Source of the DNA: Cystobasidiomycetes sp. EMM_F5
Lineage: Eukaryota
DNA: 64,000 nucleotides
Direction: 5' to 3'
Assembly (NCBI GenBank): GCA_051047955.1
Contig: JBPGPT010000022.1
Coordinates: 1 to 64,000, forward strand
The position numbers and the translations under genes are program-made. Under the pieces are notes generated by a model. The model was not told where the DNA came from and made no database searches. It saw only the letters and a list, made by a program, of their open reading frames with translations. Position 1 is the first letter of the stretch; every line of letters begins with the position of its first letter. Positions 1 to 64,000 of this stretch are shown here, piece after piece.

Positions 1-2
1 TC

Positions 3-533
3 GCGTCTGAGGGCACCATTGCCAAGCATCGTCGCGATGACGGCGTAGCGGGCACTTATGGGCCTGGCGGCTCAAACACTTATGTCGGTGACCCTGGAGA
101 AGGCTACACCATCGTACGTGCGAAGCGACAGGATGGCTTGGAGCCTGTCGGAACCATAGGGTCCGTGGCAGACAGACACCGTCCAAGAAAAGAGGATGGA
201 CTCGACGCTATCGCAGTACCGACACAATCGCCAGCAAGACGCGCAATAGATTCTTTAGCACCACGGACTACGTCTACACCGGATGACGGGAAACCTAGCT
301 CCAAAGCCAAACGTGAATCACAAGAGACGAGCTCGTCTAAAGCCCAGTCGAGCAAGAGCGCGTCTGCAAAGGCGGACAAGACCAAACCAGCCGACAAGAA
401 AGATAAGCCCCCTTCAACGACCTCCTCTACAGCATCTGCGACTACCAGCAATCATGCCGTCCGAGAAATGATCCCCGCTTTACTTATAGCTTGCGTCTCG
501 GCGGTTCTCGTCATGTTCTGTCTGTCTTTTTAG
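3..533 (+). CDS. 3' part of a probable secreted/GPI-anchored protein with dibasic-delimited repeats (5' end outside window)
   Basis: Frame open from position 3 (ASEGTIAKHRRDDGV...AKRQDGL...PRKEDGL...), then a Ser/Thr/Lys-rich stalk and a hydrophobic C-terminus (SNHAVREMIPALLIACVSAVLVMFCLSF*) typical of a GPI signal. Confidence 0.6.
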   Translation, partial: ASEGTIAKHRRDDGVAGTYGPGGSNTYVGDPGEGYTIVRAKRQDGLEPVGTIGSVADRHRPRKEDGLDAIAVPTQSPARRAIDSLAPRTTSTPDDGKPSSKAKRESQETSSSKAQSSKSASAKADKTKPADKKDKPPSTTSSTASATTSNHAVREMIPALLIACVSAVLVMFCLSF

Positions 534-795
534 CCTATCGCGAAGGCAGAGTGGTTTTGTAACCGGCGTGTGTATTCTACGTATACCTCAACATGTAACA
601 AATGAGCTTTTGCGCTGTTTGAATTTCGCTCAGGACGCTCCGTCAGGGTTGCCGAAACGTTAGCGCCGACAAGCATATCTGTTCGGCTTTAAGACGCGAC
701 CATTATGATGCCATCGTTTGCTTTGTGCGACTGTTCTTCATTCCCGTGTTTCTTTCTTTCTTACCGCTGACTTCCTACTAACGATAAGCAACAAG

Positions 796-2047
<1,252 letters not shown>

Positions 2048-2205
2048 AAGCTGTTGTCGAGCGTAGTAATCCCAAGACGAGCTTGTCTGATATCTTGCTT
2101 CAAGTCTCTAATCGAGGTACATTACTGTTCAGACGTCGTCAGCGCATAACTTGGTCGTCGTCTGTTTTGCTCCCAACTGGCCATCCGCCATCATCACTGC
2201 ACACC

Positions 2206-3147
2206 ATGGACTGCCAGATTGGAATATGCGGCGGCACTGGAGGGGACGGCTATGTTATTCTGGCCAGCGACTGCAACGCCGCGCGGTCCATTGTGGTCAG
2301 TGGAGTATATCGTGAAGATGGGAACAGAACAGCCAGACTGAGCGAGGTAAACGTGTACAATCTCTCCCATTCTTCTTCGATAGAAAATGAAGGGAGACCT
2401 CGACAAGATGATGGTCGTCGGGTCGCGGCAGGTTATATGTTACAGTGGTGAACCTGGAGGTGCTGCAATTGTCAATCAGCATTCAAGGCAAGATACAAGC
2501 TGACACTGTACATCACGTACGTAGACACCACACAGATGGCAGAATACATTCAGGCGAACCTGTAGGCTGCTCTCGAAATTCGTCATCGACGTATATTCGA
2601 CGGCAATCTGACACCCACGCGGATCACAACAGGAAACTAGCTGCGATAAGAGCAAATGGAGACATGTCACCACACGCCGCTGCCAATTGGATGCGCAATC
2701 AGATGGCTTCGTCAATTCGGTCGAGATCCCCAAAAGCCGTCAGCTTGTTATTCGGAGGATACGACGTCAACAGAAAGACTGCCTCCCTCTATTCCATCGA
2801 CCAACTAGGAACTCTCAACAAATCCCCTTTTGCCTGTCACGGCTACGCTTCCTACTTTTGCATGTCTACCCTCGACCGATATCACGAGCCAAGTCAAGGA
2901 TGGGAGAAGGGCATCGAGACGCTCAAGAAGTGCATCAGTGAATTGCAAATCCGGTTTATTATCAACTTGTACGTCCATTTTGCGGTTTCCTAGCGGCGTC
3001 ACAATATTAAATCTCTGCTACCATACTTGCAGAGGGACATGGAAAGTCCGTGTCATTACCAAGGATGGCATCAAGGAAATCACAATCGATGACGTGAGAG
3101 CACCGGCGAACGCGAGAGCGCCGCAGGATGCGCAGATGGAGGCATAG
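2206..3147 (+). CDS. PRE1: 20S proteasome subunit beta-4 (PSMB2); spliced
   Basis: MDCQIGI...VILASDCNAARSIV, MSPHAAANWMRNQMASSIRSRSP, LLFGGYD, HGYASYFCMSTLDRY, KKCISELQIRFIIN. Confidence 0.9.
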
Positions 3148-3320
3148 CCAATTCCAAGCCCTGATGTATCAATACCACTTCCGCAACCAGTGTCAGCGCC
3201 TGCAGCGCTGGGAAGTCGACGAAAGTGGCAGCTGGGCCGGTCTTGTTTGAATAAGAGATGCTACACTAAGGCTACAACGAGCATTGTACTGATACTGAAA
3301 AACGTCCTTCCTACGGCCTT

Positions 3321-6300
3321 TCACATGATTCGACAATCTTCTGCCTTGAAACCGAATACTTCCTTCTCTACTAATCTTTCAATCTTCTTCCAGTCGGTTC
3401 GACACTGAACCATTTCCATTATATCTTCAATTCGTAAGGTCCCCTCGTACCTGTCTAGATCGCGTGCCATCATGCCCAAATCTTGCGGGGAATCGATGAT
3501 GAATACATTTGCAGCCATTTTCAATGCAGTGAAATACGGGTTGACGTTCGGCAACTTGAGCGAAGAGACGAACGAAGTGTACAAGTTGAGATCGGCAATG
3601 ACCTGAAAACCACCTGGTATGGACACGATGGAGCGCTTCAAGTGCTTGAGCAGGATACTGCGAGACCTGATGTTCAGATGTCTACTCGACAATATGATCA
3701 TCTTCCGAACAGAAACTTACCCGTGAAGACGCAAGCCGACCTCCTGATGAAAGATATCGAGGATGGCCTTGTCCGTTGAACCTTTAAGCATATCGCAATG
3801 TGTTCGAAGACACTCGACAACTGCCTGGGCAGCCTTACTTGGTCCCTCGATATCAACCACAGCCATACTGGTCTGCAGAAATCCAGATTTAGCAGAATGC
3901 GCCAAGGGGAGATCTGGCGCGAAATCGCGAATATCCTGTTGGGTGCGGAGTATATGCTCCGCTTGCTCCATCAGTATGCTAACGCCCGCGTTGAGACCGG
4001 AAGCAACCGAATCGTCCAAGGTGTTTTCAAACTTCTTCTTTTCGCGTACGACAATTGATAGGAAATCGTTCTTGTCGACATAGCGTGCCTGGTCCGCAAG
4101 TGCTCAGTTTGGAGTCACTAATACAACCATTAGAGAGGCTACAATTACTCACCATTTCGCGATCGTAGTATACTTGTAACATCTGTGCAATCGTGTCTCC
4201 AAGATGCACAAGCTCAAAGAACTGTACCAGCGGCGTTACGCTTTCATCGACATCGTGATCCGCCGGGCGGTATGTCTCCATCTCGGTCGTAGCTCTGTAA
4301 TGTTGTGACAACGACTTCAGTATGGTCTGCCGTTCTGTGGCAAGCGTTACCAACTTTGTGAATGCCGGCCGTAGATGCTGCTCAGCCAGCGTTTGACACA
4401 AGATAATGAAGACTTCCTCGATGGCATGCTTGACCTTCTGTCCGTATGCCCCAGCTGGATAGCGTTCCTCAGTCTCGTCACTCAACGTCGCCGTGATGTG
4501 AGAGTTACACTCACTATACCCAGAAAACGTCTGTATACGTTTCAGACAGTCTCTGTCGGACTGTATCAGTTGCATGGCAGTGTCGAGGGAGAGGAGCATT
4601 CCGAATCCATTTCCCTCTCCCATGCTCGTAAAAGACGACAACGAGCCTGATGCAGGCGTCCTTGCAGAGTCGGGTGTATCAAAGTTATCTGCTGCAGCTG
4701 CCGCAACAACAGGCTTGGACACAGAGCTGTTTGAGGAATGATAGCCTCCGACGAGACCTCCAGACATGGCGGACAACGCCATACTTCCTCCATAGGTGAT
4801 GGCGCTAACGCCTATAGCAACAGTCTTTGGTACGATTGTCACTGGCAATAGTAGTGCCTTTGTGAAACCCGCAAGGACATTCCGCTTGACTTGTTGGACG
4901 TTTTGCGAAGCGAGAAAATGTGGATCCGCTTGTCCGGAGTTTTGCGCCAGCTGCCGTAATGAACACAAACTCAGCGTTCATGATTGAAGACGCAATTGAA
5001 TTGCAGGCGTTTTGGGGCTACCTTTTTATCCCATTCCTCACAAATCCCGGTAAGCATCTCCCTCGCCCATTTACCCTCTTCCTTAAGGTACGCATTCATG
5101 TGCTGCTGAAACATGTTGAGAATGACTTTTTCGACTTTATCCCTCGTGACTGCTCTACTTTGAGGTTTGATCGCGACGACTGTATCCACCAATCGCATAG
5201 CCTGACCAAAGCATGCAGCTGTAGTGAGGAGAAAGAGCGGGGCTTCTAGATCTTGTGCTGCGCTTAGCAGAGGTACAATGTACTCTGACAGCACGTCGAT
5301 GGCGATACGTTCGGCAAAGGTGACGAGAACATCCGTGTCGGCTGGAAAGACGAGCGCAATCACCGTTCCTTCTCGGTGAACGATAGCCAACACGTGAGCC
5401 ATGAAACGGTCCATGGCTGTAAAGTCGATAGCGTCCACTTCATCTCCGTACGGCGTGATAGTCTTGCTATACGAGCAGGCGGACACACACTGGAGATCAG
5501 ACGCACTTCCGAGAAGTTTGTAACGCATCCGACTCACGTTAGATTTAGGAGAGGATCCCAACTCTGGTCGTAGAAGAGGGGAATCTTGTTGATGAAGACC
5601 TGAACTACCGAAGTACCGCCATTGAGCTCCCAGAGAGCAGCTGTCGTTTCCCTCATGTCTCGCTGCAGGTTGCCATCTGCAGCCCGTTCAAACTGGGCCA
5701 GCATGGCAGCTTCAAAGTAGTCTGTCGACGACTGCAGATTTCTCCGTACGACAGTCAGGACGGTCTGTATGCGGGTTGGTGAGATTGCAGGAATATTGGC
5801 GAGGCGATTGAGGGTCGACAAGAGTTGAGCGCGAGCTAGAGGGAGCAACGTTGGATGGGTAAAGATGAGCGAGTTTGTCGTGTGGGATTGTAGAGATTTG
5901 AAGTAGGGAAGAAGGGCTTCGTAGTATGCTCGGAATAAATCTCTCGAGGGACAGGGTGATGCTCTGTGTTTATTGTAGGCGGCCGGCGATGCGCTGGGTA
6001 ATGACAAGGCCGGTACGTGATGACCATTGGTGAGACTGCTGTCTGTCTGCAAGTGATTCTTGGCCGTCGTCGAAGGAAATGCTGATCCCGTTTTCAGCTT
6101 TGCTGGTGATGCGCTCGCTAGCCCGATATCCTCAGCTTCGTCGTCCTCAAAGAGCATGAGCAAGTCTTCCTCTTTCCGTTTAGCGTTTGGCTGCAGAGTT
6201 GGCTGCAGAACGGGCTGCGTGCTCCCTTTTCCGCTCGCCGACCGATTCAAACTCGCCGAGTGGTCGTCGCTGTCAAAGGCTATACTCGTAAACGCTGCGT

Positions 6301-6904
6301 CCAGTCCCAGCCCTGCATTGTGTGCGTTGGTCAAGTTGGACGACGTGGAAGCTACTGCAAAGTCTCCAAAGTCGTCTGCGTCGTCCTCGACATCAATTCC
6401 AGACTTGTCGCTACAGCCATTTACTCTGGAGGGTACTACCTGGATTGACTGGGACAGCGATGAGCGGTGCTTTGGGGTGTAGGATGTCGACGGGGGAGAT
6501 GGGTACGAGTATGTCTCTTGACGGGGCTGCTTTGACGGGGAGGAAGCGAGGGAAGGAGGGTCTGCGAGTCGATTGGAGATGTCTGCGAGTCCGTTGGAGA
6601 TGTTCTTGCTCGTATACTCTAGCTGCACCCTCTGCTTTGCTTCCAACAGCCTCTGGGCGGCCTCTGGAACGGGTCCACGGTAATCCATCAAGGCCAGCTT
6701 TGCGGCCCACACGCGCTCATCCCCCGCGATAGCTGCTACCTTTCTGCACGTCCTCGCGAGGCTCACTGCGTCCCCTACGGGCAGCCGTATGAATAGTTGG
6801 ATGTAGCATTGCTCGGGCAGCCTCCCTATCAGGTTTGCTGGCTGGCGATGCCGTGGTCTCCTGGTTACCCGCTGCGGGACGAGGAGTGCGAACGGCCTGT
6901 CCAT
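3321..6904 (-). CDS. RCY1: F-box protein Rcy1/Pof6 (recyclin) with Sec10-like domain; spliced
   Basis: N-terminal F-box (IGRLPE...LPV...LARTCRK), VKRNVLAGFTKALLLPVT, LVQFFELVHLGD, LDDSVASGLNAGVSILMEQ, GGFQVIADLNLY, EMVQCRTDW. Confidence 0.88.
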
Positions 6905-7069
6905 GTGTTGGAGAGATATTAATGAATGTCCGTTTCAGTATGTGTCTCGATTGTTGTATATCGCGTTGTTTGAACTTGGACAATTTCATTCAATTTGCAC
7001 TCGACTCCTGCCAACACACGATGACCATGACAATGGATACCCTATAGCATCCTGCAATTGACTGATAGC

Positions 7070-8913
7070 ATGGCCCCTCCGCGCGCAAGGACGGGCAATA
7101 TGAGCCCGTCCATCAATGGCAATCTTCACAATAACATCAACCCAACTGCCCCATTCACACTCGCAAACACGCGCGAATCCTACAGAGACCTGCTCATATT
7201 CGAGGAGAGGCTCAAGCAGAACGCAGCGAGGTTGGCCGGGCAGCGGAGAAAGTACGAGGGTGGGTGGGGTTGTGAGGGTCTTCAAACGCAAAGATTAACG
7301 CATGTCCATTCCACACAGCCTTCCTCCTCTCCCTCGTCCTGTCGACCGTCACCCTCGCCTACAAGGTAGTCCTCGCCCCGTCCCCTTACAATGCCGTCCA
7401 GTTTGCACTCTCGGGTCTCCTCCTCGTAGCCATCGTCACCCTCGTCCTCTTCTTTGCGACAGGCGTCTACTCTGAAAAGATTGCATATGCCTACAAGTGC
7501 GTCACTGTCATCCACGTCGGCATTTGCTACGACCAAGTCGAAAACCGCTGATCGTCCAAATATGCTTTTCATGACGTGCCGTGTGCGACAAAACGTCACA
7601 CTCTACACAGATTCGTGCCGCAAGCAAACAGAGCACTCCGATACTTCAACATTTACCTAAACACGAAACGACCGCCTCGGAGCTGGTCCCTCTCTCCGTT
7701 GCGATTGTTCACCTCGACGACAATCAGCAAGAGCGCGCCGACTTCCAACGGCACTTCAGCCACGACGTCTGCACGGACGTCTCGCTCTGCCTCGCCGACC
7801 TCCAGTCCTTCCACCGTTCCACGCAGCGGAAACCATCGAGCACGTTCGACAGGCTCCTCACCCCTTTCTTCGCCCACGAGAAGTGCAATCCCTCTAGCAC
7901 CTCTGCCTCCTTCTCAGAACCCAAGAGGAGAGCTCGTCTTTTCATCCCGCGTCACTCCTGCCTTTCGGGAGGGGTATGAGCGATACAGGGCAGAATGGGA
8001 ACGCAGGCGTAAACCGACGAGAAAGGAACGGAGCTGGTATGCCAAAGTAAAAGACTCGTTGACGGACAGCAGTAGTACCGTCTCGCAGAGGACGAGCGAG
8101 GGAACGAAACGCACTCCATCGGCACCTTCTGCAGATGGACAAGATGCTGGACGTGCACTACAAAACGTCGAAAAACCAGATTTGAGAAAGAGTACTTCTG
8201 CAGTATCGATTGATAGCATTTCTGCACGCATCGAGCAGGATGTAAACGCCCTGGATGGCCGATTGTCTACTACATCCTTCGAAGCAGAGCAGCAGAGAGG
8301 TCGACCAGATCGTAAGAGGACCATCTCGCTCACCCGATTACCCGTTCAAGCTAGTTTTGCCCCGTCAAGCTCAGCACCCGTGTCGCAAGTCCATCGGAGT
8401 GCTTCTTCGTCGTCGCTGAGTAGCGCATTCAGTATCACCTTTTCCTCATCCGCTACATCGTCTCGTCGTCCTTCTCCCTTTCGAAGAGAGGACGTCACAA
8501 CACATCCTACATCACTCTCAGCACCTTCGTCGCCAAGCCTTTCGGAAATGTCGTCGAGACCACCTACGCCTGATCTTCCTGCGCGTATCGAGACGCGTCT
8601 GGTGGGTGCAACTACCTCTCGCAGAGAGTTCTTTACAGACCGGCATGTATCCAAAATCAGCGATGCAGAAAGTGCGAGTGATGAGGAAACGTCTCCGAGG
8701 AGCGAGAGTGTCTTTGGATCGCCAGTCAGTACCGACGGATTGAGCCTGGCCGAGAGACGCAAGGAGGAAATGAGGAGAAGACATCCCTTACTCTCTAGAT
8801 CATCGGAATCGTCACTTGCGACGTCGCTGCAGAGTGATGCAGATGCTGTGCAGGAAGACGATGATGCCAAAGTTGGAGCGACCATCGTTAACGATACGAG
8901 ACAGGACGTCTAG
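7070..8913 (+). CDS. SPO7: Spo7-like regulatory subunit of the Nem1-Spo7 phosphatase; spliced
   Basis: YRDLLIFEERLKQNAARL..QRRKYE, hydrophobic segments, FVPQANRALRYFNIYLN, NPRGELVFSSRV..FREGYERYR; Ser-rich disordered tail. Confidence 0.85.
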
Positions 8914-9222
8914 GTCGCCTCTACTACTAGAGAAGCACACATCTGACAATCATTATCAAGAAAGTCGACCCTGTGTGCCAGATTCTGCTCAATCGTCGGC
9001 ATGGCGGTCAAGAACATATTCTACGCTGCCCCAATGCGGACACCGCAATCGAAAATGCACGATTAAATACACGACGCTTCACGAAACTACAGCTATATAT
9101 CAGGAAGATCTGTGCCGGACTGCAGTACATTTGTACATCGGGTGTCACTACATATGGGCTCAGTCAAAACAGTGGGGAAATGCAAATTTGTACGGTTGCT
9201 ACATGGTCGTTGTATATTTAAT

Positions 9223-10287
9223 TCAGCCTAAACGACATATAATGTCGCTGTTAATCATGCCAAAGTATGCGTCCTCGTCTCTACTCCATTCCAGCCATGC
9301 TTCTGCAATCTCATTGAGCTCATCTTGCATTGCAAACCCTTTTTGAAGAGCAGTCTTGGCCCAGCCGCTATCCGGGTGCGCAGTCCGTTCGGCCCACATC
9401 GTACCCCACCACTTCCTCTCTTCTCGAGCATGCGCCTCGCCGTCTTGTGCGACACTCCCCTGGCTTTCGTCTGCGTGGATATGGGCATTCGAGGATGACC
9501 GACTCTGGCCATACATCATGACTGAAGCCGAGACTTCAATCAGTTCTCTGTTGTCGAATCCAGCTTGGCGGAGCCACGCATGTTGGCGTCTTGCAGCATC
9601 TGGCTGCGCACCACCGCTTCTCGCGACTTTATCGTATAGTTCCTTCCATGTCTTGTTGAGGAGTGGTAGATCTGGGTAGATGATCACGCTGTTGACTTCA
9701 GCAGTCTTGAGTGAGATGATACCGCTGTCCTTCTTGCATACTCTTCGCATCTCTCTCAGCATCGCGACGGGATCAGCGACGTGTTGTAGAACTTGATGTG
9801 CATGCACGACATCGAACCCATCGGGATTATCGGTCGACGATAGTATATCCCCCAAGCCCTTCACAGCATCGCCCACAAAGAAAGTCACGTTGGTCGAGTT
9901 TGAACAGGCCGCTAGCTGCTTCGCCTGAGCAATGACGCTTTCGGATGGATCTATGCCAACGGCGCGTCCAGAAGGCCCGACGATGGATGCGAGCGATGTA
10001 GTGATTGTTCCAGGACCGCACCTGGCATGTAGAACAGATTAGCCTATCGCGGTCAAACTCTTCGTACTTGAACAAAGTTGTCTGTACCCAACATCCAGGA
10101 TACTCATTCCAATGCGGAGATGGGGTAACAGATGGGCCGCGCTATTGTACGCATCGCGAGACGTGTGGGAACGGATAACCGAAGCATGATGACCAGCTGG
10201 GTACGCGGGTAAGGCCGTGTCTGATTGATGCTGAGCTTCGACTCTGCCAGTCGCGCCGACATTGGTGCGGTGAGCGGCATCAGTCAT
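9223..10287 (-). CDS. Class I SAM-dependent methyltransferase (UbiE/COQ5-like); spliced
   Basis: GHHASVIRSH, ILDVG/CGPGTIT across an intron, FDVVHAHQVLQHVADPVAMLREMRRVCK. Confidence 0.85.
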
Positions 10288-11076
10288 CTCCTTATACCAA
10301 ATAGGTCAGCTTCAAGCACGTTGGTCGGAGTCGTGACGTGGAAATCCAAGAAGAGGGCATTAGCACTTGGAGAGTAATATCATGGCGGTGTGAGTGAACA
10401 AGGCCGCAGAAGTCAGACGTGGCAGGCGATAATAAAGTCCGATATTTTGATATTCAATACACTAAGACTAGGCAAGTTACGAGCACAACAATGGACTGTG
10501 TGGCAGAATCTTGAAGGCCGGACGAAGATGTGTCGTGTTTCACGCTAGCAGCCGTTATGAGCCCAGACTTGGTATTCGCAGGTTGTTGGCCAGCAGCAGC
10601 ACGCATGGAGTAGAGCCATGATCTGGCAGATTTGTCATATATTGTAAATTGCACTCTAGTAAGGGTACTGCAAATCGAAGAGACGAAATGTAAAAATTGA
10701 AAGGCCAGCTGAAAGCGAGAACGAAATAGTATGTGCGCAATTCTCTTCTGAGCGAAATGGCGCTGCAGACTGACGAACAGGGTGCCCGGGCAATCCCGTC
10801 CATACTGCGCTCGCCGCGTATCGTCTTGCAGCCAGCCAGAGCGAGCCGTGTCACGCCAAATTTAAGATATGCTACATGTTTGAAAGAATTGGTTTGGAGG
10901 TCGATTTTGCACTGATACTTTGGTATGCGATCGGGTTTGCGGTACATATGTGAGACACAGAGGATGGCCGTGCGACATTTACTGCGAGTGTACTGCGCAT
11001 TGTTGGCCAGGTTTTGACGATACATGTGATTGTCACTACGGGAATTGAGGTTTGTGGACGGCCGCTTCGATGAGAT

Positions 11077-13190
11077 CTACGTGTCAAGGACACACATCTC
11101 TTTGCCAATCTTGCGCGTTTGTAGTCCAAACGTTTTCGCCATATATTTTCGCGTCTTCTTGCAGAGTGGCAGCTCGGCCCATGCAGGTGACCTGCACGCT
11201 GTATGCTCAATGGCTTTCCAGATTGTAGGCTCCGGATCGATACCGTACAGCTGGACCATGTCGTCCTGCCACAAGACACGCTTGTTGCTACCAACAAGAG
11301 CTCGTGCTGTGCGGGTCGCTGCGCCGTATGATGCCCAGTGCCGGAGGTAGTACCACCAGCGATCGAGGAACCCATCGACGCCTGTGCGAAGTAGGTCATC
11401 TAGTGACCACTTTGCCATACAGGCGTGGAAGAACAACAGCGGGCGTGGCCGGGGCGGCGGGGTCACGAGTTGTGCAGAAGTTTCTGAATCGCTGCTGGAC
11501 GTCGAGCCATCTGCCTCTGCGCTGATGGGTCTCGCGGCTTGTTGAGGGTGAAGATGGGCAGACGGATCTGCTTGAAGTATACCCGCGATCCGTGTCGTAT
11601 TGGTAAAGAAGGCAGTATGCGCTCGAGAAGCAAAGTGATACGACTCCCCGAGGGCACGCAGAGCCAGCGGGAATGTATCCTGGCAATACAGTCAGTCTTC
11701 TGCGATTCGCTCAAAAGAGATTTAGCATACCTTGTCACCCCATCCTGGCGCCGATGTGCCAGTAATCAAGTCATAGTAGTACTCTGGCCCGAACGAATTG
11801 TAGTAGATGGCGAGCAGTAGCGACTTTATATATAGCAACGGTTAGCGGAGAGTATTATATTCATGTGGCAAAAATGTCAGGAATGGTTCTCTCGGTCACC
11901 AAACAAAGCGAATGCACACTGACCTTCCAATGTCGCTGCTTGTTCCACACAATCTGACCGGACTCGACAGTCTGCTCGTCGAAGAAGAGTGCAGACGGCG
12001 TGTCGCGGATGCCAGCTACAAACGGCAGCCAGTCTGATCCTGAATGCCTCCAGTAGTCTGGCCAGAGGATGGCACCGTGTTTGGCGTAGGCCTTGGAGTC
12101 GAAGAGAGCATCTGGATTTGAGATTGCAAAGTTGTCTGCGTCGAGAAAGAGTACTTCTTCGAATGACGAAAATAGCATAGCGAGAGGCTTGTACAGGTAG
12201 CCGTTGGGCGGTCGAGACCCAATGCTCCCGGGAGAGGGTGCTTCGAGATTGTAGTCTGACAGTCGTCGACACGCAATACCTTCTCGTGCTAGTTCGTCAC
12301 ACCAGCCTGGGGTTTCATCGTCTTGGTCCTTGAACCACAGCTCGACTGGCAGTTTTGATCCAGACTCGCGTAGCATGCCTAGAGCTGTCGCGGCGTAACC
12401 TGAATACCTCGCACCGGCAAACATGACTACGCCTCTACCGTTGAAGATGTTGTTGGCGGGATAATTTAACAATCTGTCAATGACGGCCTTGTGCGCATCC
12501 CGAGTCTGCTGCGCATTTTGAGCATCGATAGCACCTCTCCAGCCCGACACGGGCGCGTGCGCTTCAAACGAGTGTTGCAGCTCGCTCCACATTGTCGCCA
12601 GTGTCAGTTTGTGCTCGTCATCGAGATCTCGAGGGGGTTGGACATTGTTCGGATTTGTGCGGGCGATACTTATCGGGCAAGCGGTGAGGGATGCAGGATT
12701 GGAGGAGTCGTCTGTGTAAGCATAGTCGACTTGATGTGAAAGACTCGATGGCACTTGATCATCATCGTCTATCGGATGGATCGTCGAGCTGCTCCCGGCT
12801 GGATTCCACTTTACGACGGTTGGCGAGGACGAGGAGCTGGGAATGATGTCGGGCACAACCTGTGCAGTGTACGGTGTTGACGCTGACGCCGTGTGCCGTC
12901 GCAACACAACACACAACCCGAGAATGGTCACAAATGCACCGCCAAGGAGTACACGTTTTCTCGAGTACGGGCTTGGGAATGAAGCTGAGGACGGCGGGAG
13001 TCAGCGATGAGCACCTCGCACTCACACTCACACCCCACTCACACCGTCGCAGTCCAACGATAGGCATAGGCCCCCACTCTGCGGCCATGTTTGCACCGCT
13101 GCTGCTGGCGATGCTCGACCTGGTGCTGCTCCCAGACTCGCTCCCTCCCTTTTCGAGCAGCGAGGCCGACAGCATTGCCATTCCAGCCAT
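11077..13190 (-). CDS. GT71 alpha-1,2-mannosyltransferase (Mnn2/Mnn5-like), copy 1
   Basis: Type II anchor (RKRVLLGGAFVTILGLCVVL), GRGVVMFAG, LRESGSKLPVELW, SSFEEVLFLDADN, LWPDYW, ESGQIVWNKQRHWK, GWGDK/DTFPLAL; introns after HWK and GDK. Confidence 0.88.
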
Positions 13191-13485
13191 ATCGCTGCTG
13201 CTGCAGTCACAGCGTTGCCCAGCTGTTCGCTGTCCGGGCATCGTTTCAATAAAACCACAAAGTTGTAGACTCGCTGTTTTGCGACGCCGCAAATGGCCCT
13301 GTTGGTGCCTGAAAACCCCGATCAGGCGACCTTTATTATCGAGGGCAATATGTAAATATATGTGTGGTCGACGAGAATCGAACGCAGGGCTCCGCTGATT
13401 ACAATACTAATCTCGACAAACAGATACAATCCATTTCTAATCAAATATAGCAACCAGGATTTACTTGTTGCCAAGAGGGGTGGAC

Positions 13486-14722
13486 ACCCTTCTCCGCCTG
13501 ACGGGCACGCTCGTCAATCGTCTGCGTTAGCGGAGCCAGGGGTAGCTGCTGTGATTGAAGGTGGAGGTCCTACTAGGACGACTGCTGCTTTGGATCGTCG
13601 CCGGCGGATTGGAAAGACGACTTCGAGGGCTACTACTGCGGTCGCGGTGTCGTGCCCGGCTAGCTGGACTGTCACTGCGACCTGTCGAGACACGCACGTC
13701 AACAACCAGAGCCTGCTGCGCACCGTCGTCATCTTACCGCGCGCGAGATGATACTCGCAAAATCGAATCTGGACGGACTCGGGCTTGAAGCGCGTGCAGT
13801 ATTGACCATTCTCAAGGTACTGACAGTGTCGGCGACAGTCTTGTTCCCAGGGTACCTTGCGCTGGTGACATACGTGGCGATTTGCTAGTTGACGCAAGCA
13901 GTGCTCTCCGCAGTCGCATTGAAGGCCGTTCAACATTGTTCGAAGCCGGAGATTGGAGCATTGCTCATTCTGCTGCACCAAGCAACGTCGTGGACAGTAA
14001 CACTCTCGGCAACGACTGCTTCGGAACACCGGGTTGTTCGGGTGGATGTCGCATACGTGTCGAAGATGGCAGAAGAAGCTGTTGTTTATACTGGATTCTC
14101 CACAGCCAGGATACTCGCAGGTACCGCTGTTTCGTCTGATGGAGGTAGACGCGAGCGGTCAGGTATAGTCGCTCGCAAAAAACAAATTACTACGCACCGC
14201 CAAAGAAATGGCATGAGTGACGGTGAAATCTGAAGGGGCAGCTGTCAAGAACGCAGGTCAACGATGTGAATGAAAGAGCAGGATGCACTAGTGAGCTGGG
14301 ACGAGCCAAGACGCGTTCTGAATCAAGTGATTTGAAAGGTCTAATGATGAATGGCGATAACAATCGGTCTTGTTAGGCATCGCCACTTTTCGGGGACGAA
14401 CGCAAGCTTGAGAGTCATTGACATTGTCGTGTGAACCCTCGGCCGAGAGACATGTGCATCTCGGCAAAGATCTGTTCTGACGTCCTCTTTCTGAACAGAC
14501 CGAGCGCCGTCAGGACTCGCTGTCTTTAGCTATTCGGCGCAACAGCTTAGTAGGGGAGTTTGGCATTCTGGACATAGTCGGGACATTGCTGTAGATTTGC
14601 AACTCAATTCAGCTGTACTCTCTGGGTAAACGCTCGCGATTTGGCGACGCGGCTTTGCATACGTTGAGCAATGCGCCTGGTTCTCAAGAGAGGGCGTTGG
14701 ATACCCTTCTCCGCCTGACGGG
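13486..14722. repeat. Exact 20-bp direct repeat ACCCTTCTCCGCCTGACGGG at 13486-13505 and 14703-14722
   Basis: Read directly; both copies lie downstream (3') of zinc-finger paralogues A and B. Confidence 0.85.
13527..14214 (-). CDS. Cys/His zinc-finger-repeat protein, paralogue A (5 units); 3 exons
   Basis: MPFLWR|RNSGTCEYPGC...FCHLRH VCDIH...CREC ...DCGEH...DCRRH...FCEYH; phase-2 first intron, phase-1 last intron, Arg/Ser-rich tail. Confidence 0.75.
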
Positions 14723-14927
14723 TGTGAAGACAAGCGACATTACATTATTGCAGCCAGAGATCTGAGCAATCGGGTTTCGTGCCCTGCTTCCGCTGCTTCA
14801 GTCAATACAAGAGCATGAATGACGATGTGCAATGGGCCTGTGAATTATCTGACGTTTCTGCTTGTAGGGATCGACACTTTTCCCCAATCAATGGCAGAAC
14901 ATTGGACTGGAGACAGCTTGAACCTCG

Positions 14928-15583
14928 TCATCTTCGAGCCGGTACTCGGTATTCGATATTGAGGCTACCCTGTACTCTAGATGGCCCGGCGGCAGGACTC
15001 CCATTGCGGCTCCGGTCGGTAGAACGGCCGCTGCGCCCTCTGTTAGCTGCTTGCAGCAAGTTTGTCAACACGACAAGATATGCAGTCTTAACATACCGCA
15101 AACGACTCACGCGATGTAGGATTGCCATGTTGTCCACAATCGACTTGCATGTTAGATTTAGGCCGGCCACACCTTTGTCCGTTGGGTAGGCTTGCGAGGC
15201 AGTGTTTGCCACAATCCCTCGGAAATGGGTTCTTGGCGTTATTGCACTCGTCACCATTCACGAGCCATCGACAGTGCATGCCGCAATCATTCTCGAGATA
15301 GCAGCCGTTCCAAAAATTGAAACCTCCGCAAGCGCGATTGCCAGTCTCTTTCAGCGTCTTTGGGCACAGACATCGTCTACAGCGGTCTCCCCTGTATGCC
15401 AGAATCTCTGGGTGATGCTTGCACTTGTGCGGGAGGTGACAGACTCGACTTTCCTCCAAAGCGAATTCTGTGCAAGATGGGAATGTGCAGCGAATATTGC
15501 TGCCACTGTTTGCTACATTAGTCCGAAGGTTGATTTTATGTGGATGGCAGCAAGAGCGCGACATACCGAACTATATGAGGCAT
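14928..15583 (-). CDS. Cys/His zinc-finger-repeat protein, paralogue B (5 units); 3 exons
   Basis: MPHIVR|GSNIRCTFPSC...VCHLPH KCKHH...CRRC ...DCGMH...DCGKH...DCGQH; same intron phases; tail GRSGRSTDRSRNGSP. Confidence 0.75.
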
Positions 15584-16015
15584 TGGGACCAGAAAATAAG
15601 TGCAAAGTCGCCGGAGTTTGAGCCGAGTCTTGGTAACACGTTGAGAGCACTAGAGATGAAGGAAAGCAAAGAGCATTACAGCTCTCGTGCCATTTTATGG
15701 GTGCATTGGCGATGCCAACCTTGTCAGACAAAGACTCGCCGGTTCTCGGGGATGGACATATGCGTGGGACCGATTGATGTGGCCGAGGGAAAGCCGTGCA
15801 CTCACTTCGGCTGCTTATTGAAAGGTCACCCAACCTCGAACATGCCAGCCGGAACCGTACGTGCGGGCGCATGCGCGTGCGTAGAAGTCATGAAATCGCA
15901 GTCCCGACCACTGCAGCCAGACGGGCACATGGTTGTCATAATGTAGGCAGATTTGGCTTCAGAACCATGCTGGCCAGATGGGATGTTCTTGCAAAGCTCA
16001 CTGCACGAGGCAGAT

Positions 16016-16099
16016 CGCTCCGTCCTGCGCTCGGCGGAATCGAAGCCGAATGTGCGTTGCATTTGACCTCTGGTATGTTTGCAGTAAAAGTCTGATCCG
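16016..16099 (-). pseudogene. Truncated, frameshifted relic of the 3' end of GT71 copy 2
   Basis: GSDFYCKHTRGQMQRTFGF versus GSDFYCKRTRGQMQRTFGF at ~17680-17765; high nucleotide identity, with a 1-nt indel after FGF. Confidence 0.8.
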
Positions 16100-16517
16100 T
16101 AAGCGTTGCTCAACCAAGGTCTCAAAGGTGATTAACCGTGTCCAGCTCTGCCACAGTGCTGGATCGAATTTGGGCAGGATCCTGCATCAGAATCGATTCA
16201 CCGGCTTGAAAGGCAATGAAGTAAATTAGGTGGCTTCAGCAGAATATGTCATAGGTATGTCTCAAGACACCGGAAAGCTATCTCACATATGAGCGAGCAG
16301 ACCTGTCAGCATTGTTCTGCGCGTCAATCTACCATTTGCCTCAATGGAGCGTTTCGATGTCGCACAAGAAGGCCAGGTAGCAGAGACTGCTCAATACCGA
16401 GGACAAGGAGTACATAGCGGTTGCCCTCGCCTAAATGTAGTGACACAGCGAGCAGGATAAGAAGACAGAGTATACAATGTCGAGGCAGTGATACACGTTG
16501 ACAGGCTTAGTTCACGT

Positions 16518-17159
16518 TCAACCCCATGGATCTTGATTGGTCCAGACGCGGTTAGCTGGATCATTAGCAAAGCTAACACGCCGCCCGTTAAGGGGAGCTC
16601 TTTGAGCTGTGCCGGATCCATTGCGGCTGCGGCTGCGGCTACCTTGACCGGGACTTCGGCTGCGATTGCGATCTGTCGTATTATCGCGACCTGACCCAGT
16701 CGAAGACTGATTGTCAGAGATGAACGACGGTCAGAGCAGATCATAAACACCTACCCCGCACACTTCCATGCCTTTGGCAGTCGACCTGAGCCAGTGTCTT
16801 TATTAGATTACATTGTACTACACCGATGACAACTCGACAGTGTCGGCCGCAATCCTCTTGCCCTGTCTCGGTATTGCATGCGAGAAGGCAAGGCCGTCCC
16901 GTCTCTCGGACATACTTTGGGCATGTGCAGAGATCACAGCGGTTGACAGAAACGACCGGTCTCGATGCGTGTATAGAACACATGTGTCGCACCCAACAGA
17001 ATGGGGATCCGCTGATGCATGAATTGCTGCAGCTGGGATACTCGCAAGTGCGCGCAGTATCGAACCTAAATCGTGTCATCGGAATAGTAACAATGATATC
17101 AGTCGGGATTATCCATAAGCGCACCGCGTCCGAGCAACGCACGACATAAAACCAGGCAT
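16518..17159 (-). CDS. Cys/His zinc-finger-repeat protein, paralogue C (4 units); 3 exons
   Basis: MPGFMS|FDTARTCEYPSC...FCWVRH MCSIH...CDLC ...DCGRH...DCQRH; tail RNRSRSPGQGSRSRSRNG...GRRVSFAND. Confidence 0.75.
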
Positions 17160-17661
17160 ATTTTGGAGGGCGCGAAGGATCTTGCGTCACAATGTATGAA
17201 AGCGAGCGATGAAAGACTTCCTAATCAGAAGCCGGAACGCAGATTGGAAAGCCAAGACCGATATCGAATTTGAGTGAATTTGAGTTTCCGCGGCTGCAAA
17301 GGCGATGATGGTCCGTGGTCTGACACCATCGCCCGATCCGGTCCCATTGCGAGCCAGTCTGCAGCGCCATCACAGTGATACGCAGCTGACGAGGACTTCG
17401 CAACGCGGAACGTCGATCGGCCAGAACGCGCTCTCCGGGACAAGCCAGACTGTCGGCCTTTATCTGTGTGCAGAGCTGCAGTGTATGCCAAAGTACGTCC
17501 CCGTACGAGCATGCAACGGGCGGCGACTGTTCATTAGGGCTTTAGACACCGACAGAGAACAAGTCTGTGGGTCTTTGATGGCCAAAAAGCAGTCGACGAT
17601 AGTATGCCAGTGTTCGTATCCGTTTACGTGAGCCATGTCCGGCTGCTGTCCTGTACTGGTC

Positions 17662-19331
17662 CTAATCGATGATACACACCGCTCCATCTTGCGCTTTGCG
17701 GAATCGAAAGCCAAATGTGCGTTGCATTTGACCTCGAGTGCGTTTGCAGTAAAAGTCCGATCCGAGAGCAACACTTCGACAAGCAGTATGTTCGAGTGCT
17801 CTCCAGATATTGCGCTCTGGATCCATGTCGATCCCATAGACACGATCAAACTCCTTCTGCCATATCAGTGGCTGGTGCTGACGTAGTAGCTTCCGCATTG
17901 CGTGATACTGTCCAAGCCGCCATTGGTACCAGAAGCGAGCATACGGCTGTATCCACCATGGATCAAACAAGCTGGCGAGTGACCACTTGATGCTGTTTGA
18001 GTGCAGGAACAGAGCCCTGAACGACTTGTCTGGATGTGCAGGATCGGCTTGGACCATCGACGCCAGGGTTGTGGAATTCGTCAGGAAGGCAGATCGGGTG
18101 GGATGCGGTACAAAATGATACGGCTCATCGAGAACCTTCAGCGCCAGGGGGAAAGTGTCTTTGTCGCCGTAGCCAGCCATATCAAGAGCCAGAACAGTGT
18201 CATACCAGAATGTCACGCCGTAGAAATTATAGTAGGCCACCAGCAAAAGGGACTGCAATGCATGTCAGCATTAAGCGAGACTTCCTCCAAAATTCCTTGG
18301 TCAACCCACCTTCCAGTGACGCTTCTTGTCCCACAGTATCTGACCAGACTCTGCTGTCTGGTCGTCGAAGTAAAGAGTCGATTGCTCGTCTGTGACTCCG
18401 ACAATGTAGGGGAGCCAGACAGATCCGCCGTGCCTCCAGTAATCCTGCCAAATGACAGCACCGGTCAATTTGTAGGGCGTAGCGTCAAAGATGGTGTCTG
18501 GGTTGCTGAGGACAAAGTTGTCGGCATCGAGATAGAGAACCTCCTGAAAAGCGGAGAACAGTATGGCGAAGACCTTAAGCTGATAACCGCTAGTAAGGAG
18601 GGCCATGTGCCCTGCTGAGATGTAATCTCCTATCCGCCTGCACGTCATTCCTTCTGTCTCCAACTCTGCGCACCACCCTGGCGTTTCGTCTTTCGTGTCT
18701 TTGAACCAGACTTCGACAGGCAGACGAGAGCCAGATTCGCGTAGGATTCCCAGCGCCGTTGCTGCATACCCAGAGTACCTCGAACCAGCCATCATGACGA
18801 TGCCTTTGGCGCTAAAGAAACCGAGGGGCTGCGTGGTGTATGCTGGCAATGCTGCAACGACATTCGCATGAGCGACGCGGGCATCTAGAGCCGTTTCAGG
18901 CGTGAAATGGTTCCACTTGTCTCGGTGGGGTTCGTTGTTTACGAAGAGAGCATGCAGCCCATTCCACAGCGCTGTCAGCTGGTCGACCTCTGTATCAGTC
19001 CGGTCCAAGGGTCTCTTGATATTGTTCGGGTTTGAGCGCGACACGCTGGGACCGCAAGGAGCAACCTGAGACTGGGACTGAGGGAGCTCCACGAGATAGT
19101 CTGTACGGCCAGCGCTGAAGATGGTCAGTCGAGCCAGGGTGCTCAGCGCGACGATGACAGCGATGAAGCCATAAAGTGCCCGACGGCGGCTGGTGGAAGT
19201 CGACGAGGCTGACGAGAGCAGAGTATGTATCGTCAGTCGAGCTGGATTTCAATTCATTATATCGCACCTCCAGCAGTCCCCAGAGCAGCATAGCCAGTCT
19301 TGTCTTTGCGACGACGACTCCAAGTGACCAT
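17662..19331 (-). CDS. GT71 mannosyltransferase, copy 2
   Basis: MVTWSRRRK..| TM RRRALYGFIAVIVALSTL, KGIVMMAG, LPVEVW, VLYLDADN, WQDYW, ESGQILWDKKRHWK, GYGDKDTFPLAL (no intron at GDK). Confidence 0.88.
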
Positions 19332-19480
19332 ATCGTCTCGACAGCTAATCCCTACGCGCAGTCAGGGCTGGAGACTGCTGACGTTTACTGATGAGGACTG
19401 CAGAGTCAAGGCTGATTCCGATTTAAACATGCGTTGTGCTGACATCTAAAGCTATGAAAATGATCCTAATGATACGTAAA

Positions 19481-21460
19481 CTATCTTGTAAGGTCGCCAG
19501 ATACACACGCTCCGTCAGCAGCGCGTATTCCAAAGACCGTACGCAACCTTTCTCGCGCCTTCACGCAAGATCTATCGTTTCCGAATGAAGAGCTTTTGCA
19601 GGCCGTATACTCCAACGCCCTCCAAATCCTGGCTTCTAGGTCCATTCCCATTCTCTGCTCTAGTGCCGGCTTGACACTCAAGAGGCGCTGGCTCATTGAC
19701 AATCGAGATCGGACCGTAGACCACTTCCGCTTGAAAGCTGCAAAGAACAATTGTCGTAGCTCATCGACCCACCGCGAAGGGATAAGAGCGCGCACCGACC
19801 ATTTGATGGCATGGGCGTGCACAAACATGGGCGGGCCGGTAGGATTCGTCGGATCAGCTTGCAGCATCACGGCGCTTATGTCTGTCCCGTCGAGGTGAGC
19901 GATTTCCAAGGGTGTAGGAACGATATGGAAAGACTCGTTGAGTGCTCGCAAGGCTAGCGGAAACGTATCCTTGTCGCCCCAGCCAAAACCTTCGCCTACG
20001 GTTGCAGTCCACCAGAAATTTGGTCCGTACATATTGTAGAAGACCGTTAAGAGAAGGCTCTATACAAATGGACGTCAATATCATGCTATTACTGGTAATT
20101 GACTGCCTACCTTCCAATGTTTACGCCTGTTCCAGACAAGTTGTCCTGATTCTACGGTTTGCAGGTCAAAAAGCATGTCTGATTTCGAGTCCGACAGGCC
20201 AACCAAGTATGGCAGCCATGGCGAATTCACCGACTTCCATTTGTCCGGCCATAGTACCGCCCCGGTCTCTCTGTACACTTGCCAATCAAAGAGTTTATCT
20301 GGGTTAACGAAAGGCATACTGTCGGCATCCAACAAGAGGAATTCGTCAAACGTCGAAAAGATGGTGATCAGGGCTTTCCACTGATACGCTGACCAAAGCT
20401 GCGCCCTCTTTCTTGAGTAAGTTTGCTCAAGCCACGACATCGGATTCAGCCAATCCCACTTCGAGCCGACCTCAAGGTAGTCTGAGAGCCTGCGACACGA
20501 TGCTCCTAGTGTCTGCTCTATCTCTGCACACCATTCCGAATTCTCTTCGGCTTCGTCCTTCGTCCATATCTCTACTGGAAGTGTAGATCCAGTCGAGCGC
20601 AACACACTCAGAGTGGTTGCAGCGTATCCAGTAAACTTGGACCCTGCCAAGATGATAATTCCTCTTCGATTCGGGTACATCGGATCCGCCGAGTTTGCCG
20701 TCTCATTTGCTGTCGTTCGATCAGGATACTCAGGCAGAGCATCCACGATCCGCTGGTGAGCAAGACGTGTTTGTGAAGCGTCTTCCGAAGACATGAGATT
20801 CCGCCTGTCCGCCATCTCTGCCGTGTATGAAAGCAGACGTGGCTTGTTGGGTTTCCGCCAGCCCATCGGTCTCCACAATCGACGTGGCTGAGGGGCATTC
20901 GACGCGAACAAGCTTTCCATTTCATCCCAGAGTCGTACCAGCCTCTCCTTAGACTGCTGACTACGTTTCTGTGGTGGACAGACATAATGCTCAAATATAT
21001 TGCATTGTTCGACATCCTGCTCGTTCGCGGGTGGTGCTGCTATCGGCTCAGATGCAGGATACTGACCATTGGCAATTGGGAGAGCGCTTTCGTCGGAATG
21101 CCCTGCCAGCCGGGCAGGGGCTGCAATTGGCACGGCCTGTGGATAGACATGATACATTGCGGAAGACGATGACGACGCCGACATCGCATCTGGCGCTGTG
21201 ATTGACTGCGGAGACGGTACCGCGTTCATCGTACTGATCTCTAGATCAGCCGAAGGCGCCCAGCTTGCCGGCGCGTGCAAGTGGTACCAAAGTCCGTATG
21301 TCACGACGACCGAAATGCATATCTGGGTGATGCCGAATCTCAACGAGCCTAACGCTGCAGTCACACAGTATTCAGGCACCGTTTACTGATGAAGTCGTGC
21401 GTTTGCACTATAGCAGTACTCACCTCTTGCACGCGCCATCGCGCTCAATCGACTCGACAT
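19481..21460 (-). CDS. GT71 mannosyltransferase, copy 3 (start codon uncertain, 21439-21475)
   Basis: TM GITQICISVVVTYGLWY, RGIIILAG, LPVEIW, LLLDADS, WPDKW, ESGQLVWNRRKHWK, GWGDKDTFPLAL. Confidence 0.88.
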
Positions 21461-21692
21461 ACAGACATCATGCATGTCTGCTAAGCTCCTACTCTGCGCG
21501 CAGTCGGACACCGAAACGCTCAGGATTACCGAACCGTTTAAATGTGGTGCACAAAGGGTTGCTAATGATGCTACAGTCGGCAGTCAGCCGCACGTGTTCA
21601 CATGGGCTTCTGGGTCCTTGTGCTGTATGACTATCACTTAATGCCTTCGAATCTGACAACATCATCGCTCATACGACTGTCTACTACCAATC

Positions 21693-22671
21693 CTACAAGA
21701 ACTTCTTAGCGCTCGAGATGCCTAACCGAGAAATGCTACTAAGTCCTTGCGTTCGAGACTGCCAGAATTGCGTTGCAACTGTTACAGGACGCACCAAGTG
21801 GCCGTTCCCAGCGCGGCCAGCACCATTTGGGGTCTGTTGCCGAAGATTTGAGCCTGTTTCAAGTGGATCGCGTAAGGCCGATGATGTCAAACAACGGCAT
21901 CGTACTATGTATCTGTCGCTACTCACTTGGCTGTCCGCCATGCCGTCCGCAATCCTTCTGCGCCGGCGTCTTCGCTTCATTGCATATGCGACCAAGTATC
22001 TCGTATGTGCATTTGTGTCGACCGCAGCTCTTCCAGCTCGGCAATTTTGACTGACCGCATTTGACGCCATCCGTAAGTAAATGGCACACATGCTCTCCGC
22101 AGTGGTGCATCGGTGGCTTTTTGAGCCGGCCGCAACTGCGCCCACCGACTGGGGTTGTGCAATTGTGTCGTCCGCAAGTCTCGACGTCTCTTCCTTTTCT
22201 TCGAGTACACATCAGCTCTTTGGTGACCTGAAAACGGCAGTGTGTCCCGCAATCGATCTCGCTCAATTCCTTCATGAAGGTGCAAGAACCCAATCGACCC
22301 ATGAATTGACAGTGTCGCCCGCAGTCCTCTCCGCCTTTAATCTTGGGGCGGACACATTTACGGGAGACGCCCGTTCGAGGGTGCGTCTTGTGATGATCTG
22401 GCTTCATGCATTGACACTCATGACACGCGTCAGACACGCCGCTCGTTCTCTTCGGATGATTGATGCATGCGTGTACGTTCTCGCAGTAGTCGCTGTCAAG
22501 CAGAGCTTGCTTTGTGCAATCGGTAGCAATGCAAATTCTGGAAGCATGGAACTCCGACCTGACAGAACTTGCATCAGCTACCAACTGTAGGACGGTAAGA
22601 GCCTTCCCCGCTTACGGATGGAGTGGCGGAGGTGCGGGACGATCTTTCGTGAAATTCGTTACAGTGGACAT
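21693..22671 (-). CDS. Cys/His zinc-finger-repeat protein, paralogue D (8 units); 3 exons
   Basis: CIATDC...YCENVH ACINH...CHEC, then six C-x(8-17)-C-x10-C-G-x-H units; phase-2 first and phase-1 last introns, as in A-C. Confidence 0.8.
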
Positions 22672-23021
22672 GGTGGTGACCAGGACTGTACCCACCGGAT
22701 ACAAGGAATCGCCAGACTTGTAAGGCGGCTTTTGAAGGCTGGGCGGCAGTGCTCGATGTCAGCGTAGCAAACCGGACTCTGTTCAGCAAAATGCATCGCC
22801 TTCCGGGTCCGCGCAGTCAGCTGCGATGGTCAGGACTCCGAGGGCCAACGGGTTGGGCAGTCATTCGCGAGCGAGCAGCGAGGGGAAAAGTCAAGGTTGC
22901 TCGCTTGTTGGTATTAATTTGCGTTATCAAGGGCTGCGAGCTGACGAGTACATATCAGCAAATGATCTAATACTGATCTATGTTGCCTTCAAAAGGAGTT
23001 CGGCTGTAAAGCTCTGTTATC

Positions 23022-24837
23022 CTACATCAGCTTGTGCCCGCAAGACCGTTCATCTATTCCTCTACTGAATTGAGTTCCTAATGCCTTCTGCATGTAAGAA
23101 CGTAACGCATCGCACAACTGCTGATTGCCGAATGCCTCGCTGTAACAAGCGGTATCTTGCAGCGCATTCCAGATTAGGGACTCATTATCCATCATGGGGC
23201 TTCCGGGGTGCAATTGTGATGCTGCTTGTTGTGGCATCTCGTACAATCGCTGGTGGGAAAAGATGCGCTCCCGGAAGATCCTAAATTTGCGCTCGTGCAG
23301 GCCTCGAAACCAACCTCCGAAGGCTTTGGACCAATCTAGCAAGCCAAATACATGACCGTCTGCATGACTTTCCAGAAGTGTGGACGCGATTACGCCTTGA
23401 AGAGCCATCTTGATGGCGTTACAATGGAAGAATAGAGGCGGTCCATTGACGTCCGATGGATGCGACTGAACCATTGCAACAAGCGTACGTTTTCCTGAGG
23501 TCCGGGTTGCGAGGAAAGCGGATCGTGGAGGTCCCGGTATGAGATGAAACGGCTGCCGTAACGCCCGAAGAGCGATAGGGAACGTATCCTACAGACAATA
23601 GAAGCATTAGTCAGACCCCTTGCTGCGACATTGGCGCAGTTGTCGGACTTACTTTATCGCCCCAACCATTTCCAAGGTCTACCGTGAGCGTGTACCAGAA
23701 ATTCGGGCCTGCATAGGCATAGTAGGCTGCTAGGAGTAGAGGCTGCGATGTGTGCATTTTGTAAGCTTGCTGCTCTAGACAAATATCATTGGAGTGGCTT
23801 AGACGTACCTTCCAGTGCGTGCGCTTGTTCCACAACATCTGCCCAGACTCTACGGTTTGTTCTCCGTAGAGCATATCGGATTTATCTGCTGTCATGCCTA
23901 CGATATACGGCAGCCAGGGCGAGGTGACGTATCGCCAGTAATCCGGCCACAATACTACTCCATTGTTGCGATAATGATGATCTTCGAACAGACTGTCCGG
24001 ATTGAGGAGTGGCATGCTATCAGCGTCTAGAAAAAGCACTTCTTCAAATGTCGAAAAGAGAATTGCGAAAGTCTTCCACTGATAGGCAGACCATGGTACG
24101 TATTCCGCTGACTTTAGCCACGAGAAAGGATTGAACCAGTCGGAAGGACTACCGAGGCGAATGTATTCTGCCAGCATCCTGCATACAGCACCCTGCTCTG
24201 CAAGTTCGCTGCACCACCTTTTCCGATCTTCACTTCCATTCTTCATCCATACTTCCACTGGCAACTTTGATCCGCTCTGTCTGAGCATGCCTAGCGTTGT
24301 GGCAGCATATCCCGAGTATTTCCCTCCTGCAAGGATGACTATTCCGCGTCCGCCTCTATAAAGCGAATTTGCATTCACCAGATCCCACTCCGGTAGTCCA
24401 GATACGACATTTGCATGCGCTGAGCGCGTCTTTGCAGCATTATCTGCACCTGGAAACCCTCGTTCTGCCGCTTTCTTGGAAGTATACTCGCTGAGAGCTT
24501 TCTTGCCTAGGCGATTGAAGTACGGTCGCATCACTCTGTTTGGATGTGGAGGATTGTCTGCAAACAGTGTCTGCAGGTCTTGCCATACGCGTGCTAGACC
24601 ATCCTTTTCGTTTTGCATCCTGTCGGGCGGTACCCACTTTTGCATTTCGACAGAGCGGAGAATAGTACCGTTACATGATGACGGAGAAAGTGGTGAGATG
24701 GACGAGGGATCTGTGTATGTTGGCGCGGGAGTATAACGGCGTTGCGACCAGTATGACAGGGTCAATGCGGTCGCGACTGCAACACAGCCATACAACAAGT
24801 TTGACCACCTCCTAGACGAGCCTGCAATGAACATCAT
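23022..24837 (-). CDS. GT71 mannosyltransferase, copy 4
   Basis: TM LLYGCVAVATALTLSYW, GRGIVILAGG, LPVEVW, VLFLDADS, WPDYW, HWK intron, GWGDK intron 23589-23652. Confidence 0.88.
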
Positions 24838-25590
24838 TCGTCAGAGTATCAAATCAATATGTCTAGACGTCTCCCCACCTCTGGGAACCATCCATCTCGG
24901 CCGGACTTGGGGAGCCAAGGGTTTGGTAATGACGAGCATCATTATACGAGCGAGTCAAGTCGGGCTCCAGAGAGGCAGATTGTCAGCTCGATATCATTAC
25001 TTATTCAATCAGTCTCCATCGTCAGCACCACATTCACATCAGTTCTTTGTTCTTTCGCGGTCTGTGCCCGCAAGCCGCAAATTGTGCACGGTCGCATGCC
25101 GTAATGCCAGTGCATAGTTACTTGAGTACGCTGTAATCTCGACATGTCGATGTCATCTCCTCTCCAGGTGCTGTGAGTTGTTTTCAGGTCGGCTGCGAAG
25201 AGGAAACCCATACACTCAAATGATCTTTCAAAAGCCCTTCGCGACATAATCGACGAGGTGCTCCCCATGCGTTCATGGACTGCTTCGACTTGTTGGAGAA
25301 GGAGCCTTCATACTGAATTGCGCGTTCAGACAACTACTTGGTAACAGAGCAGCAAAATATAAAGACAACGACAAACTGTTTCTACTTCTACTGCTGCAAA
25401 GTGATTCTTGTATGATGAGCTCTATGGAACGACTTACTTATGCGTGACTGAAGTTCGAAGTGTACGCATTGCCCTGCAATGCATGTGCATGTGCGTTGCG
25501 AAATGTCTCTCTCGATATATACGATGTTTGTGGGCGGATTAAGAATACGGAGATGTGAACCCAAGCCTATTGACGTTGTCGAGCTCAATA

Positions 25591-27667
25591 TTACGACCAT
25601 GCAGGACCAGCCGCGATTCCAGGTATTCCCAATTTGCACAACCATTTCGGTGCTGACGGCGTCGGCGTGTAGCCATACGCTTTTTCACGGTATCGTCTGA
25701 CAGTCTCGCACTTGGTCGCTGATCCCATCGCGGAAGACCAGCATGCGATGTTTTGTACGACTCTCCAAATGTCCGGTTCTGGGTCGAGATTAAAGTCGTC
25801 TACTAGTTCTTTGGGTCGCAAGACTCGCCGCCCTTCCTCGAGCGCAGGACGGGCTTGAGTATTCCACGATAGCAGATCGGTGATGCCCCACTTGATGATG
25901 TTGGCGTGCAAAAACATTGGAGGACCGAATGGATCCGTGGCAGATGATTGAAGCATTCCTGTCCCTCCTCCAGTGTCGTCAATGAAGACTGTCCGGACTC
26001 CCTGCGGAATGAAGTGGAAGGATTCGCCGAGTGCGCGTAGGGCAGTTCCGAACGTGTCCTTCAGATACAATGCTCTTCAGGACCTGCGGCAGGCGGTTGG
26101 TGTATAATATCGAGCCACTCACCTTGTCTCCCCATCCAGCGTAGCCATTGGTAATGGCCATGTACCAGAACGTGGGCCCAAAGTAATTGTAGTACATGGC
26201 GAGAACGAGGGACTGTATGTCCGTAACAAGGCAAATCAGCATTGCTCACGTCCAGCACGCGTCGTAGAAATCAAAATTGCCCACCTTCCAATGCCTCCTC
26301 TTATCCCACAAGAGCTGCCCCGACTCTGCCGTTTGTGTGTCCTTGAGCATCCACGACCTTTCTCCAGTCAGGCCAATCAGGTACGGCAGCCACGGTGTTC
26401 CAGAATGACCCCAGTAATCTGGCCATACGACCGCTCCATGCTGCATGTACCCGTCCGAATCAAACACGGAATCAGGATTCATCATTACCAAATTGTCTGC
26501 GTCTAGGAGTAGAATCTCTTCAAAGCCCGAGAGGAGCATTGCGAGTGCTTTATACTGGTATCCCGACGAAAAGGGAGTCGATTTACTCGGCCCAGCCAGC
26601 CCAAAGTATCTCGATTCTTGACCAAACAAGTGTGATGGGACGTAGTCTGTCAATCTACGGCATACGGCACCTTCTGAAGGGAGTTCGTCGCACCATCCGG
26701 CAAAATGCTCTTCGGAAGCGTCACGTAGCCAGACTTCTACTGGCAGACGGGACCCAGCTGTACGGAGCATACCGAGTGCAGTCGCTGCGTACTGAGCATA
26801 GTTGCCTCCACCGAGAATGACAATTCCTCGTCCCTGAAAGAGGGTCGTGGTATTGTCATTATCGTCCTGTGGCCAGCTGGGTATCTTGTCTACGAGATCT
26901 CTGTGCGTGTCGCGCGTACGGGTTGCATCGTCTTGGGAGAGGTGGACATAGTCGTCGAGTTGAGCGTCGGTGTACTCTCTGAATGCCTGTGGTTGTTTTA
27001 CGCGTGGTATACTCACTGGCTGGGGAGGGTGCGAGTCGTAGAGTGCTTGAAGGGATTGCCAGAGCTGGGCTCGTCTGTTAGATAGATCGAGCGGAGGGGG
27101 AGAGACGGACCCCGGTGCTCCCGTCCCCGGGAGTATCTCGCTAGCCGGGATCGAGTACGCGCACTCCCCTGCAACGACGCTCGATATCGCCGACAGTCGC
27201 ATCGACACCTGCCCAATCCTCTCTGTCCCGTATATAAATAGTCCGGTGAGGATGATTGCAGTCGAGTAGACGATGATTCGGCGTGTTGTTGGACTCGTGG
27301 AAGGAGAGCGTGAGTGTGGTAGGTGTGCATGCTCCAGCTCGTCCTTGGCAGAGTACTGGCTCGTCGGAGAGCGTGTCCCATCGAGGGATGCCTGTCGGAT
27401 GGACGACGAGAGGGGGAGGAGGGCGTCTGAGGTATACGACGGTGTCAGTGCCATCAATACATTCAAAAAGTCAGCCCACCCACACTTTGCATCGCTGCTG
27501 GCAGTCCTCGAATGAGTCTTGCTCCTCCAACCGGGCACCCATCCTCTGACGGCGTTGAGTGAGCGTGCAATCATGGCTGCTGGTGATCTGCTCTCGTTAC
27601 TACCATCACCCTCCGACACCCCATCGATGTCGATGTCGTCCAGAAGAGTGCTCGTGCTGCTGTCCAT
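25591..27667 (-). CDS. GT71 mannosyltransferase, copy 5 (long cytosolic N-terminus)
   Basis: TM RRIIVYSTAIILTGLFIY, GRGIVILGGG, LPVEVW, ILLLDADN, WPDYW, HWK intron, GWGDK intron, PMFLHANIIKW. Confidence 0.88.
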
Positions 27668-27971
27668 GTCGGCTCCTACAGTACACCGCCCTTTGATGCT
27701 GTCGGATATACAGACCCTCGGTCCGCAGTCAACGTGGGCGGGATGTGATTATGGAGACGGTGTCGGGATATTATCCATGTTCATATTGGTCGGTGTCGAT
27801 ATAAGCTGTCAATGCAGTCAATGCAATCTCTCACTCCCTCTCACCCCTGTCCTCCCCCTCTACGCGCTCATCCGTTCCCAAACACGCAAACTCTGCACGC
27901 GTCAAGACTGACTAAGCATCGGAGGGATATTGTCGTCGGTTCAATCCACGTTGCCGTCGATGAATTATAGT

Positions 27972-29087
27972 CTACACCTCTGCATCAGAGTCATCCACAA
28001 ACGCCTTGCTCTTGACTGCCTTGCTCTGGCTACCGGACGGACTCTTGGTCGTCTTGCTCTTGCCAATCCCCTTGCTCTTCATGCTCGAAATCTCGTCGTC
28101 AATCTGGTCATGGACGATGAGCAGATTGACAAACACTCATTCACACTCCACTCCACTCACCTCCTTAGAGCTGTCCCTCAGCGACTCCCACTGTCCTCTG
28201 TCAATCAGCACACCCCATCACCTTACCACCCACCACCACCACTCACAGTCTCCACACTCAGACTGATCCCCTTCTTGCCGGGCTTCATCTCTTCCGTGTT
28301 CTTGTCTTCGTAGTACTGGTGTTGAGAATAAGGGATTCAGAGTGAGCCATAAGTCTTCTCATCCTACCCAGAACCCAGAACCAACATCGCCCACCTCGCG
28401 AATATCAACCAAGACCATATCCTTGAACGGCCTTACAGTCACGCGCTTCTTCTTGCCGAGCTGTATACAACAATCACAATTAGCATGGACCACTTCCCCA
28501 CTACCCTGCAGTCCACCCACGTCGATAAACAATTCTCCCTGAGCAGTACGCTCCCCCCTTCTCGGCGCAGTACTTGTTGTGGAGCCTGTTGTCGCGACTG
28601 TGGTGGCAGTAGTAGACTCGGGCTGTTTAGTGTCCATCTTTGGCTTCTTCTGCATGTCGTCGAAATATGTAACGATGTATAGCCGATGCGCGTCATAGTA
28701 TCGGCAAGTATGGTGTTGATAGTCAGATTAGCTGTAGGAGACGGCATACCACTACAGCTCTGGACCTACCGCTGGCTTGACGTCCTGCTGTTCATCATCG
28801 TCGTCCTCCTTCTTTGGTCTCTGCGTTGTTTACAAGTACAAGACATGTTGAGCCGAGTCTGTCAATCAGTCCCGCTTACATCTCGCTGTCCACACCTTTA
28901 CTTTCCCATCCTTGACTGCCTTCTCTTTGCCCTTCTTGTCGCTCTTCGTCTTCTTCTTCTTCTTGTCCGTATCGACGTACTCTGCCTCCTCGCTGCTCGA
29001 CGGCTGCTGCTGCTCCTCACTCCCGCTCTCCTCGTCCTCTACGATAAAGTCATCCATAGCGTCGCCGCCGGTCTTGCGTCGTGCCAT
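27972..29087 (-). CDS. SUB1: Transcriptional coactivator PC4/Sub1; multi-exon
   Basis: LGKKKRVTVRPFKDMVLVDIRE, YYEDKNTEEMKPGKKGISL (minus strand ~28258-28316); acidic/Lys-rich N-terminus. Confidence 0.85.
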
Positions 29088-29192
29088 TGTAATTGTAAAT
29101 GCACCTTGTCGAGTTGATTGAATGAAAGAGGTACATATTATTGTCCATTTGCAAGTCTGATAAATGACAACCTCCTTGCCTCCAATCAACCC

Positions 29193-30590
29193 ATGTACGC
29201 TGAAGTCAACTCGATGTCGTACACACGGCCAATACGGACAGCGACAGCGACAACAACATCAGCGCAGACGAGTACGCCCCCAAATGGGACAACCATCAGA
29301 TGCACAGGCCACGACAAGCCGGCAGTGAGGCTGGAATGCAAGAATGGGAATAACCGGGGAAGGTTCTTTTACAAGTGCAGCATGGTGTCGGACGAGGACA
29401 AGTGCAGGTTCTTCCAGCAAGTCCTTTTCATGCAACGCTTCAGTCTTGTGCGACCATAACGCTGACGTCGTTCCTTTTTGTTGAACATTCGCAGCTGGGA
29501 AGACGGAGTGCAGAGTAAGACTGCTTCGAATACCTCCAATACATTCCAACAACCTCCTGCTATGCGTACACAACCACAATCTTTCACACCGCCGGCTAGT
29601 TCTGCATTCTCCGGAGGTGGTCAGACGCTCAGTAGAGGCGATAGTCGAGCACAAGCGAGCAGCGGGAATGGAGTACGCACATTCAGCCGCGCAGCAGTGA
29701 CACCGGCTACTCCATCCAAATCACCACTCAAGTCGCAATCGTCCGGCTCATCTACTGAATATACCCCGTCCCCCTCCCCATCGAAGCGGAAACGGACAGA
29801 CTGGGGTGCTGCCCCCACATCGACGTTGACGTCTTCGTCATCGCCGTCAAAGATGCCTCCTCCGTCTAGTCAGACTGTCGAGGAAGCCATTGACGAAGAG
29901 TGGGACGATGACATGCTCGATGATATCGCAGAGTTTGACGGGAGTGCCAGTCAGGAAGCACAGACCAAATCTCCAAAACCTACTTTTAACAAGTTTACTT
30001 CGTTTAGTGGAGTACAAGCACCTACAACGCCCAAGCATAGCAACGAAGCGACCTTCGAGAGCGGTAGTGGGAGTACGCAATACCTTACTCCGCCACGCTT
30101 ACAGCAGGGTCTGCCCATTACGCCCAAGAGTGCGGGAGGTGGAGGTGCGGAGAGTGCAGCCAGCAAGAAATGGCAGACCATGATGGAGGATGCTGATACG
30201 CCGTGGAAGGAGAGGAGGGATCAGATGTTTAGTCCTGGCGCTAAAGGCAAAGAAGGTACTACCGCTAGCGGTACAAACAGTCAAGACCTGGCAAATCACC
30301 TATTTCCCACAACTCCGTCTCCTACAGAGCCTGTAGACGCAACACCTGCTCCTGATACTCCTTCGAGACACTTGCAGACAATGACGGACCAGCTGTCCAA
30401 CTTACAGACGTCTGTGGAGAGTGCAAGTCGTTCGACGATTGCACTTGAGCGGCAGCTGAAGGCGGCACAACAAAAGGCTGCATACCATGAGAAGAGGGAA
30501 AAGGAGGCAAGAGCAGAGCTGGAGGAGATGAGGAAGAAGGTCAGGACCCTGCAGCACGAGAATGAGGTATTGAGGAGTGGAATGCTTTGA
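29193..30590 (+). CDS. GRF zinc-finger protein with disordered S/T/P region and C-terminal coiled coil
   Basis: CTGH..AVRL...NGNNRGRFFYKC......CRFF(H)WED, assembled via a GC-AG intron at 29417-29494; start and 3' end uncertain. Confidence 0.8.
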
Positions 30591-31337
30591 TTTGTAGCGG
30601 GATAAAAGAATGCTGATCATTACGTTCGACGGAGGAAGTTAGAGTACACAGTCTTGTCGTTGTCTATAGGATACTATCTTGATACACGAAGAAATACCTG
30701 CGCTTGGCTGTTTCTACCTTTAAATTGGGAAACTTCATCGTGTCGACTTATGTTTGAATTCGGACGATCTCTGTGCATATCCTGTACATGTCCACCGAAA
30801 TGGCAATCTTGCTTCTCGACTGAAGAATACGAGAATACCTGACCTTCTATCTCTTGCTGATTGACTCATTATACCTCACGTAGACCCGTAGCTTCACTGG
30901 GAGCGAACCCCATTTCGCACTGTAAGCCTGGCTATGGCATCGCAGGCTGTCGAGGACGGCAAGACTGCCTTTAGAATCTGGAAACTGCCAGCAAGAATCA
31001 TGCGAGATGTCGGAAAAGCAGTCTTCAAAGCCCTATTCCGCCAGGCTCGCGAGAAGCGCACTTGATATTCCCTGGTCACTGGCTTGTTTTCCCTTCAGGA
31101 TGACCTACCGGACTATCCCCCGGATTCCGTCACCCAAGTCACAGGCCCGTCTTTTCACATTCACATTCACAAGCTGCGGAAGTATGGCGATCCCGGATGC
31201 AGGCCGTTTCAGCACGGCAATAAATTGAGACCAATTTCGTTTAACGGTGCGGGTTTGCTTTCCACTCAACGCTCCATCATCCACTCTGCATCATCCATCA
31301 GACACTTTCGATAAGCCGTCAAACAATCACCCACATC

Positions 31338-31766
31338 ATGCGTCTCTCCCTGATCGCTTCCATCATCACCGTCGCGGTATCAGGGCATACGGTTGCAGCT
31401 GGTCTGATTAGCAATCGAGACGCCGCTTCAGCGTGCGCCGATTTCGGCTGCGATGATTGCTCAAGCACTCTGTGGTGAGTTTGACCCAAAGACATGACCA
31501 TAGCCATCCTCATGCATGTGGTGGCCATGCAGCTCCGTAGCAGGTACTGGTGGTACAGGTTGCTACAAGAACAACAACTGTACGTGCCCTGACACATTTC
31601 AGATGATGTCCACGGTGACATCTGGCTGATTCACGTCGCTCCCTGCGCAGGCGCACAATTCCATGGATGTTCGCTATATGGCAATCCTGGGGAGAACGGC
31701 TGCTCTGGTAATTATCCAATTCCATGCCTTTCGTGCTCCGAGCTCTACACAAGTACAGCTCTCTGA
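31338..31766 (+). CDS. Small secreted cysteine-rich protein (10 Cys), paralogue 1; 3 exons
   Basis: Spliced: MRLSLIASIITVAVSGHTVAAGLISNRDAASACADFGCDDCSSTLCSVAGTGGTGCYKNNNCAQFHGCSLYGNPGENGCSGNYPIPCLSCSELYTSTAL*. Confidence 0.8.
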
Positions 31767-32267
31767 CCGTTGGAAGTCGGCATCACGTAGTGCTCTACAG
31801 GCTTCACTCATTCTCTGCCTTTTGTACCTTTTCCCAGCCACGATTAGTCGCGCTGTAGTACTCCATTGAAGCAGTTGGCAAGACGAACCGCTTCTGACGT
31901 ATTTTGTGAACGTTTTCTAAAATCATCTGCAACAAATACAACGGACTGAAAGAACACAAGTCTTCTCAGCTCTGTTCGCCTCGTGGCCATTCCGGGCGCC
32001 AATTAATTCGGACCTTTATACGCCTCTGCACACACGTACAGAGTCGAAGCTACGCGGCGCTGGTGAAAGTCCGGATAGGACGCGGTCAATTAGGGTTGAG
32101 GAAAATACGCGAACATTGTGCACACGGGCCTCGGATCAATTGCGAGACATACTGATAGTCAAGACCAAGTCAGTCAGGCTTGGATCTCTAGCCAGTGCCC
32201 TGTATCTTCACCTTTTAAAAGACGCGCAAACAGACATAAAGACCACTCGTCAACAACTCAAGCTACA

Positions 32268-32698
32268 ATGCGCTATTCTTTTTCCTTGTCCATCTGTCTC
32301 CTGTCTGTAGCTGGTCACGTCGCCAGCGCTGTTCTCGGGAGTCGCCAGACCTCTGATGTCTGCACCTCTCTGGGCTGTGACAACTGCAATGCCGGTGCAA
32401 TCTGGTGAGTCCTGATCATGGTCGACCGTATGCTGAGCCGGGCTCTCTTTGATGTCAGCTTTGTGTTTCTCCCAGCGTCGAGAACACAGGCAGTGATGAC
32501 CAAGGTTGCTACAAGACCGCTGGATGTTTGTGCCCTCTGCTGCTCTGTGTGAGCAGTACATTACTGACAATGATGTGTTGTTCAGGCGCCTCCTATCACG
32601 GATGCTTCACGGTCGGTGCAGCAGGTGAAGGTGGATGTCCCGAGGCTTTTCCATTTCCGTGCGAAACCTGTACCACTTCCATCGACTTTGGCACATAA
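32268..32698 (+). CDS. Small secreted cysteine-rich protein (10 Cys), paralogue 2; 3 exons
   Basis: Spliced: MRYSFSLSICLLSVAGHVASAVLGSRQTSDVCTSLGCDNCNAGAICVENTGSDDQGCYKTAGCASYHGCFTVGAAGEGGCPEAFPFPCETCTTSIDFGT*. Confidence 0.8.
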
Positions 32699-33028
32699 TG
32701 TCTGGCGGTTCCAAGGTGACTGAAATGCCGTCGTGCTGTGTTGTCCGGGACTCTGTGAACATTCAGAACTCCAGGGTCTCCGCAACTGGCGCTATAGTCT
32801 TGCTTGATTCATTTTGTAGAATGGGCCAATCATACTACCTTAACAAGCCTTCCAGCGGTTATAAGAGTGCAACTTGCATCGCCTGTGAGGCCATTTTCGT
32901 CATTCTGCTTCTAGGGGTGTCGCCTACGTTGACCTCGTGCGGGCGTTCAACAGGCCGACATATTGCATGCACGTCCATTGACAATGTGAGGTTCTACTCA
33001 ATGCTACTCTCCTCTGCTCCAAACGAGC

Positions 33029-34309
33029 ATGGAAGAACTCTGCCAGGCATTCTCCCAGTCGAGCGGGGAATTGCGAACAAACCATCATCTCGTCCACACT
33101 GCTTCCGGCAAGGATGACCGCATTCGCGAGTTCTATCTGCAGCACAAACATCATGAGCCTGGCCCAGTCATCTGTGCTTCACCCTTCATCCCTAAAAACC
33201 TCATCGAACACCTCCTCCGAAACAAACGAGATTCGGCTTTAGCTAGAAAATACGTTCACGGCAGTCATATTTCAAACATGCAGGGAGCGTTGCACTCTTT
33301 CGTGACTGCACTGGCTCCGATTAAGATGCACGGCGACTACGTCTACGAACATGGCCATTCTATCCGCTTGTTCCCACCCGCGCCGAAAGAAAACGTCAGT
33401 GTGCTATCAGAGTTGGCGAATGCTCCGTCGCGGAAAGCCCAGTATCGACCAGTGGTGCTCAGTACAACCATTCACCTCGACTTTGAGAATTCCCAGGTCG
33501 CCATGGCTTTTTTTGCTGTCAACGAGCAAGGTCCTCTGCCACAACCGTTTCCTGAGCAAATAAACATTCCTTCTGCCGCTCAACTTTCAGATGGGCAGTT
33601 CAGCCTTCGTTACGAAGCAGAGCTTCGTCAGCATGCTGTCTGGCATCTCCATAAGTCCCACAGACTACCAACTACAAAAGAGCCAATGGAAATCGAAGCA
33701 GTCAGAGCATTACTGCGGCGTGACATTCTCTCCCGCCGACAATGGGATGTACTTGAGGGCAAGACTGTTAAGGTGCACAACCAGCTTTTGTCTCTGGAAA
33801 TGATGCATGCAACGCTGGTACAAAGCTTGTCAAACGAGCTACGTGGTTTGGAGAGGCTGTGCACAAACGGCTACGTTTTCACTTGGGATCCACCCTCCAT
33901 CTTTGCTCAAATGCTTTCTCCGCTTCTGCTGAATGCGTTGCTAATCCACGCATTCCGCGATGTACTTGATACAATGCCGCTCATTCGGATGAAGGCTTTC
34001 GTTTTCAACAGCTATGCTGATCCGGCAAGTCTGGATCTACTCAAGGTCGTCTTGAAGGGACGAGACGATATCGCGTGCATTGGCAAGGCGGCCTTGTTTG
34101 ATGAAACGATCCATGGAGTCGGCGGTCATTACTCTGGGGGTAAGCAATTCCCGAGTGCCACGCTCGTACTGCACAATAATAGCGATGGCTTTGGTGCAAA
34201 CATAGAAACCGAGGGCTGCTCGAGCTTAGATGGCGTGATAGGCTGCTATTCGAGCGCGGCAGCTAGTCTGCACAGACAAAGATCAGATTTGATCAAGTAT
34301 TTGCTTTAG
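33029..34309 (+). CDS. Hypothetical protein, 426 aa, apparently intronless
   Basis: Long ATG-initiated ORF with globular composition; C-terminal LVLHNNSDGFGANIETEG..SLDGVIG..SSAA segment looks conserved but could not be assigned. Confidence 0.75.
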   Translation: MEELCQAFSQSSGELRTNHHLVHTASGKDDRIREFYLQHKHHEPGPVICASPFIPKNLIEHLLRNKRDSALARKYVHGSHISNMQGALHSFVTALAPIKMHGDYVYEHGHSIRLFPPAPKENVSVLSELANAPSRKAQYRPVVLSTTIHLDFENSQVAMAFFAVNEQGPLPQPFPEQINIPSAAQLSDGQFSLRYEAELRQHAVWHLHKSHRLPTTKEPMEIEAVRALLRRDILSRRQWDVLEGKTVKVHNQLLSLEMMHATLVQSLSNELRGLERLCTNGYVFTWDPPSIFAQMLSPLLLNALLIHAFRDVLDTMPLIRMKAFVFNSYADPASLDLLKVVLKGRDDIACIGKAALFDETIHGVGGHYSGGKQFPSATLVLHNNSDGFGANIETEGCSSLDGVIGCYSSAAASLHRQRSDLIKYLL

Positions 34310-34610
34310 TATGATGACAGCCGAGTGATACTCAATGGAGGCGCGGCGTAAATTGGTCAGTGGTTGTGTCAGTCGAAGTCTCTCTTTGTTGCAGTCTGCA
34401 ATTGTAGGGACTACAGAAACGAGAATTCGCAGAAGACAATCGACGAAGGTGGATATTGTACAAGTGCAGAAAGTATTGCAAAGTGCGCCATAGTAGAACA
34501 CACTTGCAAGGTCCCTCCAACATCGACTGCTCCTACATCTTCCCGTGTCTGTGTGTTCAATAACCAGCATACTACAATGCTGGGCCGAGGTAATGGAGCA
34601 TACTGCCTGA

Positions 34611-35749
34611 TTACGCATCCTTAACCTTGACTGAACCACGTAACAAACCCGTACGTCTGGCAGCAATGAGACCTGCCTTTTGTCCGGATACTGCATTGCG
34701 GGCGATAGTAGAAGCTTTACCAATGTGTTGATGGTTACCACCACCCTGTTTATGAGATGAGAATTGTCAGCACAAAGTCATGGCCCAAACTTTCAAGAAA
34801 CAATACGCACATGGGGATGGTCGACTGGGTTCATCGCAACACCACGAGTCTTTGGCCAGCAGTTTCTCTTCACTCTGTACTTGTGGTGAGCGGTACCAGC
34901 CTTGAGCATTGGCTTGTCGATACGTCCACCCCCCGCAACGATTCCAATAGTCGCACGAGCATTCGACATGACAATCTTCTTTGCACCTGATGGCAGCTTG
35001 AGACGGGTCTTGCCGGTATCGACATCGTGACCGACGACGGTAGCGTAGTTTCCGGATGTTCGCGCCAACGAGCCGCGGTCACCTGGCTTCTCCTCTACAT
35101 TGCACACGACCGTTCCTTCGGGTAGTTGCCCCAGCGGCAGCACGTTGCCGACGTTCAAGGTCGCCTTCTTTCCGCAATAGATGAATTGACCGGTCGCCAA
35201 TCCTTCGGTGGCAATGAAAAGCTCTGTCCGGGTCTTGTATCGGTACGGGTCACGGAAGGTGACTTTGGCGATGGGAGCACCACGACCTGGGTCTGAACAG
35301 ATGCTAGGTATTCAGTGGAGGAATCCCTTAAGTGTAATACGTCCAGACTGACCGTGAACAATCTCCTTGATCAGGCCGCGAACGTATCCATTGCGTTCGG
35401 CAAAGTCGAGCGTCCTGAGCTTGACTGCTCCCACTCTCTTGCTGGTATGCGATTTGAAGATACCACCGCTTTTACGCTGGCTGGATGTGCGGAATGAATT
35501 GCAGGTTGCAATGTCGGTGAACAGGACCAATGCCAAATTTGCGAATGCAAGCGAGCGTAGGCGAATCGTATATCGTAGCAGTAGACGGAGCACACAGAAC
35601 AGAAAGCATAGTCAGCTTATCCATACTTTGCGATTGTTTCGTGTGATGCGGTGGACCGCTCCAGCTGGTCGGAAGGCTGCCCATTCCCGCCGTGGCCGCC
35701 CAGCCGCATCATGAGTGCATCGTACTGACTTTCGGATAACGCGACCCAT
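34611..35749 (-). CDS. RPL2: 60S ribosomal protein uL2 (L2/L8); spliced
   Basis: [65 protein letters not shown]. Confidence 0.97.
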
Positions 35750-36064
35750 AGTTGCTGTCCTGGCTTCCTACGGTGTTGTGGCCGGGCAGCCAGCTCTCTT
35801 TGGGGGATTCTTGGGCAGCTGCAGGAAGGCTCACCTCAATCGAGTCGGGGAAAATTCAGAAAACCAGAAAGAAAAGGCAAAAGTCTGGACATCGCAACAT
35901 CGTTGGGCAGCGTGGGACGGCAGTCGGCTAGTCTACAGACAACGTAGACTGTCTTTGAAGCTATCGAAACAGGCATGCAGAAACTGCCCGAGAAGCTCGA
36001 AGATGCGGAGATGCGCAAGAAAGGCCAGAACAACAGACCATCATTGATTGCTTTTGGGTATATG

Positions 36065-39000
36065 CTACAGTTCGATGGAGTACGTTCGTTGGATTGGAGC
36101 GGCTGTCTTGATCCTGAGTGGAAGTGAAGGCGCTTGAAATACAGTCTGCGAGCCGTGCTCATTTCGTCCGGTCACTGCAGGCCCCGCCTCTGCCATACTT
36201 CTGACTCCTCTTGCCTCTTGTTGGGCGATGTACACTGATCGAGTCATTCGCTGTGGTTGCCTAAACTCGTTGCCTAGTTCGGCTGGAGACTGCTGACCTC
36301 GCTTCCGGGCAGATCTTCGATACTGCCATCCGCCGCTATAGTCAGCAAACTCGGAAGACGCCGTAGATACAGAGCTAGCTCGAACGGAATGGATCGACTG
36401 TTCTTCAATGGCATCGTATTCGCCGAGACTCTGCGCCCACTGCATCGTCCTCGCCAGGGCAGGCATTTCTTGAGCTGATAGGCTATTGTCTCTAGCCATG
36501 GGAATGCTTGATGATTCCTACCCAAAATTTCACCTTAGCCATCTTTCCGAGCTTACGTGCCGCTCACTGGTTGACTCACTCGGACGACAATAACCTCAGC
36601 ATTAGTAGCCGATGCCTTTGTGGAGCTTGACACTACCGCAGTACTTTCCGTCTCGTCTGTTACTTCAAAGACAGCATCATCGCCACCGCCGTCGACATTT
36701 TCTGTAATGTTGGCTGTCTGCAGTCCGCCTTTCCGTGAAGTGCCTTTGGATTTGGTCGATAATGCACGTGCAGCCGCCTGCAGGTGCATGCGACATCAGA
36801 ACTTGTCATTCACCTGCCACGGCGTTCCTTACTATGGCTGTTCTCGGCGTTGTGGGTCGAGTTGGTCGACACTTAACGAGTATGCGCTCGACTTCCTCTT
36901 GCTCTTCCTGACTGTTTCCTTTATCCACTTCCACATCATCATCTTCCTCTCCATCTGAATCTGAATCTGAAGCTGAAGAATCGCTATCGGCTGATTCGGA
37001 TTCTACGCTGGGTGCGTCGTACGAACGCATAGCCTTCCCTTTTGGAACGATGAGGCCCGACTGCCTCCAGCTTGGCTCGATAGGGCATCCGGATGAAGCT
37101 GTGCGTTGCCTTTTTCTACTGTGGCTGATGACTGGCTGCCGACTGCGCGTAGCATCGATGCCTACAAGCTTCTTCTCGCCTGCCAGCTTGCGGCGCCGAC
37201 ATGCTCTTGGGGCTATCTTCATTACGTCGGTCATGTTTAGAGCGCAGCCGGAGTCTGCGTGGTCTTCGCTTGCAGTCACTATCGATGAATCGGTCACGAT
37301 GTCTGCCGACAATTCCTGAAAGGAGACATATGCACGTATCGTCAAGTCCACGTCTCGACAAGTAAACACAGCCACTCACAGAGATGCTGTCGTTCGCTGC
37401 AAACGCATGACAGATCTTGCAGAACCAGTTTCGATCTTCACTGAGGTCGTCACTGTCGCGACCGACACAGCTCGCGTGATACGTTCGGATGGGGCATTCC
37501 TCACTGGCGCATTGTACCATTGGACGACCAAGTTCCGGCTGCCGACAGATACAGTATATTTGACCTGTATCGCCGTCGTCTTCAAGCATGAAACCGGCAT
37601 TGTCGCCATCTTGCCATTCAATGTTCATAGTTACTGGTGCTGGGGACTTGCCCATCTCAGGCACACCCGGCCCAGGGTGAAGAATCCCCGCAGTTGCTGG
37701 AGATGCGGCATTGTGACAGTCCTGAATCTTCTGCAATAACGACGATGTGTTTGTTCCATCCGGTGCAGATGGTTTGGGAGTCGTGGAAATTTCAGCAGAT
37801 TCGCTGACTTGAACAGCAGAGGCACTGCTCGCAGTTTGCGCAAAAGCAGTTTCCGGAGCATCGCTTGGGCGTGAAGATGCACTTGCCATCGGTGAAGCAA
37901 AATGAAGAGACGCAGACGCGGTCAAAGTGTCTCCATGACCCGCTGCATCTCGGGCAGGAACAAAGTCGTTCGTTTCCTCATCGCTACTCTCATCGAGGTT
38001 GAAAATTGCAGACTTGTTTGCCTGCAGCTTCTTCGAGCGCGACTTGAACGGTGACGGCAGCTTACTATTTAGATCGACCTCTAGGAACGCCAAATTGAAT
38101 GATGTCGTAGATTCATGGGCTTCATGAAGCATTTCTTCGAAGTTCGAAGTCGGACTAGATTGCCTGACACGACAAGACGCGGCATGAGTGTTTTATGCCC
38201 TTCATAGAATGACAATGCAGTCACCTGTGGCTGCGCTCCCCTCCATTTGTGGTATGGATGAGAGCAGCGTGCGAAACGCTTGCTGAGATCGTTACTAGCT
38301 CGTCGCTGATGGGCGGAACGGCCTCTGGATGACTGCTAGGTACCGGTGACGCGTCAAGCATTGATGGTATGATCTGTTGGTTATCACCATCGGCTTTGGT
38401 CACGGTTACGGTTCCGTCGGGCGACTTCCTATACTCAGATGTCAGTCTATGAGATCGACAATAGCAGAGTATTATACTCACTTGGCTGAGGCTGCCACCT
38501 CATCATTCTCGAAGTCCACTTGCATGGATTCCATGTCCATAGGCGTACCTTCTCGAGTTGAAGGACAAGGCGGGTACTGCATACAGAAGCTGAAGACCAG
38601 GAGTCTGTTTTAGCCGATCGATGAGAGTGGGGCGTATGTTTGCCGTAGCTTACGCAATGTCGTCCTCATCGCTGTCGTCGACCATTTGTGTATCAATCGC
38701 AATCACTGGTGTGCTACAGGGTCGCGTTGAGCAGATCGAAGCATCATGCGACGATGGGCGTCAACACTCACTGCGGCTCAGCATCCAATGCAGAGGTGTC
38801 GCTATCTAGCGGCATTTCGGATGAGGCTGCGAGCGATTCATGCTCTGCAAATGAAGGTGGAGCTGACAATGCTCTACTTGTCCTGGTAAGGCTGAATACA
38901 TCAGGCTGAGAATATCCAAAACTGACCGATATGTGCTCACAGGGATTCACAGTCAGCCGGTGTGATTTCCAAAGCCTCCGAGAGTGTTCTTTGAACGTAT

Positions 39001-40201
39001 GGCCGGATCTCTATGTCGGTGAGTGATATGCAGGCGGAAAGACCGGTGTACGAGTTCTCTCTTTGAGACTTCAGTGGCATTGGCGTAGGCGGAGATCGAC
39101 ATACGTGCTGGTCCTTGGTATAATCGGTATGATCTAGATTCATGTCTTGTACGGCATCATGTAGGGATTGGGTCGCGGAGCTTGATTCTGGCCGGCTTCT
39201 GGTAGGTGAAGCGCAGTCATCGAGGCAGATGTATTTCTCAATCTCTGAGCTGTTGATGGAGTTTTGTGACGACTGCGTAACGTCAGCCGGGACAGTCTTC
39301 ACTTTTTGCTGTGTCTGAGACACTGTCGTTATTGCTTCTTTCGATGCTTGTGTGTTCTCAGGCGGTGAAATTGCGGCTGCCGTGACAAGGGCGTGTTCTT
39401 GGCTCACTATCACATCAGCCTCCGCAGTTGCACAGACTGCAGAATGGAGAGATATTTCTGTTCGTTCCAGATTGGTTGTCCCAGATTCTAGGCTTTGCTT
39501 CGTGCCATCGTGCTGCGTTCTGACTTCTGTCACAATCCTATTGAATGGATGTAGCGTCAGGCACGTTTATACACGTCTTGCAGAGGCACGAGAGTAAATA
39601 CACACCATTCGTGGGGTCTAGAGTCACTGATTCCACATTCTACCGTTACTCCCCAGGTGCACGCTTCCGTGCACGCTAGATTACCTTGCATCCACGTGTT
39701 GCACTCTGCAGTCAATCTTGTCTTTCGCTTGCTGAATACGACGGCGACCTGATTGGAGCGAAAGAATTCGCCTACTGCGAGTTTGGCAGCGCTCAGAGTT
39801 GAGAATGCGGCGCCGATGGACATTGATTGGGCTTGACATGTCGGGTGAGACATGCTTTGACTAGTCGAGGTAGATGGTGTATCGACGGCGTCAGATCTGC
39901 CCAGAGAATCGCCGGGAAAAATCAGAGCAGGGCTGTTCGACTTTATGGATACATCTTGCTGACTAGCCGCCTCGGAAGGCTGCTCGACACGATACGACGT
40001 CAAAGGTTTTGGCGTGGCGTCTTGTCGGACATTCTTGACGATATCTCGAGGAGCGTCTCTGAGCGACGACACCTGCAAGCGTTCCCACGACTGAACCCGT
40101 CTAGCCTGGGCTGCTCGATTGTGGTGACTGCTGGCGTTGTTGCTGCTGCGTGTGCTCGTAGACTCGTCGCTGAAGCTGCGCCGTGACCTTATGACGGCCA
40201 T
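36065..40201 (-). CDS. Large multi-exon nuclear protein: N-terminal WRKY/GCM1/MuDR-like Zn domain and an ING-type PHD finger
   Basis: PHD: YCICRQPELGRPMVQCASEECPIRTYHASCVG...WFCKIC. N-terminal IGAAFSTLSAAKLAV...C...CTWGVTV...W|IVTEVRTQH. Co-linear minus-strand exons; whether it is a single gene, and its 3' end, are uncertain. Confidence 0.65.
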
Positions 40202-40730
40202 GGCTGTTTTGAATGGAATATAAGGCCGTCAGATGGGTCAGGATGTGCAGATATTCGTCACATTCTCAGCTCTGTCAACGTGCAACTCGGAGCTTTATGA
40301 GACGCTCAGAAGCATCACGCAAAAAAGAGAACCGTTGTAAGAAGATCTTGGAAGACTCAAGCCTGGTCGACATGCACGGGCAAATGAGTCTTTGAGCATT
40401 CTGAAGCTCCAAGCTTTGCGCCGTCTAAGCTTCTTCTGCTCATGTGGTGCGCCGGCTTTCGCCCTCGGCGCTCAAGTTGCCGTTCCATCGCATCCGTTAC
40501 ATATTTCATTGAGTAAGAATGAGTGTGTAAGGGGGTAAACCCCATCTATCTCTCTCCGGCCCGTCTTCGCACTCTCGCATTTCTTCCTCGGCGATTGGCG
40601 GCCCGTAATCGTCCCCTTGATCGCGTTCTTTATCTTCTCCAATCTCTCCCTCTCTCTCTTGCTTTTCTCGCTGATCCTATTGTGCCAGACTCTCTTGTCT
40701 AATCCTCACGCTCATTCGTCTTTACATCCT

Positions 40731-42455
40731 TCATTCCCATTCATCGTCATCCCTTGCCGCACCAGCCGGCTGAGGCGGGGCTCCCCATCCCGACGTCTCA
40801 TCCGCACTGATTTGCTGCTCAATCTTTGCCTTTTCCTGAACAGACGCAGGTCCCCAAGCGCGCTTCTTCGACACACTGACATCGTTTGAGCCAGTGATGC
40901 GACCAGGATGGCCGGCACTGGTTCGCGAAGGGAAGAGCGGGTCCTTCTCCGCAATTTCGATGCCCGCAGAACCAAGACCTGGAATGGTGTCCCATTCATC
41001 AATCATCTCTTGACGAGAAGGGTGTACATTGAACCAGCTGTTCGGTTTGGATGAAGTGACATCGACCCGTGCATTCGACAGCACAATCGTCGGAGAAGAA
41101 AGGACGGTGGAATCTGGACTCGATACGGAATTGACAATTGACGGCTGGTCGGTGTCCCGAGCATCTTGAAACTGATTCGCAAGAGTTGCGTGAGGTCCTC
41201 CGGTCTTTGGTCCATAGAGAGCTGCTGCATGACTCGAGGGCGGCAAGCTTGTGCCTGGAGAGCCTGGGTCTGTTCCGTCAAGAACGGGAGAAGTGTCTAC
41301 TACAGCTTCACTAGAGCTATCAAGCTCTCCGATGGCTGGCAGAATGTGCGACATTTCGCCAGAAGATCCTTCAGTTCTGTCGGTGGCAGCTGTAAAGAGG
41401 CGCTGGCGTAAAGTTTTGCGAACGGGCATTGACATCGCCGACTCGTCTGACGGACCGGAGATACAAGGGCCGCTCTCGTCCGCGTCATCCCACTCGTCCC
41501 GCACACCCCTTACCGCGGAGAGGGCCGGGTCTGCAGCGGAGGGTGCATCGTCACCCCAGTCATCCCCCGTTGCCTTCGAGAGAGATGTCAGCCCACTCTT
41601 AATGCAATTCTCGTGAAGCGTCACTTACAGCCGCTGTAGCTTGTACAGCTGCTCCTGCCGGAGCTTCGTCGCCCCAATCGCCTGCATCAGCCTACGAAGC
41701 AAGTCCAGGATCAGCAAATACATCCAAGTATTTAGCGAGCAGAAACCACAATCACTGCAGGAGCTACATTTGCCGTCCAGTCATCTGCACCAGCAGCTGC
41801 AGTTGCTACAGCTCCCCAGCCGCCATCCCCGGCACCATCTGCGATGACTTCAGATTCGACTGTATTGGCTGAGGGTATGTAACCTGAGCGCGACTCGATG
41901 CATTTTTGGGAATGCACGGCGTTGACTTGAGTCAGTACGCTAAGTGATGTGGGGTATAACAGCGTGATTGCAGAATGGAGACAGGTACAGGAATGCAAAA
42001 AGACGAAAGGTGTCCCAGTCAGCGAGTATCGATTCTTCTAGAAAAGACGACGCTCACAATGCAGTCTGGTGAGGCTCCCAAGGATTGCAAGCGATATACC
42101 ACTCTTCCATCCCCGCTTTCTTCGCCTTGAGTCGTTCAGCAGCGGCCAACGCAGCAACCGATACTGCCGTGAAGCCATACGAGCAAAACAGCTCGTCGGT
42201 AGCTGTAGCCGCTGTAGTATCTTCCTCCTGTCCCCAACTTTCCGGAGCAGCGTCTGCCTTTTTGTTTCGATTTTCACAGGCATACTCCCTACGACCATCA
42301 GAGTCGACAAAAAGCGCCAGGCTGTGGCCCTTGGACTGCGTATAGAGAGCGAGGTGCTCGTTGAGCGTTTCCGCATTAATGAACCGGTCTTGGAGGCATG
42401 GCACGGTCGGGCTATCCCGCCAGAGAGGCAGCCGGAAGGTGGGTACACCTGGCAT
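40731..42455 (-). CDS. Hypothetical protein with N-terminal FAR1/WRKY-GCM1-like Zn domain and acidic W-G motif-containing disordered tail
   Basis: RFINAETLNEHLALYTQSKGHSL...YAC...FCSYGF...F|VLTQVNAVHSQKC via intron 41940-42057; tail with DDWGD, DEWD, SWG, GWG. Confidence 0.55.
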
Positions 42456-43162
42456 GGTTTGCGGATAGCGAGGATGTCAATGACGGAGCAGTGTGCAGTA
42501 GTTGGTGTCTAGACAAGGAAATCAACAACAATAAACAACAAAAACATTGATGTGCACTCCTTGCAGGGCCTAGCGTGACATCCCTGTTACTCCCAAACTC
42601 CGTGTCTGACAGAATTTGTAATCATCCAACGACAAGGACTAGCCGCTGACCTGTACTGATGCGATATGTGGGCGAGTAACTGATAAGAGTACTCATTTAA
42701 TGACTGATGCAAGGTGGAAAGGCCGCCTTCGGTGACTCTGCCTATCCGCGTTCTGTTGCCGTGATCTGGTGCCTGGGCCCCGCTTGCAACCAATCTCCTA
42801 ATCACTGACGACATCCTGAGACTGAAGTCTGTGCCCTCACACAATGCTAACGTCGCACTAGACCAGCTTTTACTGCTCCTCCACCCTTTGCGGGCAAGAA
42901 ACGGGACGTCACTCACGCAGAAGTGTCTGACCCCCACACGATACTCACGCTTCTTGTCGTTCTTGTCAGACACTGATCAGCGAACAGGCATAAAAGGCTG
43001 CAGCCAGACGCAATGCTTCTCTCCTTCATTCGGACCACTCGGTCCCCGGCAGCAGTCTCTGTCTGTACAGACTCGGACTTCTGCCGTATGAAGCAGCACT
43101 TTGCTCAATGAAGCCATAGACGGACTGGCTGGTCATTCTACACCACCCACACGCCTCTCGAG

Positions 43163-43848
43163 ATGTCCTCTGCGTCTATTAACATGACTGTGAATGCCGG
43201 AACCGCTGCACCACAATTGGGTCCGCTGTTTTTTGAGGTACAGGACGTGCGTTACGCACGCGAACCACCGAGGTTAGTTGCTATTCCTCACAAGCCGAGC
43301 ATTATTAGATTGAGGCTGAAATTGCTCGTATGACACAGGCTGCATCTGTTGCCTCCGGACGTACAGATCATGGTCCAGTACCTCCGTTATACGGCGTGGA
43401 GGTCGTGCTTGAGTAGTCCAAGCACGGCGGTTTCCTATTATTACAAGGATCTGTACCGCCAACGGGAACTGGGGGAGGCAGTCCCACTGGAATTCCTCAA
43501 CACTGTCAGAGAAGCCAAGGGCTATGTGATGGACGTTATACCAGGGATTACTAAGTGATACCCCTGGGTTCGGGCCCGTCATGTGAGGTACTCTTCTCTT
43601 TCGATGCGGACAGCGATGGCTGGCGGCGGCCGACAATCCGCATGAGCCTGTCCGCTTACAAGCGAGGCCTCTCTCGTGAGTACACACTCCTTCAACTGAA
43701 GCTTTAGCGTTCTCTCGCAATGATGACTTTTTATCTGCTAGCCAAATACCGCCCAAATTCCAATTACTCCAAGGTGCAGGAGCTCCTTCGCAAGCGAAGG
43801 CCAGGACGGGTCTCGACATATGTCGAAGATTCAGCTTCTGACTCGTAG
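43163..43848 (+). CDS. Possible small hypothetical protein (~165 aa, 4 exons)
   Basis: Phase-consistent introns 43273-43338, ~43555-43613 and 43676-43741 join MSSASINM...REPPR LHLLPPDVQ...ITN DGWRRPT...PKYRPNSNYSKVQELLRKRR...DS*; no recognisable domain. Confidence 0.35.
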
Positions 43849-44598
43849 GTCGCACTCTTTGGATGCCGTCGTGTTGGCATGACTGGCCTGTAGTCGTCGC
43901 AAGCAAGCTGACGATTTCCCCGCATTCCTACTGAACAGACCGGATCAAGCGCCAGTCGCTTGACTCGACCATTGGAATGGCGCATTCTTTGGGTTCTTGG
44001 TTTTTCCTGTCAGTCTTGTTGCCAGAATTCAGCGTTATTACCCTGATCTACCTTATCTGCTAGTGACAGACCGTGTGAATCATCACGCTGGCGCCGCAAG
44101 CAGCACTCGCTTACAGTCAAATCCGTATGGAAGGGAACGCAGACGTGAGGTAGGGAATCTGCGACGAGCAGGGCGGGAGACACTCACAGTGGCATATGTG
44201 GCAGGAGCCACGCATAAGCTGTATTGCCACTGCCTAACAGCAATACCATCTTCGTTTCTCGTTGTATCTTAGACTCAGTAACCATGCCGGTTGGCAACAT
44301 CCACTGGTTATGCCGACTGACGACAGCAAAGCTTCCTCATCGATGAGCAATGCAGAACTCGTCAGCTTACAATAGCATCACTCGCGGCCTAGATAATGAG
44401 TTGGTCATCTTCACAAGCATTGTCGACAGTTGGACATGATTTTACAAGCTGTTGTATAGGCCATAACGACGGCATACGCATACGTGTGGTCAGCAGTGCT
44501 TGTTCGGCTGAAGTGCAGGCGCTAGCGTCAGCAGAAACGCGGAACGCCCGCAGATCAGACCCTCGCAGATGACCTTGAATTTCAGCGTTACACTGTTT

Positions 44599-47500
44599 TC
44601 ACGCAAATTCTACCCATATTTGAGCAGCTTGGAGACCCTGGTACACTAAGCCATCCGACGGGATCTCGAGCAAGCCAATATTTTCGATGTATCTTGCGAT
44701 GTCTTTTGCAAACTGGGAAAACGGGATTATTAGCTTGCAGCGACTCGCATCAAAGCAGTGGACTCACCGCTCGGCAGAACTCTGCGAACCATCCCCGTGC
44801 GAACCATCTTGCCCACTCATCTTGTTCCGAACCACTGCCATGCGCAGCGAATGTCGCAAGGAATTGCCTGACTACTTCGACAAGGAGATTCGCTTGTTCT
44901 TGCTGGAGGTTAGCGAGCTGCTTTTCCGCGGCCGCAACTTCTGCAGCACCATTGCTGGCAGCTTCGTCGCCTGATTTACCACAACTCATCAGCAAAAACA
45001 GCAATAAAGCCATCGTCAATCTTACCTTCAACGACTTCTGCGCCAGCAGCAGCCTCGGCGTCCACGCGGTCTTCCTCTCGCTTTCGGAGTACCTGCAATC
45101 GTGCGGTCGTATTGATGACGCGAGTCTGAACCTTCTCTAGTGTCATCCGCAGGATATCCCAGCTTGTCACCGAACTCCAGTCACGACCCGCCGCGCTATC
45201 CTCCTCCTCGACACTCCCACGCTCGCCTCCAAACACCCATCCTACGACATCGATTGGGTCGACGATGCGGTATTGTAAGAGCTTGTCGAAGACGATAGTG
45301 CTGAATTGAGAGTTCTCCGTCCAGAAGCGTGACACACTGCGCAGTAGCGCTAGCCGATCTGCAGACTGTGCGGTAAACTCTCGCAGAAGGGCGATGTATC
45401 GTTCCAGGATATTCAGGAAATGCGAAAAGGATCGAGATCCGACGACCAGCATGCACTGATAGACGATATCTTTGATGAGTCGCTCAGCTGCTTCTTCCGA
45501 AATTGGTTCATCGCCGATTTCGCCAGCAATGGCGTCCGTTCTGATAGTTTGCAGCTGATCTTTGAGCTCTTGCACAGTGGCTTTGCTTCGCATCGCACGA
45601 AGCACATCGTTTGCAGGCACCTGATACGGAGATCGGCCATCTGTCTCATAAGTGAAGCTATGACTGGGCGCATGTCGAGCAATCACGTCTCCAGAAGCAG
45701 TGTAGCTTTCGGGCAGGGTGGACTTGATGCGATCATAGTAGCTGAGTCGGATCTCTAGTTCGATCACACGGGCAATGAACACCTTTTTCGGATGCGAATG
45801 TGGTAGCGCAAGATCCGCTTCCCTACATACAGTAAAATCATCAGTTACGATTCGAGAAATGCCTTATTGGCGGCTCACCATTCAGGCCATCGCCAATGGA
45901 AGCCGAAGTTGGACAGATGGATTGCAAACCATTCTGCGTAACGACGTAGTCCTTCTGGACCAAGCACGACGGTACCTGGCTCCGATGCGGTCCCATCAAT
46001 CTGGCCTAAGCCAGCGTAAAGCTTCCGAATACATTTGCCCAGAGCTGGAGCGACCGTTTGCGGAGACACTTTACACAATTCGCCAATGAGGGATTGATAG
46101 TAGACTGCCTTGTGCGGTGATGATGGCGTTGAAAATAGTTCCGACAAAATTACCTCCATGACGATATTTTCATAATTGTACTGCGGTCCTGTAGCGGCTT
46201 CTTCTGCAGATGCAGTGGCAGACTTGATTGTACCAGTCGCAAACCATTTTGGGACATCCTGTAGCAAGATTCTCGCGCATTCTTTACGGTTCACTTCGTA
46301 TACAGAGATGACATCGGCTAGGGTTTGACGAATGTAAAACCCGTCCGCAGATCGCGGTTCCGGCACCGTGTCGTCTGTGAAGAGTGAGAAATGTGCTCTT
46401 ACGCCGGCGTAGCCAACTAGATCTCTTGCAAAGTCTGTATCTGCTGCACTGACAGCAATTGCGCTCGTCTTGCTCTCGGACCCATCGCTTTCCGACTCGA
46501 TTGGCAGCGAAACTAGAGGCAGCTGATATGGATCATTGGTAGAGTCTGACGGTTCTGTCAGCTTTGAGACAAACTGATACGGCGTCGCGAGAGCTTGTGG
46601 CAAGGTCGAAGAGCCGTTCAACGTTTGAAATAGCAGCTCAATCGGCTACGAAGAAGATATCAGCTTGAGTCTGCGGAGAGATGACGACAAAGTTGCGTAC
46701 ATCAAGCCACTGTTGCACATTGCCGCTGTCGCCGCCTAAAAAGCCCAAGTCTAGCTTGCGGAGGCCAAGATAGTTCTGGATGCCGTTGGCAATCGCAGCC
46801 ATATCGTCGCCTGCCCTCAGGTCCGGGCGAAGGAGAAGCAGAGTCTCGAGAACTATCCGGACAAGCTCATCTCCACGAGCAGCACGGAGACCGGGCTCAT
46901 TCTCCAAGACTGTTACGAAGGACTGTTGAAGCGTCGCGAGCAGGCTTTCCGGTGCTACGAGTGGGCGCAGGAGGGAAGCTAAGTGTGCGAGAAAGAGCAT
47001 CTGGTGAATCATAACGACGCTTTAGCTCGGACTACGCGACACTTGCTCTGCATGACAACACACCGTGAAGCGGACACTTCTCCATCTCCGTCCGTCGAGA
47101 TGATTTTGCAGTGATTTGACGAGATCTTTGACAATCTCGACCCCAATATTGACCGGGGCTGGTGTCGTTGGCGTCTGTACAGACATGTCTGCGTCTGCGG
47201 CTTCTTCACTTTCCATTGAAGCCGGCTTTGCTGCTGGTTTTGGGGTCAGAGTCTCTTCTGCCAGCAGAGCCAGCAGTGTCGCAAAGTGCTGGAGCTTGTG
47301 AGGGCATTCGGCGATACTTGACATGTCGAGCAGCATTCGTCAGATATCTTTTCGACTTTGCCAGGCCATTCGACCGGGATGCCAGACTCACGCTATCCTG
47401 AATCCGCGCACGACATCCTCCCTGCTTCCCTTTGACCATATCTCACACGTCTGAGCCTTCAAGCCGTCAAAGTCGTCCAGAGTTGTGCCCGTAAATCTCG

Positions 47501-47879
47501 ACGTTTCCTCTGCCGACAAGCCTGGCACCTCGTCGCCAAACCGCCATAGGTCGATGCAGTACTTGTCCCCGACGCTGAGCAGCTCCTTGACGTCCCTGTC
47601 GTACTTTTCCCGTCTTGGGTAGCTGCCATTTCCTGGTCCACCAGAGTACCGAGGACCTCTACGGAATGGCCTATCGTATGACCCACTGGGTAACGCGGCG
47701 TCGATATCCAGCCGCTGTCGCTTTCCGTATCCGTCGTCGCCGTCCCTCCCTCGCTTCCTGTTTCCACCGCCAGGACTGCCGTATCCACCGCCGTAGCTGC
47801 CGTACCCGCCGTACCCTGGAGGGGCACCCCACTGCCCAGGGTAGCCCCCGCCCCAGCCTGCGCCAGGGTACGATGCCAT
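44599..47879 (-). CDS. STO1: Nuclear cap-binding protein subunit 1 (CBP80/Sto1); spliced
   Basis: N-terminal basic NLS (NRKRGR...KRQR), ECPHK...ATL, RWRSVRF, WFAIHLSNFGFHWRWPEW, EIRLSYYDRIKSTLP, GSRSFSHFLNILERY. Confidence 0.92.
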
Positions 47880-48110
47880 GGACTGTGCCGGTGAAGCTGC
47901 AGCGATGCTCCGACTTTGTTGGCGAGTTTTGTCGTTTTTGAACGGAGTCGAGGGGAGGATATCCTCAAATTATGCAGAGACGCAAGGCAGCAGTCGAGGT
48001 TTACGTAAACGACCGCTCGAATTACACCACTATCACAGGTAGACTACTACTACAACATCACAGAAGCAAGAAAGAGCTGCCCAGACTGAGACGGAGAGAC
48101 GGGCGAAAGA

Positions 48111-50290
48111 TCAGCCAAACAGACGCTTCTCGTGACTAACGAGCCCATGGACATTGCCTTCCATCTAGAAGACACAACACCGAGTCAGCATGCCAAGTAG
48201 TGCTGCATTTATGCAGCCAAACCTGCCTGAGCACTCGCACTGCGCAGCTCGAATCGAAGTTTGCCAGAATCGGCACACTCGCGCAGCTCGCCAAGGTTTC
48301 GCATGCCCATGTCCTGTAGCAAACTTGTCAGCTGTTATTAGACGTTATAACAGTAGCACAACCTACCTGTAGGGAGTGTTGAAGACCGGCAATTAGATAA
48401 GGGATGTAGCCGTGAAGCGATCTGTAGTAAAAGTCAGTATGTCTGAAGCGCAAACATACGCTAGAGTGTTCACCCCTTGTCTTGCACGCTGCCAGTGACA
48501 CCTTGTGCTACACGCACGACAGAATCTTCTGCGAAATATCTCGAAGTGGCCGCGTTATCCGAGCTCGAATCCTTTGTGACCTTCTTCCCTCCTGCAGTCG
48601 TCTTCTGGACCTTCTGATGTTCCATAGCATCGATGGAGCCCATGCCGCGATATCGCTTGAGCCGCTTGCCTTCGTGGTAAAAGACTTCGCCGGGCGCTTC
48701 TGTCGTTCCAGCGATGAGGGAACCCATCATGACTGCCGAGGCGCCCAACACGAGCGCTTTGGCGATATGTCCAACGTTACCTATACCGCCGTCCGCAATG
48801 ACGGGTACGCCGAATCTATTCGCGAATTGAGATACCGAGTAGACGGCTGTGCCTTGTGGCCGACCGCACGCAGTGACTTCTTGCGTAATGCAGATGGATC
48901 CACTGCCCATTCCGACGCGAAGTCCATCGGCTCCCGCTACAATAAGCTCAGCAGCCTGTTCCCGAGTGACGACATTGCCAGCAATGACATCTATCCCTGG
49001 ATACGTCGCCTTGATCCACTGAATCATCTCGACCTGGAACGTAGAGTTGCCTTGAGAAGAGTCGAGGACGACGATATCGAGACCCGCTTCGACTAGGAGA
49101 GCCAGTCTCTCTCTGTCGGCAGGGCGAGTGCCAATAGCAGCGGCGCAAAGCAGCTGCTTGCTGTCCGGCTTCTTGGACGCTAACGGATATTCCTTGTTTT
49201 TGAGCAAATCTGAACGAGCCAACAATGAGACCAAGCGGCCTTCGCTGTCTACCAAGGGCAATTTGCCCTTCTTCGAGTCGCGCAGAACCGCATTCGCTTC
49301 TTCGAGGGTGATGCCTTGTTGCGCGACAACGAGATCGGGTGGCTGAGTCATGACGGAGGAGAGGAGAGTATCTGAGGCGCGGAACTGGACATCTCGAGCA
49401 GTGACGATGCCTAGCAGCTTGCCATACAGCTTGCCAGTATCTAACGGAACAATCAAGTTGCATTAGCGGGCGCTCTGTGCAGGCATTCGGAGAGACACGG
49501 GGGAAGAGTAGAGGAAATCAGAGGACATAGGTTGATCAAGGTTTCCACATCGGGTTATCCGTATACGGTAGAACGAAGGTTAACAGCATGATTGAGTTTT
49601 CATCGCGTATATCGGGAAAGGAATCGAGAGGCCAGGCTGGACTTTCGCGAGAGAGCTTACCAGTAACAGGGATACCAGAGTATCCAAACTGCTCCTTGAT
49701 GTCCAGGACATCCGCAACGGTATTGTCGGGCTTCAGGCACGCAGGGTCGGTGATGAAGCCGTTTTCAAACTTCTTGACCTTTCTGACCATCTCTGCTTGC
49801 AACTGCGCTGGCATGTTGTGGTGGATGACTCCGATGCCTCCAAGGAGCTGTGCGCATCAACGATACGGTTCATCGTAGCTTCTTGATTCAGCGAAAGCCA
49901 TGCAGACTTTTCGGACGGATGAAACATACAGCCATTGCGATAGCAGCAGCGTGTTCGGTGACGCTGTCCATGGGCGACGACACGAAAGGCGCTTTGATAG
50001 TGTGGTTCTGTGTATGATGTGCTCAGCCAAATCACTCCAGACCAATGCCGCGATAACAGGCTCACCTTGGTCAAGCGAGTGCTGAGCTCGACGGCCGACA
50101 CGGGAAAGGATATGCGACCAGGGAGCACGAGGATATCATTGTAGGTGAGTCCGCCGTGCTTTGTGTCGTCCATGAGCTCGTCTATGCTCAGCCCATCGCG
50201 GCGGTCGTAGCTGCTCAGCACCTCGCGCGCCGTCTTTGGGTCGAGGTACTGCTGGCTGGTCGAGCCATTGGTGTGCTGTGTGCTGACCAT
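48111..50290 (-). CDS. IMD: Inosine-5'-monophosphate dehydrogenase with CBS domains; spliced
   Basis: [67 protein letters not shown]-terminal [16 protein letters not shown]. Confidence 0.97.
49514..49610 (-). ncRNA. snR54: Intronic box C/D snoRNA, snR54-like (guide for 18S Am974 equivalent)
   Basis: Inside a ~200-nt IMPDH intron: C-like box GCGATGA (49606-49600), guide TAACCTTCGTTCT (49582-49570) complementary to 18S AGAACGAAGGTTA, degenerate D', D box CTGA (49521-49518). Yeast snR54 lies in the IMD4 intron. Confidence 0.8.
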
Positions 50291-50865
50291 GTTTCTGCTC
50301 GGTGGTTGGCGATATCGTTCGTCTGGTCGGGCAAGAGTTTGCGCAGAGCAAAGCAGCAACTTGGGAAAAGAAAGCAACATCGATGTAAATGATAATCAAG
50401 CAAAACACGACCAAGTCAAAATAATGCCCTTACTTTCATCTAACCACCACCATGTTGCATTTCAATCGCACGCTTTTTAATTTGGATATCTCCAACTCTG
50501 TACGCGTCGCTGACAAATTTAAAGCATCGACGCGATACATACTTCTCCACGGCCGTGGTGCACTGAACAGACCGTCAGCTGACCAATTCTCTGATCAGCG
50601 TCGTCGTAAACGACCAGATTCGTAACTTGTCAATTAAATTGCAGCCCGATGTCAAATTTAGCATTGACTGCAAGAAGTTACGCAAAAGAAGTTTGCTTTG
50701 GGGATGCATTATATCTGGACTGACACGCAGGATATGTGTGCTTCACATTACAGCACAGCTATATGTGAAGCGTCAATCTGGGTAAATGGTACCGATGAGC
50801 GGCCACGCAGGTCTTGGCATACCGTACCGCTCGGGGCCCGGTGTAGAGAGTTCACTCCCGATGCC

Positions 50866-51144
50866 TCACTCGACTGTACTGGTCACCGTGGTGAATTGAT
50901 CGACCCAAGCATTTCCATTGTATAATGTATACGGTCCGACGGTTGTTTTGAGTCCCCGATATAACTGGGTACCGCTCGGCAGAGTACTGTCGCCTGTAAC
51001 AAAATGCCAGTATCCCATTGTCTCGGTTGTAGTGTATACAGGCGCAGCGTGTGTTGTGAAGCCTAATGACGCAGAACATACTATAGCCAGCAATGCCAGA
51101 TTACTGGTAGTCTTAGCGATACGGATGTACGTGGAGAGATGCAT
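50866..51144 (-). CDS. Small Cys-poor, Thr-rich secreted protein, copy A
   Basis: Signal-like N-terminus, then AAPVYTTTET...STLPSG...GLKTTVGP...TVE; may have a short extra 3' exon (GTGAGG donor at the stop). Confidence 0.7.
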   Translation of the reverse strand: MHLSTYIRIAKTTSNLALLAIVCSASLGFTTHAAPVYTTTETMGYWHFVTGDSTLPSGTQLYRGLKTTVGPYTLYNGNAWVDQFTTVTSTVE

Positions 51145-51341
51145 ATTCAGATTGCTGATCTGTAGATTTAGCTGTAAATGTCGAGATGGAGGGATGCGTG
51201 AAGCAAAGAGATCAAACATTGCCCGAGGTTGCACATGTCTGCTTTTGTGAACAGAGATGTTGCTGAGACACATAGCCCCGCTACCCAGAATAGAGTTTAT
51301 CCTTTCGCGGATGCACTTCACGACGCACCGCTTCGCACACC

Positions 51342-51379
51342 GGAAGGACAGCCTCGGACGTTCTCCGACGTGAAGAGCG
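51342..51379. promoter_or_regulatory. Conserved upstream block with TCGGA-N5-TCCGA palindrome (copy A)
   Basis: 37/38 nt identical to 52579-52616; ~200 bp upstream of the ATG. Confidence 0.55.
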
Positions 51380-52091
51380 CAGAGAACAATGGAAAAACCA
51401 CGGCGAGATGTGTCCAATCTCATGGTAGAGGACCGATCGCGTGGACGTGTTCATTCTACGGAAGGAGTTGAGGTAGTAAGCCGGCTCTAAAGTTCCTGAA
51501 TCTTTGTCCGTTTGTCGAATGGATCGGAAGGCGGTCACGACAATGATTATCCAGGCTGGGCGTTTGTCGGTATCGTCGTATGCATCAAAATCACTACGAT
51601 TGTTTGGCGGAAGGCGATCTTCAAGTTTCTTGAAGTTCGCACGCTGATTAGACTGCCCATGGCAACAGTCTGGGTCTATTGCTGATGTGGCAGAAATCAC
51701 GGTAAAAGACCCAACCTTCTTGGTATAATGCATGTCTTATATTCCAGCTTTCGTTATGTCATCGCTTGAAACGGACCATACTGACTTCCATGGCAAATCG
51801 AAGTCACCCTAGATTACAGCCAGAGGTAATTGGCTGATCTGCAAATGTAACCCGATGTCATCCTAAGTGTCAAAGCCAAAATTTACGCGGAATGGGAATT
51901 TGTCGGGCTGCATAGATACTGTCTAATACGCAAGGCAGGTATGGCTTGCAGAATAGCATAGCTAAATTTCAACGTGTCAATCTCGGTACGTGGTACTTGC
52001 GCAATACCACATGGCATGCGGCGTGACATGTCCTTCGTACGTCTGTGACGCTCCGATGCCTTCGAGGCATTGTAAGGCACTATGGCATACC

Positions 52092-52373
52092 TCACTCGAC
52101 AGTCCTGATCCGCGTCGTCACCGGCTCGGCCCACATGTCTCCATCGTGTAATGTGAGGGGTCCAACGGTTGTCTTTAATCCCTCGAATGTGAGGGTACTA
52201 CCGCTCGGCAGGGTACTTCCGCCTTTGATGAAATGGTATGATGCCACCGTCTCGGTTGTGGTGTATACAGGTGCCGCACGTACGGCGAGGGGTATCAGAG
52301 CAGAGCATACCATAGCCAGCAATATCAAACTGCTAGCAGGTAAGGAGAGATGTAAGTATGCGGAGAGGTGCAT
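52092..52373 (-). CDS. Small Cys-poor, Thr-rich secreted protein, copy B
   Basis: Clear paralogue of 50866-51144 (AAPVYTTTET, STLPSG, GLKTTVGP, TVE); TATAAA on the minus strand at ~52471-52476. Confidence 0.7.
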   Translation of the reverse strand: MHLSAYLHLSLPASSLILLAMVCSALIPLAVRAAPVYTTTETVASYHFIKGGSTLPSGSTLTFEGLKTTVGPLTLHDGDMWAEPVTTRIRTVE

Positions 52374-52578
52374 AATCAGGTGTACGGGTTATTGAAGGCT
52401 GAGACTGTTGAGGTGGGGTAATGCTTGAATAGACATGAGCCAACACTGAGTAGGTTCAGACGTGACCGCTTTATATCCAGAGATCTCACCATTGCCATTC
52501 ACTGCCTTCAATAGCCACGCTGCTGAGAATAGAGTCTACCTTTCTCGTATGTATTTCAGCACGCACCGCTCCTACATT

Positions 52579-52616
52579 GGAAGGACAGCCTCGGACGTTC
52601 TCCGATGTGAAGAGCG
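52579..52616. promoter_or_regulatory. Conserved upstream block with TCGGA-N5-TCCGA palindrome (copy B)
   Basis: GGAAGGACAGCCTCGGACGTTCTCCGATGTGAAGAGCG, near-identical to 51342-51379. Confidence 0.55.
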
Positions 52617-53083
52617 AAATGTTCGAGCGACAAAGGGTAACGGAAGGTGTCCGAACTCATGATAGAAGTCTGATGGTCGTACGCGTTGCCCGGACGAAAG
52701 AAATCAAGAATGGCGTTGCCTGTAAGCCAGCCACTGGATCATTGACCATTCGTCATATCAAAGGGGTCACGACATTGACGGTCTGTACATGTTGCGTATC
52801 CGTATGTCACCATAGCTAAAACATCATGGCTGACTGACGGCACGCGCGCGGTGGCAGTATTTTGCTTTAAACGCCTGTGAGGTAAGCCTTGATCTTCTGT
52901 TGATCTGGCCTGAGGCGATAGCAGAAGGCGCGTAACGCCGACGTAGCGCTGCGGCTCCTAAGACGTTCATACGATGCGAGATGTGAGAAGAGCGCACGAT
53001 GCTCGCCGCGAATCGCACACTAATTTGTCGGGCGAGCAATACGACAAATGACGAGCAGCAATATAGGCAATTGCGTTCGCTTG

Positions 53084-55053
53084 CTACGTGCTTGTCGTGC
53101 TACCGTTGCTCTGAGGGCAAGTAATGACGGGCAGAGAGGATTCATCATTGATGTTGAACAGCGTCGGCTGACGAGACATTGTATAAGCGTGTTGCGTCAG
53201 GGCGAAGCTCCTGTCCAGAGATCCCGAGTCGCGGTAGTGCAAAGTGAAACCATCATTATGTTGTATCCATTGGCAGCAAGCGTCATCTCGTCCGAACAGG
53301 GACCAGTAAGCACTTCCGACCACCCCATTCGTATTTTCCACATCATTTAAAAAAGTTGGTAGCGAAGTCGGTCCAACTTTCAGAGCTATGAGTGCAGCGA
53401 ATGGGATAAGCAATAGCCACGAGAGCGCAAACATCCATTTCTTGATGACGATGCGCCGCCTCACAAGTACTGCTGGCATGAGCGATGGATCTGGAGTTGG
53501 AGGCGGTGTTTCACGGCGTTTTGAGATGTCTTCGTCGCTCTCTGCTTGAAGCGCAGGCTGCAGCATTGGTATATGAGTCGCCGGTCGATGCTTACCAAAG
53601 CGACGCGGAAGGGTAATGATCCAAGGGAACCAGCGAGACGGTAAGCAGAACCCCACCGCAACAAAGAAGAGGGGAATCAAGCATGCCAAGAGTGACAAAT
53701 TCTGATACTTTTGCGTCCAGTCGTACTCTCCAACATAGACTGGTGGGTTTGTCAGTAGTGCGCCAGTAACTGCGCAAAGATCGTACTTACATGCTTTACC
53801 AGCGGACGCCACTAAGCTAGCATCGGCCCGCATCTTGGCGCGATTGAGAGGATAGAAGTGGTCGGAACTGCAAGTGCTGCTGTAAGAAGAAGACCTCGCA
53901 GAATCTCTGGTGCGACCTACTACATGTCAACAGTCGGAAGAACAAGCGCGTCCTGCTGTATGCCGTAGCTTCCGTCCATGGTAAGCTGATTTGGAGCGAG
54001 GGCCTTTATGAAACTGGTAATATCTTTTGTCCACGATGTGGGCACGGGGCTTAATTCATTGCCGGTCTCCCACGCCAGTATAGTCGGGTCCCGAGCATAG
54101 CTTATCTGCGTACGAGATTGTCAGTCTTGCCGTGTCGTCGCAATCGACTCATGCATATATAACACACGTTGGTATACGTATTTGTCCTATTGAGCAGCGT
54201 GCCTATGTACTGCTTGAAGTCCGAGACCACATCGGCATTGATGAAGAACTGATTAGGATCGCTCAGGGACAAATTTCTGAAACTCAAAAAGGAGAATTTG
54301 CCTATTGGAGAGACGTTAGATGGCCGTAGTTAGAACAGTAAGGCTGTGCTGCACCACAGACTGACTAACCGCCGTGATAGTACGCATATTGATCAGTCAG
54401 TGGGATAATGAGACGCAACCCGTATCTGCAGAGGAACAACGCATCAGACGCTACGTGAGTTGGTGACTTGAGACAGGCGTACCTCCTAGCAGTGTATACT
54501 GCAAAATCTACGACACGCAGAGCTTGCTCGTTGAAAACGCCAAGAGAAGGTTCTATAGCGAGCGGATGTCCGGTCGAAACACCGAGCGTTGTTGACCTCA
54601 CGGCCGTAGCTCCCATTGCAGCGGCTGTTGCGAATATTTCCTGCACAGTGAAGCTTAGTGTTCAGGTCACATCAGCGGCACAATTGATATCACAGCTACC
54701 GTGACGCGACTTTGCGACGGGTAGGATATCGTGTTTCCGACATTCTCGTCAAGTCCGAGCCAGTATACTGAGAGACTGAATATGTAAGCCTGCCCCAGTC
54801 ATGTAATTTGCGCCGGTTGCTCACTGTTGGGTCCCACGGCCTTCCACTCGGAGCCAGAAAGATACAGCTTTGATGCATTGCGAGTGACAAATGCACTGAT
54901 AGCTGGGCGGCTGAGACTGGACGGGCTCGAGACGGTGAAGGCTGATGGGAAGGTCAGGCAGCTGGATTGGCATCATCATGGAATCTTCAGCGTCGATATG
55001 ACCAGCTCTGTCAATATCTATATCATGGCTTACGAGCTGGCATTGCCCGACAT
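53084..55053 (-). CDS. GH5 endo-beta-1,4-mannanase-like hydrolase with two inserted TM segments; spliced (start uncertain)
   Basis: FVTRNASKLYLSGSEWKAVGPN, MGATAVRSTTLG, RLIIPLTDQYAYYHGG, AWETGNEL (acid/base), DHFYP, VGEYDW (nucleophile), YWSLFG...HNDGFTLHY. Confidence 0.85.
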
Positions 55054-55201
55054 GGTTGCGCAGTCAGTGCTTGTTCAGCATGTTGTGCGCGACATCTGTG
55101 TTATCCGACTCGGTGTCGGAGTAATCATAAGCATCATGATGTGCACTACGACGTCATTGAAGCTAGGCTACAAAAACAATACGAAAAGTCGATACTGCCA
55201 T

Positions 55202-56147
55202 TCATTGATCCTTCTTGCTCTCTCCCGTCTGCCCGCCTTGCATCTTATTTTCAAGACCGCGAAGCAACTCGATACTCGTCAACGCGTTGATTGCCATCAG
55301 ACCAGCAGGAATCAAGACAAGCAGCACAATGAGTGCCGAAAAGATGAGTGCCGGGGACGTAAAGGTGTATCTGTAGAGGAGTCCAGCGTTGGGATCTACA
55401 GTCGCACTCTTGTTCTTGCTTGCAGAGTAGCCTGGAGCGAATGGCGATGACGAGCTTCCTTGCGAGGTTTGTGCAACTCCGCTTTCCTCATCGACCGGCA
55501 TCGATGCAATCGCATCCCACTCTTCGTCACTGATCTGACGCTTTTGCCGGTAGTGCTTGCCCAGGTCTGGCACAGAAGAGATGACTACGATTCGGCGTGA
55601 TGTTGGCAGCTCGTCCAGGGATTCTTGTACGAGACGGTCTGTGACAGAGGAAGCAATCAGTACAGCACTTCAACCCGTATAGGTGTATACGCATACCCAA
55701 ACCTGCCAACCACTCTTTCCGACTGTTCGGGTGGATCTTTACAAATTGCCGTGCCGTTCTGAAGGTAGTCTGGGTGTCGCACCCCGCGAACCGTCTCCCA
55801 ATCATGTCTTTGAGGTTCTCTATCGCTCTCCCTTGAACGTATGGCAGCGTGAGGCTCGTCTGCGCCCTCTCCATCTCGTATCGAATCACAGAATCCTGCG
55901 GCAGCAGTGCGATATCGTTGACTCCAAACGACGGCGCCGACACGATGAGCGCGTCGATGCATTCCTCGCCTTTTGACGCGGCCAGCTTGATCTGGTGGGC
56001 CTGCGAGGCTGCAGCGCTGTACGGCCGCAAAGACTCCAAGTTGGCACTCGCTTTGTCGCTGAAGGCCATCAGAGCGTGCGTATTGGCAAACCCAGCATGG
56101 GCAAGCAGCGGCAGCAGCGCTATGCTGGCAGTGAGATATGTGAGCAT
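55202..56147 (-). CDS. Voa1/Big1-like (V-ATPase S1-type) ER membrane protein; spliced
   Basis: Signal peptide plus FANTHAL start; C-terminal GLLYRYTFTSPALIFSALIVLLVLIP...INALTSIE TM segment and KKDQ* dilysine-type end. Confidence 0.7.
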
Positions 56148-56329
56148 GCTAAAGTCGGTGAGTGAAATTGTTGGCGAAAGAACTACCTCGACGTCGGTTC
56201 TGGTTCCCGATGAATGTGCACTTCTCCGATATCAAACAAAACGTGTATATTCTCGCGCTTCTCCTCATTGACATGCGTACAACAACATTTCCTAATGAGC
56301 CCGACGAGCGAAGAGATCGTAAAGCTCGT

Positions 56330-59300
56330 TCAAGTCGCTTTGGCTTTCGCTAGACACTGCGGGCACTTGACAGGCAGACTGCTCCGTGACTTCAACTGAG
56401 ATGCAAAGAGAATTTTGGCAGAAATGTCGCGGTCCCGGTCTGTGTCCTTCTGACCGGACAGAATCGAGTTGGAGAATGACTGAGGTCGTGGTGGAAGATC
56501 GATATCGGGTAAGGCGCACGATATGTGATAGATGTGACGACAGAGGAAGACGATCGTAACTGCTTCTGCTGATGTTGCGCTAGCTGATGTCGAGGTGGTT
56601 GGCTGAGGCGGAGCAAAGGCTGGCTTGCCACACTTGAAGCATAGAGTGCTTTGTTTCGAAGCAAAGAAAGCACTCGATTGTCCGGTATACAAGCTTAAAG
56701 TGAGGCGTCGACAATCCGTATCGAGTATAGATTTGCACCCTTCAATAAGCGAGATCTGAAGGCGTAGAGTCAATTCGTGCTTGAGTGCCGCTCAGACCGC
56801 TGGCCACTGTACCTGTATATTGAAGTCTTGCAGTATCTTGATTAGAGCCGGCTTCAAGCCTGGTATCTCCAGGCCGTTCTGTATGCGCCGAATCAAGCGT
56901 ATTGGATCAATTTCCGGTCCGACGTTTTCGAGCAATCCGCGAATGAAGGCTGTTGAGTATCTACCTCAACTCACACTCGGTCTGCGTTGAGGTCTAATTT
57001 GTCCTCACTTGGCTTATTCTCGGAGTATCTAAGTAGGTCCTCCCATAGCTCTTGATCGTTCTGTTCTTTGGCGAAATCAATGGCTTTCTGGACGTGCCCA
57101 AGCCTTTCGATGATGAGTGTCAGAGCTTGCTTGTTGTTACCCATCCTGCCGAGAAGGTAGACCATCTCCGGAACGTAATCTCGCGTTTTGCAATTTTCAT
57201 ACGCCTACAGAGTGATCATTCCCTAGTGAGTACCATACATACGCGCGAGACACATGTAGACGTACCTTTTCCAGATTGTAAGACGTGCTGGAGCGTAAAA
57301 AGTCCAGCAGTCTCGGATACTCGTACTCGGCTAACAGATCGACCATTAGATCGCTGTATTCCACGATAGACGTTGCGTCTTTGCTCCACAAGGCGTCCAG
57401 ATACATATACAAATACCGACGATTGCTTCGCAGCTGTGCAGTCACTCGTGGAATCTGTATAGTGAAAATTATATCTGATTGCAGTTCCTTCCGTTACGAG
57501 TGACCTACCGGTATAGATTGAGTATGATCAACCAGTAGATCTATAGCTTGACCATGCTTGCTTTGATCTGGAGCATCAGCTGAGCTCGGCAGACTTGGCT
57601 TGTCGATAAGTTGCCGTCGCTGCATGTCTTGATCGAAATCGATAAGGAGTAGGACCTGGTCTTGCACGTCGGGGAAAAGATTGTGCTCTCGTATGAGATC
57701 AAACACTCCGGGCCGTCGAAGGCGCAGGTAGTACTGCAGAGCCTTCCCGGGTTGTCGATTCGTCTGATGAAGCTCGATCAGGCATTCCATAAGCTTCAGT
57801 GCGGATTGAGATGTGGTGTCGCGATCGATTTCTGCCCTAATGGCATTAACAATAGCTTGGAAGTCATAAATATCTTGAGGCCACGTCTTGATGGTTTGCA
57901 ACAAGAGCTAAAGAAAGGGCCGTTAGTCTGTGCTTCTGGTCATCGGCCGTTGTGTAAACCATACATTAGGGTCAGTCCGCATATAATGACCCAGGATCAT
58001 CTCATAGACTATCTTGCTGAGTCGAGGATCGTGCGTCGGGACATACGGGATGACCGTATCAATGTGCTTTTTCTGCACAAACGCAAAGATCCAATCCTCC
58101 CATGCCTTGACATCGTCACCAAGAATCTTGTGCAGATTCTGAGCTGCTTTCTCGTAGTTACCCTGCTCAAACAGGTGCCGAAGAAAGTTTTGACCAATTT
58201 CTGTCACATCGAAAGCAGGTTTCCTGCCGTTCCTAGCCGACGGAAGGATACCTTTAATGCGATTCGCCTCGACCGCACGTAATGCATCCTCGTAGCGTTG
58301 ACGTTCGCACAGCCAGGCGATATGATCCATCACATCTCGCCGCTTCACGACAACAACATCCGTTGGCGAGACTACGAAGTAGCAGTCTGAAGTTGTCGCC
58401 ATTCCTCCGCCTTCCACGCTGTCAGTTGGGAAGTAGCTGACAGCATGATAGTCGTTGCATCGATATCGCTCGTACCCTGTGATGCCAAGAACATCCGAAG
58501 ATAGCTCCTCGCCTGATGTAATGCTTATGATACGTAGTTCTGGAGGTGGAGAAGCTTTTCTCTTCTGCTCGGAGCGGTCCAAAGTCGCTTCATTTTGGTA
58601 AGTTTCTGAAGATAGGTATGACAATACCAATACTTGCGACGTAGTCTGATACGTCTCCTTCTGCGACCGTCGGCCATTTTTGGTTGATGATGCCGCCGAC
58701 GATGCGTTGCGCTGGTAGAAATCGTCTGGCAGAAAGGGCATGATGCTACTAATCATGCAATCAAGCTGAAGCACATTGACCACCTCAAAGGTCGGACGCT
58801 TGTCTTCTGTACTAGCATGAGTACCTCCTCCCAGACCGGGCATCAGATTGCCCATGCTGGCAAGAGGATTGACTGAACTGATGGAAGCAGTATCAGAGGC
58901 GTCACCTTCTTTCGTCGGCGGCCGCGGTCGCCGTCTCTCTCTAAGCTTGACAACTTTGATAAAATCCGCCCAGGCTATCAGCAGCGTAGTGTCACTTTGC
59001 CAGTAGAGAGAGCAGGGAAAGAGGTCGGCCCGCGGTGACTTCTCAGCTCGCGGTATGAATGCGACTCTTTGGCTTAGATGGGTGTCGTATATTCGAACAC
59101 CGCGATCGTTGGACCATGCTATGTGATTTCTTCGCCAGCGGACCGTCCCTATCGGCCCTTCCCCGCTGTGCAGAGTAACATCCTTCGGCCCCAGCCAACC
59201 CTTTTCATGCAATATGAGCGAGCCGGCGGACCCACCACTAACGAATTGCCGAGTTGATCTTGATGCGTAAGATGGCTCGAGAGCCAGGCATCGCAAGGGT

Positions 59301-60094
59301 CGCCCTAGATTAAACTGCTGCGCATCCGATGTAGCTACTTGGAGAATTGTAACTTTGCCTGTGAGACTATGTTAACATACGGACTGAGAGTCGGCGACGC
59401 TTGTTATAACCCCACCATCCATAGACGCTGTTCCGATATACTGACTGTCCTCATCAATTGTGATTTCGGCAACCATTGCGGAATGTGGACGGTATTTTCG
59501 GATAATGACGACCGCTTCGTCTTCTTCGGCAGTTTCGACATCATGGAGCTTCTCTACTTCTTTGCCCTTGCCCTTGTCTTTGACGACTGTCCCCGCACGG
59601 GCAAGCACCACGACTCCACCGCTGTGCGTACCCAGTACGAGATACTTTGCGGACACGGCTACTGCAGAACAGCTGTCCCGAGCGAAGATGTCTTTGATGG
59701 CTGTGGAGTGAAGCCGAGAATATCTGAGCGTTGGCTCATCATCGTCTTCACCGTCCTCTTCCTCGTCGCCGTCAGTATCTTCATCAGAGCCGTCTTCGTC
59801 TTCGTCGTTGCCATTTGACGTATTGCCGACAACGCTATGACTGCTGCCGGCGACACTGCTAGCCCGGCGAGGCTGAGAGGGACCAGCTTCTGGGATATGT
59901 TGATCTCCATTGAGAAGGTCTTCTTCCTCGACTACCAGCTCGTCAGACCTGGCATCCGATGGGTCGACGTTCCTGTCGTCCAATTCTGGTGCATCATCAT
60001 GAGCCTCAATAGCATCCTTCGTTGCCGATGTCTGGCTGTCATCATGGTTATTCACGGGTTCAGCTCCTTTGCTCTTGCCTTTGCGCCGCGGCAT
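56330..60094 (-). CDS. VPS41: HOPS subunit Vps41; spliced
   Basis: EPTLRYSRL, LGTHSG, FVSGG, LHSGEGPI, PRADLF, RDVMDHIAWL, clathrin repeat (MVYLLGRMGNNKQAL), C-terminal RING (CFKC...CRHIYHISC...CPQC). Confidence 0.95.
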
Positions 60095-60371
60095 TGGACG
60101 TGGTCAAAGCCATGCAAGGACCGCAATGTTTTTGATACAAAGCACTTGTAAATTATTACAAGATGCACACGTATGCAGCAAATGCGAGGTATAGCAACAA
60201 CACGGAACCGGGTATGCGATCTTCTGCCAGTGCTACCGAAACCCTTGCTTTTACTGCACTTGACCACGATGAATTAGCCCTACCAACGTAGATTCACCTC
60301 ACTTCATATCATGTCTCTGTCAGGATAGAATGATTAGGATCTAAATCGCTAGCGGCGCACGGTGATATGAC

Positions 60372-61532
60372 TTACTCGTCATCGTCATCAGGCTTTCTCC
60401 GCCTGCTTTCCCTGCTTGCTTCGTGCTGAACATACCGAGAACCGTCCCCAAGATCGTCGTCAAGCTCATCCACGTCTCTTCGCTTCCTGGGATTGACGCC
60501 ATCAACAAGCCCGTGCCCGTTCCCTTGATGCGACCCGTTGCTGACTTGCTGGTGATACTGTGCCATAGCCAAGGAGGCTTTATAAATCCCCTCGTACGCT
60601 TCTATCTGGCGTTGAAAATTGAGATTGGGCGAGACACAAAATCTTCGATTTTGCACGTATTGGTAGGCTCGCTCGTGGTCAAGGTCCAGTGACGCCATGA
60701 CATAGGCGGTCCTACGTAGCTGTCGGTCAGACGCAACTCCCAACTGTGATGAAGGATAGCTATAGGAAACTCACACTATTGCTGGCGAGCGTGAGATACC
60801 ATCGCCGCAATGTACCAGTACTTTACCTCCCTTGTACAAGGCATCGTCGATGAAGGCTTTGGCTTGTGGGAACACGCGAATAAGGTTCTGATCTTGGGCA
60901 TCACGTACCTCGAGACATAGGTAATCAAACGTCTCTGGGAATCTAGCTTTTACTAGATGCTGTTCTCTCCGTTCCGATATACACACTATGCTCGTGATGC
61001 CCTTTGCTGTCAGACTTTCTTTACTTCTGGACGCTTGGTACGGCCCGACGAAGAGACCGGGAAGTACTTCTTGTGCTTCTCTCCGCATCTCGTACGACCA
61101 CTCTGTTACGGGATCGTGCATACCAGGGACGGATGACAGCGGCGTCTGCATTGCTGCAAAGGGTGTGTTGGGCAGTGGTACGGGATCCTGGGAGGCACCT
61201 GAAGCGAGAGCACGAGCATGAAGAGGTAAACTACGCGTAGGAGATTGCGGATCATGCGGGACGACGGTAGGGTACGTAGATGGGTGGGGAAAGCCATTCA
61301 GAGAAGAATGCGCAGAGGAAGAGTAGTGCTGCTGCTGCTGCTGCGAGGGCTCTTGCTGAGTGGGAAGCAGACCTTGGTCGCGGTACTGGCCTATTCCGGA
61401 ATCGTTTGAGCTGGGTACAGCCATTTCGCTGAATTCAATGCCAGACGGTACGAGGCCCCCATGGGGATCAGTGGAGGTGGATGGTAATGGCGGGTGCTGC
61501 ATCACGGCCTCGGTGAGCGCCGTGTCGTGCAT
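60372..61532 (-). CDS. STYX-like dual-specificity phosphatase; spliced
   Basis: EWSYEMRREAQEVLPGLFVGPY, QNLIRVFP, VLVHCGDGISRSPAIV, YVQNRRFCVSPN..FQRQIEAYEGIY. Confidence 0.85.
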
Positions 61533-61773
61533 GTCGTCCAAGCCAAGTCAGACGATGGCCTTGCTTGCTGCTGGACGTTGGCTGCTTTCATTGACTCCAA
61601 TTGCGATATCCTCGGACAATGACGAGCGGCGATGACGACGATATGCAAGTTGCGCACTCCCTAGTGACCCGTCTGGTCGCTATCATGGATTATAATACTG
61701 ACATGGTGTCCTGAATTGGACGTATTCCAGCCCAGAACTCATCGAAGCAGCCTCGGCGCTGACAACTGAACAA

Positions 61774-63440
61774 GTGCTGAACCGTAGCGACAGTGTTCAA
61801 ACAGCGACCAAGGATATCGACGATGATGCACCTTTCGACGAAAGCGACGATGAATCTGATATCCCACAATGCCCAATCACCCTCCTTACCGGGTTTCTCG
61901 GTAGCGGAAAGACAACATTGTTGAAGTTCGTTGAATCTACATGGCTTTTAGCAACGATTGCGCTGGAGACTTTCCGCTGATGCTGTCGTGATCCCCTCGC
62001 GTTCGTACACCCAATCCTACAGTTACATTCTGACAGAACAGCACAACCGGAAAATCGCAGTCATCATGAACGAGTTTGGTGATTCCGCCGACATTGAATG
62101 TATGCATGAAGGGACATGGTTTATTTTCTATGGCTCTAGCTGATGGTCGCGCTTCGTGTTTTAGCCAAATCGCTATCCATATCTGACCCAGACAGGGAGC
62201 AAGGCCTGTACGAGGAGATGCTCGAGCTAAATGTACGCTATTTTTGTTATGCCTGATAATAGCAACTAATGGATTATCTCGTCTAGAACGGGTGTATTTG
62301 CTGCACTGTCAAAGACTCTGGAGTGAAGGCTATCGAGACGCTGATGCAACGTCGGCGAAAAGAAATTCGTCGGAGTAGACTGTCCTCCAAAGGACGCTCT
62401 TCACCTACCAGTTCATCTACGACTCTAGACAAGGGAAAAGGAAAGGCTGTGTTTGATTACATACTGCTCGAAACGACAGGATTGGCGGATCCTCTGCCCG
62501 TCGCTCAAATGTTCTGGCAGGACGAAGCGCTCGCAAGTGAGATTTACCTCGACGCAATAGTCTGTGTGTATGTCTGAGGATTGAACGAGCAATCTTAGGT
62601 CGAGCTAGCTGACTATTCGTTATGCTTAGCGTCGATGCCGTCTATGCCCTCAAGCAACTCAGGCAGGATTATCCAGAGCGTGATGCGTTCACACAGTGAG
62701 GTTCGGTTGGACGAATACATGCTGAACTGATTTAGATTGCTTTGCAGGCAAATAGCTTCTGCGGATGTCATCTTGCTCAACAAGATTGATCTGGTGGACT
62801 CTTCACAGCGAGATGCTACCCGAGAGGCCATAAGGTGAGAAGTGCACACTAGTAGGGTCAATCAGGGTATCAGTATCTAATAAGGCTCGCCCACTTCAGC
62901 GCAATCAACGCTACTGCCCCCATACATTTCACGGTCAAGGGTGCTATAGATTTGCAGCGGATCCTTAACATTAATGCGTACGGGGCGGATGCTCGTATCT
63001 ATGGCACATCTCCCGGTCTATCGCGCCTGCTCGAGACTGAAGTGCGCAGTTCGAACGAGTGCCCTCATCATCCGCACGAACATACCCATGATCCGGCGCA
63101 TACTGGAATCTCGACGAGGTCTGTCGGTATACCTGTAATACTCAGTGCGACACAGAGGAGACAACTCGAGTCGTCTGTGCAAAGGTTGCTGTGGGATAGC
63201 TCGACCGGACTGGACATTCTCCGCACCAAGGGTGTCTTTTATGGGAAAGAGGAGGGGGATGACGAGAGTGTCTACGAGTACACCATACAAGGAGTGAGGG
63301 AGATTTACGAGGTCAAGCGGATGGGCAGAGTGAGACAAGTCAGCCATGACACGTCTGCCGCTCCGAATCCTCCTTCTGGCCGGCTCGTATTTATCGGGCG
63401 GCGGCTGGACTTGGTGCGGGATGACTGGACATCTCTGTAG
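61774..63440 (+). CDS. ZNG1: COG0523/CobW G3E GTPase zinc metallochaperone (Zng1/CBWD); spliced, true start slightly upstream
   Basis: [50 protein letters not shown], His-rich linker, CobW_C (ILRTKG...IQGVRE...LVFIGR). Confidence 0.92.
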
Positions 63441-64000
63441 AATGCGAGTCTGTGTATCGAATAGTCTGTGTTGCAATGCAATCCTACAGAGCGTTACCCT
63501 GCTATGCCTACTTGTAATGTGCATGTTCGATCATCACTCAACTTCGCCGACTCCGCCACTCCAACTTGATCCACGCTCGCTCTCTCTCTCTTCAAGCAAA
63601 AGCTCAAGTCTTTCGTGGCAGCTTCCCACAGCTTTCGGCAGTCTTTCAATATCACGACACTCAGTGCTCCATACGATACCCCCCACCTTCGTTTTCCTCG
63701 CTTCCTCGCCGCCGCCCTTTTGAATACGGCCCTCCGCTCGCTCGGAGGTTGTGCGAAACTTGCAAGACAAAAGCCCAAAGGAAAGTGATTATCGAGCTTT
63801 GGATTGGTATTGGAGGCTTTGGAGGGTGGACGAGGTGGGCAGCCTCTTATGATCTCCCGACGGGCTTACCTCGCTTGCACAGCTGACGGTCGTGCGTTGG
63901 TCACTTCTGACACCCAGCCAGCCAAACCGTCGACGATACACGACAGGACTTGCGTGGACTGACTTGAAGGGACAGTCCCGCTCTCCTCTTCTTCCAACTC

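Follow-up and report, generated by a model that had tools for sequence, protein, structure and literature searches.

An array of interleaved GT71 mannosyltransferase genes and orphan Cys/His-rich genes in Cystobasidiomycetes sp. EMM_F5

Introduction

In a contig of Cystobasidiomycetes sp. EMM_F5, genes of the GT71 mannosyltransferase family are interspersed with genes for small Cys/His-rich proteins. This locus raises the question of how two gene families came to be interleaved on one strand, and whether the small genes have anything to do with the enzymes beside them. We analyzed the array within a 64-kb stretch of DNA, referred to here as the window. For IMPDH, the best named match is Cystobasidium minutum (83%), with other named fungi at 77% or below, in keeping with a probable place among cystobasidiomycete-like Pucciniomycotina.

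Results

Layout of the array

The array occupies positions 11077-27667 of the minus strand, from the stop codon of GT71-1 (11077) to the ATG of GT71-5 (27667). It contains five complete GT71 (PF11051) genes, four paralogous Cys/His-rich genes (A to D), and one GT71 relic, as follows.

11077..13241, minus strand: GT71-1; 4 exons, 651 aa; introns 13042-12985, 11923-11824, and 11730-11680; DAD at 12142; PF11051 E value of 7.5e-34
13474..13505, minus strand: 32-nt element, copy 1; just 3' of the gene A stop codon; 88% identical to 14691-14722
13527..14214, minus strand: Cys/His gene A; 3 exons, 189 aa, pI 9.5; phase-1 intron 13737-13682, then an Arg/Ser-rich tail exon
14691..14722, minus strand: 32-nt element, copy 2; about 200 nt 3' of the gene B stop codon
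14928..15564, minus strand: Cys/His gene B; 2 exons, 190 aa, pI 9.4; phase-1 intron 15110-15047, then an Arg/Ser-rich tail
16003..16110, minus strand: GT71 relic; 36 codons resembling the C-terminal end of GT71-2
16518..17079, minus strand: Cys/His gene C; 2 exons, 165 aa, pI 9.5; phase-1 intron 16754-16691, then an Arg/Ser-rich tail
17662..19331, minus strand: GT71-2; 3 exons, 517 aa; DAD at 18528; PF11051 on both ORF halves
19481..21475, minus strand: GT71-3; 3 exons, 624 aa; DAD at 20329; stop codon 149 nt from the GT71-2 ATG
21693..22796, minus strand: Cys/His gene D; 3 exons; phase-1 intron 21926-21854; tail not Arg/Ser-rich
23022..24837, minus strand: GT71-4; 3 exons, 561 aa; DAD at 24027; PF11051 E value of 6.5e-36
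25591..27667, minus strand: GT71-5; 3 exons, 646 aa; about 130 residues before the anchor; DAD at 26503

The nine genes and the relic are all oriented the same way. The GT71 genes were called by Pfam and by a tblastn comparison of the window with its own ORFs, and these searches recovered the gene families, order, and single strand that an earlier note had described from the sequence. The introns and start codons are coordinate-based models throughout, with the starts of genes A and D the least sure. The stop codon lies 149 to 285 nt from the next ATG at three junctions. Some neighbors are of the same kind: A and B have no GT71 gene between them, and no Cys/His gene separates GT71-5 from GT71-4 or GT71-3 from GT71-2.

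The note had also seen no other recognizable gene in between, and our Pfam, Rfam, tRNA, and repeat searches of the array agree. None of 26 further ORFs on both strands had a curated Pfam match, Rfam returned nothing at an E value of ≤10^-1, and the array yielded no tRNA, tandem repeat, or transposon-like terminal repeat. A PF18463 hit to one array ORF was rejected as subthreshold (17 bits against a cutoff of 26.7). The interleaved layout of GT71 and Cys/His genes is both real and unusual.

The GT71 genes are old, diverged paralogs

GT71, a GT-A-type Golgi family, includes in Saccharomyces the alpha-1,2-mannosyltransferases Mnn2 and Mnn5 and the alpha-1,3-mannosyltransferases Mnn1 and Mnt2-4. 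PF11051 (Mannosyl_trans3) scored 100.8 to 124.5 bits on the five array copies, against a cutoff of 22, and the C-terminal ORFs of GT71-2 and GT71-3 likewise match it. All five models run complete from ATG to stop, encode 517 to 651 aa, and have GT-AG introns of 51 to 100 nt; the first intron of GT71-4 (23808-23743) is open in frame by chance. A DAD motif and a type II anchor in every copy, as the note had proposed, were found by motif scan and hydropathy analysis. The DxD motif of each copy reads DAD and is set within L-[FYL]-L-D-A-D-[NS]; it is invariant in the family alignment. The top 19-residue hydropathy window lies near the N terminus, before the catalytic domain, in each copy (scores of 1.11 to 2.03, the lowest being that of GT71-4), and type II topology was judged by hydropathy only. 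We infer that the five genes encode type II Golgi alpha-mannosyltransferases. Several sources name relatives of these proteins alpha-1,2-mannosyltransferases (names as given by the source), and the sole solved relative found, MNT2 (PDB structure 7xjv), is distant, with a match confined to the DxD region (E value of 7.5e-4).

The copies are 36 to 43% identical to one another over their full length, a divergence that probably makes them prefer different acceptors or linkages on the side chains of N- or O-glycans or of wall mannan. In a tree of 94 rows, all five fall within one 16-row clade (SH-aLRT of 95). GT71-1 pairs with P0022 (66% identity), GT71-2 with P0054 (63%), and GT71-3 with P0005 (60%), each with a support of 99, and the clade of GT71-3 and GT71-4 includes Kockovaella imperatae (support of 99). 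Because GT71-1, -2, and -3 each group more closely with a partner from another organism, the duplications are, on the evidence of this tree, old and predate the split from the organisms that hold those partners. The intron pattern follows adjacency (GT71-5 is like GT71-4, and GT71-3 is like GT71-2), not the sequence tree.

Related loci from metagenomes each carry one GT71 gene (39 of 39, within the locus DNA examined). In these 39 loci, we found no Cys/His gene beside the GT71 gene and no flanking genes in common with the array. Yeast GT71 enzymes, including MNN2 of Cryptococcus neoformans (CNAG_06782), are like the array copies in having PF11051, the DxD motif, and a type II anchor. The array differs in holding five tandem copies at one locus, compared with the single GT71 gene listed for C. 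neoformans in PMC12493134.

The GT71 relic claimed in the note exists, though it is tiny. Positions 16016-16099, an 85-bp remnant, are 87% identical to 17680-17764 at the 3' end of GT71-2. Six intergenic stretches yielded no other GT71 remnant. The relic looks much younger than the genes around it: it retains 87% nucleotide identity to GT71-2, compared with only about 32 to 34% for the flanking Cys/His genes, and is thus no marker of an old unit of one GT71 and one zinc finger gene. Apart from this 85-bp relic, the anciently diverged GT71 copies give no sign of ongoing recombination.

The Cys/His-rich genes form an orphan family

Genes A to D encode proteins with an N-terminal module of six Cys and two His residues (one further Cys is also invariant), followed by two to six units of about 24 residues, each with three Cys and one His. 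Gene D has six regular units of 24 to 25 residues and encodes 285 aa if it starts at the ATG at 22671 or 300 aa if at 22796. The 17-nt first exon of gene A is tentative. Exon 1 of gene B corresponds to ORF call P0001 of this contig, and the gene C ORF contains P0002.

Pairwise identity among the four is 27 to 40% by BLAST and 29 to 46% over 85 gap-free columns. Twenty alignment columns are invariant; 18 hold Cys, His, Gly, or Asp, and more than one codon is used at 16 of the 20. In all four genes, a phase-1 GT-AG intron of 56 to 73 nt directly follows the last C-x2-H-G motif, with the donors GTAAGA, GTGAGT, GTAGGT, and GTGAGT; the sizes match the GT71 intron range, and the gene C acceptor is the second AG past a branch-like site. 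By this pattern of conservation, A to D appear to be genuine genes under protein-level constraint.

The proteins are predicted to be basic (pI 9.3 to 9.5) and soluble. Maximum hydropathy is at most 0.5 in A, B, and D; in C, it reaches 1.34 but internally (residues ~83 to 101 of 165), not at the N terminus. Judged by composition only, the proteins probably bind zinc. The high pI, the lack of an N-terminal hydrophobic segment, and the Arg/Ser-rich tails of A, B, and C (D has none) point to a probable nuclear role, with nucleic acids or proteins as partners. AlphaFold models had pLDDT values of 34 and 52, too low to be of use.

Neither Pfam (E value of ≤10) nor NCBIfam has a match to these genes, the family profile matched no PDB sequence at an E value of ≤10, and a named-cluster search with gene B returned nothing. 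The profile matched nothing among 1.84 billion proteins except ORFs of this contig; the collection holds two of the four known copies, so such a search misses about half. The array contains each of the four known copies, and the remainder of the 64-kb window has none. By these searches, the genes are orphans, a new Cys3His repeat family without detected relatives among the 1.84 billion proteins. The note had called them zinc finger repeat genes; the four paralogs are real, but their assignment to a known zinc finger family did not stand.

The families that were considered and rejected include the NF-X1-type zinc finger, whose pattern is C-x(1-6)-H-x-C-x3-C-[HC]-x(3-4)-[HC]-x(1-10)-C. This full pattern occurs in none of the four proteins, and there is no Pfam match at an E value of ≤10. 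Its first half alone is present, with four occurrences in D and a single one in each of the other three proteins, and a protein-atlas feature search ranked an NFX1-type cluster second (score of 0.79, which that search itself classes as no more than a lead). NF-X1 proteins such as NFX1 and yeast Fap1 share with A to D repeated short Cys/His units with a C-G-x-H-x-C-like core, but A to D are much smaller and lack RING/PHD and R3H regions. Zn2Cys6, C2H2, and GATA fingers were dismissed, with no Pfam or PDB match at an E value of ≤10. So was identity as SR proteins, as there is no RRM or other Pfam domain and the Arg/Ser-rich tail is missing in D.

Discussion

Origin of the array

We consider it somewhat probable that the array is an old, lineage-specific product of tandem and segmental duplication, in which a gene for a GT71 Golgi mannosyltransferase and an adjoining small Cys/His gene would have been amplified together and then diverged, with both kinds staying intact. 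The retention of intact genes in both families, asserted in the note, is borne out by the complete gene models. A degree of co-duplication is plausible, given that two families are hard to interleave on the same strand without duplications spanning both; independent duplication of two single neighbors gives no interleaving without further rearrangement.

It is unlikely, in our assessment, that the two families were never a unit but expanded independently by local tandem duplication and were interleaved later by inversions, transpositions, or deletions. The same-family neighbors (A-B, GT71-5/GT71-4, and GT71-3/GT71-2) would fit such a history, and, as the relic shows, short segments are moved or copied within the array. 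Nor is there significant tree congruence: the quartet tree of A to D over the 85 gap-free columns gave AU values of 0.83, 0.24, and 0.17, favoring (A,C|B,D) only weakly, so that a comparison of the trees carries no power. However, repeated rearrangement would be expected to disturb the orientation that nine genes and the relic share, neither transposon remains nor long repeats were found that could mediate the moves, and fewer events are needed if some duplications covered both gene types.

Do the Cys/His genes regulate their neighbors?

On present evidence, the link between the two families is positional, that is, co-amplification by linkage. The note had gone further and suggested a surface glycan locus with its own embedded regulators. 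In that case, the Cys/His proteins would be dedicated transcription or RNA-level regulators, each co-duplicated with and controlling a neighboring GT71 gene, so as to produce variable surface mannan. We regard this as quite unlikely, though several observations point toward it. The linkage is tight and exclusive, with four of four known copies inside the array; both families were kept intact across a long divergence; the Cys/His-rich proteins are basic and, in A to C, end in Arg/Ser tails like those of many nuclear proteins; and spacers are short at three junctions. The weakly favored (A,C|B,D) topology is compatible with a unit of a Cys/His gene followed by a GT71 gene (A with GT71-1 and C with the GT71-2-like relic). 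In addition, the exact 9-mer GACTGCGCG lies 15 to 30 nt upstream of the putative ATGs of GT71-2, GT71-3, and gene D, which account for three of its four exact occurrences in the window.

Against regulation, the 9-mer shows no enrichment once a single mismatch is allowed (19 matches, 23.9 expected), and no cis-motif is common to the nine upstream regions; the best upstream 7-mer occurs in five of nine regions (1.1 expected), after testing of all k-mers. Our searches matched the proteins to no known domain, DNA-binding or otherwise. The counts are unpaired, with five GT71 genes to four Cys/His genes and A and B adjacent, and relatives run a single GT71 with no such partner found beside it (39 metagenome loci).

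Fungal clusters with an embedded pathway-specific regulator, such as secondary metabolite or glycolipid clusters, combine different enzymes of one pathway, usually with a single regulator from an established family (Zn2Cys6 or C2H2). The array resembles these in that enzyme genes adjoin a gene for a putative nuclear Cys-rich protein. It differs in pairing one enzyme family with one orphan family, both multiplied and interleaved.

A bolder version strikes us as very improbable: that the orphans are new, lineage-born zinc-binding repeat regulators, multiplied cassette-wise with GT71, each tuning or switching its neighbor to give a programmable, variable mannan coat in a cystobasidiomycete-like yeast, possibly lichen- or surface-associated. 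If it were true, the locus would be a eukaryotic counterpart of bacterial glycan variation loci, with the regulators built into the array.

Equally improbable is that the Cys/His ORFs are nonfunctional, the decaying remains of a mobile element or an old gene carried in GT71 spacers: no homologue was found outside this contig, two of the four main ORFs have no in-frame ATG and need a short modeled first exon, and protein-atlas recognition scores are low (1305 and 1821), but four ORFs of 159 to 230 codons are still open at 27 to 40% identity, their Cys/His positions are invariant though codons differ, all four models are complete with the same phase-1 intron and good splice signals, there is no transposase or terminal repeat, and Pfam matches to transposon-linked Cys clusters are absent even at an E value of 10.

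Implications

With co-amplification by linkage as our preferred reading, the array represents a fivefold expansion of GT71, with ancient divergence among the copies, in a group that usually has a single one. Its five paralogs offer a ready set for mapping the determinants of acceptor or linkage choice, and the Cys/His genes contribute a new family of Cys3His repeat proteins. Should the array function as a single unit, an enzyme family would have been amplified along with a regulator family of its own, which is rare among eukaryotes, and the locus would offer a way to study how yeasts of the Basidiomycota form their mannose-rich surface.

Layout of the array

The window is a stretch of eukaryotic chromosome with introns and ordinary housekeeping genes (Sec10, Spo7, a methyltransferase, PC4, ribosomal protein uL2, a CBP80-like MIF4G protein, IMPDH, and Vps41). 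The best named match of the IMPDH is to Cystobasidium minutum (83%), with other named fungi at 77% or less, which fits a cystobasidiomycete-like member of Pucciniomycotina, the group that the earlier note had assumed. Within this stretch, Pfam matched PF11051 (Mannosyl_trans3, CAZy GT71) on five ORF sets, which we call GT1 to GT5. A tblastn search of the window against its own ORFs recovered the five GT71 copies, one 36-codon fragment (the relic), and four mutually similar Cys/His-rich ORFs (A to D).

11077-27667, minus strand: the array; recognisable genes on this strand only and from these two families only
16003-16110, within the array: the relic, resembling the 3' end of GT2
26285-27667, minus strand: the part of GT5 with the long stretch before its anchor

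The order along transcription is GT5, GT4, D, GT3, GT2, C, relic, B, A, GT1, which agrees with the order in the earlier note, read there from the opposite end. None of 26 further ORFs in the array, taken from both strands and the spacers, had a curated Pfam match. Rfam (E ≤ 0.1) and scans for tRNAs, tandem repeats, and transposon-like terminal repeats were likewise negative across the array. Several stop-to-ATG spacers between same-strand neighbours are very short (149 nt at 19332-19480, 217 nt at 21476-21692, and 285 nt at 13242-13526), and transcripts might overlap or read through across them. Literature searches covering GT71 in basidiomycetes, Pucciniomycotina, and Cyphobasidium, Cystobasidiomycetes mannan, and tandem GT71 returned no such array among the matches listed.

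The GT71 genes and their history

We set the introns of all gene models from reading frames and GT-AG signals, via coordinates. On these models, GT1 to GT5 encode complete predicted proteins of 517 to 651 residues with introns of 51 to 100 nt, and all five copies keep the DAD motif and an N-terminal hydrophobic stretch. An intron directly after the conserved HWK is common to the five models; an extra phase-1 intron ahead of the membrane anchor is present in GT1, GT2, and GT3, and an intron after GDK in GT1, GT4, and GT5. The intron pattern tracks physical adjacency and not the sequence tree: GT5 matches GT4 (HWK and GDK introns), GT3 matches GT2 (pre-anchor and HWK introns), and GT1 has all three. 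The first intron of GT4 (23743-23808, 66 nt, GTACGT...CAG) does not interrupt the reading frame, so an ORF-based call runs through it and adds 22 residues. In GT5, about 130 Ser-rich residues precede the anchor; the other four copies have far shorter cytosolic tails.

Full-length identity among GT1 to GT5 is 36 to 43%. In a tree of 94 GT71 sequences, they fall within a single 16-row clade (support 95) and are not mutual closest relatives. GT1, GT2, and GT3 instead pair with proteins of other organisms, P0022 (66% identity), P0054 (63%), and P0005 (60%), respectively, each pair with support 99. A well-supported clade holds GT3 and GT4 together with Kockovaella imperatae and seven other proteins. 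Because GT1, GT2, and GT3 each pair outside the array, the duplications came before this lineage parted from that of at least one other organism. We rejected the idea of mosaic GT71 genes, which had come from a suspicion that GT2 and GT3 were mutually closest in their C-terminal regions: a separate C-terminal tree still joins GT1 and GT2 (82/78), leaves the remainder without resolution, and does not contradict the main tree.

The window's GT71 clade, including the tremellomycete K. imperatae, is nested in a larger well-supported group whose other named members are lichen-forming Lecanoromycetes (metagenome-assembled genomes and Xanthoria parietina). As far as these sequences go, this suggests a patchy distribution or possibly transfer between lichen-associated fungi, two readings between which the root and sampling of the tree are inadequate to decide. 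The 116 GT71 matches included no Cystobasidium-named protein, in a collection where only about one-quarter of the proteins carry names.

Comparison with other loci

We compared the array with 531 kb of metagenome sequence, made up of 39 loci that surround GT71 relatives. These relatives are distant (27 to 58% identity), so the comparison is not a sister-genome test; the closer partners P0022, P0054, and P0005 are on contigs 1.6 to 2.9 kb long. GT71 was single at every one of the 39 loci, with no second copy. Across them, tblastn gave no Cys/His match better than E = 0.1, no ORF carried two or more CG.H motifs, and none of 80 window ORFs that flank the array had a match in them. One GT71 gene is listed for Cryptococcus neoformans (PMC12493134). 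With GT71 single in these loci and in C. neoformans, and no Cys/His partner found at the loci, the five-fold array and the interleaved family look lineage-specific.

The Cys/His-rich genes

Complete models of A to D encode proteins of 165 to 300 residues, although the starts of A and D depend on a first exon that is short and tentative. Each of the four models has a phase-1 intron (56 to 73 nt) after the last C-x2-H-G motif, and beyond it a short tail exon that in A, B, and C is rich in Arg and Ser. The predicted proteins are basic (pI 9.3 to 9.5). Only C has a hydrophobic segment, and it is internal (residues ~83-101, hydropathy 1.34), not N-terminal; A, B, and D lack one. They share an N-terminal module, C-x4-C-x10-C-x3-H-x-C-x2-H-x10-C-x2-C-x-C, and repeat units of about 24 residues, C-x10-C-G-x-H-(x)-C, of which D has six regular ones. 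Mutual identity by BLAST is 27 to 40%, and 20 alignment columns, mostly Cys and His, are invariant. More than one codon is used among the copies in 16 of these 20 columns, so that the residues were held while silent sites turned over. This codon turnover at invariant residues, together with the shared intron, argues at the sequence level for A to D being real, constrained genes.

Database searches assigned them to no family. A to D had no match in Pfam at E ≤ 10 or in NCBIfam, their profile matched no PDB sequence at E ≤ 10, and a word-indexed search of proteins of near length returned nothing beyond self-matches. Of three matches from a full HMMER profile search against 1.84 billion representatives, two were the ORF calls of B and C on their own 139-kb contig, both of them singleton clusters, and the other (E = 4.9e-4), a repeat protein, was discarded as spurious. 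Atlas leads were weak, with low recognition (an Ascomycota cluster, 0.90; an NFX1-type cluster, 0.79), an atlas search with gene B limited to named clusters found nothing, and none of the four proteins contains the NF-X1 pattern. AlphaFold2 models of the D core with 4 sequences (pLDDT 34) and of the 49-residue N-terminal module (pLDDT 52) were both too poor for a fold search. The genes described in the earlier note as zinc-finger genes are thus Cys/His-rich paralogues with spacing that suits zinc; they matched no known zinc-finger family, so "zinc finger" here describes Cys/His spacing and not family membership. A to D are a new orphan protein family. That the proteins are zinc-binding, nuclear factors that bind nucleic acid or protein has, in our estimate, an equal chance of being right or wrong.

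Upstream and 3' elements

The earlier note had also cast the Cys/His proteins as embedded regulators of the GT71 genes. We consider this role quite improbable: the proteins carry no known DNA-binding domain, and no motif was found in common across the nine upstream regions of the array genes. One exact 9-mer, GACTGCGCG, and a longer element are repeated in the array.

19355-19363, minus strand: GACTGCGCG
21497-21505, minus strand: GACTGCGCG
22810-22818, minus strand: GACTGCGCG
13474-13505, minus strand: 32-nt element, 3' of A
14691-14722, minus strand: 32-nt element, 3' of B

The 9-mer occurs exactly four times in the 64 kb, and three of these copies lie 15 to 30 nt before the putative ATGs of GT2 and GT3 and the upstream start of D. 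Once one mismatch is allowed, it is not enriched (19 matches versus 23.9 expected), and its placement near three putative starts is suggestive, not significant. The two copies of the 32-nt element, the only ones in the window, are 88% identical and partly self-complementary, and their conservation is far above that of the coding sequences of A and B (42 to 46% protein identity); the element may act at the 3' end or in regulation.

Origin of the array

The two-family array in the earlier note is real and somewhat unusual, and the interpretation placed on it is borne out only in part. Two families are interleaved in a single orientation and nothing points to rearrangement, so the layout is most simply explained by co-duplication of GT71 and Cys/His genes, with duplications that spanned both types at least once or twice. 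A adjoins B directly, with no GT71 between them. For the Cys/His quartet, the full-length alignment, which includes ambiguously aligned repeats, favoured (A,C|B,D) (AU 0.96 versus 0.065 and 0.027); over 85 gap-free columns, this preference was not significant (AU 0.83, 0.24, and 0.17).

At the DNA level, the relic and the end of GT2 share 87% identity and form the closest pair in the whole array. The relic's neighbours B and C share about 32 to 34% protein identity. The relic is therefore a late small copy or a conversion patch and not a fossil of an old GT71 and Cys/His unit.

On present evidence, the locus is a segmental amplification specific to this lineage and not a demonstrated system of glycan variation. 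By family membership, GT1 to GT5 are most likely Golgi alpha-mannosyltransferases, whose divergence has probably brought different specificities.

Follow-up and report, generated by a model that had tools for sequence, protein, structure and literature searches.

Several described finger classes bear comparison with the genes reported here. CxC6 (PF18721), a "cysteine cluster associated with KDZ transposases", is a fungal module that occurs in tandem, and together with WRC (PF08879), Zf_WRKY19 (PF24906) and zf-C3Hc3H (PF13891) it falls into a wider C-x(2-4)-C-x(~10)-C-x(2-3)-H class. Tandem CCCH RNA-binding fingers have the spacing C-x7/8-C-x4/5-C-x3-H, with linkers joining their units, while NF-X1 fingers (PF01422) start C-G-x-H-x-C and follow a denser, two-zinc ligand pattern. 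SRSF7 and ZRANB2 are zinc-knuckle/zinc-finger proteins with RS domains.

We analyzed a 64-kb stretch of DNA (hereafter the window) from a Pucciniomycotina-like basidiomycete yeast, in which four minus-strand genes, A to D, encode paralogous Cys/His-rich products. The window's IMPDH gene has its best named match in Cystobasidium minutum (83%), after which come other Pucciniomycotina and basidiomycetes. As the best explanation, we take the A–D proteins to be soluble, basic and intracellular, and to consist, for nearly their whole length, of Cys3His-type metal sites in series, numbering 5, 5, 4 and 8, respectively. That they form a zinc-finger family confined to one lineage and reading nucleic acids, possibly RNA, is a view to which we give roughly even chances.

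Results

Four genes with a shared architecture

In our coordinate-based models, each of the four genes has three exons:

13527..14214, minus strand: gene A, 189 aa; exons 14198-14214, 13738-14135 and 13527-13681, with GT..AG introns of 62 and 56 nt; N-terminal module, 3 knuckle units and an Arg/Ser-rich tail
14928..15583, minus strand: gene B, 176 aa (preferred model); exons 15567-15583, 15111-15505 and 14928-15046; N-terminal module, 3 units and an Arg/Ser-rich tail; the alternative acceptor 15039 gives 187 aa with a non-RS tail ending at 14888
16518..17159, minus strand: gene C, 166 aa (preferred model); exons 17143-17159, 16755-17065 and 16518-16690; N-terminal module, 2 units and an RS-repeat tail; the alternative acceptor 16706 gives 117 aa
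21693..22671, minus strand: gene D, 282 aa; exons 22616-22671, 21927-22558 and 21693-21853; N-terminal module and 6 units, with a tail that is not RS-rich

All eight introns are GT..AG and 56–77 nt long, comparable in size to the ~50–80 nt that separate tblastn blocks in the IMPDH gene. As the original prediction had it, intron phases are common to the four genes (phase 2 for intron 1, phase 1 for intron 2), and exon 1 comprises exactly 17 coding nt in A–C (MPFLW-R, MPHIV-R and MPGFM-S). In D we find an exon 1 of 56 nt. Alternative 3' exons are possible in B and C, as are alternatives to the first acceptor in D, and we chose among them by sequence logic alone.

The products open with a common N-terminal module, C-x4-C-x10-C-x3-H-x-C-x2-H-x10-C-x2-C-x-C, whose two constituent patterns, C-x4-C-x10-C-x3-H followed by C-x2-H-x10-C-x2-C, keep invariant spacing in 4/4 genes, again as predicted. 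Behind it stand knuckle units of mostly 24–26 aa with the form C-x8/9-C-x10-C-x2-H, of which A and B have 3 each, C has 2 and D has 6, and adding these to the two N-terminal units reproduces the variable totals of modular units first counted. The most regular series lies in D:

21940..22311, minus strand: unbroken run of five regular repeats in D, each of 24-25 aa and of the form C-x8/9-C-x10-C-x2-H, Lys occupying C2+4

This Lys, four residues past the second Cys, is present in all ten regular repeat units, and the closing His of one site adjoins, or stands one residue from, the opening Cys of the next. A four-way alignment has 20 invariant columns, 15 of them Cys or His.

Compositionally, the proteins are basic (pI 9.3–9.5) and rich in Cys (8.4–9.1%) and His (2.4–6.4%). 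Such contents could be read as those of metallothionein-like proteins for metal buffering or storage, which we hold to be very improbable: the Cys fraction is far under the ~30% of metallothioneins, the Pfam search found no metallothionein family, and the fixed long spacings, the conserved Lys, Gly and Asp of each unit and the many basic and aromatic side chains suggest folded fingers. Consistent with the earlier claim that signal peptides are lacking, no 9-residue Kyte-Doolittle mean within the N-terminal 30 residues exceeds 1.04, and we found no membrane segment in A–D, the maximal 15-residue mean anywhere being at most 1.71.

The tails of A, B and C contain 32–49% Arg plus Ser (49% in A), with RS/SR dipeptides numbering 7 in 51 residues for A, 5 in 39 for B, 8 in 57 for C and 2 in 53 for D, the figures for B and C resting on the exon models preferred above. 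An RS-like tail suggests nuclear localization and an RNA target, as in the RS-domain zinc-knuckle and zinc-finger proteins. Counter to an RNA reading, D has no RS-rich tail, and in B and C the presence of such a tail hinges on the acceptor chosen. Disordered tails unrelated to RNA can be RS-like in composition too.

Ancient paralogs with apparently old differences in unit number

By blastp (composition correction, dbsize 1e8), A, B and C are readily recognized as paralogs (A-B 7.5e-16, A-C 2e-11, B-C 2.5e-10), and D joins them at longer distance (B-D 1e-6, C-D 1e-5, A-D 0.04). When set against the window's 1405 six-frame ORFs of ≥30 aa, a four-protein profile matched only A–D, with the next best at E 0.08. 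Blastn detected no nucleotide similarity among the four genes at E < 1e-3, and synonymous differences between paralogs are large (pS 0.66–0.99), so that dN/dS on the ungapped 42-codon module, with dS saturated or >1.5, is uninformative.

The original prediction had the family evolving fast by unit gain and loss, which our comparison does not show, synonymous differences being saturated. Units within D resemble one another no more than units taken from different genes do (36% in both cases), and the last units correspond across genes (A5-B5 52%, C4-D8 52%), from which the variation in unit number seems to be of long standing, not a recent development.

Two of the genes reside in public protein collections, as mis-started, prokaryote-style ORF calls from a single assembly, and no orthologs of A–D turned up in any collection searched; both observations would fit chance ORFs or pseudogenes without function. 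We regard that as highly unlikely, given that each of the four copies has preserved its open frame, its full set of ligand positions and the shared intron phases despite saturated divergence, with pairwise E-values reaching down to that of A and B. Instead, the open frames, shared intron positions and phases, splice signals and, in A–C, 17-nt first exons indicate that A–D are real, anciently duplicated genes.

No characterized relatives, and a short likeness to CxC6

The family was originally described as unassigned, and it stayed so after comparison with Pfam, PDB sequences and 1.84 billion representative proteins, none of which yielded a characterized relative. In Pfam, whole exon-2 products and their sub-parts returned nothing relevant at E up to 10, only chance rows at E of at least 0.096, and zinc-finger models including zf-CCCH, NF-X1, zf-C3Hc3H, Zf_WRKY19 and WRC gave no match to A–D up to the same limit, where it should be borne in mind that HMMER filters discard most matches above E ~0.1. 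Pfam showed no RRM in A–D, and no RanBP2-type finger was detected either. Searching PDB sequences with the A1 profile (E up to 10) and proteins with D by word-indexed search (near and longer lengths) each gave 0 matches, and of 58 and 64 pattern matches from metagenome scans with A and D, respectively, tblastn confirmed none. Alignment A1 itself lacks any conserved stretch of 7–10 columns. As for the literature, the ligand-spacing strings were not found there, the nearest Pfam models are named in four papers, of which the three listed held nothing apparently relevant in their titles and abstract openings, and the terms "CxC", "cysteine cluster" and "zinc" are absent from PMC12730594.

Exhaustive profile search of the 1.84 billion proteins returned four matches, which by cluster look-up are all singletons of one source and without names. 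Two are the window's own ORFs, P0001 being exon 2 of B and P0002 exon 2 of C. The other two, P0003 and P0004, match positions 5–29 of the A1 profile only (E 5.0e-4 and 6.2e-4) and are repeat proteins that pass the Pfam CxC6 cut-off and match WRC and Zf_WRKY19 below threshold; hhalign of unit 1 with P0004 aligned 24 residues at 42% identity (E 1.9e-4, probability 48%). The resemblance to zf-C3Hc3H or WRKY19-like repeats that had been suggested for the family is borne out in part, for unit 1 only and through these two proteins, and is not supported for the repeated units, in which we detected no likeness to unit 1 or to the CxC6 repeats of P0003 and P0004.

Compared with CxC6 itself, unit 1 follows the C-x-[YF]-P-x-C-x10-C-x3-H form of the P0003 and P0004 repeats, and both families are fungal and tandemly arranged. 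However, no A–D row appeared against the CxC6 model (gathering score 27.5 bits) when exon-2 products and their 50 N-terminal residues were scanned at E up to 10, and beyond unit 1 the likeness ends, as the rest of the N-terminal module and the 24–26-aa repeats are undetectably related. WRC, Zf_WRKY19 and zf-C3Hc3H, of the same wider class, likewise gave no Pfam row for A–D at E up to 10.

With their only remote matches carrying CxC6, and with a basidiomycete as host, A–D might alternatively be domesticated or decaying transposon-derived cysteine-cluster proteins (from the DNA-binding CxC clusters of KDZ-type or other fungal mobile elements), acting on mobile DNA or chromatin or persisting as functionless remnants. 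A study of another basidiomycete describes CxC5/CxC6 regions there as multicopy and near retrotransposons (PMC7641404), which would favor such an origin. We consider it improbable, as the CxC6 likeness spans just the 24 residues above and none of the four reaches the model, and the surroundings of the genes speak against it as well.

Genomic surroundings

Interspersed with A–D are five GT71 mannosyltransferase genes and a relic, and the spaces between and beside A–D include the following:

17662..21382, minus strand: two intact GT71 (Pfam Mannosyl_trans3) genes between C and D, E 1.6e-30 and 1.8e-32; context rather than family members
16016..16099, minus strand: relic of a GT71 gene 3' end between C and B; it shares 87% identity with 17680-17764, where the intact GT71 gene lying upstream of C has its 3' end
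13474..13505, strand not given: 32-nt element just downstream of the A stop codon

A second copy of the 32-nt element, 88% identical, lies downstream of B at 14691-14722, and the window holds these two copies only, allowing up to 7 mismatches. A transposon origin would sit poorly with this neighborhood: across the 64-kb window, 43 ORFs of at least 160 aa outside the array core contain no transposase, integrase or reverse-transcriptase domain, a repeat search over 12500-23500 revealed neither terminal nor long repeats near A–D, and genes that are old, interleaved with host GT71 genes and conserved in their introns are unlike recent mobile copies.

For three of the four genes (A, C and D), the immediate downstream neighbor is a GT71 gene or relic that is oriented alike. 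Since zinc modules commonly mediate protein contacts, this arrangement might argue that A–D are protein-protein scaffolds or adaptors rather than nucleic-acid readers, perhaps tied to the neighboring GT71 genes, for instance as regulators. We think this as improbable as a transposon origin. GT71 catalytic domains (Mnn2/Mnn5/Mnn1 family) act in the Golgi lumen, whereas A–D have neither signal peptide nor membrane segment; moreover, high pI and RS-like tails better suit nucleic-acid binding, and adjacency to GT71 genes may reflect mere co-duplication.

Discussion

Returning to nucleic-acid readers, the A–D proteins are likely to coordinate zinc and to interact with RNA or DNA. Functional analogs may be the tandem CCCH fingers, with which they share ligand order (Cys, Cys, Cys, His), a first spacing of ~8, serial units and basic character. 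The second and third spacings differ (10 and 2 versus 4–5 and 3), as does the joining of units, which in A–D abut, His beside the following Cys, where CCCH units are connected by linkers. By this analogy we propose that A–D may work like tandem CCCH RNA-binding proteins. The repeat core C-G-x-H-(x)-C resembles the start of NF-X1 fingers, but with 4 ligands per ~25 residues A–D fall short of that denser pattern and have no Pfam row to it. In overall layout A, B and C recall SRSF7 and ZRANB2, in that an Arg/Ser-rich tail lies C-terminal to small zinc modules; these tails, however, are short (39–57 aa) and only in part made of RS dipeptides, and D is without one.

Language-model search placed an unnamed 547-aa cluster (65 members, mostly Ascomycota) at the top for both D (0.89) and A (0.84), which we treat as a lead only, nothing similar to this cluster having been recovered by any sequence search. 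An "NFX1-type zinc finger-containing protein" cluster came second for D at 0.78, a range that shuffled proteins also reach. Structure prediction with AF2, whose models contain no metal, gave a mean pLDDT of 38.3 for A from the four-sequence alignment and 58.8 for a two-unit piece of D aligned with seven one- or two-unit pieces (eight rows). The two-unit model, too low in confidence to inform on fold, had 0 Foldseek matches in the PDB at E up to 10 and, with VIA-align against 48,161 chains, 0 at Z of at least 2.

Mechanistically, one zinc ion would fold each unit, and the array of units would run along a nucleic acid such that the conserved Lys and the overall positive charge touch the backbone, with unit number fixing the length of the site read. 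In A, B and C a disordered Arg/Ser-rich tail would end the chain. We infer a nuclear location from these features, and RNA over DNA as target.

A bolder version, which we offer as a long shot, has the 24–26-residue unit with its invariant Lys as a new zinc-finger fold, whose abutting units would form a continuous, rigid multi-zinc rod. This rod would read RNA or DNA in modular fashion, each unit covering one short step, and proteins with 2–6 units would accordingly differ in target length. The family would then have arisen and diversified with the GT71 array, and it may control those cell-wall genes post-transcriptionally.

For the biology of these poorly sampled basidiomycete yeasts, the locus illustrates that their small, intron-bearing Cys/His genes are absent from protein databases, or, as for two of the four here, present with the wrong start. 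Orphan families of tandem Cys/His units are, at the same time, a recurrent find in fungal genomes. If A–D are expressed and bind zinc, they represent an undescribed zinc-finger repeat type, with a unit that is simple, countable, marked by a conserved basic residue and found in a natural range of 2–6. If this is true, A–D would offer a compact system for how serial small fingers read nucleic acids.

Gene models and divergence of the finger genes

Reading the minus strand in three frames across 13480-22720 and building exons by coordinate, we predicted four neighbouring genes (A-D), each with three exons, that encode Cys/His multi-finger proteins.

Predicted finger genes
13527-14214, minus strand, gene A: 189 aa, exon 1 of 17 nt, introns of 62 and 56 nt
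14928-15583, minus strand, gene B: 176 aa, exon 1 of 17 nt, introns of 61 and 64 nt
16518-17159, minus strand, gene C: 166 aa, exon 1 of 17 nt, introns of 77 and 64 nt
21693-22671, minus strand, gene D: 282 aa, exon 1 of 56 nt, introns of 57 and 73 nt

The predicted junctions share their phases in all four genes (intron 1 phase 2, intron 2 phase 1), and all eight introns have GT..AG ends, CTRAY-like branch sites and sizes comparable to the gaps (~50-80 nt) that separate the tblastn blocks of the window's IMPDH gene. Alternatives exist for the first acceptor of D and for the last exons of B (where two of three candidate acceptors give an Arg/Ser frame) and C (where acceptor 16706 would give a 117-aa protein). 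Together with the Cys/His spacing strings, these rebuilt models confirm the original prediction in its description of four genes with shared finger units and intron phases and, in A-C, 17-nt first exons.

Pairwise blastp E-values between the paralogues run from 7.5e-16 for A-B (best) through 1e-6 (B-D) and 1e-5 (C-D) to 0.04 for A-D (weakest). At the nucleotide level blastn detected no similarity between them, and the ungapped 42-codon module shows saturation at synonymous sites (pS 0.66-0.99), so that dN/dS is uninformative. Since the four copies retain their ligands, their intron phases and open frames despite this saturating divergence, we are confident that A-D are real genes, and consider it very improbable that they are non-genes. 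A profile of the four proteins found no fifth copy among the 1405 six-frame ORFs of the window.

A fixed N-terminal module followed by a variable number of knuckles

The N-terminal module (C-x4-C-x10-C-x3-H-x-C-x2-H-x10-C-x2-C-x-C) has invariant spacing in all four genes and is followed by 3 (A), 3 (B), 2 (C) or 6 (D) C-x2-H knuckle units, making the earlier unit totals of 5, 5, 4 and 8 correct. In each gene the first knuckle past the module departs from the regular form; the regular ones (10 of the 14 knuckles) are 24-26 aa long with the pattern C-x8/9-C-x10-C-x2-H, and in a regular array the opening Cys of the next unit adjoins the closing His or is separated from it by one residue. A Lys four positions past the second Cys is present in 10/10 regular units, most of which also carry D-C-G-x-H at the knuckle, and 15 of the 20 invariant columns of the four-way alignment are Cys or His. 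The proteins are basic (pI 9.3-9.5), a search for a hydrophobic N-terminus or membrane segment in A-D found none, and the tails encoded by the predicted last exons are Arg/Ser-rich in A, B and C (7, 5 and 8 RS/SR dipeptides), with 2 such dipeptides in the tail of D.

Fast evolution by unit gain and loss had been proposed for these repeats and finds no support here. Units within D are 36% identical, the same as units from different genes (36%), and terminal units correspond across genes (A5-B5 and C4-D8, both 52%), so the differences in unit number look old.

The mechanism we favour, at roughly even confidence, is that single-zinc Cys3His knuckles form a chain that would lie along nucleic acid. 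The protein's net positive charge, together with the Lys kept in each unit, would contact the backbone, and footprint size would follow from unit number. Because A, B and C carry RS-like tails, we lean towards nuclear RNA as the target. Metal buffering by these Cys/His-rich proteins seems to us highly unlikely.

Finger genes interleaved with a mannosyltransferase array

Genes A-D lie within a same-strand (minus) array of five GT71 genes (Pfam Mannosyl_trans3) spanning 11861-27748.

GT71 features
11861-13000, minus strand, GT71 gene (Mannosyl_trans3)
16016-16099 (ORF 15826-16131), minus strand, relic (84 nt) of the 3' end of a GT71 gene, located between C and B and sharing 87% identity with 17680-17764
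17662-19248, minus strand, GT71 gene (Mannosyl_trans3)
19481-21382, minus strand, GT71 gene (Mannosyl_trans3)
23611-24840, minus strand, GT71 gene (Mannosyl_trans3)
26246-27748, minus strand, GT71 gene (Mannosyl_trans3)

The conserved GT71 cores are ~65-70% identical to one another at the nucleotide level. The relic is far closer to its match, the 3' end of an intact GT71 gene, than the intact paralogues are among themselves, so a later partial duplication and a subsequent deletion may have produced it. Immediately downstream of A, of C and of D lies a GT71 gene or the relic, an arrangement suggesting that a finger-plus-GT71 unit was co-duplicated. A protein-interaction scaffold, perhaps linked to this array, is an alternative to nucleic-acid binding that we regard as unlikely.

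Further sequence features were observed here. Judged from the sequence, the GT71 gene downstream of D has an apparent 16-nt first exon (MARAR) that ends in phase 1, as does exon 2 of D, so a read-through splice from finger exon to GT71 body would be in frame (21382-21440 and 21927; also 13088 and 13738). A 32-nt element containing a short GGGTG..CACCC inverted repeat occurs twice in the window (13474-13505 and 14691-14722, 88% identical), 22 nt past the stop codon of A and about 200 nt past that of B, and may be a 3'-UTR or termination signal common to both. An ORF unrelated to the finger family (37116-38192, minus strand) gave a weak PHD-finger match (E 9.4e-5) under the Pfam cut-off.

Remote similarity is confined to the first finger unit

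Whole A-D products and their sub-parts had no relevant Pfam match at E up to 10, nor did PDB sequences match the A-D profile at that limit; a word-indexed protein search with D at near and longer lengths returned nothing, and metagenome scans with A and D gave no confirmed relatives. An exhaustive profile search of 1.84 billion representative proteins yielded four matches, two being the window's own B and C as prokaryote-style ORF calls starting inside intron 1, public singletons that both come from one assembly. The remaining pair, at E 5.0e-4 and 6.2e-4, cover only profile positions 5-29, that is, unit 1, and are built of tandem C-x-YPGC-x10-YCS-x2-HR units; they score above the Pfam CxC6 cut-off and show sub-threshold WRC and Zf_WRKY19 matches. 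Aligning the family profile to one of them with hhalign gave 24 residues at 42% identity (probability 48%, E 1.9e-4), and a repeat-unit profile matched neither of the two nor unit 1.

Unit 1 is thus a probable member of the broad C-x(2-4)-C-x(~10)-C-x(2-3)-H class. The zf-C3Hc3H or WRKY19-like resemblance noted earlier probably holds for unit 1 and fails for the rest of the protein, which has no detectable relative. The original interpretation as a whole is partly supported. PMC7641404 describes multicopy Pleurotus CxC5/CxC6 regions near retrotransposons and remarks that specific DNA can be bound by cysteine clusters. Descent of A-D from a transposon's CxC-type DNA binder is an explanation we regard as unlikely, and 43 other large ORFs scanned in the window contained no transposase, integrase or reverse-transcriptase domain. 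The family's spacing strings were absent from the literature searched.

AlphaFold2 reached pLDDT 38.3 for A (four sequences); a D fragment of two units, with seven further unit pieces in its alignment, reached 58.8. Neither Foldseek nor VIA-align matched the D model, a blank that is uninformative at this pLDDT. As leads only, a language-model atlas ranked one unnamed, mostly Ascomycota 547-aa cluster top for D (0.89) and A (0.84), and an NFX1-type cluster second for D (0.78), neither confirmed by any sequence search.

A finger family in a sparsely sampled lineage

Proteins of the window appear in the public collection solely as prokaryote-style ORF calls from one contig. No public protein exceeds 83-85% identity to the IMPDH ORF (48470-49462). 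Its best named match is Cystobasidium minutum (83%), with further Pucciniomycotina and basidiomycetes next in rank, which points to a sparsely sampled Pucciniomycotina-like basidiomycete yeast lineage rather than an ascomycete. Tandem Cys/His families of orphan type are frequent among fungi. The repeat architecture is unusual and matches no assigned family, and we interpret these genes as a putative variant of tandem zinc fingers, so far restricted to one poorly sampled yeast genome.
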